A stretch of 64,000 nucleotides of DNA from Azolla caroliniana (GCA_043228905.1 JBHGNT010000001.1:36642001-36706000), one strand, 5' to 3'; positions 1 through 64,000 are shown, counted from the stretch's first letter. Translations and numbers: made by a program. Notes: generated by a model from the sequence alone, not told the origin.

Positions 1-1075
1 AATGGAACCAATGTAATTTCTAGTGTTTTGCTTGAGGTATAGAACAATTAATGCTTCAGATTTTTGTTTTTCTCCCTGGAATAATTGTAACAAGGTTTAA
101 CTATTTTTATAAGACACTGTTGAGAATCACCATTGTAAGCGTGATTTGGGTGCAGAAAATCATTTATTCTGTTTTGGACAGAATATTTTTGCTATCATCA
201 GCAATCCATAAAGCTTTTTGAGGATGGGGGCATTCTTCGTTTTATAAATTCAAGGTGTTTTTGTAAATTACATCATAGTGTATAATGGAATGATTTATTG
301 ATTGAACTGCAGATGCACATTGCAAAGTGCATGTATGCAGCTTTATTAACATTGTCACTTCCATTGAAGATATACTAATGGAATTATTCATGAAAATTTG
401 TTATTATAACATGGTGCCATCCTCTTGATCGATATGGACAAGTTCTAAAAGTTTATCAAGACGCAACGAATACTTTATAGCAAAATAGTATTATTTTTGT
501 ATAACCGCAAAGCATATGGCTATGCCATTAGTCTTGGTATTTGAGTGAAGGTAAAATTAAAGAATTTATCGTTATGGGTACATGATATTTTACTTGTTTC
601 CAAGGTGATCATGTTTCACATATGTTAAGGAAAATAATGTCACATTCTTTAGTTAAAACAACCTTGTAAGTTGTGAGGCTCAATATTTACAATCTAAAAT
701 ATTGGCCTATGGCCAAATGTATACAAGAAACGTGGTTATATTGTAGTTTGTGGAGAACTATCGTATATTAGGTAGAAGAGGTGATGCCCAATGGACTTGA
801 CTTGTGATGGGACAGGGACCCTTTAGAGTTTCCAACTTGTATAAAAGGGCAAAAGCTCTCATGTAAAAGGAGCCTTTGGAACTTCTTCTTTCTTTTTTTT
901 CAAAAGAACATATCCTTCCATTAGTTTTTAGAAAAGTCATAACAACAACATACAAAATATTTTTCCCAACTCATCTTTATAAGATGATGGTTTGAGGAAA
1001 GCAATCTATGTACTCCAAAGTAGAGAAAACTAGTCAACTAATCTGAAAGTTATTCTGTAGCCACATTCCAGCTAC

Positions 1076-1120
1076 TTGCAGTCCCATATATCTTAAATAA
1101 CTTGCATCTCCCAAGTCAAA
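1076..1120 (-). pseudogene. Starch branching enzyme (GH13) C-terminal-region fragment in the retro-mosaic
   Basis: Translates [15 protein letters not shown], resembling the plant SBE motif RRFDLGDAxYLRYxGxQ. It is fused directly after the GDI sequence LMGLFE in ORF 1034..1252. Confidence 0.7.
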
Positions 1121-1305
1121 CTCAAATAGACCCATGAGGGGAGACTTCAATGCTACTACATCTGTTGCAGGAACCTTGTGAATCTTCCCTTTATTAAAAA
1201 CATAGCTCCCATCAACGACTTTAAACATAGGAGGCTTGTCACTGTGGACCACAACTGTGTAAGATTGAGAGATGTTGACTCTCCACCATAATAATCATTC
1301 CTAAT
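1121..1305 (-). pseudogene. Rab GDP-dissociation inhibitor N-terminal processed fragment
   Basis: [18 protein letters not shown], then [35 protein letters not shown]. These are Rab-GDI motifs. No introns; one internal deletion and frameshift. Confidence 0.85.
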
Positions 1306-1439
1306 CATGATCATTGTCCTTGGCAAACCCTATGCAAGACACCAGAAAATCTGGCTGGTCTTAACATATGTAGAAAAAAAAAATTGCAATTTGGCTCTGT
1401 AATGAACTGTATGTCTCCTATAAAGAGAGATGGCAAAAA

Positions 1440-1940
1440 GAAATACTCATCAGCTGCAATAGCTGCACTTACATCCAGAGACAAATCCAAAACCTTTCCA
1501 GTGATAGCTGTATACATTGCCAAAACATCTTCCACAGTGGTCTCAAAATGGGTGGTTGCATCCTAGCTATTGGATATATAGCATTGATCCAATGAAGGTT
1601 CATTGACTGGTACAAATGTATCATAGGTATCGAAGAAAATTTCATCCACGGGTCCCAAAAGACTAATTCATGTCAGATTTCCTGCCTAGCTTTTTCACCT
1701 TGTTTGGAAGATATGATGGATCACCTACAACCTTCTTTGTCCTCGCCGTCTCTCCATCCGATGTGACACCACAAACCTTTCCTTCGTCATCAAATTCTAC
1801 CTTACACTCTGGTTTTGCAAGCATATATGTCCAATCATAAACTGCATTCAGTCGTGCAAAACCTTGTGCTAATTCACCAAGCTCATACAAAGGGTATATA
1901 TACAAGAGCCTCCTCGAAAACGAGCTAATGACTTAGAACA
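1440..1940 (-). pseudogene. Rab-GDI middle and C-terminal processed fragment
   Basis: SLARFRGGS/YIYPLYELGELAQGFARL...KPECKVEFDDEGKVCGVTSDGETA...PSYLPNKV, then LGRKSDM, then LLGPVDEIFFDTYD...DATTHFETTVEDVLAMYTAITGKVLDLSLDVSAA. Contains stops, frameshifts and two internal deletions; no introns. Confidence 0.9.
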
Positions 1941-1991
1941 TTAGCCACATTTCACTGTGACATTTGTAAACAATCTTTATATTACGTATAA

Positions 1992-2137
1992 CCAGTTGGA
2001 TGAGGCAAGCTGCCCTCAAGTTTGGGAATGTGATTTGCAGCATTCAAACAGAAAAGTTCATTTAACCAACCTTCAACAACATCACCTAAAGCATATCTGA
2101 TGGACTCTCCAAGCTCTACTTCTCTGAAAACTCTTCC
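1992..2137 (-). pseudogene. RNA cytidine acetyltransferase NAT10/Kre33 fragment
   Basis: Manual translation gives GRVFREVELGESIRYALGDVVEGWLNELFCLNAANHIPKLEGSLPHPT, matching the NAT10 motif ExIRYAxGDxxExWLNxLLCL. Confidence 0.75.
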
Positions 2138-2324
2138 TGGAATTCAAAAGAAGCCATCATATACTTGCAAAGGAAGTTTTCAGGGGTAGAACATCTTTCT
2201 CTGTAACATCCACATTTGTTTTCCCTAAAACTATACTAATTTGTTAGCACTTTCCTAATCCACAAGCTTAATGCTGGTTATAATAGCCTCCAGATATAAA
2301 CTGTGTTGATTTTATTTAGTAAAA

Positions 2325-2392
2325 GACTCCAGATATGCATCATCTCGGTATAAGGTTCACGCATGACCAATAAAATCAACTGTGTTGTCCTC
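2325..2392 (-). pseudogene. Short Rab-GDI fragment
   Basis: EDNTVDFIGHA*TLYRDDAYL matches GDI DNTVDFIGHALALHRDDxYL, which normally lies just before SLARF-GGSPYIYP. Confidence 0.75.
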
Positions 2393-2404
2393 TAATATCA
2401 ATTG

Positions 2405-3325
2405 TTGGTGTTGTGTCCATTAAGGGCCATAAAGCCATACATATCCTTGTCCATCAGGCTAAATGCAATTGTCTTGTCTCCAACTAAAGCCTGATCATGG
2501 CTTTGAGCATAAACAACACATTTTCTCAGCATGTCTTTTTTCTTAGCAATTCAATCCACTTGTCTGCAACTGCCTTATGCATCCTATAGTCGAAACCAAC
2601 ACCTCCATCTCCAACAGGGAGACTAAAGGTAGGCATTCAACTTACATCTTTTCCAACAGTAATGGCATTTGGCTATAAAGCATAGATCATTTCATTTGTC
2701 AACATGAGGTAATTCAAAGCATCTATATCTGTAGCCATTCCAAAACATTCATTATTATTCCCAGTAAAGGAAACATGTAGTCCATGATGAGTGTACATCA
2801 TTGATGTTACACCATCATAACGAAAACCATCAAATTTGTGCTCCTCAATCCACCATCTTGCATTGGACAACAAGAAGCATAGATCCTCCCATTCGCCATA
2901 ACTAAAAAGCCTAGAGTCCCACATGCAATGGTAACCACATGCAATGGTAACCACATGCACTGGAATGAAAATAATGGGAGTCTGTCCCATCAGTAATGGC
3001 ATTTGGCTATAAAGCATAGATCATTTCATTTGCCAACATGAGGTAATTCAAAGCATCTATATCTGTAGCCATTCCAAAACATTCATTATTATTCCCAGTA
3101 AAGGAAACATGTAGTCCATGATGAGTGTACATCATTGATGTTACACCATCATAATGAAAACCATCAAATTTGTGCTCCTCAATCCACCATCTTGCATTGG
3201 ACAACAAGAAGCATAGATCCTCCCATTCGCCATAACTAAAAAGCCTAGAGTCCCACATGCAATGGTAACCACATGCACTGGAATGAAAATAATGGGAGTC
3301 TGTCCCATCAAACATGTTTAATCCT
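2405..3325 (-). pseudogene. Starch branching enzyme (GH13) processed fragment with an internal tandem duplication
   Basis: [14 protein letters not shown]...WDSRLF...LLSNARWW...FDGF(R/H)[13 protein letters not shown]...[14 protein letters not shown]...[17 protein letters not shown]. Intronless, with stops and deletions. Confidence 0.9.
2657..3310. repeat. Near-identical ~318 bp tandem duplication; the left copy carries an extra 16 bp micro-duplication
   Basis: CAGTAATGGCATTTGGCTATAAAG starts at 2657 and again at 2991. CCACATGCAATGGTAA is doubled only in the left copy. Confidence 0.95.
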
Positions 3326-5877
3326 GGCAGACTAAATGAGCCGATAAGTAATGGCCCCTACACAAAGAAGTTGCATTGTGAAACACCATCCTTCTTCAAC
3401 CTGCACATAGTTAGCTACACCTAAAACATGCTACCAATTGTCTCCACTCATCCTCCCCAGAGAAAGAAAAAACCATTCCCCAAATTTGAAAAGAAAATAA
3501 AACATAATCTATCCTCCTTGGCCTTTGGACCTTTTATCCGCATTCTCTCCCCTTTGCATGAACTATGAGCCACTTTCCTTCATAGAGTTTTTCAATGCTA
3601 TTTAATCGAGGTATATGTGTTTTTATTGAGTAATTATATAATTAACTGAGACACTTTGCATGTTTCTATCTAGTAATTATCTATTTTATTGGAACAAACA
3701 TATTTCTTAATTAGATATGTGCTAATTTTAGTTTAAGTAAGACGCCTTTGAGGATTCCAAACTTCCATGGAGTGGAGAGGTAAGTGCTTTTATGTGTTGA
3801 AGTATGACATGGTCTTTAGCGCTGGGTAGCGACTACACACACTCCCTTAGTTAGCCCACAATGAGGGAGGGAGGCGACCCCTTGGGACTCGATAGTGACT
3901 TAAGAGTGTCAGAAGAGAGCTGGTTTTGATCTTATTAATCTTAGAAATCCTCTTTCACATGTAATTGATTATAGTGCCCAAACAAAGATCGTCCTCCAAA
4001 ATTTCATTATCCGTCAAAAAGATTGTATTCATCATGATTTCTTTCCAAAGAGTCATGGATGTGTTTATCTCTAAAACAAATTCTTATCCTCACAATAAAA
4101 AATCATCTTTCTCCATTACATTACATGTTGATTAATTGATGTAAATTAATCCTTACCAAAATGATTGCATACATTTGTAACCACTCTCGTGGATGCACTT
4201 AATCCAAAAATTAATCATGGTACCTTGTAGGATAGTGATCCCATTATGCATTAATAAAATTTCTTATATGGCTTTGACATAAATGTATCATCTGAGCACT
4301 TTCCATGTCATATGATTCATGGATATTCACTTCATCACCTTTGTATATTGGGCCAAAATGTATTAATGTTGATATGAAATATCACCGGTATCAACAGATG
4401 AATTTATTCTCATTAAGTAACTTTTTCAGGGAAGATTGATCAAATATATCTATACATATGTATTACTAAAGAATAGCAAATAGAAAAGTTTCAATCGTTC
4501 TAATGCTAGTAATTTTATTCTCAGTACGTACCTTTCTCATGAAAACCAAGTATGAAATGTATCAAAGACAAATACATTACATTGTCGCGATTATTCGCCA
4601 ATGGTGTATATAATTGCGTATTTGGCTTTTGACATAGCATACGTGCTTTTTTGTGCGTATATATCAACTAATTTCATTGTATTTCAACTCTAGCGGCAGT
4701 GAAGGAAGCGAACTGTTGAAGGTTTAATTTTAATTTAGCTAAGTTTACCTCATTTTGTGAGCTAGATGTAGTTGCAAGCCTGCTGCAACATCAATTTACT
4801 AGTAACCCTTGTGACAGTTTCTCAAAATGTTACACCAATCCCAATCAATCGTCCAAGATTGTTGAGCAAAAGTGAGTTGAGTTTTGTGGAATCGTAAGAA
4901 CATCCATACAGTCAATATCAGGATGCATATCATTGTGAGAAAAGTATAAACCTCATTGACACCTACCTGTGTTGAAATTTCAGTCTTCGCAGTAAAACAA
5001 ACTCCTTTACATCTGAATTGTCTTTGTGAAATAACGCTACTTCAATCAGATTCAGAATGCCTCCTTTAATTAAAGGTGATTTTTTTACATTTGGATACAT
5101 AGCCATTATTATAGTTGGATGTTCTACATGAGGTGGAATGAAATTTCCCCCCCATGGTTTTTTTTTTATATCAACTAGTGGAAATTTCACAAACTGTCTA
5201 AACCTTGACAATGTACAACATGTATATCAAATACTATTATGCAAAAGGTTAAGAAATTGGTTAAAGTTTGGAGAAGTTGATGATTAAAGAAAACCCCAAT
5301 ATAGAAATGTACCACATGGTCACTTTGTTGTTACCTAGATTTATGGTGACTATGGCCTTCATGTGAGAGTTCGGAAGGCTATGTGCGTTTATGTTCTCCT
5401 TCAACCATCATATGATTCTAATGTAAAAGCACACAAACATTGTGGAAAGAGAAGAGAAGTGATTTGTAGTAAACAAATGTTTACTAAGTTAGATTTCATC
5501 TGAAGTTCCAACTAACTCTTTAATTATGAAACCTTTTTTGAAGCTGTAGTAGGAATGTTGTGTTATGATCCAACATAGACCTTTATACAAACATAGCACA
5601 TGGAACTAACACGAAAAAATATTAAAGAAACTGGGACTCAAAACAAACAAAGTGGAATGGAAAAAGGCCTTCAAAAGGGGAAAGATTTTGTTCTTTATGT
5701 AAAACAATACTTGAGGAAATATATTACATTCACTGTCCATGTGCCAGGGACTTTTGCACTAGGTTCAGATTAAGTCAATCTTAGCAAATGTTGCAAAATA
5801 ACCCTTGCTATTCTTCATAACACTATCTTTTTCATGAAATGCCTTTAGCCCAATGTATTTAACTCATTAGAGTTAAT

Positions 5878-8307
5878 TTATGATTCCTTTTGCAGTCTCA
5901 AAGCTTCAACCTTGTTAGCTTCTTGTTGAAGACCAGCAGCTGCATAGATATTATACATAGAGACATATGCTGCGGCATCCTCTGAATCGAACTGAATTGC
6001 ATTTTCAAAAGCTAGTTTCCCTAGGTTTACATTTCCCCATTCTCTACAAGCATTTAACAGACTGCGCCATAACGTAACATCACCAGAATATGGCATTTCT
6101 TTAATCATCTCTACAACTTTGTCAAAGTGGCCTGCACGACCAAAAAGATCCACCATACAGGTATAATGCTCTAAATTTGGTATGATACCATACACTTTCA
6201 TCATGCTCTCAAAGTATGTTCGACCCTTATCTTCTAGACCTGAATGACAACATGTGTTAAGCACAACAGAGAATGTCGCTTGATCTGGAGATATACCTTC
6301 TTCTATCATTTTGTCAAAAACACTGAAAACAGCATCGTGCTTTCCGACCTGAGCATATCCAGCCATCAAGGCAGTCCAAGAAACGACATTCTTTTCCACA
6401 AGCTTATCAAATATTTCTTGTGCTTTGGTGATAACCCCACATTTTGCATACATATCTACGAGTGCATTTCCAATCAAAATATCATTTTCAACCAAACCCT
6501 CTCTCATGATCTCAGCATGTATTTCTTGGCCTTTGGTGGCCGCACCAATGGTGCCACATGCTTTCAAAACACAAACAAAGGTTACTGGACTTGGCAAAAT
6601 CCCATCAGCTTTCATTCTATTGAAGCATTCCAATGCTTTCTCACCATGCCCTTTTTCAGTATATCCAGCAATCAATACAGTCCATAACACTACATCTCGA
6701 ACTGGCAATTCATCAAACACTTCTCGCGCTTTTGCAAGGGTGCCACATTTTGCATACATATCAACCAATGCACTTCCAATCAAGATGCTCCTTTTCAGCA
6801 GCACCTCATTTATAATCATAGCATGTATTTTTTGTCCCTTCTCCAAAACTCCCAAGGTACCACATGCTTGCAAGATAAAATTATATGTAACCATATTTGG
6901 ACAAACCCCCTCGCATTTCATCTGCTCAAAACATCTCATTACCTCTTTACCATACCCATGTTGACCATACCCTGAGAGAAGCGCAGTCCATGAGATTACA
7001 TCCCGAAATAAAAGTTCATCAAACACCTGTTGTGCTTTCCCAAGAAGACCACATTTTGCATACATGTCAACAAGTGCATTCCCAACTAGAAGACTACTTC
7101 CTATTAACCCTCTTCTTGAAATCTGGGCATGTATTTCTTGACCTTTGTCTGCAGCTCCTATCTGGCTACACGCATTCAATACACAAATAAATGTGACCAG
7201 AGTTGGAGTTACACCATTCCTTTGCATATGTTCGAAACATTTCACTGCTTCTTTGCCATTTCCATATTGTGCATACCCTTTCATAAGGGAATTCCATGAC
7301 ACTACATCTTTGTTTGGAAGTTCATCAAACACTAACTGTGCTTTTGCAACATTTCCACATTTGGCATACATATCCACCAATGCATTACCAACTATAATAT
7401 TTCTCTTCAATAGACCTTGTTTCATGATCTCACTGTGTATTTCTTGGCCCTCATGTGATGCCCCTATTCTCCCACAAGCTTTCAATGCACAAATGAATGT
7501 GATTGCATCTGGAGAAACTCCCTCTAATTGCATCATCTCAAAACAATTCAGTGCTTCTTTACCATTTCCATACTCCACATATCCATCGATGAGTGCAGTC
7601 CATGAAATCACATCTCGTGTGTGAAGTGTATCGAATACTTCTTGTGCTTTTGACAGTGCACCACATTTGATATACATGTTGAGTAATGCGTTTCCAATAA
7701 AAGCATCTTTCTCAATACGAAACCCCTTTTTCACAATGCTCGCATGAATTCTGCATCCTTTTTCAAGGTTCTTTTGCTTGGCACAAATCTTCAATGAAGT
7801 GATAATAGAATTTATATTACTCTTATCAGATTCAAATCTCTGAAGCTTATTACTATTGTTGTTGTTGCGATCATGATTCTGATCCATTCCCAATCTTCTA
7901 TACGGCAATTGACTGATAGCTTTAGATAGTAATTCTTGGTCTTCTGACTGATATTCAGGACTGGTCTGCCATGGATATCAGTGATTGATAGATATATATA
8001 ATGTATGTATGTATGTATGCATGCATGTATGCATGTGCCTATATATGCAGTTATGCATGTATGTATATACATATGTATATATGTATGTGTCCTCGTGTAC
8101 GTAGAGCATCAGAAAAGAAGGTAACGAGATGCGAATGGCATACCTGATGGCGCATTTAGATTTTTTTATTCCAGGATCGGGAGAATTCTGAGCTTTTCTA
8201 TGGCAGCTCCAAGTTCGAGAAATCGTATCTGTGGGCAAATCGCGAGGAATATGCCCTGCTGTGCTTGTGGGAGCCCAGTCAGATCCATGAAGAAGTGCTG
8301 CCTCCAT
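5878..8307 (-). CDS. PLS-class PPR protein ending in E domains, no DYW (exons 8307-8144 and 7960-5878)
   Basis: Regular L-S-P triplets (NALVDMYAKCG, VSWTALI.GY, TFVCVLKAC), then P2-L2-S2-E1-E2. A GT at 8143 and an AG ending at 7961 join the MEAALLHG... leader in frame. Confidence 0.9.
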
Positions 8308-8418
8308 TGTGAGATATTTGCTTCAAGATAATCTCTAAACCAGACAAGCCCTGTTTTTCTGCTATCTGTCCCCTGTTCTAAGTGTCTTAGACTGTATGTA
8401 TGTATGTAAAACATAACG

Positions 8419-8453
<35 letters not shown>

Positions 8454-9755
8454 ATGCATATATTACATGAATATATCAAGGGAAGCATATGTATATCATT
8501 ATTCATATACATGTATATATTGGAAATAGAATAAATCAAAAGTGTAACACCTAACGAAGAGCACCCCCCCCCCCCCAATCCAAGTGCCTTAAACTTGGAC
8601 TGTGGACACTTGTTGAATGAAAAACGATGAACAATTTGGTCTCTCTCTTTCTCATAACTTTGTGTGAAAATAATATGGAAATGATGCTACAATTTACTGG
8701 TGTCATGGCTACATGCATAGTGGGACATACAAAATCCCTAATATGCAAGACAAACAGTCCACTGAGGAAAAAAAATCATGACTTGCCCTGAGAAAATAAA
8801 TTTGTCGACATCTAACTCCATGCCAACAATCAAATGCTAAAGCATTGGACTTATCACAATCCCCAATATCTCAAAAAGAGGAAAACGGTCTCCATCTTTG
8901 ATCTTGAGTTGAGCTATGTAAATTCTACTAATAGCCCCTATCTTGGTGTCAAATAAAAGTTTGAGAAAACATGCGAAATGTGAGAAATGTAATCCAAAAC
9001 CTAATGAGCCAACAAACATTGTACAAAACAATGAGTACTATCTTCCACTTGACCAATAGCAAAAAAGTAATTGTGTATTACTAGTTAAAGTCTCTTTAGA
9101 GATAATCCCCAAAGCTAAACCCTCGATCAATATGCTCCAAATGAAGACCTTCGTTAGAAATGACAATTCAAAACGGCAACTATGTTCCAAGATTTGCCAT
9201 TGTCTATAATTAAGAGTTACATACCTTCCATTCTTGTTTAGCCTTAGATAATAGCCATCGAAGAGACTCAACAGAGCAACGATACAAGTGATTAATAGTC
9301 ACTCGTAAATGCCAACGAACCCATGGTTGTTCTTTCGGTTCCTATCATGTATTACTTGAAAAGGTTATGTGTTATGTCATCCATGTCAAAATGAACTAAA
9401 GAGTTAAAAGGTTTTTCTGTATTTATTACAATACCCCTGAGTTTCCAAAAATAATCGTTATACCTTCATTGCATATCACTGCGCTAAGAGAAGAAGAAGA
9501 GGAAGGGAACGAACCTCACTCAAAAGGCAGCAAAACAGACATGCATGTTGTAAAGAAAGATATTCCTTTTGAGGTAATGTTTAAATGAGTGATGCTCCAA
9601 TACTTAAGCAATATATGAAATGAAGAGCTCTTGGTTGATTTGCAATACGAGATTTGAATAGGATCCTTGTGCCCTTATGGAATTAAGCAAAGAAGCCTTT
9701 GTGACATGGAAAGTGGGGCGTTTTTGAGATAATTTTTACATTACTAATAGTCAAT

Positions 9756-11492
9756 ATGATTGTGAAATGTACTGCATTTGATGAGGTTTCAATTCAAGAT
9801 ATAACCTCATGGAATTCACAAATAGTAGGATATGTACACCATGGACATGGGAAGGAAGCACTAAAGAGTTTTGATATCATGCAACACGAGGGTGTTGCTC
9901 CAAATTCAATTACCTATGCTTGTATCTTGAAGGCTTGTGGAAGCATCAAACTACTCAGAAAGAGACCAGAAATGCATGCTAGGATCATAAAAGAGGGTTT
10001 TCTCAAGAAGAATGTGTTTGTTGGCAATGCTTTGGTGGGCATGTATGTCAAGTGTGGTGAACTCAACAAAGCACAAGAAGTATTTGATGTGCTAACTATC
10101 TGGGATGTAGCCTCGTGGAATACGCTTATTGGAGGATATGCCCAACACGGATATGGTGATGAAGCTCTCGATTATTTCGAACAAATGAAAGCTGGAGGGA
10201 TTTCTCCCAATGCAATTACCTTTGTTTGCATCTTGAAGGCTTGTGGTATCATAGGAGACATTGCAAAAGGTCAAGAAATACATGTAGAGATCGTTAACAA
10301 GGGTTTGTTAGGAGAAGATACCATGGTTGGAAATGCATTGATAGACATGTATGCAAAATGTGGAGTGATTCTGAAAGCTCAAGAAGTATTTGATAAGGTT
10401 CCTTTTCGGGATACAGTGTCATGGAATGCCCTAATTGCAGGATATGTCCAGCATGGGCATATGAAGAAAGCGATTGAGTGTTCAGAAGAGATGGAAAAAA
10501 ATGGATTTTCTCCAAATGTGGTAACATTTGGTTGCCTTTTGAAGATATGTGGCACCATAGGAGCAATTAAGAAGGGCCAAGAAATACATGGTGAAATCAT
10601 AAAAGAAGGTTTACTTGGAAAAGGCATCTTGCTTTGCAATGCTCTAGTGGAAATGTATGCGAAATGTGGTGCACTTTCTGAAGCAAGAGATGTTTTCGAG
10701 CAACTTTCTGTGAAGGATGTAGTCTTAAGGACTGCGTTAATTTCTGGATATGCCCAACATGGGCATGGTGAAGAACCTTTGGCTCTTTATGAAAAGATGC
10801 AAGATGATGGTGTTGCTCCAACTCCTCTTACCTTTGTTTGCATGTTGAAGGCTTGTGGCAACATTGGTACATGTAATAAGGGTCAAGAAATACATGCAAG
10901 GATCGTCACGGAGGGTATGTTGCAAGGAGATATCAGAATTGGCACTGCGTTAGTGGATATGTATGCCAAATGTGGAGAACTTGCTAAAGCACAATACATA
11001 TTTAATGAGCTTGCAGTTCGAGATGTAGTATCATGGAGTGCATTAATTGCAGGGTTTGCTCAACTTGGAAAGGATAGCAAGGCATTATTCAATGCATTAA
11101 ACCAAATGTTAGAAGAAGGTATTGAGCCGAATTCAGCATCTTTTTCTAGCATGCTTAAGATGTGTTGTCACTTTGGTTTACTTGATAAGGGCAAATTGGT
11201 ATTTGAGATAATGATAAAATGGTATGCTATAATTCCTACTGTAGATCATTACACTTGCCTAGTTGACCTTTTTTGTCGTGCCGGACTCTTTGAAAAGGCG
11301 GTGGGCGTAACTGAGAGGATGCCATTTAATGGTGACCTTATAATGTGGCATGCTTTGCTAAGTGCTTGTAGAACATGGGAAAATGTGACAGCTGCAAGAT
11401 TAGCTTTCAAAAATGCAACCCTACTCGATGGAACAGATGTTGCAACTTATATTTCCATGAGTAATATTTATGCAGAGTTCAAGGAACCCTGA
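9756..11492 (+). CDS. PLS-class PPR protein, E-type, ends mid-E2; N-terminus uncertain or truncated
   Basis: 578 aa ORF of P-L-S triplets followed by S2/E1/E2 (HYTCLVDLFCRAG, WHALLSAC, YISMSNIYA). It starts within an S motif. Confidence 0.85.
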   Translation: MIVKCTAFDEVSIQDITSWNSQIVGYVHHGHGKEALKSFDIMQHEGVAPNSITYACILKACGSIKLLRKRPEMHARIIKEGFLKKNVFVGNALVGMYVKCGELNKAQEVFDVLTIWDVASWNTLIGGYAQHGYGDEALDYFEQMKAGGISPNAITFVCILKACGIIGDIAKGQEIHVEIVNKGLLGEDTMVGNALIDMYAKCGVILKAQEVFDKVPFRDTVSWNALIAGYVQHGHMKKAIECSEEMEKNGFSPNVVTFGCLLKICGTIGAIKKGQEIHGEIIKEGLLGKGILLCNALVEMYAKCGALSEARDVFEQLSVKDVVLRTALISGYAQHGHGEEPLALYEKMQDDGVAPTPLTFVCMLKACGNIGTCNKGQEIHARIVTEGMLQGDIRIGTALVDMYAKCGELAKAQYIFNELAVRDVVSWSALIAGFAQLGKDSKALFNALNQMLEEGIEPNSASFSSMLKMCCHFGLLDKGKLVFEIMIKWYAIIPTVDHYTCLVDLFCRAGLFEKAVGVTERMPFNGDLIMWHALLSACRTWENVTAARLAFKNATLLDGTDVATYISMSNIYAEFKEP

Positions 11493-13479
11493 TGAGCTTC
11501 CAGACTTCAGTTTATGGTGGATCACAAGCTAATGGCCCTAAAATTGACCCCGGTTGACTAGTTTATGTGTATAAATCCCCAAATGTAACATGGTACCCTA
11601 CACTTCTCAGGGGGTAGGTGATAGAATCATATGGTAGTAGCAAAAGAACACATCAAAGTTAATTATTTTAGCAATGAGAAGAGAAAATAATGTTGCACCC
11701 AGCACCCAAAATCACCTTGCAATAGCCTAAATGAAGAAGGCACCAGAGGAATGAAAACAATGCAGAACTCAATTGCCTTGTACTATAGCCCGGAGAAACA
11801 AAAATATGGGTTTACATATCACTTCTCACTGCCCAATGGGTAAGGCATGAACAATATCGTTGCCTGAAGGTAGTGCTAACAAATCATGCCTCATATCATT
11901 AAATAAGTTCCTAATATTTATTATTGTTAACACACAAACAAGCAAATTGACCAAAAATCAAATGAGATATGACTCTCCATGTCAAGGTTTGGTGAAATTT
12001 CAATGAAGAGTATTAAGGATAAGAAACGAAAAAGGTGATTCAGATAAAAAATAGCTCCACATATCTTAAATTTATTTCATAGAAGAACAATCAATTAAGG
12101 TTGTAGATATAAACTCAAAGCATGTTAATGTAAAAGTTGATATTTGAGAAACTTGATCTTAATTAAGAGAAAAAATGACTAATTTGACATATGTTGACTT
12201 TGATCTTTAAGCAATATCACAATTACAAATAGATAACTAGAATTTGGATGATTTTAGGACAATTTAAATGAAACAAATGCCTTTACCTTTAACATGAAAG
12301 ATCAAATGCATAGGTGGAAAATGGCATTGTTGCTATTACTTTTCAAACATAAATCTTGGTAATGATTGTTAACTCGATTGATACACTTGTTCTTAATTGG
12401 ACTTCGAATGCACTTATTTTCATAGATCATTGAGTGCAATGACCATAGACTTATACAAGACAAAAACTTAACATGTTAGTTTGTGGATGATCAATTGTGT
12501 ATGTGTAAATACAAATTTACCCATGGTCATGTGGATCATGGACCAAATTTCTTGACTTTTGACTCTATTTAACCCATCCTAAGGAGAAGGGTCTTTACAA
12601 TATGAAGAAGCAAATCACATGTTTTTGAGTACTTATGGGTGAGAGAAAGTTGTGTGTAGTGTCATGCATTTCAATGTTGGGAACAAATAACACTTTCATT
12701 CATCAATTTTTTGTAACATGCATATCCTTGGGGTAGGACATTTAAGCTGTAACCACTTTAGGACCATCGAGGGTTCAATCTTAGTTAAAATACATATCAT
12801 TTCTCATAAACCACGTGCCTCAAATTAATGACCTCATTGTCTCTTAACATATTGACTTTCTTGTCCTTTTTGTTACAAACAACAAATCAAACAAAACATA
12901 CTATCTCTTTGGCATGAAAGGTTTTTCTATCGTGAGGGTACCCTAGAGGCACAAAATGGTTGAGACAAGAGGCAGATAAACAAATAAGAGTATGTTATTT
13001 ATTGGGTCAACTAATATAAATAGGCTTTTGATATGCAACAAGAATCTCTTCCTTTTACAGTGTGTGCAGAAGCTATGTTTTGTCAAGTTTAGTGCGTATT
13101 TGTGTTTTACCCTAGCCCAAGGGCTAAGACTTGGAAAAGGATAACAATGTGAAAGAAAAGAAGAACTTAAATCAAAGTCACATGAGTACCACAACAATGT
13201 CACCCTCTGTCCAAACATTTCCCATTGGGACCATACATAGAAAAAGGGACACGTGGGCAAATGCAGAAACAATTGAAGTGTTATTTTAACAAGTTTAGGG
13301 ATGTTTCATTAGCAAAGATGCTTGAACTAATGGCGTTTTTATGCTGACACTTTTCATAGGCCCATCCAGGAAGAATGGCCATGTGCGTCCACAATTACTT
13401 AAATACTACTTCAAATGGCACCTTCGTGATGGAGGTATGTATGTATTTACAACGTTTCTATTTGCTACCAAATAATAAA

Positions 13480-14139
13480 GAGGTTTGGTGAGGAAATCAC
13501 GGTCACCGATGGTGCAGAGCACGTTTCGAAAAGGCGTGTGCGATCTGCACCATCCAATCTCTATCCACAAAAAGTGTGCACCTAAAACCTAACCCGGTTT
13601 TGACGAGCCTCTGTCACGTCTAACCCATGCAGTGACATTTTCTAACCCAGGCACATCCTACCATGATATTACCAAACCCAAACAATGTCAACCTAACCTA
13701 GGCATGTGTACTTTTCCAAACCTAACCCAGTCTTTGTAATTCTATAAACTTAACCCAATCCTTCAAACCTAACCCGACGTCATGGTGCACCTAACCCAGG
13801 GACACCTATAGTGTTGCTAAAACCCCCCTTACAAATTTTCACCTAATTTTTGAATTTTTGAAACTTGTTGCACATGCACCCACACCTATACATGAACCTC
13901 CCACCTCCACCTGGTAAGTAATTTCTTCTTTTGCTTACCTACATTTATCTTTAGTTAAGGATTTAGGGTGTTATGTTTGCTTCTATGGCTTTTTGATCCA
14001 AATGAGCCGGTGGTCAAAGCCGGGCTGGTTTTTGAGCACGGATTTTTTTTGGGATAATGAGCCAACGGTGCAGATTGCACACGGCATTTGAGACGTGTCA
14101 CCTTCACCGTCCGTGGCCGCGATTTCATCACCAAGCCTC
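13480..14139. mobile_element. Non-autonomous DNA transposon with ~125 bp imperfect TIRs (Mutator-like)
   Basis: Left end GAGGTTTGGTGAGGAAATCACGGTCACCGATGGTGCA...GTGTGCGATCTGCACC matches the reverse complement of the right end GAGGCTTGGTGATGAAATCGCGGCCACGGACGGTGAA...GTGTGCAATCTGCACC. Internal CCTAACCC motifs. No clean TSD. Confidence 0.75.
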
Positions 14140-14298
14140 ATTATGATATGGTTGGAAATAGAAACGAGGATGTATGTATGTATGTATGTATGTATGCATG
14201 CATGTATGAGGGAGTGAATGGAGTGGCAGCAGTGTGAAGTGAGAAGACAAGAGAAGAGAGGGGGTAGAAGTGATTCCTGAATCAAACCCATGTGAACG

Positions 14299-17200
14299 AT
14301 GCCCATAGTTATGGGGCTTCTTGGGCACTGCAAATCCCTGTTCGTTTCAACCCTTCTTTTTGCAGGAGGAAGAATGAATCTTAACGTGATGACGATGATC
14401 AAACCTCGATGGGTGGTTCAACGAAACCATGGATTCCCTCCCTCTCTCTGCACTTGTGTTGCTGCTTCTCGTCAGCTCCAGAGCAATGTCGGTTTGCAAG
14501 ATCTTATCATGTTGGGCATTGAGACCAGCTGTGATGATACTGGTGTTGCTGTGGTATGGAAAGCATATGCTCTCTTTTCCCGTCCTCCTAGGCATTGTGT
14601 AACATAAGAGTAAGCTATAAAACATGTGTTTGTATGTATATTGCAAAAATATTTATTTCATAGTGTTTATGTGAGTGCATATACCTGTACCATATGTTTA
14701 TGTGTATGTGTGTAGTATAAGGGCTGTTATTATAGCGAGAGATGGAGAGAGATTATGTTGTGAACCAGGTAAGAGGGGACGGTGAAATTCTTGGCCAAGT
14801 TGTTTCATCTCAGGTTAGTAAAAATTTAGCTTACTTGATGATTACGTGTTACTAATTTGAATTTCACTTGTTATTGTAAATATTCTTAGAGTTTTCACTG
14901 ATTGTATTAGTGAAGTCAGACTTAATGACTCGATATGGAGGCGTGTTTCCCAAAATGGCCCAACAAGGGCATGCCGATGTCATAGATAAGGTCTACTCTT
15001 CCTCCATGGAAAAATTCAAGTTGTGTTATTAATTAATATTCCAGACTTATTTTTTCCTTTTTTAAAATGGTGTGTTAATCTACCTTGATTGTATGTAGAT
15101 GTGTATAATCAATAATAAAAGGAGTAAAAACATGACTTCTCATTATCTCATCTGCACGTTTCACTCTTTCTCTTATACTCACACATTTTCATGCAAAGAA
15201 ATTTGAACTTACTAAGGATGTCTAATATCTAAAAAGAATAAGAATTAAGGATATATTTATCATATATTTTATTATTGAAGAAGAAACTTTGTATATACAT
15301 ATGAGTCTATGACAATGCACTTAGATGGAATGTGACTAGAAATCCTAGGACAACGTAATCCTAAATGCAGAACCTACTATGGTGGTAGAAGCAAAGTTCA
15401 TATTAACCAACTGATAGGCTGTGTTATCCATTTAGTGTGTCTTCTTACCTAAATAAAAAATAAAATTTGCTATATTTTACTATACATCTTGTTCTATTGA
15501 CCTTAAGTCGTAACAGGTTGTGAGTGAAGCTCTCGCACAAGCAAACATAAGTGAATCACGACTATCAGCTGTGGCTGTTACGATTGGCCCTGGGTTGAGT
15601 TTATGTCTACGCGGTTAGTATAGTGTCAATTTTACTTCAAATTTTTGTTCAGACTTGTGATTGCTTTCATGAGCTGGGTTTTTCACAGTTGGTGTGAAAA
15701 AGGCTCGTTCTATAGCCCGTGCCCATCAGCTTCCTTGGATTGGTATTCATCATATGGAAGCTCATGCACTAGTCACCAGGTTATACTCTATTGTTAGATG
15801 TAATATTGTGCTCTATATTAATGCATCGATTTTATCTATTCTAAAACTAATGTATGTGCATATTTGCTGGAAAACTGTCTCATTTCTCTTTGCTTTCAGG
15901 TTGAGTGATAAGCAAATCGAATTTCCTTTCTTAGTTCTTCTTATATCAGGTAATTTGAACTTTGACATTACTTATGTAGCTTTTTACAATAACTATTAAT
16001 GGATTCTTCATCTTTCTACAATTCCTGAATTGCTTACTATTGGAGAGAGCTGTCAGGAGGCCACAACCTTCTCTTGCTAGCTCAAAAGGTTGGAGAATAC
16101 ATACAATTAGGAACAACCATAGATGATGCGATTGGAGAAGCTTATGATAAGACAGCAAGAATGTTGGGTTTAGACTTAGCCCGAGGGGGTGGTCCTGCTG
16201 TAGAGGAACTTGCACTCCAGGGTGATTCAAGATCGATCAATTTTTCAGTAAGTCTTGTGAATATCATGAACTACATTAAAATGTTCAAGGATAGGTTCTT
16301 ATAAGAAAATAGTTTGTCTATATGTTAGGTCCCTATGCAAAATCATCGTGACTGCAATTTCTCCTATGCTGGATTGAAGACGCAAGTCAGGAGAGCAATT
16401 GCATTGAAGGCTATGTGAGGTTTCTTATAAGGCCAATATACACCCTACCGTGCTGGATATTTTCTCATGAGAGAGTATCCCTAAGATTTAAAGAAAATGT
16501 AAACGTTTTAGGGGTATTTTGGTAAAACCCAAATAGTTAAAGGGCATTTCCCCCGCCCCCTTTTTCTATCGAACTCTAGCTAGAAACTGTATTGTTTCAT
16601 GTATGTCTTTGTATAAGTGATTCTCAACATTTGAAGGATGAAAGAGTTTTTCGTTACTGCTGAAAATCTTTTGAATTGTGGACTCCAGTGAGCCTGATTC
16701 TGTGCATATAAAGGATGCGAGTCCAGAGGATCATCAAATTCGAGCCAACATTGCTGCCTCTTTTCAGGTATTGGCATTTACTTGCCATGAATGGCATTCG
16801 TAGCCAAGAATGTATGAACCAATAAGCTTTTGTATAAATTGATTCAAGAGAATTTTCATCATTTGCAATCTAATTTTTTTGCCCGAAATTCTCAAATAGA
16901 GGGTGGCTATTCTACACTTGGAGGAAAAGTGCTCCAGAGCTATTGACTGGGCAAAATCAATAAGTCCAATCAAATCTCTGGTACTGCAGTATATTGGTTG
17001 TTGATATTTTCCCTTACTTGTACTATTTGTTCACAGTTATTCTTTCCTCAGGTGGTTTCAGGTGGTGTTGCTTCAAATAAAGTTGTCCGCAAAAGGCTTC
17101 AGGAACTGGCAGAGAAAAATAATCTTTGCCTTTCTTGCCCCCCTCCGAGCTTGTGCACAGATAATGGTCTCTCTCCTTTCTCCTCTATCTCGCTACATGT

Positions 17201-18114
17201 GTGTTTTTTTAATGGGTTTATAATCATGAAAATATATACTAGTATGCAGCTCCATATGAGATATTGGGTGATTGGTATCTAATAGGTATTGAGTGTGTTT
17301 TGTTTTTGTATTGAGGATGGTCCTATCGTTTAATTTTGCATATGAAGTTATCACATATGAGACAATGAACATATCTTCTAAATACTATTAAAATAATCCT
17401 ATAATGGCATTCTTATGCTTATAATTGCACATCTTTGTAATGATATGTCAATTTATATTGGCCGTGTTACAGGTGTAATGGTAGCGTGGACGGGAATAGA
17501 ACATTTTAAACTGGGCAGGATACAAAGGCCTCCACCTATTGATGAACCAGAGGATGTTTATGTAAGTTGGTCAAAATTTCTTTTCACGTTGGAAGAACAA
17601 CAATCACACATGAATTTGTCAAAATACTTCTTGTGGTGTGAGAATAGTCTCATACATATGAATAAGTTTGCCCAAATATCTTGTGGTATGTAAGAACAAA
17701 TCACATATGAAAAAGTTCGTAAAAATCTTTTTCACGGGTGTAATGTCCTTCACATATGAAATTTCTCAAAATCCTTCTTAAGTTGTGTAACAGAAATCAC
17801 ACATGAAAAAGTTTTTCAAAATCCATTTTATGGTGTAAGAACAATCAAGGGCATACAAAAATGTTGTTCAAGATCCTTGTGATGGTTTACAAAAAAAATG
17901 ACGCATACAAATTATGTTTCCTTTTTTCTTCTCATTTCCCTAAACAATGACTTGACACTAAATAATGGGTTGCTTATAGTTGGATTTGAGACCTCGGTGG
18001 CAGTTGGGTGAAATCTATGCAGAAGGGCAAAGCAAGGCTCGATCCTTAAAGACATCCCATGTACATCCATCACTTACAGCTGAAGTCCGCTCTAGTTTGC
18101 AGCCTCCATCATGA
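14299..18114 (+). CDS. GCP1: Organellar tRNA N6-threonylcarbamoyltransferase (TsaD/OSGEPL1/GCP1), about 13 exons
   Basis: Exons give LGIETSCDDT, YGGVFP, AVTIGPGL, HHMEAH, LISGGH, DDAIGEAYDK, FSYAGLKT, VVSGGVASN, CTDNGVMVAW and RPRW. GT-AG phases are consistent. Stop at 18112-18114. The N-terminal extension resembles a transit peptide. Confidence 0.93.
17596..17915 (+). repeat. Degenerate ~45-50 bp minisatellite (6-7 units) in the last GCP1 intron
   Basis: Recurring unit resembling AACAATCACA(C/T)ATGAAAAAGTT..CAAAATCCTT.TTGTGGTGTAAG. Confidence 0.7.
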
Positions 18115-19967
18115 ACTATTTTCATCTTGAATTTCCACCCATGTAATCAACCCTCATGCAAGGGTAAAACATATATTCTGATCGTGATTAATTTCAATTA
18201 TATTTTTTCTAAAAGATTTGTACATTATATTTGAAAGTTCCTAATCCGACGCTAAAAATTATTTTCATGTGGATTTTTATGCAGTAATTATGGTTGAATG
18301 TAATGGATTCACTAGTTGGCATCTCATACAAGCACAATCATATTGTTCAATGTAAAGAGACATTGAACACATCTCGCAAGGCATTAAAGCAACAATTAAT
18401 TCCTGAATCAATAAGAGATTGCCCTCGTAATAAATAGGAATATGCTTATTGCTATGGTGTGTCCTGTTACACAAAGTGGACATCTCTTTGTCAAAATCCA
18501 CTGATCTATGTATTTGTAACCTCTATGTAATAACAATAGAAAAGACGTTGGATTTATAACTATGGTGATAAGTTCATTCATGGATTGGAACATAGATTGC
18601 AATTACAGAGTAAGCCACATGTTCAACCAATCAAAAGCTTTGGTATGATGCTTGTTTGTATTGTGTTTATGTGCTTGTGCTCGCAATGGTGTATGTCCAA
18701 TCTAGTGGGGTATAAAGGAAAATAAATTAAATGGTGCATAATCAAGATAAACGTAGTGTCACCCTAACAATATTTGGAATGTTTGCTAAATCAATATGCT
18801 TGCAAAATTGCCTTGTTGGCACAACATCCTACTAAGGTCTATGTATATTCTTCAAATTTAATTGAATGAAAACATTGTTTAATAGTTTCCATTTGAAGCT
18901 TTTAAGCTACTACAAGAACGCACAAAGATCATTGAATCGGTATCTTTAATTCAAGCCAACAAGCAAGAGATTTGTAGTGAACTCTAATTTAGAAATTAAA
19001 GCAACGAATTGCTTTGCAAGGTAAACTATTACTTAGTGGTAGACAATGGTTGAAATTAATACTTCTTGTTTACAAATGTGTTAGGTCAATGTGTCATAGG
19101 ATAGGAAGCTTACATTGAAATTCACACCCAAACTCATCAATAACCTAATATTGTAAGCAATGTAGAGGAGGCTAAGACAAACAATGTTTGAAAATAAGAT
19201 TGTTCTTATAGAACAACTGTTTTTAGGTTAAATTGTCATAAATAGGAAGCTTATCAATAACCTAATATTGTAAACAAACAAGCAAAGGCTAGGGAAAAAA
19301 AGAAGCCCAAAGTGCTCATATCCAACATATATAACATATAGCATTGATTCATGATGTCCAGAAATGCAATCTCTACAAATCGATACATTTTTTGTTTTGC
19401 ATCTTGTAAAATAGCGACTTAAGTTGGAGGTACAAAATAAAAGCCTTAACACACACACACGTGTATGTGTGTATGGGTTAAAATGTAGTTTGACATACAT
19501 ATATGTATGTATGGACTTTGGTCTTTAATAGAAAAGAGTGTGTGGTTAGGCATCCAAGATCTAATTTGCTGGTCTCTGGCCCGAGTACAAGCTAAGGGGT
19601 TTGTCTCAAGCCCAATTGGCTCATTATTGTGATCATGTTTGATCAAATGGCCATCCCCGAGCTATGGGCACGTCTCTGGCCGAACTGAGTCTAGAGTATG
19701 GTCAACCATACGCCCATTCACGAACTAATGGAAGTCCCGATCCCATCTCTTGGCTTGCAATGGTTGTATTACCTGACGAACCCACATTTTGGCCTAATAT
19801 TTTAATTCATGCTATGGAAAAAGGGAGAACAAAATCTGATCAGATGTTGAATTGCTCATTGTGAGCAGACCATTGAAAACCCAAAAATGGAACAGGATTA
19901 ATTGTTTCTTCTTCACTGATTTCTATATAGTTCGTCTGTGACCAATGGAAACATCAGCGCAGAAGCA

Positions 19968-22288
19968 ATGATGGAAAAGAAAGGAATTGCTATGGAATTG
20001 GAATTGCTATGGAAACCTCACAATCCAAGCCATAAGGTATGCAAAACTTCATCACTTTCTGTCAAATGATACAATTTGTGTATTCTATTTATTTATTAAA
20101 TTTCAAAGTTCAGTGTATTCATTAACATGATTCTTCAATATTCAAGCAGAAAAGTGCTCATAAGCTTCTTTGGAGTCACAGTTGCGTCAATCCTTATTGG
20201 GTCCAGGAGGCTCTAAAACCGAAAAGATCAAAAAAAGGACGTGTCAGTTATATGAGAAAGAGATTAATCCATTTAAAGGCAAAAAAAACAGAGGACAAAA
20301 TGGAGGAAAAATTGTTTATTTTCAGGGAAAGCAATGTGCAGAATGATGATGATGAGAGTTTGGGCGGTCCTGATTCTCTTATCGGTTTACTCAAATCTTG
20401 TGCGAGAAAAAAGGATATTCATAAAGGAACCCTAATCCATGCTGATATTGCCAAAAGAGGGATTCTTAAAAGGGATGTTTTAGTCGGCAGCACTTTAGTA
20501 TATATGTACGCCAAATGTGGGAAACTTGCGAAAGCTCAAGGAGTATTCGATGAGCTCCCAATTAGAGATATAGTATCATGGAACATATTGATACTTGGAT
20601 ATGTTGAGCATGGATATAGTGAAGAAGCACTGAATGCTTTTCAACATATGCAACGGCATGATGGCCTTTCTCCTAATGCAATAACATTTGTTTGCATCTT
20701 GAAAGCATGTGGCCACCTAAGAGCAATGGAGAAAGGGCAAGATATACATGTCGTGCTTATGAAAGATGGTTTGCTTAAAAATAATATATTGGTTGGGAAT
20801 GCATTGGTAGATATGTATGTGAAATGTGGTTCACTTGGAAAGGCAAAAGAAGTGTTTGATGATCTTCCATTCCGAGATGTAGTGTCCTGGACTATGCTAA
20901 TTGCAGGATATACCCAACATGGATACGGTGAGGTAGCATTGAAATGTTATGAATGTATGAAACAAGAGGGTGTTGAACCAGATGAAATTACATTTCTTTA
21001 TGTGTTGAAGGCTTGTGGTAGCGTAGGAGCTGTTGATAAAGGCCAAGAAGCCCATGGTGAGATCATAAGCAAAGGGATATTGAACAAAGATGTCTTTCTT
21101 GGAAATGCATTGGTTGATATGTATACAAAATGTGGCGATCTTGCAAGAGCACGACATGTGTTTAATAATCTTGAAGTTAAGAATGTAATATCCTGGACTA
21201 CATTAATCACAGGGTATGCTGGATGTGGCCTTTGCTATAGAGCAATACACTGTTTTCAAGACATGCAACGTAGTGGTCTTCAGCCAGATGAATTTACCTT
21301 AGTTTGCATTTTGAAGGTTTGTGGCAAGATAGGAGCAATTGACCGGGGCCAGGAAATACATGCTGAGATTGTGAAACAAGGGCTCTTGAGGAGATCAAGC
21401 ATTTCTCTTGGAAATGCATTGGTTGAAATGTACGCTAAATGCAATGCCCTTGAAAATGCGCATCTAGTCTTCAATGAGCTTTCTAGTCGCAATTTATTGA
21501 CGTGGAATGCACTAATTTCAGGATACGTTGAACATGGTTATGGTGAGAAAGCAATGCATTTTTATGAGCTTATGCGAAATGAGGGTCTGATTCCAAATGC
21601 AATGACTTTTATTTGTATCTTGAAGGCATGTGGAAGTATGGGTGCAACTTCCGTAGGCCAACAAATACACGAAGAGATGATAAATATGAGATTATTAGAG
21701 ATAGATAATCTAGTAGTTGGAACTGCCTTGATAGATATGTACGTCAAGTGTGGTTTTGTTGCAAAAGCACAAGAAGTATTTGATGAACTCCCAATTAAGG
21801 ACACAGTCACTTGGACCATGTTACTTTCGGGATATGCTCAGCTTGGAAAGCATGATATTGTATTCAATTCATTAGACAAAATGATGAGAGAGGAAGGTAT
21901 ACGTCCAGATTCAATGACATTCTCCATTGTGCTAAACACATGTTGTCATTCAGGATTACTGCATGAAGGCCAACTATACTTTAAGGCTATGAACAAATGT
22001 TATGGTGTTAGTCCAACTATAGAGCATCATAGTTGCATGATTGACCTTTTTGGACGAGCCGGATGCTTTGACGAAGCGTTAGGAATGATGAAAGAGATGC
22101 CTTTTCATGCAGACCTGACATTGTGGCATATTTTGTTGGGTGCTAGTAAAAAATGGGGAGATGAAAAAATTGGAAGGTTTGCTTTTGAGAATGCAATCCA
22201 GATGAATAAAAACGATGATGTGGCATATGCATGTATGAGCTACATTTACGCAGGTGGACATGCAAAAGCAGGAATAGAAATTCAATGA
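19968..22288 (+). CDS. PLS-class PPR protein, E-type, no DYW (exons 19968-20036 and 20150-22288)
   Basis: 678 aa ORF of PLS triplets plus E1 and partial E2. A phase-0 GT-AG intron joins the exon MMEKKGIAMELELLWKPHNPSHK in frame. Confidence 0.9.
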
Positions 22289-23369
22289 GAAATATACTAG
22301 AAGCCATAGATTGTTGAGTTATAAAACAACGATGTTATGGAAGCATTACTGTGTTGTAACTTAAACTTCTTTGAGAAAGAAGAAAGAAAGATATATTAAC
22401 TTCTTCTAAGGCCAAATTTAACCCATGAGACAATTGGTGTACAACAAAATGGGGTTTTTATCCAATCATCAGAACTGATAATAATAATAATAATAAGATA
22501 ATATCTATGAAGACATGAATTTTGCAAAGGTTCTGTTTTAGGACACAATTTGATTGAAGGACTTGCATACCTACCTCTTTCCAACAATATCAAGGATCCA
22601 AGGATATTATTTTGAGTTCAATTAAACCTGTCTAACTACCTCTAAGAAAACAAGCACTTAATGAATGCATTTGTTTACACACGTTATTCATATGATGTCA
22701 TCATAATATTCATGTCATATTTCTAGTGATGACATGTTTGAGATGCTAAATCAATTCCACATTCAATGTAACAAACATTTGTAACATTGAAGATATATCA
22801 AGGACTACTGTGATCATCACTTATTTATTAGGATCAATCATGACTTTTCCACTCACTTTCAATGAAATATTAAAGTATTAAATGATGTATATCATTGAAA
22901 AAAATTAATGATCCCAATTGAACATTCAATCCAAGCTTGGAACTATTGTCGATAAAGATATTTAATATCAAAATATGAGTCTTCTCTCTTTCACTGCCAC
23001 TTGACTCAAAAATAGATCCTACGCAACCAATCAAACAAAAGATACAGTATTCTGCAACGACGACGTGATATACACCACTTACATTGCTTTTCATATTTAC
23101 TTCGAGCTTCAAAGCAAATAGCAAATAGCTATCATCTATCAGTTTAGCTATTACAATAAGATACAATGTACTTACTGATTTACACTGTATAAATGTTTAT
23201 TTCAATATAAGAATAGGATGATCTCAAGAACTGAAAGGCTTTTGAGGCTCAGTTAAATACAGGTGGTAGAATGCTAAGGATTATAAAATCAACAAATGGA
23301 GAGTTGGTTATGCCTCCATCTCCAGAGATCTGGAATGAACGGTTATATTATCAACATTAACATCAAAGC

Positions 23370-26300
23370 TTAGCAGACATGAGACTTTGATGAGAGGCTT
23401 CCTAAAATATTTTCAGCTGCCTCCTTGATGCTGTTGAAATCCATGTTTATGTATCTCCCCCTGACAGTACCAAGGAATAGCTAAGTTGATTATTTAAACA
23501 AACATCTGCTGCAATATCCAACAACTTTTACTTAACTGATACATATTTAGTACCTAACACACGCGCGCGTGCACACACACACACACATGTTATAGAGATA
23601 CAGTGACAGTGCTTAACCCATCCACCTTTTCGTTTTAGTCATGAGAACATTTACCAGAAGTGATTCTGGGACCATATACTCGAAGGATAAGCAGGACTTG
23701 AGATCCCGTGAAAGATTCTCGCAATAGATCTGCTGCTAAAGCTTTGGGATGAGTTGTTCTGTAAGAATACCTGCATGAATTTCCCTAAATTTAGTGTGCT
23801 CAAAATGAGAAAGTCATATTGACATCAACCCAACGTGGGATCAGAACTGATCTGCAAAATCACACATTCCACATGGGAGGACCATTTTTAAAAACAATAG
23901 TTTTACTTTTGATGCGGATATCAATGAAGTTAATATGGGCATCAAGTCAAAAAACTGGCACTGCAAATCAATATGATCAGTCTCAGGTGTGTGCACTTAG
24001 GCATATGCAAACAAATTAAAAAGTTAAGGACCTATATCCTAGATTTTAAGCAGATACTAATAAATGCTAGGATACCAAATAACTAAATGCAATCAGCTTT
24101 GCCATTGTGGAGTAGGAGCAAAATGGCAATGTTACCTTGATGTCAGCTTTTAAGAACGAGCTGTAGACAAAGTCCAAAAGAAATTGTTTTCAGTTGTGTA
24201 TATATATATTGTGCATACGTAATATAAGATTAAAAGTTAAATTTTTTGTTGTGCAACAAAGCACCTGTTATGTTTGACAATGTCTGGTACTTTGCACTGT
24301 GTGTATTCTTCCTCTGACTCGAAGTAGCGTTCCACTGTCTCTTGCAAGTAAGATTCTGATGATGTGACTTCTTTGCTGGTTAAGCTACTGGCAGTTTGAA
24401 AAATAAAATCTAACTTCTTCACCTGGAAACGACCAAACAGTGAATTTAAAACACTACAACAGCATCTGAATCCCTAAAGAAAAATACAATGGGAAGGTTT
24501 ACCCTAAACAATAAAGAAATATTGGGCTCTTGCAAATTTTTCACAAATCTTATCTTCAAATTGCAAACCTTCGTCCCTATTGTTTTCCCTGAATTGGGCA
24601 TGAGAAATTTTACCTTCAGAAACTCCATTCTGGAAAATCGTTCTCTGATTTCGAATGCCAATGCATCCAAATCTGCAGGAACTTGGAGAATATAAAAGCA
24701 TAATGCAGGAGCTTTAAGAGTGAAAGAAACCTCTCCTGTCACCTGTACAAATAGGAAGATTCACAAGGCTTCGCAGGCAATGAGTATAGAATACACAAAA
24801 GAAAACAAATAATATATCTTTTATGATGAAAACCTGAAGTTGTTGGAGCTGCTGCTGTAGATTCTGCAGCTTCAGACCCATGTGATTGGCTACAGCAGGC
24901 AATTCAAAGTTGTATTCCCCACGCTTTTCCTGGCTTCTGTTCACATCGAAGAAGAAACCTATGATTCTCACATAGAAACCAAATGATATCATATACAACC
25001 AAACAAATTTCAGCACAAGATTTACTTCTTCAAAATTGCATCAACCAAGAGGCTATTCCTAGCCATTTGAATGGGCGAACTCTGAGGTTAAACAGGAAGA
25101 GTAAAGATTAAGCATAAGATGAAGCAGAAATGCTATATAAAAACTGGAATAATCAGATGTAACCTTGTGAAACTGCAATGTGCACATAATCTTATGCTCA
25201 GGAAGGACAGATACATATTGCCTATCAACTTCTAGGTATGATAAAGTAGTCACCAGTACCTGCAAGAAAGGTTAGTTCAAATGACATAAGAAAACTGTAT
25301 TGTAGAGCAATTACTAGAGAGCACAAGATTCGTGTTATTTTGCGAGCCCAAAAGTCTGAAACAATTTAAAGACTTAATATATTGTGTGTCCCTAACAAAG
25401 TGACCACTGAAGGAAAAAAAATACGAGCATGTATTTTATATACTTGGCTGTACCTCCATTTTCAGATCCAAATCCTTTGTTGCAGATTCAATCAGGATTG
25501 ATTTTATCCAATTGGAAGTATTCTCCAGAGAGGTTTCTAAGAAAATCTTGGATAACAAGTTTTTGATTGCTAATACATCGACATTCTCGCTGAACAAAAA
25601 TAAAGCAAATATACATTGATTGATTTGTCTAGAGTGAAATGCATTCCTAGTTAGATGGAGTCTAGCATTAAGCACATGCAATCAAAGAACCTGAAAGCCA
25701 AACTCCGCAATTTTAAGTAATTACTGTCATCCACAAATATGTGACAGTGAGCAGGGGTTCCATTGCGTCCTGCACGACCTGTTTCCTGTGAATTAAAAAA
25801 GAAGATCGTTTCAGTAGTTATCCATAAAAAAATTATAGATTTAATCACTGCAAAAAAATATCTTTACCTGCATGTAGTGTTCCAGACTGTTTGGTAATCC
25901 ATAGTGAATCACCTGGTACCAATCAAGTGCAATTGAATACATAATTTCACAAGAAAAATAATGAAGTTGACAATTCATACTGTATAAATTTTTTGACTAT
26001 CGAGCTCTTTAGCATGTTTAAATTCACAAAGTATTAAGATTATATGGGTAAGCTGCTGACGTGTTACGTACCGCATTCACATCACTCTTATCAAGACCAA
26101 GCCCAAAGGCAACAGTTGCCACAACCTACAAAGGCAGTTAAACTATATGCTCAACAAATGGATACACTCTCTTCTGTATGGCAAACATTTCATCAACAAA
26201 TTTTTCTAGAATGAGGTTTGTTTACCACTCGTAATTTGTTACTGCAAAAAAGCTCCTGTGTTCGCTTCCTTTCTGCTGGGTTCATCCCTCCATGATAGCT

Positions 26301-29300
26301 CTATTCCAAAATAATAACATTGCCAATATTACACCACCAAATATAAGACCACGGGGATTTATGTAAATTTACAAATTACACTACCTTAGCATCAATCCCA
26401 TTATCTTGCAGAACGAGGCTAACGTTTTCTGCTTCCATCTGCAATGAATAATCATGCATCTCCAGTTATAATATAACCAACAAGAGACCATAGAGACATG
26501 AACAATTCTGACATAACAGGCAAGCAATAACATACTTAAGCTTACACATACAAAATCAACATTGTTCGCTATTTTATATAATTGCAAAATTTATCAATAA
26601 ATAGGGCTTCTAAGCATTACAACAGGTGATTTCTCAGGCAGATCAAATCTAGAGACAGAAAGAACTAGAAGAACATGATATACCACCTGAAAATTACAGT
26701 AAACAATAATGCTTCTTGCATCTTTGAATGGAGATGACTGAAAAAGCGAAAGAAGATCTTTGTATCTACAAAGTTCAGAAAATTAGCATAATTCTGAGAG
26801 CATAAATAAGGATCAGCAGGGGATAATCAGAAAAAAATAAAGCTTAAATTGCACCTGGTAGTACTTCGAGATGCAGTGCATAGAAGGTTTTTCCTCACAG
26901 GAGAAGTTTGTATCTTATTGGTGTGTGGAATAGAAAGTGAGTCCATAATTGTATCTATAGTTCTCTTACTTGCAGTGGCTGTCATGGCAAGTATACAATT
27001 TAAATGAAGTCTCTGTTGTAAAATAATTCCAAGCCTATAATAGGACGGTCTGAAGTTGTGAGACCTGACACAAAATAGGCAGAAAATTTTAAGAGCAGTT
27101 TTATCTGGAGAGAAAAAGAAGAGCATTTGCAAGTACAAAACAAATAGCTTACCATTCAGATAGGCAATGTGCTTCATCCACAACAGCTAAAGAAATGCAA
27201 GGTAGGCTTTGGAGTATGCACAAAAATTCTTCACACATCAAACGTTCAGGAGAAACAAATAATACCTGATCAAACACATCACAACAGGATAAAGATGAAA
27301 AGAGAACTTGGATTGAAGGATTTCAATTATGAGGCCAGAACTGACCTTCAATTCACCTGAACGTAGCCTATCTAAAATTGATGAGTACTCCCTTGAGGTC
27401 TGCATAATACAGAATAACTTTGCTCAGGAACAAAAGTGTCGAGCATTTTCCAGAAATTTTGACCATACATTCTCATGACAGTAACTGCCATACCCTTGAT
27501 GTAGTACTAATGACCTATAGCTTACTTGAAACTATCTACAAAAGAATGTGCTTGACTGTTTGCACTGTTTGCAACAATCTTCATTCATGAGCTTCCAGAG
27601 GGTTCAATTTGAACCCCACGTTGTACTTCAGGGGGGAATTTTGAGTTCAATACAAACTCAGGTTTTTTCACATGTTGCAAAAAATGCTATATATATATAT
27701 ATATATAAGTAGCTAATTATGTACAAATAATTTATGTAACATTTTTAGGATCTGTATTCAAATTTTAACATCATTGAACAACCCAATTTTCAGTATGAAA
27801 CATTACAAATTGAGCTTCAAATAATAAATTTGAGGTTAGCAAACACCTGTGTTGAGCTTAAAAAAGCTCCTGGCAGAAGTGAAGGAAGATGCTGAAGTTG
27901 ATCAATCATAACAGCAATTAAGGGGCTGACAACCAAAGTTAGGCCAGGAAGAAGAAATGCAGGTAACTGAAAATAAAAGTCATGAATCATATCAGACCAG
28001 TACAGGAAAGAAAGATTATGAAAATCTTCTCCAGTTAGAAGTAACCTGATAGCTTAATGATTTCCCAGCACCTGTGGGGAGCATAAGCATGGTAGATTCT
28101 CCTCTCAAGATTCGTTGAATTGTTTCAAGTTGACCTGGTCGAAATGATTTGAAACCGAATACAAACTTTAGAACCTTCAGAAGATTATTTTCTGTGGGAT
28201 TCTGAAAGGCTTCTGTCGCATAATCAGGAGTTGAACCATGAATGTGGTCTATTCCTGTGGCTTCATGTTTTGATTTTCTATGGGAGTTTACCAGATCATT
28301 ACCAGATTTCTCTTCTAAAGCATTCCCGTCCATGTCATAAACATTTGTATCTTCAGAACATTGTTCAAATTCATCTGCTTTCTTATCAAGATTGTTTCTG
28401 GGTTTCCTCTTATATGATTTGAATTTATAGCGTTTAAATCTCTTTGAGCTTGCATTCACAAATCTGTGTGATTTGTTGCCTCTTTTACCAATATTCAACT
28501 TCACAAAGTTCTCCCTTGTGCCTAATTTCTTCCTCATGTGAGGACCTTTTTGTACCGTATTCCAGTTTATGAATTCCACAGTGGAATTACACTTTTTAGA
28601 AGTATTTTTTGCTACTTTCTGAAGTTTATTTCTATCTATACCATTATCCTCTTCCAAAATGGCTTCAGACTTAGTGACTTCTGTTGGCTGTCTCTTTGTG
28701 GATGTCCTTTTCATTTCCCTTGGTTTACCGAAGTCAATAGGAGAGATAGATTCTTCAATTGCACGTTCAATTAAGACAGATTTCTTTCCCGAAATGGGCA
28801 GCCCTTTCGAGGATAACAGCTTCCTCAATGAAACCACTGTCATTTCTTCTAGGCATGCTTGAAGAGTAGCCTCAGGGGCGCTGTCACAAGTGTCTGAGCT
28901 TAAATTGGGATTCGCTGTACTGATGACTACAGAGAACGATCTAGTGAATACAGGACCAGGGACAGAAATGCTATTCAACATGTCATCATCTTGTTCCCTA
29001 ATCGAAGCTTCCTGCTGTATGGATTGTTTTTCTATATTGAATTCTTTTCTCTTCTCAGAGACGCTTTCATGTGTAGATTGGTCACTCAATGATATAGCAG
29101 TAACACTTAGTTGTTTAGGACAGTCAGAAGTTGCATCACTTTGCTGTTCAAAAGAAGGATTGCTTTGCAAAATGCTAGGGGTTAGACTCTCATCACCAGC
29201 ACTTTCCATGCATACAATTTGGTTTGTATTGATATCATATCTGCCTGATTCTTTTGAAAGAATGGTTCTAGTATGTGGCTTTGCTGAGTTCCTGAAAGAT

Positions 29301-30938
29301 GATACACAGTTGAGAAAAAAACCAGCAGGTATATTTTCTGCCTCAAAGTTCTCTTTGTCAACAATCTCTCCATGTCTCCGCAATTTAATCGTAAAACCAA
29401 GTTTCGATACTTGGTGGCCAAGCAAGGCCTGAGATGCAGCAGCATCATTGTCACCAGCCCTATCCACCTTTTCTTCTTGAAAAAGCTTAAGCTCTTGAGC
29501 AACATTGCCTTCTTGAAATGCATTACCCTCTGGAAAAACTTTGCTGTCTTGGAAAAAGTTTCCTTCTAGAAATGAACTGCCTTCTTGAGAAACCTTTTCT
29601 ACGATTGGTGGGCTGTTGTTAATCTCACATAGGGCAGGCCTATTATTCTTTGATGCATTTATGTTCAAGTTGCGAGCACATGTTTGTGGCTTTGTGAACT
29701 TAGATGAGATCTCATCGTTCATACATATAGATGTTTTCTTTCTTGGAGGTGTTGCTGAAATATGAGAACCTTCAGATTCGTCTGAAGATTCTCCACCATT
29801 ACTTAGACGTATTGAAGAGGGTTTATTGTTACAATAATCATACACATCTTGGAAATCTCTCTTTTTCCTTTCAGGAAAGCTTTCCTAGCAAAGTACATGA
29901 AATGCATTCCAGGATGGGCAAAATTAATAATAATGATATAATCCTAAATACGTAAATAAGATTTAGAACATGCGTAGAACTAAAACATAATATTCACCTT
30001 TTGGTTACTTTTGTTTTTCATTTGGTGCTTGAGACAGGCATACGTCCTATAACGATTATCTGAAAATGAGCGTGTATAAAAAATGAGTAAAGGACGAAGG
30101 AAATCGTAGATATTTATGACAAATCTTATAAGAAAAAGACATGATCTAGGCGCTTGTTTGATGGATATCGATGAAAATGTTAGGAAACAAAAGTTCGGGA
30201 ATACAGTTGCATACAATAAATGCAGTGAACAACAACGGTAGCTATGAGAAATTACATGAAGAAACATGGGAAAACTAAAGAAATCCTAGGTCGTCTTGAT
30301 AGGAAGACTTCCAAGCTTATTTTGATTGAGAAAATAATAGAGAAACAAATTTCAGTTGCAACTGATAAGGACTTGGCGGCACAGAGACAGACAATGTGGA
30401 CTATCTGAATTTTTTTCATGACGGGATGAAGGAAGAAAGATTTCCAAACAGATGATGAATTATTCGTGCAATAAGATAAATACAAAACTGACGTACACAG
30501 AAAGATTTGAATGAAAAAATGTATCCATCTCACAAATTAATAAATGAACCCTTGAAGTATTGATTCAATCCGAAAAAGAGAGATCTGAAACACACAGACA
30601 GAAATGGATCCAGGAATACATGGAGTTCATGAAAGCATGTAGGAAATTTGCAGAAATGATTATCTGACTACATGAGAATGATTTCAAAAAGAAAGGATAG
30701 TAAAGGATCTATGACAGCTGTGAAATCTCCGAAAGAATAGCAGTAGAGAAAACATCGAATCAACGGAGAGAGAGAGAGAGGAAGAGATACAGATGGAAGG
30801 GGAGGCTGATTTAATGTCATCTTTGGCGGGAGATCGTCCGTTCAAGCGAACAAAGCTTCGTTCCCAGTCTTTGAGCTCCTGCCTGATCTTCTTGAATGCA
30901 GACGAAGAAGAAGAGGAAGAGGAAGAAGCCATAGCCAT
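23370..30938 (-). CDS. RECQL4-type ATP-dependent DNA helicase (plant RecQ5-like) with Sld2-like N-terminus and SAP motif, about 21 exons
   Basis: ELKDWERSF..NGRSPAKDDI / YRTYACLK, NFVKLN, LPTGAGKSLSYQ, VVSPL, LFVSPER, VVDEAHCLSEWSHNFRPSY, TATA, VATVAFGLGLDK, QETGRAGRNG, ARIFHGISSP..W..NHFWGRY. Exons traced with consistent GT-AG phases. Confidence 0.92.
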
Positions 30939-31212
30939 CGCCGTAGGCACAGCCAACTCACTCTTTCTACGCTTTCTCACTCTCCTTCTCTTCTCTGCGT
31001 CGTCGTGAATTCAGTCCACATCCATATCCATCGTAACCATAGCCTTTGCCCGCAACTCTTTTTGGGCCTCGAAAACGCGGGAAAACCCAAAATACAAGTT
31101 TTGCAGAATTCCACCGTCCACGATCAAAAGAAATAATACTTTTTCAATTTTTGTATGTATTATTAGAATTAATTTACCCTAGTTCTAAGTTATCCAAACT
31201 GATTAAAGCCTT

Positions 31213-31378
31213 CAAGGGTTTGGGAACCGGTTTAACCAAGAACGATTCGGTTCGGCTTGAGCCATCTCAAACTGAGCTCAACCCGGTAAAGGAAGCTCAA
31301 GCTTGAACCGAACCGCCAAACTGTTAAAACGGTTTAACGGCTCACTTTAGGCTTGAATTGAGCGGGTGCCAACTCCTA
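31213..31378. mobile_element. Degenerate MITE-like remnant between the divergent RecQ and PPR genes
   Basis: AACCG/CGGTT motif clusters like those of the MITEs at 42.4 and 43.9 kb. Weak terminal inversion and no TSD. Confidence 0.4.
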
Positions 31379-32161
31379 GTGGGTCTCAGAGGGTTGGGTT
31401 GGATTGAGCCAAAACGGAAGCTTCTAGAGCGCCAATCGTGAAGAGGAAGTGGTCAAGTTTGATAGACGATTGTGAGGAATGAATAGAGGGACGCCAACTC
31501 CTCCTAGGTTAGATTAGATATTTTGTAGCATCCATAGAGAGGCCAACTTTTTTACTCATGGAACCTACAAAAGGGTATGTATGTATGCATTGTGCGGGTT
31601 TAATCTTAACTTGGCATGTCACCTCTATCATAAAACATTTGATCGGAGAGAAGTTGGTCGCCATGTAACTACCACTTAATTGAAACGAAGAGACAGACGA
31701 TTGTAACATGATATCATAGTGATGCGCTCGATTATCTTGGCCTTTTGAACTCCTACCTAGTAACACACACATTACACGAAGGGCTTGCAATCATTGATTG
31801 CCCCTCAAAATTGTAACCAATCTCCCAATGAGCTGAGTAGTCTTTTTACGAGCATCATGCAATCTCCCTTTGAAGAAACGATCGCAAGCAAAATCTCCCG
31901 ATTGATATATGTAAAGGTAATGCTTTCATTATATCATATTATGCTTCGGAAACCTGACCACCGTTATGGGTACACAGTTTTTACTTTTCATCCATATTGA
32001 AAGGGGTTTTTTTGCAATTATTTTTAACTTATCCAAAACGACGATGCTCTGTGTTACGCTGAGTAAACCCTGGATTCTCCAAGATCTAAGGTCTCCGTCT
32101 CACGTACTCCGGAAGATGGAAAATCATACGGAATGTTGCATGAAGTGATCTCCGCTGTAAA

Positions 32162-34864
32162 ATGGGCTTGTTAGGGAATGATTGCTTCAGAGATCCCTTC
32201 CTGCGGTGCCATAAACAGCGCATCGAGGTAAGCATATATTTGTTAAGCTTTTGAACATTACATTGCGTTTTTCTTTTTGCAATAAAGTTTCTTTCTGTTC
32301 TTTCTTTTTGTTTTCAATGGAAGACTTTCCCCGAAGAGTTAACATTTACTCAATATGATTTGTATAATATAAGAAGATTGAGAATATTTGTAAATAGCCT
32401 TGCGAGATCATCCCAAGCAAAAGATAAAGATTTCTATGTCCAGAAATACAAGAAAAAGAAGACCCAAGGGGTCTATTCCAAGGAAAAGAAACCAATCGAG
32501 GGAGAATGTTCAATTTCTATCAATGGAAATGATGAAGTTGTCGAAGAAATTAATAATCTTAGGCTTGGTGATCTTTTGGCTTTATTGAAGGCTTGTGCAA
32601 AGAGAAAAGACCTTCAGAAAGGTATCAAATTACATACCCAAATCCTCAAAAGGGGTTTATTAGGAAAGAGTGTTTATGTGGGAAGCATAATAATCAACAT
32701 GTATGCAAAATGTGGTGCACTTGAAAAAGCTCAAGAAGCATTTGATGAGTTACCCATCCGAAATGTGGTCTCTTGGACTGCCCTTATCACAGGATACGCC
32801 CAAAATGGCCATGGTGAAGAAGCATTGAAATGCTATGAAAAGATGCAACAAGATGGGTTTTCTCCTGATGCAGTAACTATCGTGTCTATCCTTAAAGCAT
32901 GTGGTATGATTGGAGAAGCCAAGAAAGGTGAAGAAATACATACAGAGATCAGGAGACAAGGTTTGCTAGATAACATATTTGTTTTCAATGCATTAATAGA
33001 TATGTATGCCAAATGTGGTAAATTGGCAAAAGCACAAGAAGTTTTTGATGAGTTTCATGTTCGAGATGTTGTCTCATGGAATGCATTGATTGGAGGATAT
33101 GCATACCATGGGCATGGTGAGGAAGCACTGACTTTGTTTGAGAGAATGAAAAATAATGGCGTCTCTCCAGATGAAGTCACCTTCGTTTGCATCTTAAATG
33201 CATGTGGTACAATAGGAGCTATCAAGAAGGGCCAACAAATACATAGAGAAATTATTGAAGAGGGTCTGCTCAAAAGAAATATATTAGTTGGAAACGCATT
33301 AGTGGATATGTATGCAAAATGTGGGGCTATTTCAAAAGCAAAAGAAGTGTTTGATGAGCTTCCCTCACAGAATGTGGTCTCCTGGACTACGCTAATTACT
33401 GGATATGTGCAGAATGGAAACACACAAGAAGCATTAAATTGCTTCCAAGAGATGTTTAGCAAGGGCATCTCTCCTAATGTAATTACATTCATTTCCATCT
33501 TAAGAGCATGTGGCAACATAAAAGCTCTAGAGAAAGGTCAAGAGATACATACTGAGATTGTGAAAATAGGTTTGCTCGGGAAAAGTAAGTTCTCTGTTGA
33601 AAAGTCACTGGTGGATATGTATGCGAAATGTGGCGCACTTGTAGAAGCACAAGAAGTATTTGATAAGCTTCCAGGTCAAGATACAAGTACTTGGAATTCA
33701 TTGATTTCAGGATATTCTCAATATGGGCATAGTGAGAGAGCATTGAACTGCTTTAAACGTATGCAATATAACGGTGTTCGTCCTGATGGAGTGACTTTTG
33801 TTTGCATCTTGAATGCTTGTGGCAACATCAGGGCTGAAGCCCAAGGCAATGCCTTGCATACGCAGATTGTGAATGAGAGATGGTTGGAGAAAGATATCAT
33901 GGTTGGTAATGCATTGGTAGATATGTATGTAAAATTTCACGCACCAACTAAGGCGCAAGCTGTATTTGATGTTATTCTGGTCCGGAATGTGGTCACTTGG
34001 ACTTCATTAATTGCAGGATATGCCCAATATGGATATGGTGAGGAGGCATTGAAATGCTATGATCTGATGCAAGAGCAGGGTATATCTCCAAATACATACA
34101 CATTTGCTTGCATACTGAAAGCATGTGGCAGCATAGGAGCAGGTTCAAAAGCTCACCATGTACATGCTGCAATCATCCATGACAAGCTCCCAGAAAAAGA
34201 TATTAGAGTTGGCACTGCATTGGTGGATATGTATGCGAAGTGTGGTGCATTAACAAAAGCTCAGGAAGTCTTCAATGAACTTCCCTTTCAAGACTCGGTC
34301 TCATGGAACTCTTTAATGAGAGGATATGCCCAGATTGGTCACAACGATATTGTCTTTGATTCATTCAAGAAAATGGTAGAACAAGGCATAAAGCCAGATC
34401 AAGTCACCTTTTCCATTGTTTTAAATGCATGTTGTCATTCAGGTCTTGTAGACAAAGGCCACATGTACTTTGACATGATGAAGATGAGTTATGGTGTAAT
34501 GCCAACTTTAGATCACTACACATGCATGATTGGTCTATATGGCCGGGCTGGGCAATTCGATAAGGCTATGGCCATGATAGAGGAGATGCCATTCCCAGGT
34601 GATTTTAGCATGTGGTGTACACTGCTGGGTGCGTGTCATAAATGGGGTAATGTACAGCTTGGAAGATTAGTCTTTGAGCATGCAATACAGTTTGATGAAA
34701 AGAACGCAGTGCCGTATATTTGTATGAATAATATTTACACTGCTGCTGGCATGCTAGAGGATGCTGAGAAAATTGAAGCCATGAGATTGGAGAAAGATGC
34801 AAACAACAATACGGGAGACTTGTGGCGGTTTTCGAATATTGAAGGCAGTAAAATATTCTTTTGA
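32162..34864 (+). CDS. PLS-class PPR protein, E-type, no DYW (exons 32162-32227 and 32324-34864)
   Basis: 834 aa ORF with six L-S-P sets plus L2-S2-E1-E2. The upstream exon MGLLGNDCFRDPFLRCHKQRIE splices in phase 0. Confidence 0.9.
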
Positions 34865-35668
34865 GGATTGATATTTATAGCATTCATTGATTTATTTTTC
34901 CAACCAAGAGTGGGTGTAGTACAACTCCCAACCCACAATCCATTGCCTTGATCCACTTTCAAATATCCAGCCCCTTTGCTATTCACTCAATCCTCCGAGT
35001 GGAGAAGGGAACAGGATTTACCCATCAAGCTATTAGTAGCTATTAAGGTCCTTCAATTGATACAAATGCATAGTTGTTGTGTATATAACGAGAAAATGGG
35101 TACTGTGACATGAGGGATATATATATACCCCCAACCCAATCTATTTAAACGATTGGTAGATAACAAGTATTCCATGAATTTCAATAAAAACATTTATGGG
35201 GCAATGGACTAAACCACCAGGCCATTCATTAATTGGTTTTTGGTCACACTACAATAAAGAGAACATTGACTTCATATACTAAATCTCCATAGTCTATGGC
35301 ATTGTCTTGACTGTTCAGGTTTGTGCATGTTCGGTAGTCTTTGAGCAATGGGCAATCCATGCACATCCAACTAACAAGACTCAGACAGAGACCGAAAACC
35401 GGCTACATCCCTCTCTGATTGACTTGGTGGGTATATTGTAGCATGTAAAAATCATCAATTTCAGAGACACAAGATTGCCACACAGCGTTACACCTGAGTA
35501 TTATCAACAGTGGATCAATTGCCTTAGCTAATTTGTGCATGAATCAACAGTCGCTCCATTATTTATTGCATGTGGGTGTTGCGTCCATTATGCCATATTT
35601 GCTGAACTTGAAATATGATACCATAAAATTCCAATTTTTAGCCTGTTTTGGTGACACTTTGTATATGT

Positions 35669-35850
35669 ATGCATTAGGTAAATCAGCCAGAATACTTCTC
35701 AGTTTTTTATTTTTTTGAAAGTTTTGCACTGTCATTGCTTCTAGTTTATCTGTTTTGATGACATTGCTTCTAGTATATATTCTTGGAATAACTTTGTATC
35801 CGTAATGCATTAGGTATATCAGCCTGAATACTTCTCAGTTTTTTATTTTC
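35669..35850. repeat. Two ~45 bp direct repeats
   Basis: TGCATTAGGTA(A/T)ATCAGCC(A/T)GAATACTTCTCAGTTTTTTATTTT at about 35670 and 35806. Confidence 0.8.
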
Positions 35851-36301
35851 AAGACCTCTTTCAATGAAATCCTAAAACACCTTTTTACTATTACAATCTA
35901 CTGCCATTGTGATACCCTATCTGGGAGGTTACATGTAGTGTTGAAATCGTGCCTTGAAATCTTTTGGTAATGCATAGAAAACCAAAGACATTTGCTGCAC
36001 ATGCAAAACCCAAAATAGACAATTGTAAGGAGAAATGGTATTTAAGACGAGTTTCTGATATGATCATATGCAATACATGTACCACAGTTCTAACTATATT
36101 TCCTTTAGATTTTCTAATTATAAAAGTGAGGATATTCTCGTTTCAGATCCACCAATGAACTCAGTCTGATGAAAAAATCAAGAAACTCCCGTTCAAATAG
36201 ATCAGTTTTTACATTTCACATAGAGATTTCTGTATATATACATTAAGAGTTTGGAAAAATTGATGAATATAAAGCACTCAGGGATATTAGAAGTGACAGG
36301 A

Positions 36302-39300
36302 TTAGTTAGAAGGGTTTGTCAGCATTCCCTTCAGACTTTTCGTGAGCCAAATCGCAGTTTCCCTTGGGGATACCTGATCTTTGCCAAAAGGCTGAAGGGC
36401 AATGTTCAGCTCATCTAGTTTTTGTTGTTGAAGTAGTTGTGCACAAAGCTCTAGAAGCCCCTCCAAAGCCTCAGCTTTTTGTTTGTATGAGTTTGTGTCT
36501 AGCCTCTTCTCACCATTAAATATGCTGGTATTGATGCTTGAGATTCCTACACGGCTACCTATTAGTATGTCTAATTCTGATCTTTGTAATGACTTCACGT
36601 TTATCTCCGATCTTTGTATCGAATCTATGTCATCAATGCAACTCTGCTGCTGAAAAAACTTACCATCTTGCTGTGTATCCATCCCAATTCTGAAAGTGCT
36701 ATGCCTTATCACATGTATCACATCATTGAATGCTGATTTAATATGCCCCGGCAATTTGTCACTTTTTGGAGCATCTACATCTTCAGTTTGAGCTTCATGT
36801 TGTGGTTCAAGGACATTTCCATTCACAGGTGAAGAAGGTTTAAATTTCATATTCTTGGCACATTGTGGTATATTTGAACTTTCTTGATGATGCTCAGCAA
36901 AACGTGAATCTTCACCTACCTTAGATAGAGACTCCTTTTTGTGAGTGTCGGTGGTGGTGTCTTCTGTAGTTTCTTTGCACTGGCAATCATCATCTGACAA
37001 AGGGAACTCAGTAATAAGATCCAGGGGGGATTTGTTCATAAACCGTATAGAGTGATCGTCTGATTTCACACTCTGCCGGAGAGTCCTTGCTTCATCACAG
37101 ATATGATCATCAACTGTGAAAGTACTGTAGTATGAGATTCCTTCTAGATTTTGCCCTTCCAAAATTTTCTCATTTGAAGGTGATGGATCATTCATAGGTG
37201 TCGTGTCATTACTTTGGGAAGAAGAGTCCTCTAAGTTTGCTGTTTCTTCCAAGCCAACTAGTTGAGAGTCCTCTAGAGCAGAGATTCTTCTAGTGATGGA
37301 AGGTTTTGCTGCTGTTGGAGCCCAGCTTCTCCTAATAAGCTTGTTAGGTTGTTTTTCAGCTGCCTGTTCGGTTGGCCATGCAGCATTGCATTCCTCTGAT
37401 CTTTGCTTGTTCTGTGGAGATGCTCGTACAGCTGGAGTCTACACACAAGAAACACTATAATTATGATTATAAGAAATCGTATGATTTACCTTTCTAGAAG
37501 AGCTTCCACATACTGCAGCCAACAAGAAATGGAATACAACCTCCTCGATAGTTATTGCGCAATAACAAACACGATGCAATAGATACACCGAGCAGAAAAA
37601 ACTGTATTTTCTAAAGCTCACAATGCAAATCTCTACACAGACCCATGTACCCAAAAACAACTGTATTTTAAAGCCTCAAAAGATTCAGCAAGATTTACTC
37701 ACTGAATGCCTCACTTGATTCGGAGGTTGGGGATGTTTTGAGACTCTGTGCTCTCTCTCATCCTTCCCATTTTTTGGTTTTGGCAATTCATTCATTGGAC
37801 TGGATATACGAGGTGGAAGTAAATACTTCTTTGATATGGTTGGATGTCCAACACCTGCCTTTTGCACTCTCTTTCTTGTATTCCTCACTATATGGTCTCC
37901 TTCCAACCGTAAACGTTGTGTCTGCAAAACAGCAGTATGTTTATTGATCTTATCCTTCCCATGATTATATCCATGCTTGTTGGTACCCGTAGAATGTCCT
38001 GGATCAGAACGTTTCTCATCCCTTTCATACACCCATTTTGACCCACTAAAGACACCAGCGTCTGTCATCTCTTCACTGTGATTTGAAGGTACAGGACCAT
38101 TACCAAATTCACACGAACCTTCAAAACTGCTTTTCCTGCCAGCATCTGAATTTTCACCTCCATCGCTACTCAGAGGAAAGCTATTCTGGTGATGATGATC
38201 ATGAACTTCTTGCTCATCTTTTAGCAACCTTCTTGAGAAATGATTAGGATAAGGGCAAATTGAACTGAAAATTGGGTTGCAAACTTGCTGGCATTTAACT
38301 ATATATGGCTGTAATTGAGGATGCTTCAGCAGCTCTGCAGCCTACAATCATAGCATATTCATGTCATTATAAAGTTATGCCAAGGAATCCTTAGATTATC
38401 CAAAAATATGTAGCACTAAGAAATCAGAATCATAAAACTCACTGTGGGTCTGTGTTCTGGATTCTTTCGCAGCATACTCTTGATTATACCCTTTCTGCAA
38501 ATTGAAGAGCATACAATCAAGCTTGCAAGACATTCTTACCTTCTTAGTGGTATATACAAATACTTACAAGCCAGATGAGTATAAACTGGGTAAATGACAA
38601 ACGGAGGACTTGTTTATTTTGTTGATAAGCCCAGTCATATCCTGAAATAGAAAATCAATCAATCTCTCTATGGTAAGATGCAATTCATAGTAACCTTATA
38701 CTTGGGTTCAAATCTCACCAATTTACTAAATACTGTGCAGAAGATAGGGGTTTGACACATGACCTTTTGGCCCCTGGTAGACAACCTTACCAACTGAGCT
38801 TAACCTGTTTGGTCTCTCTCTCTTTCTGTGGTTTACCATTTTTACCTTATCATTTCCTTTTGTTCTATCCCATAGTTCATATTAGGCTTCTGAGGATAGT
38901 AATATGTTTCTCGTGTGTACAAACTTATGGATAACCAATAGATAACCTACAAAATCTCTAAGTAGGATAATAATTAGCACGTGACATAGTCGCCAAGGGG
39001 GGTTATAATGTGACTGTATGTATCATGCGTTTACATTATTATAAACTGAAAAAACGTGAGTTCTGTCCCAAGATTGAACAGAAAAGTTGTTCCCACTTCC
39101 AGGCAGCATGAAAAGACAGGATTCTAAGAAGTTAAGAATTTTCATACACACAAGAGTATGGGGGATATTGGAATACTACAACAAGATCCATAAGCCTAAT
39201 GCCAACAGGATGGCATGTAGACATGTAAAAAATAAGCAGCACTTTCATGTGGCAAGTGGCTGGTAATCAAGGCACCATCCTAAAATGAAATAGCCACGAG

Positions 39301-42021
39301 GAGGATAATGGTATCAAAGTGGCAGTAATCAAATGGTGCTGGATACTACTTCCCCTGCAACTGACATCAGATATACTCAAATCTGGTTTTCTGTTGATTG
39401 TGATTATTTGGCTTTTCTTCTCCTCTTAGGAGGTATGGATGATAATGGTATCAAAGTGGCAATAATCAAATGGTGCTGCATACTACTTCCGCTCCAACTG
39501 ACATCATATATACCCAAATCTTCACCCAGTCCTGTCACATTCACCAAAACATCAGTCACAGACTACTCTTAGCCAGGACATTGTCACATATATTGGCCCA
39601 GCTCATCGTGAGATTAAGTCTTTATAGTCCTTGCTATTCTGCTACTGATTAAGTAGGATGAACGCAAAAAATCTTTATTATTTAATAACAATCAAAGAGT
39701 TATTATGTATATAGGCTTCCATGAGAAAATTTCCCGCAAATCTGCCATAAACACTGAGATTCTGTATATGGCTCTTGATCCAGCCAATGATAAACAAGGA
39801 ATCATCAAATTCATGATGTGGCTTTATCATATTCTCCTTCAACTTTTTACTTGATTTCCATGGTTTAAATTGAATCTATTGAACACCATAAATATTTGCC
39901 CTCATTCCTCAATGGATACACAATGTGTCCACTGACTTGCCCTCATTCCTCAATGGATACACAACGTTTCCCCCATCCAATAGACATGTGCATGTCCACA
40001 TTCAAACATAAAAGAATCCTCAAAAACAATGAGATGAGGGAGCCAAAGATAAGAGAATCTTACAAAAGCCTTGAAGGCTGGCTTATGAGCAGCCATCTCA
40101 TACATGCAACAACCTAGGAATAAAATGTTCAAAACCATTAGGATTCGTTATCGTGTGATATGAAGACTCGGGAAAAGGCAATAGAATTAATCAAGCTTCT
40201 ACCCAATGACCAGATGTCAGACTTGAATCCATATGGAATATCAGCTAGAAGCTCTGGGCACATGTAATTTGGAGTTCCAACCACCTATAAAACCAGGAAT
40301 CAGGTTAAAAAATAACATGAAAACCGAGACATACAGGAAGTATGTATCTTTGGTTATTTATATTATGTGTTTGCAAAGAATTAAACAAATTATCCCTTCC
40401 TCGTGAATAAAAATTTCACAGGAATGAACAAGGATGCATGTCATTGTATATAAAGGACCAATAGTTCAATATAAGTAGAGATTTCAAGTGCCCATTTCGC
40501 AAGCCCTTTGTTGGTCTTTAACATCATTACAAAAAGAATGGTGCATCCAATCCAAAGATCTATTTGCTATAATTTCTTACAGATGATGCCAAATCACATT
40601 CACTCAGCATCTTTGCCAACCCAAAGTCACCTACAAAATTCAGAAAGTACCTATTAGCATGAGCTATTCCATGGAAATGATCAAAGTAATTTTTTTAAGA
40701 TACCTAGGCGGATGTCCTTCTCCTTTGTTAGGAAAATGTTGGAACACTGCAAGATATAATTCATATGTCAGGTATAAATCTCCACTCAGTATGTTTATGG
40801 CTGAAAAGTTCATCAAACTCTTAAAGGAGCAAACTTTCAAGTCTCGATGCAATATGTGTCTAGAATGCAAGTAATCAACTGCCATTAGGATTTGCACGAA
40901 CCACTTGCATAATTTCTGGAAAAAAAGAGGAAACAATGTCATTAATTTAGATGTAGATCATGGAATAAGTTCCAGAAAGGAATTACATAAGTGTTTGTAT
41001 ACGATCAGTGGAAAACTGGATGAACTTCATTGTCAATTGCCAATCATAAGTAGACGAGATTCACAGAAAGCAATATAGTATGTGTAGACCATTTTTGCTA
41101 TATCTAGGCTATTAACCATAGCGATGTTCACACCACCAAGGGTCACCACTGAACTCTAGGTCGTAAACCCACTGTACTAATCTAAAGTAAACATCAATGC
41201 TATAACAGATTGTATCCTCACCTCCTCTGGGAAAAGTACCCCACTTTGCTTTCTGATTGCTTCAGCCCTGGGCAAAGACAAAGATATCAAAGAAGGTTGA
41301 TTATTGGAATTTCATATGATTGCGATAACAATATATGTGTTTCACTTACATGTCACCACCTTCACAATACCCTGTGACAATGCATATGTAGCAGCCCTGC
41401 ATTGTAAAGAGTATAAAATGAATGCTTAAAAAGAAGAAATAGTTGTATGTCTTGAGGCTTTACAAGATTTCCACAAAAGGAGACATACTTTCTCTATCCA
41501 AGATTCTTTGTACTCCAAAATGTGTGGATGCTGAACTTTTGATAATAGATCCATCTAAAATAAAAGAGAAGAAATAAAAAATTAACTGGAACAAGCAAAT
41601 ATAACTATGAAAAGTTGGTTTCTAGGGAGCTTACCTCCTTACAATAAACGAAAAACCATTAAGACGTATGAATGGAACAAAAACAGATAGAATACTGAAA
41701 AAGACTCTCTATTGAACCTTACCTCTTGATGAGCAGACCTTCTGCATCTGTCTGTTTGCCGAGCAAGCCTAATCTTCTTAAGGACATACCTGAGCAAGGC
41801 ATTTGAAAGCATACTGATTGTATATGTATGCATGTAAGGATGGATTGCATGTGTGTATGTATGCATGCATGTTTATATATACGTAGGTTATATTGTAGTG
41901 TATTTATATAGATAAGCGTGTTTGAAGTAGCTTACCTCTTCTTCTCTGCCCTGTGATTAACCAGAATGGCAGACCCAAAAGCTCCTCTCCCCACCCGCTC
42001 CATGATCTCATATTGATCCAT
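36302..42021 (-). CDS. NEK: NIMA-related Ser/Thr kinase (plant NEK), multi-exon
   Basis: [60 protein letters not shown], and the plant NEK C-terminal motif ALEGLLEL...[20 protein letters not shown]. Confidence 0.95.
38743..38805 (-). mobile_element. Possible tRNA-derived SINE head in a NEK intron
   Basis: GGTTAAGCTCAGTTGGTAAG...AGGTCATGTGTCAAACCCC shows A-box-like and degenerate B-box-like motifs at tRNA spacing. No intact cloverleaf. Confidence 0.35.
39301..39521. repeat. Two ~84 bp direct repeats in a NEK intron
   Basis: GATAATGGTATCAAAGTGGCA(G/A)TAATCAAATGGTGCTG...CAAATCT at about 39304 and 39441. Confidence 0.85.
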
Positions 42022-42461
42022 ATTCCCTAGAGCTAAGTGCAGGCAACTCGATTATGATTCCTTAAAGTTGTATCTCAATACTGTAAACCCCTGCTCAGTC
42101 TTCTGGGAGGAGCTAGAAATACATGAAACCGAGAGAGCTAGAAACAGAGAGAGAGAGAGAGAGAGAGAGGGGAACTTCGGAAGGTTTTTGCTCATAGAAA
42201 TATGGACATAAGAACAACTGTTTTTATTTTCTGTTTAATTTGTTCTCTCGTCCAAATATCCTGACAGCCCGAATCCTGTTCATTCTAATCCTTTTGCATT
42301 TTTATTTATTTGAGTATTGGGTACATACTGTTAGAAGCTTTTGACTGACGTTGGTAGGAGGAACTTGGTCTCACGTACAAGGTCCTACCATGACCACCTA
42401 CAATTCATTCCCTCGTGTTCTGAATTCCCCATGTTCCAAGATGCTCCTTTCGGACCACATG

Positions 42462-42889
42462 TAACAATTGGCAACAGTTCGGTTTGAACTGAACCGAACC
42501 GCAAAACTGCGGCTTAATGGTCTAAGCGGTTCGGTTTAGGTTTTTTAAACGGTTTGGTTCGGTTTCAACCGTTAGAAACCGCGGTTTAAACGGTTTAACG
42601 GGTTTTCTTTTTTTTTTCGTAAAAATTAAAATTTTATAAAAATGTTTTTAAACAATCTTTTCATTTTTAGACCTTATTCTCACATTTTCGGAACGTCTTT
42701 AAAATTTTTAAAATTTAAAATAATGAAATATTTTAAATTTTAAAAATTTTAAATTTGACCTAAGTTGAAACCGAAACCGCGGTTTTAACGTTTGAAATTT
42801 TTTTAATGGTTTCGTGGTTCAGTTCAAGTTTCAAAAATTTTAAACCGTTCGGTTTTGACCCTCTCAAACCGAACCGTTGCCAATTGTTA
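42462..42889. mobile_element. hAT-type MITE upstream of NEK
   Basis: TIRs TAACAATTGGCAAC...GTTGCCAATTGTTA. 8 bp TSD ACCACATG/GCCACATG. AACCG subterminal repeats and an AT-rich core. Confidence 0.9.
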
Positions 42890-43908
42890 GCCACATGGTT
42901 GTGTGTGTGTGTGTGTGCGTCATGTGTTGGCACTCCCTATCTCCAATTTATCTCGTTTATTCATTTTCTGATAATTACACAAGCTATATTATTATTTTTC
43001 TGTCCCATATATTGCCCTCTCTTGGGATGTTAATAAACTTATTCTTCTTCTTTTTTGTGGCTTCTCGATATCTCAAAACCATAATCTCAAGGGGTGGCAA
43101 GACGCAACATTGGGAGGTATTGAACAACCATGGGGATGTTCTTGTTATGAGCTTACTTGTCACGATCCCCTATCCTGTCCATTGCAAGGGGAGAAGGTTT
43201 TCCATTTGACTAGTAAACAAGGGCATAAGTTCTAAAAGTGTTTGTGTGGTTTTTTATTTTATTTTAATGCAGCCAAAGTCTAATATATTTTTACTAGGTA
43301 TTGATAGATGGTATTTATCATGCCCTTTTAGACCATGCAGAGGTCGCTTTTCTCACATCTACACACCAACCCTCACAATTTGGCCTATTGAGAACTCTCT
43401 TGATACAACCCCAACACCTAACTCTCTTGTTATCTTTCTATACTCAGACTCTCACATACTTTTCTCCATTTTCCTCGTTTATGTTTTGACATGATACTTG
43501 TGTGAGGCAAGGTAGGGCCTTTGATGTCTAAATCAATATCCAACTTATGCCAACATTGAGCAACATGGACATTAAATCATTCCCTTTATTTAGCTCTTCC
43601 TTTAGAGTGCGATGATAGATGTGGTTGCATGCATTGTGTATTGATATTTATATAAGCTCTTTTGATTGAGCAATGACCAATACACATGCTAGAAGTATTT
43701 GTAACCATGTGATTTCATCATATTAAGCAAGGGTATAAAAATATCCATCTATATGTCTTTTTTTTCCAAAAAAAACTCCTTCCATTAGTTATAAAAATTT
43801 GAGAGTATTATATACAATTCCTTGTAGGGATGCCCACTAACTCAAGAAAGGGAGAGGACGATCATTGTTGGATGAAGGCTAGTTGTTGTCTTTCAACTCC
43901 ATTGGAGC

Positions 43909-44417
43909 TAACAATCGACAACGGTTTGGTTTGAACCGAACCAAACTGCGAAACAACGGCTTAACGGTTTAAACGGTTCGGCTCGGTTTGGTTTCAACAG
44001 TCAAAAACCGCGGTTTAAACGGTTAAACGGTTTTTTGTTTTTTATTTTTTTATTTTTTTTAAAAAAAATTAAAAATTAAAAAACAAATTCTAAAAAATTA
44101 AAAAAATTGTTTTTAAACAATCTTTTCATTTTTACACCTTATTCTCACATTTTAGGAACATCTTAAAAATCTTAAAAATTCTAAATAATGAAATATTATA
44201 AATTTTTAAAAAATTAAAAATTAAAAATTTGACTTATGTTGAAAACCGAAACCGAACCACGAAACCGCGGTTTTTACGGTTTAATGGTTTAACGGTTTGA
44301 AAAAGGTTTAATGGGTCGTTTTAATGGTTTCGCGGTTTGGTTTGGTTCAAGTTTCAAAAAAATTAAACGGTTCAGTTTGGACCCTCTCAAACCGAACCGA
44401 ACCGTTGCCGATTGTTA
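43909..44417. mobile_element. Second copy of the same hAT-type MITE family
   Basis: TIRs TAACAATCGACAACGG...CCGTTGCCGATTGTTA. 8 bp TSD ATTGGAGC/ATCAGAGC. Shares the core CAATCTTTTCATTTTTA.ACCTTATTCTCACATTTT with the first copy. Confidence 0.9.
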
Positions 44418-47400
44418 ATCAGAGCCACCCTTGAGGCCATCGTATTGGCTCTTTTGAGTGGCTACAACTTCACTCCATATCTCTTGCATTAACATTAGTG
44501 GATGCACAGTTTGGTTGGAGAATACCTATTTACACCGTTGTTTCCATCTATATGTCTTTGACATAAATAAAGAAATTTATGCAAATCTAAGTGTTGATAT
44601 TTAAGACATTGGTAATTGTTTACATGTTTTTTTGCCTATATATGCCCTCATATGCTTTAGACAAATATCCCAAGAAAAAATATATTGAAGTTGTGAATGT
44701 GTGTGCATGTGACACTAGAATGTTTGTAAAAAGTACCAAGACTTTTATTGCACCTAAGTTTGCAATAGCTACAATATAAAATATTTTCCAACAACTAGTG
44801 AAATAAGCTACTTGTTTTGATTTGGAGGATGGGAACTCAGGAGGCAAGATGGTGTAGGCCTAATACGAAGCTAAATTTTAATTTGAATACTTCTTTAATG
44901 GTTTACAATAAATCAAGGTTAAACGTTGAACAAAAAAAGATAATGGAAAATGCATAATCATGTCCTCAGGAATTGTGACATATTAGTTAGTGAAGCTTGT
45001 GTTGAGGGTGAAGGAGTCAAACAATGTGACTCGTGAGGGTGAAGAGGTGGCTAATGGGTTCGAGATAGGTTTTGGGTTTAGGTTTGAGATAGGGTGTTGA
45101 TGTGAATGTGGATGGTAATATTCAGGTTTGCTCAATTTATACATGTCATGTGATGATCTTATGATAAAGTTTGCTATCTACTTTATCCCTTATATTGGCA
45201 AATGTGTAAGTATTCGGAAATCATCTATCTTAAGTGATAATAACCATGATGCATTATTAAACAAGGATATCAGACAATCGTCGATGATGACTCCTCATGC
45301 CCCATCATAAAAGGCAACCTTCGATTACCTGTCAACAACATTTTTCAACGCCTACCTAACATATTTAAAATAAATAAATAGAAATTATTGTGACAATGAT
45401 TGTAATGTATGTTCGTTTGGCATTGTGCCCCACCTAAATCTAAGGACATTGTTGCATGGCATGTGCTAGGTGCTACCTACAGTAGGGGTCAACAATGTGT
45501 TAACCTAAAATTGTGCATATATTCGTTTGAATGAGTGTGAAACATAGAATGGTTTGAGCTATCAATTAAGTTCACGTTCTCAAATATTGCACATCAATTG
45601 AATTTGTGAGACACGAGTCAACTCGAGTAAATTTGAATACTATTATAATCCCATACTAACATTGAATATGCACGCATTTTGCCAATAAAAAAGATCACCA
45701 ATAAAACAAAAAGTTTGCATCTTCTGTTCGTATGTCACTAACATGTCCTCAAAACAATTTTGAGCTACCAGAAAACTTAGGGGGGGAAATTTACTTATTC
45801 AATAATAACTAAAGGGAGATCGATGTTGACTCTCCTTCTAGAAGTTGCTAAGACATCACCATCATCACAAGAGAACTTTTTTGAAAACACGAATAACCTT
45901 CATTCACACATATCGTTAGATTATTACAATATAGTCCAAACTTCTTCTTCTTTTACAATATAGTTCAAACTTGACAACGAGAGAATCAACATAATATGAA
46001 ATAAGAAAACATCAATATGTTAAAAAGAATAATGAAGCTAGAACACTTCCATATTCACAAACACTATTGTCCTATTAAAGGTGTCATTGTTATTGTCATC
46101 GCCATATAACCAATGATCCAATGTTACGCAATGACCCCAATATTATAGGTCTTCACGACAAAGTCAAGAATTATGATATATAAATTTCCTCGAATTATTG
46201 ATTTAGATGTGTAATATAAGACATACCTCCATGTGTGAGTGTGTCAATTTTAGAGAAACTTAACTCAAACCTTTCAAAGAAGACATATGATCATATCATG
46301 CAAATTGTTTTAACGTCATGTTTGCAACCTTTGTTGAGAACATAAAGTAGGCAAATTTAGGAGCTCAATCCTTTGAGCGCATACTCTCACATTGGCTATT
46401 ACAAACACACAAGTTCAAAGCTTATGGATGAGCTTGCAATGTGCCTCTTTGTAAGTGGAGAATTTGAATGCGGTCAAATTTTGTGTGGGATCCCAATCAT
46501 TAAAAATCGAAATCAATGCCCCATTAGCAAGGCTAAAGATGTCCCTGCAAATGGAGACTCGGGTAAAAGTTCTAAACAATACACAAAGTATTCATGTTTT
46601 ATAAGGTTTTAGAAGTGTTTGGCAAACCATATGCACTCGTGGATAGTCTACGCAAGGCCTACCCGAGAAAGGGATCAAAGTTGTGTATATTTTAACTAAT
46701 GGAGTATATTCCTTTTTGGAAAAAAAAAACCATATGCACTCATGTTCTAATTTTCATGGTGCAAAAACATGTAATATGTATCTTAGTCTCAACAATGTTG
46801 GAGAAAATTTGTGTCAAATATCTTGTTATGAACAATGTTTGAGAACTAGTTACACCAAAACATATTGTAAATAAGAAAATACTTATACGAAGATTGGTTC
46901 AAGTTCATTCTACTTCTATGAACCAAGAGTTTTGAAACTAATACAATTGGTGAAATTATATATTTGAAAACATATATTCTAAAACATCTCAAATTTTGGT
47001 GGCATCACATTCGTCAATTCCAAAATTGACCACGACAATTCAAAAAGCTGAATGACTAGAGCAATGTCGATCTAAATTAATGAGAAGAGTTCAATTGAAT
47101 AATGATTATGGAACTTGAAACAATTGCTCAATTATAAAGCTCAAAACAAGACATTACATACAAGGTTGCTCAAACCCTCAAAAAAGAATGAGAATCCCAA
47201 ACACCAAGTTTGTGTTTAATACAATGAAATAATTGTGATCTCTTTCAAAGAATGGTGAGTATTTTAAGTTGGGATTTTATCCAAGTTCTCTTAAATCCAT
47301 CATGAATCCCATCCTTTCAAAAGAATGTTGATATTAATAAAGGGCCTTCTAATGCACATAGGGTCAAATCCCTAAAATGTTGTGCTCAACTAACATGTTT

Positions 47401-47509
47401 CATTTGGCCCCCACACTAATGTCATGTTTTTGTAGTATTGAATGAGTTGTGGTTATATGAGGGACACATTATTTTTGGCTAGGACATCCATGATCTCACC
47501 TCGAATATG

Positions 47510-48910
47510 TCATACTTTGTTCATGGGCAACGTTTGATGGCGAACACCATAGAGTTCAAGTAGTTGGTCGTCAGCAAAATTGAAAGCTCTTTGCATTTGT
47601 TTAAAGCATGACATGTCATCATTGTAATCCCCCACACTCTTACTACATGGTTTACAACCAACAAAGTGAGAAATAAAAGGCAATGTATGATGAAGGTCCT
47701 TTTGAGACTTCTCCATCTTGACGTTCTCATTATTGTATGCGAGGTTGGGCCATGTGCCATGCAAATGATAAGAATTCTCCATATACACCTTCTCACCCCA
47801 CTTATCCTTCTCGGTGATGTGAAAGTTTACCAATGTTGATTGGTTGTTGTGAGGATCAAACTCATGTGGTTGTCCAATGAGCTTCTCGAATGATCCATTG
47901 GGCATTGCCCAAGCATCCAAGAGATCCAAAGACCATTGTTGATTCCTTATCAAGAAGCTACCTATGTCGAGACCTACCGACTTATGGGCCCCGTGGAGCA
48001 TGTTTTCCCACTCTCCTTGCATGACCATGTTGTGGTGTTCATACCTGTGCATAGGGAGCTCAAAGTCCATGCGCGTGAACACGACGTCATTGTTCATCCA
48101 CCAGAACCACTCGACCTCGGGGTGAGCCACCATCATGTTCCTCAACAACGAGAGCTTCATATAATGAGGCGACACACGGGGAGCATCGCCATCGCCATCA
48201 CCGCCATCATCATCGGCACTCACATCATCAATGTTGCCATCCACCACGACACGTGGCGAGTCATGGAAGATCCCAATGCCATGGAGTCTACAGTAGTCGA
48301 GCTTATTGTTGAGCGAGCGAAGGAGGAAGTGGTGCCCGAGGGGGGTTTCACACTGGGAAGGGTCAAAGCCGGTGGTGACAAGCATGATGTTAGTATGACT
48401 ATGAGCACCACTACTATTATTATCACTACTACTAGCCTTGGATGATTGGGCTGTACGAGCATAGGACTCAACCACGCGAGTTCGAATCTGAGTATTCCAA
48501 TCAACGTATGGTTTGCTTCTTGGCCCTGATCTCTGAGAAGCTTTGGCAGGGTTCACACCCATGTTCTCCTCAAGCTTGGCACGATCAACCACCACCTCAT
48601 CATCATCATCATCAGTATCCATGGGATTTGTGTGCGGTTTGTGCTTCTCTGCTACGAGTGCTTGTGCAAGTGATCTGCTGGGGATGATGAGTTGTTTTCT
48701 GTGGTGATCGCCCCTTCCTCCAAAGTGTTGCTTTATCTCTTCCAAGTCCTTGGCTGGGGTCCCAAATCTACCTGCCCCTAGCGTTCCTCTCAACACAAGT
48801 AGGGTTAGGAACCCACACAGCAGAGTTAGCTTGATGTTGTTTAGAGACCTTTGGATTTGCTTGACCCTCGCATGAGAGATCAAATTTGATAAATAATTAC
48901 TACAAGCCAT
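47510..48910 (-). CDS. GT34 xyloglucan xylosyltransferase (XXT)-like protein, single exon, divergent active site
   Basis: NNIKLTLLCGFLTLLVLRGTLGAG TM anchor, NKLDYCRLHGI, HPEVEWFWWM, ISHFVGCKPC, QMQRAFNFADDQ. First ATG at 48910. Confidence 0.9.
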   Translation of the reverse strand: MACSNYLSNLISHARVKQIQRSLNNIKLTLLCGFLTLLVLRGTLGAGRFGTPAKDLEEIKQHFGGRGDHHRKQLIIPSRSLAQALVAEKHKPHTNPMDTDDDDDEVVVDRAKLEENMGVNPAKASQRSGPRSKPYVDWNTQIRTRVVESYARTAQSSKASSSDNNSSGAHSHTNIMLVTTGFDPSQCETPLGHHFLLRSLNNKLDYCRLHGIGIFHDSPRVVVDGNIDDVSADDDGGDGDGDAPRVSPHYMKLSLLRNMMVAHPEVEWFWWMNNDVVFTRMDFELPMHRYEHHNMVMQGEWENMLHGAHKSVGLDIGSFLIRNQQWSLDLLDAWAMPNGSFEKLIGQPHEFDPHNNQSTLVNFHITEKDKWGEKVYMENSYHLHGTWPNLAYNNENVKMEKSQKDLHHTLPFISHFVGCKPCSKSVGDYNDDMSCFKQMQRAFNFADDQLLELYGVRHQTLPMNKV

Positions 48911-49014
48911 ACTTGCCCTCTCCCCCCCCCCCCCCCTTTTTTTTAGAGGGATTTCGGCTCCTGTTGTTGAGTTTGGAGACAATACTAATTGTGGCTAGGA
49001 TCAGGGGGCGATTG

Positions 49015-49150
49015 AGATGTGGGTTCGGTTAATTAAATGCTTTTAATGAGCTAAAAGCTCAGGATAAATGCGAGAAATCAAAGACAATCAGATGTGGGTT
49101 CTGGTAATGAAGAAGTGCCTTTTAATGGGCTGAAAGCTCAGGATCAAAGA
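49015..49150. repeat. ~75 bp degenerate tandem duplication upstream of the XXT-like gene
   Basis: GATGTGGGTTC...TTTTAATG.GCT.AAAGCTCAGGAT occurs twice. Confidence 0.7.
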
Positions 49151-50849
49151 GAGACCTTGTCATTAAGGGGTAAAGGATGAGATCAATGAGATAATCAGGA
49201 GAATTAATGAGGTGACCAGGAGACTGTGCAGGTGATTAAGAGATTTAATCGGCTAGTAAAATGCATAGGAATTTGAGCTACACTCTGTGAATAGAATAGC
49301 CATGGAGGGAAGAAGAGCTTAAATACAAATAGAAAAAAGCAGACTGATGATTTATATAGCATACACACACACATATATATATTATATTGCTTTTTCCTGA
49401 GAATGAACTCTAATGGGTGCTTGCCAGTTGTTACTTTATAAGCATTTAGTTTTCTTTTTGTAATGTAGAGAAAAAAGCTTTGATAATGGCACATGTGTAC
49501 AATATGAACTATACACATTTTCTTCGTAATTAACTTGGCTTTGTTTCAATACATACTAGATGGAGTCTTTTCTGTCCGTCCGTACGCACCGCATGTGGCT
49601 CAAATCGATCAAACACCACATTACGTGCTTGAGCACGACATGAAAGCATTGCCTTTTCTACATACAAAGATAACATCAAAAAAAGGTTCATAACATTCCC
49701 CCCTCAACCCATCAAGCCATTGGGTTGAAGATTCGGATATCTTGCTTACTCTTTAAGTAGAAACTATTAAAGCTCAACATTAGAAACTATTAAAGCTCAA
49801 CACGATGGCATGTGTGCTAAGCATTTCGCTTTGCTTGACTTACAAGTTTGTGTGTTGAAGTGTTTGAACGATGAATTTGATGTTATGTTCTCTATAAACA
49901 TTCATTACAATGCAAACTAACTTTGATCCTAAATATACAACTTCACAATCAACTTTGTGACAACGTAGATTGGTTTTGCTTCTCAAATAATATATGGTTC
50001 TAGATATCACTTTCCACACCCACAAGCTTATGAGTTTGTTTCCTTTTTTTATAGCTGATTTGTTTGTCATTAAGAGTCCAAGCATTGAGAGAATGCTCTC
50101 GTGTTAACACCAACCTTTCACTAATTATTATTATTATTTATTAAAAGGCAACATGGAACTGTTTGGAAATACCCTTAAGTTTTTCTCTATATTACCCAAA
50201 TGTCCATAAAGTCTCATCATCTCTCCACATGCCCTCGGTAAGCTTGGGAGAGCGCAATTATAATGAGTTATATATGTCATTTCAACCATTTTATGGTCAA
50301 TTCATCCCTATTCTCTATTATATGTGTTATTTGAGGAATTTCATCCCTCAATCTCTCCTTTGTGGGTGAACCAAGGGAATTGGGGAATTAACGAAAACAA
50401 AGCAAGATGATTTACAATATTCCTGAAATAATAAACCTTCTATCTAATTTTGTTAAAAATGATATAGTAAAACATGCCATAAGTTAGACATTGGGATGAA
50501 TTTTTGGATGATGCATGCACAATTTACATTAAACTTGAGTTTGATTCCAATAAAGGTTTGATAATGTACTCAATTGATGGAGGGAAAGGGACATGCAGGA
50601 AACCTACATACAAATTTGATGATTGAAGTGATCATGAACAACCACAAAGTTAAGAGTATTGAATATGATGATGGTGAATTGTGACATGGAGAAAACAAGG
50701 ACATGAAGCAATCATTTTGGTGAAAAAAACTTGTGGTCTTCTACGCTAAAGAAAAGAGAGGGTATGGACAAAGGCAAGATTCAAGTATCATTAGATAACT
50801 AAGTTAGATATTTAAATATGGGATTCGATTGTGCTCTAGGAGTGTCCTT

Positions 50850-51600
50850 TTAGCTTGTGTTCCTCAATCAGGATTTTTACTTCTCCACAGAGGTTGTTTT
50901 GCGAGTCTAAACATAAGTTTGCCCTATTGTTTGGCAAACATGCAAAGAATGTCATCAAGCTCCTCCAAGATTTGACAACCCAAGTGAATCCACCACACAA
51001 ACCTGTACATTATTAAATAGTGAAAGAAATTGCTAGTTTTCACTACAGTAATTCCATGATCACTTAAATAGATAGAAGTAAGTAATCATTAATCAAAGAG
51101 ATGCTAGTCTCAAATCAAACCCCTGAATCCCTCTCTACTCATCCAGCATATCATCTATACAAGAATGAGTAAGAGCTGAAAGTTAGACTCAAACTTTCAA
51201 GCTTTAGTGTGGAGATTTTTTTTGGCAAAAAGTCATTTTAGTCACAAAATACTCTTTGTACTCATCTTTACAAAATGATACTTGTCTTGAAGTTAAGGGC
51301 TTTCACACTTGCCTAGACAAAAGGTCTTTTTACCCTCAAGGATAAATGCTATTTCTACATGAACACACTAATAGAATATGCATTAGTGGAATATGTGCCA
51401 ATGTTAGAAAAGAGGCATGAAAAGCATAACATCTTGCTTATACTTCTCAAAATCTTTACAAGATGTCGTGCAAATAACATTGTTATTCAATGGCAATCGT
51501 AGATACTAATCGACACTCTAAAGAATCTTCCTTGATTGCAATGTTTCCATTGGTCAATATCTTTTTGTTGTAATTCCAACATATATATTGAAAACCATGA
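50850..51600 (-). mobile_element. Possible highly degenerate CACTA transposase remnant
   Basis: Broken frames echo CACTA motifs (..CVHVE.., GFRGL..D*HLF, LEELDDILCMF). Weak. Confidence 0.25.
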
Positions 51601-53239
51601 AATTTTGATTGGTGTATAAGTGAAAGTATATTATGGACATTATGATACTATTATTACAATATGTATTCGCTATTTCAATCAATATAATTAACTTTTTTGA
51701 GCACTTTGTCATACTTTTGAGAACCTAAACGTATCATTTTGATGGCTTTATAAGTTAAGATCTCCTTTTCGTAGTTCTTTAGGGACATAACATTTGAGGT
51801 CCTACTTTGGTGGGAGGAAAGGAAAAACAAATTCCGCGAAAGCTAACAAATGGTCACATGAAATCTCATCACAAACAAATACACCCAAAAAGTAACACAA
51901 CTTTACTAGGACAAAGTTGGGCTAGTTATACAACAAAATTATGAATGATACCTAAAGTTCACAACCTACGCTGGCTTTAGTTGTTATCAAGCACCGACTA
52001 TGAAGAGGGATAAGAAAAGTAGCATATGTGGGTGAAAAATGAAGAGATAAAAATAAACAAAGTTTTCTTTATGTGAAGTATAAAACGATGTGTGAATACA
52101 TCAAGAATTGCATATTAGTTATGACCATCATCCTTCTATTCTAGTTATACATCGTTTATTGACACTTTTGTCTTTCAATTTTAATTATGTTGTTGATACC
52201 CTTTCTTTATTTTCTCTTTGATATTTCATTCCTATTTAACCAATGATTTTATGAAATCTAGCTCATTTCACTTATTTACTAGACAACGCTAGTAAATGTA
52301 AGGGTTCAATGCGCTCTCTCTCTCTCTCTCTCTCTCTAATTATCTTACCCTAGTGGTAGCTAGGTAGACTACTAACATTACATCTTGGGTCTGAAACCCA
52401 ATTATCTCACCTTTCTATTACTCCATACATACATACATACATCTCTCTCTCTCTCTCCCCCCCCCCCCCCAAAAAAAAAACAAGAAAGTCTTATTTTTAT
52501 ATGTTAGAAATGCAATTTTGTTTTTGACTTGGCATCTTTGCTTTACACCGATCTTTCAATGTAGAAATCCCACCTATCAAGTTTGTTGGCTTGTTTTTAT
52601 TGGTTCTTTATTTGTAGTGCACATGATTATCCTCAAACACACAATTTAGTTCTTTGGCGGGCAACCTTTGCATTAGAGCAATTGACTTTGTCCTATCAAA
52701 TTCGTTGGATTATTTTTAAAGTCCTACTGGTTCTCTCTACAAGAAAAATATGGCATTGTTGGACAATTGCGGCCATCATAGCCAACAAGTTGAGAATTAA
52801 TTTAGTAAATGATTTCAATATTCTTCGCTAAGAGATACTTTTCCTTTTACATAAACCAATGTATTATGATGCCCTTCCGATAACTTCAAATAGACATCGG
52901 CCACTTTGGCAAATCCAATTTAATACTCTCTCTTTCTCACATGTTCTATAGGGCATTTGTAGAGGGTCGTCCCCATACATGGGCCATGCAAGAAATTGTG
53001 TCTTTCCATAACTTAGGAAACCCCCTCCCAACTAGGGAGTTATTAGATGATTATATGCTAAACATGGAGCAATGCTTGATTAGAAACTCAAAAACATTGT
53101 TGAGGTTGAAGAGATACGAACATGAGGCCACTTGGCCAAGCAACAACGACGATCTTGACATCAAGAACTTGCCAACCTTTCACTATCCTCAAGTTTAATA
53201 TGGAACTTGCTATTGTGGTAAGGGATATGACTACTCCAT

Positions 53240-53580
53240 GAGCCCAAAAAGAAACGATCATATGCAAGGAAGTTTCTTGTCATAAAGATGCCCTACTACA
53301 ATGATCATTTCATGAGTTTCTCACAAGACAGATTCATACAAAGATTGATGCATGTATATGCTCCATGATGATTGTAAAGTAATAAGCCAACCTCGCTCAG
53401 GCTAGAGATCAAACTAGGGAGAGCAATTACCATAAATAGAGCTAGATGACTCTATATTTTACGTGAAGGAGAGGTTGGGCACAACTCTATAAGCCCAAAA
53501 CCAATGATCACATGCAAGGAAGTTTCTCGTCACAAAGATGTCCTCTACAATGATCAATTCACAAGTTTCTCACAAGACTT
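53240..53580. repeat. Two ~90 bp direct repeats in a probable TE relic
   Basis: AGCCCAAAA...GATCA(T/C)ATGCAAGGAAGTTTCT(T/C)GTCA(T/C)AAAGATG...AGTTTCTCACAAGAC at about 53241 and 53491. Confidence 0.8.
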
Positions 53581-54387
53581 GCATTCACATCCCATGACGG
53601 TTGGTCTAGCAATAAAACATTTGTATTTTTGGTGGGCTCTGTTATAGATAGGATCAATATTTTTTTTGTTGGTTTACCCAAACTCCTGTATTTCCCAATG
53701 ATTTAGAACTCTAGGGCCACGGAACTTGCTATCATGGGCAAAGAAATAAATGTGCTTAAGATATAATCTACCCACAAAAAAAAGCTACGGAATAGCAACT
53801 TCACCGCAATCTACCTCACGGGGGAGGTTCCCCTCGCTCTCTACCTGACCAAGTACCATAGAGATCTTATATTAAGATTGTCCTTATTTAGGGTCCTCAA
53901 GTTGAACTACGCACAACATATTCCTCAACACCAAGGACGACAATTCCCAAGGATAAATTTTGATAATTCCTCTCTTCCATATATGCCAATCAATGCCAAT
54001 CACAAGAATACATTCTTTCTCCATTTGCTAAATTTAATGACGAGTTTAAATTATCCTTCAATGAATTCAAGACCTACAATGTGTAAAAAAGAACCACTAG
54101 AAGGATGTACAATTATATATATGACATGATAAACTCTATACATGGGAGCCAGAAATTTGAGTACGTGTCCATGAGTTATTTCTTAAGACTCCCTTTTTAC
54201 ACTGGAGCCAAATTACTTCCAGAATATTTTTAAGATCATAGAGTTCGCTTCCAGAGCCCTATAATACAATGAATCATTGACGATGATCCAAACCTGAAAA
54301 GATAATAGACAGTAGGGGGTCATGTGGCCAATGAGCTTCTTTTTGAAGAATAAGACATGTGCACTGAATGCAATGCCGAGTTAATTA

Positions 54388-57300
54388 TTACACTCTCTCC
54401 TCCCCATCAAATGTAGAGTAACCTTTCCAACTGCCTCCCATGTCCTTTTCCAAGTTTTCCTGGGAAGATCTTGCAGTATTTGATTTTGTGTGCCTCAGAC
54501 CTCTGCTTGATGATGAGAGGCTAGTTGTTCTTGAAGGACCACTTCTACTCTTATCTGATGTCGAAGAATGTGGATTTCCACCTTGTGCAAATGCAATCAA
54601 GCTCTTAACCACACTTTGATATCGTCTTCGGAACGTTGGAAGCCTTGAAACGGATGTTACAATTCCTTGCACTCTTATAATTACCCAAGAAGAAGAAAAT
54701 TTCCAACATTAGTACTGTGAAACAAATTTGCCATGAAAGATATATACACCATTAAAGGAAGAAATCATATTGCTATATAAGTCATGAAATACCTTCTACT
54801 CCAAGCTTGTATCTCTCCTTTCCTTACTTCATCATTGGGTTCTATGCCACCATTTTTCCATTCATTCATCCTATGCGGGTCACCACTGGTAAAAATCCAT
54901 TTCAATAAATACAGTTCCTCGCTTTCAGCCAATCTCGCTGCACGAATTTGTTCTTTTAAGACCAATAGTGGCTCGAAAAACCAGTCGAAGATGCGATCTT
55001 GTGGACGATTATCCATCGTTACTTCCACACTGTCAACTGTAAGAGCATTGTGATATGCATTGAAGATTACGTCATAACATCAACTGTAATGTAACATTTA
55101 TCCAAAAATTCTTCTCATTACTATTATGGAAATTTCAATGTTGGTAGGCCAGCAAAGAAAATATGATGAGTTTGAGTATTATTGTGCACAAAATTAATCT
55201 ATCAATATACTATGGTGCATACATTTCAGTTACTTATATATCAGAGCACCTGTATAAAAGCAAGTTAGAAGCATCATAGCTCTACAACTGTTAAGAGCAA
55301 TGGGAAAACGAAAAAGAATTAAGGAGCCTTCATTCTGTAGAAGGAAAGATAGCACACTTTGTAATATTGAATAATGCGCTCATATTTTTGTCTCTTGTCT
55401 ACAAAGTGAATTAGAGGAAAAATGAGCTGCATCTCTCCATAGAAAACAGAATTTCGAACATTCACTTAGACATTTTTATAAACCCTCATCCTAAAATTTC
55501 ACACTTCCCTTTTATGAAGAAAATATAGGTTAAGTTCTATAAGAATGCATTGTTTTAGAGGTGTATTTACATGGATGGTAAAGTCAGAGAAGTATTCAAG
55601 GGAATGATGTTGTATATATAATACATACCTAGAAGCAGACCAGAAACTCCAGCTTTCGCAGAACGAATGAGGTTCGTAAGGAAAGTGAAGGCAGGCAACC
55701 CTACCGCCACAGTTCTCGCTTTACTGCTATTACTTGATCGTAGCCATTCTTCCAGTTCCTCAACCTTGATTGCACCCTGTTGAAGAAGTAATCTTCCATT
55801 TTGCTCACATGCTTTGAAAGTGTTGTCCCACACCTAAAGGTAAAGCAAATAGGGGGTTTGCATTATTAAAAATAGATTTATTAATGATAAGGTGTGTCCT
55901 GATAAGGGGTTCCATCATGTATGGCGTATTGGACTCTTCCGCAATGTATGGTGTATTCATATATCATGGCCTAAAATGATCTGTATCATCACACTAGTTG
56001 TTTCGTGAATTTACAAAAATACAAGAAAACAATAAAAAGCAGTCTCTTTTGATAGGAAACTGAGATAAAAAATAAAAAAAAAGAAATTCCAAAATTCTAT
56101 CGTGTTGAAGCCTACATTTTCGATGTAGGCTCTTTAAAAAAAATAGCATTACCCTTTGAGGCAACGTGGCAAAGCTAACAACATAGAAATTACATATGCA
56201 TGGAAATTATGAACATTTTCACCTGAACCATTTTGACTTCTTGCAAGGTTTGCCTGAGAGACCGGGAATATGTGACAGAATCTGAATCTGATTGAGACCC
56301 GACAGATGCTGAAATTTTATGTGTTGCAATCTCACTAGGCCATGGCCATGGTGTCGGTCTGTTGGTAAAACTTTCAGTACTCTGAGCTATCTTCTTGCGA
56401 TAGCGAGGCCTGGCCATCAGAATTTATGTCAATTTCTCATCAACCATGATGTGGTATAAGATCTCTCATTTCTTCGTAAAAGAACACATTTAAAAGATGC
56501 TTAAAACATGAAGTTGTCACTTAATACTCAGCTTCCCATGAGCTAACATACCATTGTTATGCATCTTTGTAGATTAAGATGTTTTTTTTAGAGACATTGA
56601 TATATATTTCTTTCTTTTGTTTTGAAATGAAAATTTAACACACCTTGGAAGACATGTTCCTTCACGCAAGTATATCATATCATTTGTATATTCATCAAAG
56701 TCTGCAATCACCGCCACAATATATGCTAAACCACATTTAAAGGAGCTTTCCTGAACAAAATGTTGAAACAGAGTTAACGCGACAAGTGAGCAGATGAATT
56801 GACATTTAAAGCAAACACATACTTCAGTTTCTGAGCACTATTTTCAAAGTTGACCTAGAACATATAGACTTCATATGAGACCAGAATATCATGGGCTTAA
56901 AATTAACCACGTGTACATGAGTGAGTGAATGTCAGGAAGAAAGACCATAAGTGAGTGAATACATTAATGTGTACTGGATACCAAGCCTATCAGACAGATC
57001 ATAATGCAAATGTCAGTGTCCTTTGATTATCTAAAAAAGGACAAAAATGTACAAAGCACAGAAACTAGAATATGTAAGTACAAAGTTTGAAACACCAGTG
57101 AGGAAACTATCACCCACTTTAACATTACATTGTTCCCTTTGGGATAGAAACGAACTCCATCTGATGTATTTCACTGCTAGTGAGTACAGTAATAACCATG
57201 GCTGATCATTCCATATAGCCAGAGTTTACAATTGTCAACTATATGGGAACAAATGTACACAGGTATGAAGTTCAGCAAAGTAAGATTCAACACTCTGGGA

Positions 57301-60300
57301 AAATATGATGTTTGGTATATCATACGATACCTCAAAACCATAAACAATATGCTACATAGACCATAAAAACTATCAAACATAGTAAACAATGAGCAGATAA
57401 AGCAGCCTGTGCAAGAAGCATGCTACACATCATGAGTATGCAGAAAATTAGGGAGAAAGTGGCCTAAGCAGATGGCTAGGATGACATGGGGGATGTGACA
57501 CTTTTATGAATGTATGAAATCCAAATATTTGCAGGTAAAAAATAATCGTCCAACACTCATTGACAAAGATGAATTTCGATAGAGAGAAACTGTATCAACA
57601 GATGAATTCTCTATTTCTAAATACAAGTATGTGTCTCAAACTATCTTCCAAAAATAACTCCTTAGGAAATTGGCAAAAGGAGCAGAATCAACACCCAAAA
57701 TCATGAAGTTATTCATTTTATGAATATCATTCAATGCCACAAACACTTAGAAATAGAGACACAAAAGTCTGCTCTGGTAAAGGCTGCATGCAGACTAAAT
57801 CATGAGTAGCATCATTATCAAAATTGGGGAGGCACTGCAGTGATTGTATTTCAAGGTTGGCACCATAGGAAACACCCCTAGCTCATCTTGTTTGGGGGCA
57901 GGTCGGTGGACAAAGGCCATAGAACTCTCCTCATGTATACTTTGACCTTGCTCAAGCTTTTAGGGATATTTTACTTTCACAAGCAAGTATACTTTGATCT
58001 TTCAGTCTTCAGCTAAAACTATGAGGTCTGTCTCTCTCCATCATCTACACCTGGTTTGTCTGGGTTCACCATCTCCTTTCAGATTTTGCCTAACTCAGAG
58101 AGGTCATCCATCAATCAGTTGCATTGGGTTTGTTAGCATGCAATGCTTTTGGCCTGGAATTCTAGTCATACCACTCATTACATAAGTCAGATTCTTGTAC
58201 TCCTTTCAATAGTGAGAACATATATTATTTCCTTATCTCCCTCTCAATCTCAGGTGTGTGACAGCATGAACAATATCTTAGCAAGATCAGGAAACAATCT
58301 GTGTGGCAACTTAATGCCGCAGGAACATAGCTATACAGTTAACACATTGAGATAAATATGAATTTCATGAGGTAATGATGATAATTTATTTATGAGCAGA
58401 ACACAAATTTAGTAATCTAATTAATGAAAGTTACACCTCAACTTTCCAGTTGTAATTGATAATCATGGAGACATGACATTAATTTATGGGTTGATTATGT
58501 TTGCAATTCTGATCTTACTCCAATAGTTCTAAGATTAGTATTGATGCAAACATGCAAGAAATTGGCTCTTAAAACAAAGGATAGCTTTAACTAAGGCCAT
58601 ATCTGCAATTTTAGGAAAGAAAAAAATTAATTTAGTGAATTCAGGTGGAAGAGAAATTCCCTGTCTAGAACATTAAAATTTCTATATCGTACACTTCTAG
58701 AAGATACAAATTCTTGCCATGACAACACAAAACTATTTGATTCCTCGGTCAGGCAAATTGATTCAGGCAGATTTATTGTAGCCCCTTGTTGGTATTAAAA
58801 TATGTTATATCCTGCATAAATGATACTTTATGCTGTTTCAATATATTTCAGTCTCAGAAGTCCTAAAACTGAAACTGCCCCTATGACTTTATTTCTTTGG
58901 GCTGCAAACATGAGTTACATTTTCTTTTCACTACCAGTCCAATGATCAACGAGATTTTCGTTCAAAAATTTCTGCCAAGATATCTCCCTATTATTGCGCA
59001 CTTTCGGCATTCTAACAAACTGGAGGACACCTCCAGAGCCTCACAACAGCATGCCTGAGGACAAAACAGTCATCTCTTTTGCTGAACATGAATAACAATC
59101 TACTGAAAGATTCGTGTCTTGAACACTTATCATAATGTTTTCCAGGAACTTTTCCCCTCTCACAAGCCAGGCAAGTCTGGATCTTTGATAAGCACAGCAT
59201 CTTTATTTCTAGTACATCATATGATTTAAGATGTGACAACTCACTAAGGGACTGCATATATCTGAAGACTAAAAGCATTTTCAAAAAAGAGGGAATATAT
59301 ATGTTCTGCTATATCCTTTGAGACAAAGATAACATCTAAATGAGCTTCGACCTACTTCCTATTTTGACATAATTGAAGAATACCTGATATACAACCACTG
59401 CTCCATATAGTCCAATAAAAACACTCGAAAATATTCCACACACTACTGTTACAACCACTACCAGAGGCCACAGTAGCACAGCTAGGCCAGCCACTGGTAC
59501 ACATACTGTCTCCAAAAAAGGACCTTCACGACCAACAAGATCTTGCAACAATCTTCTCCATCCTCTAAGAAGCATGAATGGGCTTTTGGCAATTGCAATC
59601 ACAGAGATAAATGGGACATCTAGTAAAACTCCCAGTAGCCCAACCAATACACACCCAGGAAGGTCCAACACCCTGGATCAAAGTGGTCATATTAGAAAAA
59701 GGCCCAACAGATTTCCCTGACTTTTTGTCTGCTAAATCAAACAACTTACTTGATCTCATAAGGCTGAAAATCTGGAGATGGTTCCTTACAGACGTCTTTC
59801 AAAAATGCAAAATATGAATGAAAACAGAAGTCGGTGAAGTCACGAACCACTGTACAACTCCCTGTGATGGTATCCCAAACACCATCCTGCATGCATATTA
59901 CACAAAGCATTGAATTTGTTACAGTGTATCTTATTTTACGGAAGTACTATGGTATTATCAAACATTTCGGTGAAAATAAGTGAATTCTGTAATCATTAAT
60001 CATTAAGTATTCAGGGTGATTTCAATGGTATCGGCACAGGAATCTTCCCAATTACCATCTACTCTGGAGCTTTTTGAGTTCATTAATGCGGACACATTGT
60101 AACTACATAAAGCATCTGCCATCAAATAGCAGCAGAGAACTTAAATTATGTTTGAACAAATAACCATTATTTATGTTACATCTAGATTGTATACCGTAAA
60201 ACAATGATGAAATTTGTTCTCTCGACCTTCCCTAACAGCTTCAAAAGTTGCTACTAAAGGTGTGAAAAAACCATAACCCAAACTGACAAGCACACTGCCA

Positions 60301-61503
60301 GAAATCCCAAATACCAGCAATAGAACAAAGGCCACAGGTAAGAGGAGAGCCAACACGACCTTCAATACAGGTCCCAGCATCTTAGTTCTGGACAAAATAG
60401 TGAAAACCCAATTCAGGGGGCTAAGACACAACTTTTTCAATTCACAAAGAAACAAATCGTTAATCAGCAAAATAATGCACAAATCTTTTCCTTTCTTTCA
60501 CTAGTTCTTGTAAACAATATAAGAACAAGACATATCCCTGTTAACATTACCTCGCTATGGCATAATATGTGCCAAGCACTTGAGCAGGCCATAATCCCAA
60601 GAGCACAACCGAATTTCCAATGCTCAAAATTGCAATGCTGAATGGCAAAACCATAAATCCTGCAACACATCTCAATCCAAATTCATCAGAATACTGAATG
60701 GAAACACAATAAACATGCCACACTCCAAATACATTTAGCATGATATCTAGGGTATGTTCGGAAGAAAATTAGAAAAATAGTCATTCAGTTCCAAAAGAAA
60801 GTGGATTATAAACAGTGTAACACTTGAAACATATTCTGATTAATAAGTCATACTTGTAAACATGTTTGGGAAAAAGTGGAAGTGATGATGCTGAAATATT
60901 AGTATTGCTAAGCTAAAACGATAAGATGACACTGAGCTATAAAGAAAGAAAATTGTATCTATTTAGTACTATTCCCTAATACATCATTCTTGTTGCCTTG
61001 AGGCTTCAAAATGATTTCAAGAAAGTTAATAGCATATGGAAGAAATTTCGGCATTTTAGGATTCCCCCCCCCCCTTAAATTCAACAGAAAAAACCCCATC
61101 AAGTCAGGGCTTTCTATGTCAAAAAGAGTAGAAACTACCTCGTCCTACTTTAAAACCCATTGATTTGGGCTTCAAAAGGAAAATCATTGGTTTATTTATT
61201 ATTCCACAGGTTGCATAAAACAGAACATAAAGTGTGTATAAAGAGAATTCAGATCATAAATACATATTCAATTGAATTTTAGACTTAGTGATGGAATGGT
61301 TAGATTAGGCAATGCAAACTATTGTTGGAATGTCTAACGATATTAGTCTAAACACTGACCAGTAAGCGTCTTTTTGAATGGAAGGAAGAGAATTCTCTCT
61401 TACCTTTGATGAAGCCGAGTAGGAAAAGACCGACGAAGAAAGGGAGGAAGTAGATGAAATTGAGAAATGAAGATGGACAGGAAAGCAAAGAGCTATCCAT
61501 CAT
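54388..61503 (-). CDS. Uncharacterised plant membrane protein, At3g27390-like, about 10 exons
   Basis: FIYFLPFFVGLFLLGFIK, IGNSVVLLGLWPA, GYGFFTPLVATFEAV, VRDFTDFCFHSY, KSPFMLLRGWRRLLQDLVGREGPFLETVCVP, NRPQDRIFDWFFEPLLVLKEQI, SVSRLPTFRRR. GT-AG junctions traced. Confidence 0.88.
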
Positions 61504-61639
61504 ACTTATATTCTGGCAGTTAATTCTATTATTTTGTGGCAGTCGAGATCTCTCTCTCCCTCTTCAAATCCGTATGTTGGGTTCTGTCATTTAATGTAAG
61601 CAAATAAAAAAAGGGTGTAGAGAGAGAAATCATTGAAGG

Positions 61640-61855
61640 GCTTAGGGTTTTAATGTATATGTTAAAAGAGAAAAGGATTTAGGGTTTTCCAATATGTATT
61701 GAAGAGAATTAACGAAGGATCTATTTAGGATTAGGGTACAGGATTTTGTTTAGGGTTTAGGGTTCGGATATGTAGGAAAGAGGAATCTGATAAGGGTTTA
61801 GGGTTGAGGATGAGTAAGAACGACTCCGTTTAGGTTTTAGGTTTTAGGGTTGAGA
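61640..61855 (-). promoter_or_regulatory. Cluster of telo-box / interstitial telomere-like motifs in the probable 5'UTR intron
   Basis: Multiple TTTAGGG/TTAGGGTT units, including TTTAGGGTTTAGGG at about 61749. A candidate donor CAG|GTCAAT lies near 62020. Confidence 0.6.
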
Positions 61856-62135
61856 ATAGGTAGGACGTAGGGATCTGTATATGGTTCAGGACAGGCAGTA
61901 AAGACGATTATGGTTAAGAGCTTACGATAGGTATATGGAATGAACCGATCGATTCGTGGCGCTGAGTTGGATGTGGAGTAGCAATATAGATCAATCCGAC
62001 GCGAACGAAGGGTCATTGACCTGAGGCTGAAACACGTAGAGAGAGAGAGAGAGAGAGATTCAGAGTGAGAATGAAAGAGATCTGAGATTCAGATAGTTTA
62101 TAGACTCAGAGAACTATTTACTCCTGAGACAGAGG

Positions 62136-62136
<1 letters not shown>

Positions 62137-62176
<40 letters not shown>

Positions 62177-62210
62177 CGTGTAGGCGGAGACAGGAAATCC
62201 AGATGATTCC

Positions 62211-62246
<36 letters not shown>
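62137..62246. repeat. (GT)n and (GA)n microsatellites
   Basis: Directly visible. Similar GA/CT tracts lie at about 8419-8452, 42146-42168, 52313-52337 and 62038-62058. Confidence 0.95.
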
Positions 62247-62250
<4 letters not shown>

Positions 62251-63347
62251 CAGATGATGCAACCCCCACCTTCGAGTGCCTCAACTGTGCTATTATCATT
62301 TATGCATGCATGCATGCATGCGAAAGGACTGTCACTTCAAACCATTCATTGTTAACTTACACCGCAAACAAACAAACAAACAAACAAGAAGGCTTCTTCA
62401 TTCAGGGATGGATAGAGAGACCTCCATCCACACCACCTACATCCATCCATACATGCATAAAGAGGAAGAGGGACGGAGGAAGCTTGTTTACTTTGGAAAG
62501 CACCACCACCATACCATGATGGGAAGGCCTTACAACTCAATTTCTTTTGGGACAACTCTACGGGTTCATTATAATACATCATACATGTATGTGTGTGTGT
62601 GTGGAAAATTGAGCCTAGGAAGATTGGCAGACACCTAGCTTGTGGAAACAAGGTTTAATTAAACTTTGCCCCCAAGAAACTATGTGAAAGAAACTCTTCC
62701 AGATTGTAGACTCGTATCGGTTATGCATGTTGTTTATAAGCTAATTGCGTAAGTACCATTGACGAGAGAATTAAAGCATATTTAATTAAGTACACACGTA
62801 TTCTACCCAAGGCATTCCTATTCTATTCATCCTTCATGGAGGGTGGAACAACAATTGAAGCAACATTCAACCTCGAATACCTCGATCTTCGCCTCTTGCC
62901 AATGACCTCTTTTACACAACCAATCTGAACCACATGAAGACAAATATGCGTGGAATTGGGAATAATTACATAAATTAGACTTGAAACATTGCCACACAAA
63001 GTAACACCAAGAATCAAATTGATGGGAAGTTGCAATGGAATTATATTATAATTTATATTGCACTATAGCCTTATGGTTATTTCACGCTTGTTGGATGGAC
63101 AACATGGAAAGCCATTTTTGGCTACCAACATTTGTTTAACAAATTCTGCCATTGACTAAGAAGATGCTTGCTTATATGTCTATACATATTTGATCACCTA
63201 CTTTTGGTGTTTGGGAAATGACTAATTTAGGGTTATGTATTTTAGCACATTTGGTTATGCCATGGTTCACAACTAGATGAATGGACTACCAAGATTAACG
63301 GCAATTAAATAGAGGTACCATAGTTTTGGGATGAATGGAATACAAAA

Positions 63348-63526
63348 TGATTGGCATTCTTTTGGTTCAATATGTCATAGAGGATTGAAAATAGCTATTC
63401 ACTTGTCCATCAACCTGAACTTTATCAACCCAAAAATGCACTATCAAGATGATTGGCATTCTCTAGGTTCAAGATGACATAAAGGATTGAAAATAACTAT
63501 TCACTTGTCCTTCAATATGAACTTTA
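63348..63526. repeat. Two ~77 bp direct repeats
   Basis: ATGATTGGCATTCT.T.GGTTCAA.ATG.CATA.AGGATTGAAAATA.CTATTCACTTGTCC occurs twice. Confidence 0.85.
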
Positions 63527-64000
63527 ATTCGTCAACTTATATCATCAAATTATTGAAAGTACCCCAATGTAGTCTAAGAAGGCATTGCAATATACATCAC
63601 AAAATTCTTCACCCTACATTATATTTCTCTAAGCGAGCTTATGCTTTGTTGTGCTTTTTGACTAAGTTTCCCTAGCATACTCTCCTACTCAACCCAACCT
63701 TCCCTTAAGACATTAGGCCAACTCCTCCACCTTTCCTCCTCCAAGACCAACAACATGCAAATTACAAGGTTTTTTAGAACTTCATGTGCACACTTTTTTA
63801 GAACAATTTAGAACTGACATCTTGTTGCACTCTTTGGTATATTCTACCCCCACATACCCTCTTAGATTATTCTTGCCCACTTAGGACAAAGACACACATC
63901 AAGAAAACTCATGTACACAAGTCCCATGGGTCAATATGGGCCTCTTTATGAATGCAGCTAGAAACAAAAAAAATATCATCCTTTACTTATACAACCATCA

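Follow-up and report, generated by a model that had tools for sequence, protein, structure and literature searches.

A nested mosaic of SBE, GDI and NAT10 fragments in the 3′ UTR of an L1 LINE of Azolla caroliniana

Gene capture by plant transposable elements has been described for LTR elements and DNA transposons. A plant L1 whose 3′ UTR holds nested fragments of several genes did not turn up in the open-access literature (repeat databases may list one), and the main text of a 2026 review contains none of the whole words LINE, SINE or non-LTR (PMC13317346). According to the accessible parts of two reports, the Drosophila element TART-A (nxf2) and further telomeric non-LTR elements (piwi, aub, and CG12520) hold amplified host-gene fragments in their UTRs (PMC7785250, PMC13534243). 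A likewise UTR-held cargo was found in the Azolla caroliniana DNA analysed here, a stretch of 64,000 nt (the window, G000:C1:36642001-36706000), and the identity to the host gene is similar, 76–95% in the TART-type elements and 91–97% in the Azolla L1 (PMC7785250, PMC13534243). The TART-type fragments are described as 140–235 bp long, derived mostly from piRNA genes and accompanied by small-RNA evidence of host targeting (PMC7785250, PMC13534243), whereas the Azolla cargo comprises about 1.9 kb of permuted, re-spliced, and nested sequence from three housekeeping genes, and its carrier is a plant L1 with dispersed copies. The mosaic is a real and new variant of retrotransposon gene capture, located in the 3′ UTR of a plant L1.

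Other known systems share single traits with it. Maize Bs1 is also a plant retrotransposon with segments of three host genes, but according to the available text it is an LTR element whose cargo is a translated chimeric ORF (PMC13317346), while the Azolla cargo lies in the 3′ UTR of an L1. The tripartite WEIRD/Mg-SINE/MGL elements of Magnaporthe (PMC2104539) and the mammalian LINE-1/mRNA chimeras (PMC13174262) likewise consist of co-oriented RNA pieces fused to a LINE within one target-site duplication (TSD); in the parts of these papers available, the foreign RNA lies 5′ of the LINE with one or two joints. The Azolla cargo, in contrast, is placed between ORF2 and the element's own conserved tail, has been inherited by many copies and was exchanged between lineages. 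L1 3′ transduction also brings host sequence to the 3′ end of an L1 transcript, but it is described as adding the contiguous flank downstream of the element's own end (PMC13317346), whereas the Azolla cargo lies upstream of a tail common to sister UTRs and comes, nested, from three genes. The truncated Azolla copies resemble the Sadhu retroposons of Arabidopsis, non-coding plant sequences that look LINE-mobilised; Sadhu is non-autonomous in the accessible account (PMC2848041), while the longest Azolla copies are full LINEs. In the Azolla L1 family, traces of capture, re-splicing, and the exchange of UTRs remain in copies that can be dated, so that three questions become testable: is it RNA or DNA that L1 captures, does capture act locally, and do fragments borne by LINEs silence the parent genes? 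The family is also an annotation hazard, since L1 copies mimic GDI, SBE, and NAT10 genes and the NAT10 matches in the assembly are only LINE-borne.

The window copy and its L1 carrier

The mosaic in the window belongs to a feature on the minus strand that reaches from 872 to 3533 and ends in a LINE tail, a poly(A) tract, and a TSD. The L1 copy itself, a 5′-truncated and poly(A)-tailed L1 LINE, spans 3520 to 885 and is flanked by the 13-nt TSD. Six-frame reading and alignment to the host genes confirmed which pieces lie on the minus strand and how they follow one another; they are given here from 5′ to 3′ on that strand. The 5′ TSD copy (13 nt, 3521–3533, 12 of 13 nt identical to 872–884) is followed by the 5′ truncation point and the last part of the tandem array of ~330-bp monomers of the L1 3′ UTR (3360–3520, 84–98% identical to PPR-bodied sister UTRs), upstream of which longer copies have further monomers and ORF2. 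A piece of ~33 nt (3325–3359), present in full length only in the mosaic copies among the fetched loci, lies between the L1 UTR and SBE. The 5′ cargo of SBE (SBE2-type, 2397–3324) represents 26–670 of the parent mRNA, matches SBE2 homologues and is 91–95% identical to the parent gene at G000:C13:20036114-20039234. Next comes Rab-GDI piece 1 (2328–2396, parent mRNA 438–506, inside one exon; 93% identity to the C13 GDI gene vs. 83% to the C6 paralogue), and then the NAT10 insert: the 3′ half of an intron with its acceptor (2137–2327, 93–94% identical to the intron of the fern NAT10 genomic contig L108), a 127-nt exon that continues, its intron gone, with the initial ~14 nt of the exon downstream (1996–2136, identified by PF05127 positions 147–176 and the L108 alignment), and the start of the following intron (1941–1995, 85–88% identical to the L108 intron, a proxy parent from a related fern). 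GDI piece 2 (1303–1940, mRNA ~548–1414, 93–96% identical to the parent at G000:C13:20655670-20657835) runs through the stop codon and the 3′ UTR and is followed, in circular permutation, by the N-terminal exons as GDI piece 3 (1121–1302, mRNA ~20–318). The 3′ cargo of SBE (1075–1120, mRNA 827–872, 44 of 46 nt identical to the parent mRNA) spans one exon join and leads into the conserved L1 3′ terminal tail (901–1074, the 3′ end common to all 30 fetched loci), the poly(A) tract (885–900), and the 3′ TSD copy (872–884, matching 3521–3533).

An earlier note on the window had placed co-oriented SBE, GDI, and NAT10 pieces on the minus strand; all are present, with boundaries within ~10–20 nt of those it gave. 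The nesting it described is also real, as SBE breaks at position 670 of the parent mRNA and resumes at 827, and GDI breaks at 506 and resumes at ~548. A piece it left unassigned (~2327–2137) is the 3′ half of the NAT10 intron. A 334-bp tandem duplication within the SBE piece (window 2647–3280) is private to the window insertion. Its length is close to that of the monomers, and other copy-specific repeats were also seen, namely a tandem duplication of ~167 bp in the C4 copy (L046:6630-6961) and 280-bp repeats of tail plus flank at the C941 end (L150).

The carrier is almost certainly an L1 LINE, with the mosaic as its 3′ UTR cargo. The longest copies run upstream through the ~330-bp tandem monomers into the LINE ORF2, and a full-length copy on C13 (G000:C13:20874937-20884508; 9,573 bp, 14–15-nt TSD, 3′ UTR of 3,772 nt) contains ORF1, the endonuclease and the mosaic cargo. 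The PF03372 endonuclease of the C13 copy (28.0 bits) and the PF00078 reverse transcriptase (RT) and PF13966 zf-RVT domains of the long C4 copy (97.2 and 36.2 bits) scored over the Pfam cut-off, while the 461-aa ORF1 frame gave weak matches, both below cut-off, to PF14111 (DUF4283, E 0.002) and PF00098 (zf-CCHC, E 0.003). We take the element to belong to the L1 clade on the basis of its domain layout and its poly(A)/TSD pattern. A PF00078 search of the genome gave short Ty3-type matches. No intact mosaic-bearing L1 was found among the five long loci read, three of which have the mosaic: the C13 copy has stops and frameshifts, and the C4 copy has a 913-aa open stretch with a broken 5′ part. Since the longest copies are full LINEs, the shorter ones are L1s in truncated form rather than a SINE-like family in their own right. 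A SINE derived from tRNA, 5S or 7SL RNA was rejected, as no small-RNA-derived head was recognised and the head continues into ORF2, and so was a reading as a PPR-derived SINE with a promoter head, as the monomers lead into the LINE ORF2. Rfam searches of L034, L035, and L044 returned no relevant match (four weak matches, all far below the gathering score).

Window 900–3600 has at least 71 matches (the best 40 of 407 candidates were scored). The cargo was found in 21 distinct loci, of which those on C941, C173, and C1261 each have the flanks of a further locus and were taken together with it, so that at least 18 insertion sites are represented; identity at the 18 sites is 92–100%. The 3′ end is the same in all 30 fetched loci and precedes an A-rich tract, and the 5′ ends are variable. 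Directly at the ends, 10 of 16 testable sites have TSDs of 13–22 nt (one mismatch allowed; the other two of the 18 sites have no 5′ end in the fetched DNA), compared with a maximum of 11 nt in 240 mismatched flank pairs. A 22-nt tail motif occurs in 236 exact copies in the genome, which mark the wider L1 family, and in none in the reversed control. The L1 carrier, the marks of target-primed insertion, and the amplification to at least 18 sites are thus established.

The earlier note had invoked mRNA capture by an LTR-retroelement RT, which is refuted for the carrier. Capture by an LTR retrotransposon could call on the precedent of Bs1, with three host-gene segments according to the accessible text (PMC13317346), and on the many Ty3-type RTs in the genome, but it is highly improbable, as is capture by a DNA transposon (Pack-MULE, Helitron). 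We found neither an LTR nor a terminal inverted repeat flanking the element, and the poly(A) tract, the 13–22-nt TSDs, the variable 5′ truncation, and the upstream L1 ORFs all contradict such carriers; in the case of Pack-MULE or Helitron, so do the poly(A) end and 14 complete introns that were removed instead of kept. The chance that the mosaic is an assembly chimera is negligible. Three unplaced contigs do duplicate loci, flanks included, and an independent contig of the window locus is without the 334-bp duplication, which alone may be an assembly artefact, but the mosaic recurs at 18 separate insertion sites with 92–100% identity, and that independent contig, a metagenome contig from another sample (L111, 3,104 bp), contains the whole cargo plus ~800 bp of the same flank at 98%. 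Moreover, DNA-run contigs (three organism codes, A, B, and D) cover 28–30 of 30 bins, and some of them bridge the GDI/SBE and NAT10/GDI joints.

Splicing and joints within the cargo

The parent genes are intron-rich, as the earlier note had stated, and the SBE and GDI pieces are spliced. Thirteen of their 14 parent exon junctions are normal joins with no intron remnant, while at the 14th, in GDI piece 2, a real donor is joined to an AG inside the next exon, which served as a cryptic acceptor. As NAT10 adds one clean exon join, 14 complete introns were removed in all. The SBE 5′ cargo lost five introns and has one non-splice deletion of ~55 nt; GDI piece 2 shows five normal exon joins and one 96-nt GT-AG exon-internal splice; GDI piece 3 has two exon joins and a 111-nt non-splice deletion; and in NAT10 a cryptic GT-AG splice of 69 nt consumed the AG upstream of the real donor. 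Two of the four exon-internal deletions (GDI 96 nt, NAT10 69 nt) thus have GT..AG ends, for which P is about 0.0009 at a background of 1.2% (97 of 7,956 positions) in a count to which neither the alternative acceptor nor a short rearrangement in the UTR contributes. In total, cryptic GT-AG splicing accounts for three internal gaps.

The NAT10 insert behaves differently from SBE and GDI. Compared with L108, a metagenome contig of a related fern that stands in for the host gene, it consists of the 3′ intron half, the 127-nt exon, the site of a removed intron, an exon stub, and the next intron start. Because intron flanks it on both sides, its template was unspliced pre-mRNA or DNA. The claim that all pieces are intronless therefore holds for SBE and GDI and fails for NAT10, the only piece with retained intron; in the same way, mature co-packaged mRNAs suit the spliced SBE and GDI pieces but not NAT10. 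The host NAT10 gene was not found in assembly G000, where repeated searches returned only LINE-borne fragments or nothing. Low-depth DNA-run contigs show the joint at NAT10, which makes an assembly gap likely. In another metagenome contig (L110:1-1771) an intron-containing NAT10 gene runs through the shared exon into the 3′ half of the mosaic and a poly(A) tract; this contig reflects either faulty assembly at that exon or a genuine recombination between the gene and the L1.

There are five joints in the cargo (SBE>GDI, GDI>NAT10, NAT10>GDI, GDI 3′ UTR>GDI exon 2, and GDI>SBE), and two or three further ones connect it to the L1 UTR. GT-AG is absent from all of them, the five inter-gene or permutation joints and those to the L1 UTR. 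At the four joints with an in-genome parent on at least one side, 0–5 nt of identity was found; the 5 nt at NAT10>GDI are rare (null P for at least 5 nt, 0.7%), and microhomology is otherwise not clearly above chance. In the available text of the study concerned, the RT of R2 adds non-templated bases and jumps by microhomology, and short or no identity at the joints fits such jumps of a non-LTR RT (PMC4117753). Thus, the template switching proposed in the earlier note fits joints that are not splice sites, and where it asked whether switch points have microhomology, only the NAT10>GDI joint has an unusual amount. SBE took the place of ~800 nt of the PPR body, GDI that of 156 nt of SBE, and NAT10 that of ~40 nt of GDI. 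Within GDI the order is circularly permuted, from 438 to 1414 and then from 20 to 318; a circular RNA would produce this order, and so would a jump into a 3′ UTR from near the 5′ end of a GDI RNA.

The spliced SBE and GDI pieces, the intron-flanked NAT10 insert, the three GT-AG gaps, and the three joins of the mosaic to sister L1 UTR sequence are direct observations. The reading that we prefer, with a probability of roughly 0.6, is a stepwise capture of host RNA by L1 template switching, followed by re-splicing. The L1 RT would have switched onto host RNA and back, probably in separate rounds: a PPR-bodied UTR may first have lost ~800 nt to SBE, then ~156 nt of SBE would have been replaced by the permuted GDI, and afterwards ~40 nt of GDI by NAT10 pre-mRNA, with later trimming of the cargo that was likely due to splicing of the L1 transcript. 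As each product would have kept both ORFs and the tail, it would have stayed mobile and served as the next template.

The cargo has acquired fixed stops, and the longest ORF starting with Met is 102–133 aa in the five copies compared. Judging from these sequences, the cargo is most likely non-coding and decaying, a passive UTR sequence. No RNA set is among those listed as containing the element. Four presumed-RNA runs showed mostly the order of the parent genes; one contig of run X17 (367 nt) bridges 965–1338 and may be DNA.

Parent genes and the age of the captured pieces

The SBE parent (C13:20.036-20.040 Mb) and the GDI parent (C13:20.653-20.658 Mb) are on the same strand with 620 kb between them, and 220 kb separate the GDI parent from the one full-length copy that was found. 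Simple post hoc chance estimates that ignore gene clustering are 0.2% for the SBE–GDI distance and 1.5% for the distance between the copy and GDI. This proximity favours nearby nascent RNA or DNA over a random RNA pool. The C6 GDI paralogue was rejected as donor, since it was worse in every piece compared (80–96% vs. 93–97% for the C13 GDI). In Ceratopteris, the genes named NAT10, GDI, and SBE2 are on chromosomes 19, 5, and 17, which gives no support for linkage.

The same L1 could also have received its cargo as DNA, if breaks in the C13 source L1 had been filled from nearby genes and the introns spliced out in the next round. The closeness of the full-length L1 to two parents on the same strand, 620 kb apart, would suit this, as would the NAT10 insert, which keeps exactly two partial introns and misses only the complete one, and the cryptic splices show that the UTR is spliced. 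Intron loss does not discriminate between RNA and DNA as the source, since the next round of retrotransposition would remove every intron that was complete. Nevertheless, entry as DNA appears unlikely. All six SBE and GDI piece ends fall within exon or UTR sequence, even though both genes consist mostly of introns; the cargo is in sense orientation throughout; the unspliced spans would be ~3.6 kb for SBE and ~4.2 kb for GDI; and the GDI permutation requires an extra step. In addition, the C13 copy itself is fully spliced and not clearly basal (support 18–75 in the cargo tree).

Capture in separate rounds would leave cargos of different age. Differences fixed in all six long copies affect 29 of 631 SBE and 18 of 719 GDI coding sites (p = 0.038), and after polarisation by four fern or other outgroup proteins per gene, the element-side amino-acid changes numbered 13 of 631 in the outer SBE and 5 of 719 in the inner GDI (p = 0.033). 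A comparison of the majority sequence with the parent alone was not significant (36/586 vs. 35/825, p = 0.11). The SBE cargo looks older than the GDI cargo by this measure, which has modest power, being based on 18 substitutions with p of about 0.03. The equal divergence of pieces expected from a common origin was thus not seen, and the ages of the pieces appear to differ in part.

The single cDNA synthesis proposed in the earlier note would instead require one L1 reverse-transcription event with 7–8 switches among SBE mRNA, GDI mRNA, and a mis-spliced NAT10 pre-mRNA, followed by amplification. It agrees with the cargo tree, which has one long stem and a shallow crown with no basal copy placed, and with the lack, in G000, of an intermediate that has SBE alone or SBE plus GDI; the parent genes are the only matches of those SBE and GDI stretches that the mosaic lacks (1 of 1 and 2 of 2 candidates). 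The lack of a surviving intermediate counts against stepwise capture. Double switches in one LINE insertion have also been reported (PMC2104539, in the part available). However, the outer cargo is more diverged than the inner one, three rare cryptic splices would have to pre-exist in the captured RNAs, and the published single-event chimeras compared, as far as their accounts were accessible, have two switches and no double in-register return to an earlier template. Together with the separate swaps of UTR modules described below, these points make a single synthesis improbable.

Exchange of UTR modules among sister L1s

Sister L1s with 80–94% identical ORF2 ends carry other UTR bodies (at least 45 matches; of 145 candidates, the best 40 were scored). 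The PPR genes of the window itself supplied a PPR profile that matched five of five sister bodies and neither mosaic copy; the reversed or complemented controls gave no match, nor did the monomer head plus mosaic element. The profile also matched 7 of 12 further UTR regions, and Pfam PPR was detected in 5 of 9 sister UTR regions, where a three-frame scan found no host-gene family besides PPR. The sampled sister UTRs thus hold decayed PPR fragments.

In a tree of ORF2 ends (24 rows), the C13 mosaic copy is placed next to the 'P31' lineage with PPR bodies (support 88/82); the mosaic has the monomer end and the tail of that lineage. Three other mosaic copies group with the 'U1' lineage (support 100/97). 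UTRs of the U1 type meet the mosaic at three different points, with overlaps of 13–14, 13, and 0 nt. Two ORF2 lineages and three different junctions indicate that exchange of UTRs in separate events is habitual in this L1 family.

Further UTR forms were seen on the side. The sister UTRs L231, L232, L233, L236, L244, and L247 are 2–4 kb long with other tandem repeats and many PPR fragments, and they share modules in mixed order. One insertion site exists in two forms, with ORF1 joined directly to the monomers on C173 (L152/L198) and with ORF2 plus another insertion on C20 (L047/L237). In related organisms (runs X12 and X17), a high-depth UTR form is without the SBE 3′ piece (window 1029–1131), another skips 126 nt at GDI/NAT10 (window 2225–2352), and a different body is joined to the monomer end (window 3366).

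A wider and quite tentative idea ('Pack-LINE') is that the fern L1 UTR might be a reloadable cassette that captures nascent transcripts near the source or insertion site, splices them and trades them between lineages, PPR RNA being the usual cargo. If so, such elements may drive the expansion of intronless PPR genes and supply small RNAs against PPR, SBE, and GDI genes. The window contains four long uninterrupted PLS-type PPR frames with 306-bp repeats, at 5881–7977 (−), 9705–11489 (+), 20126–22285 (+), and 32255–34861 (+), which lie among ordinary genes and might be retrocopies that these LINEs produced. A short repeat rich in palindromes, probably MITE-like, was noticed twice, at 42550–42880 and 43950–44400. 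An uninterrupted frame of 494 codons with an acidic insertion (47513–48994, minus strand) presumably resembles a xyloglucan glycosyltransferase. Just left of the window, a 573-aa frame (L151:8227-9945), which we take to resemble a MULE transposase, has MORN-like repeat exons nearby.
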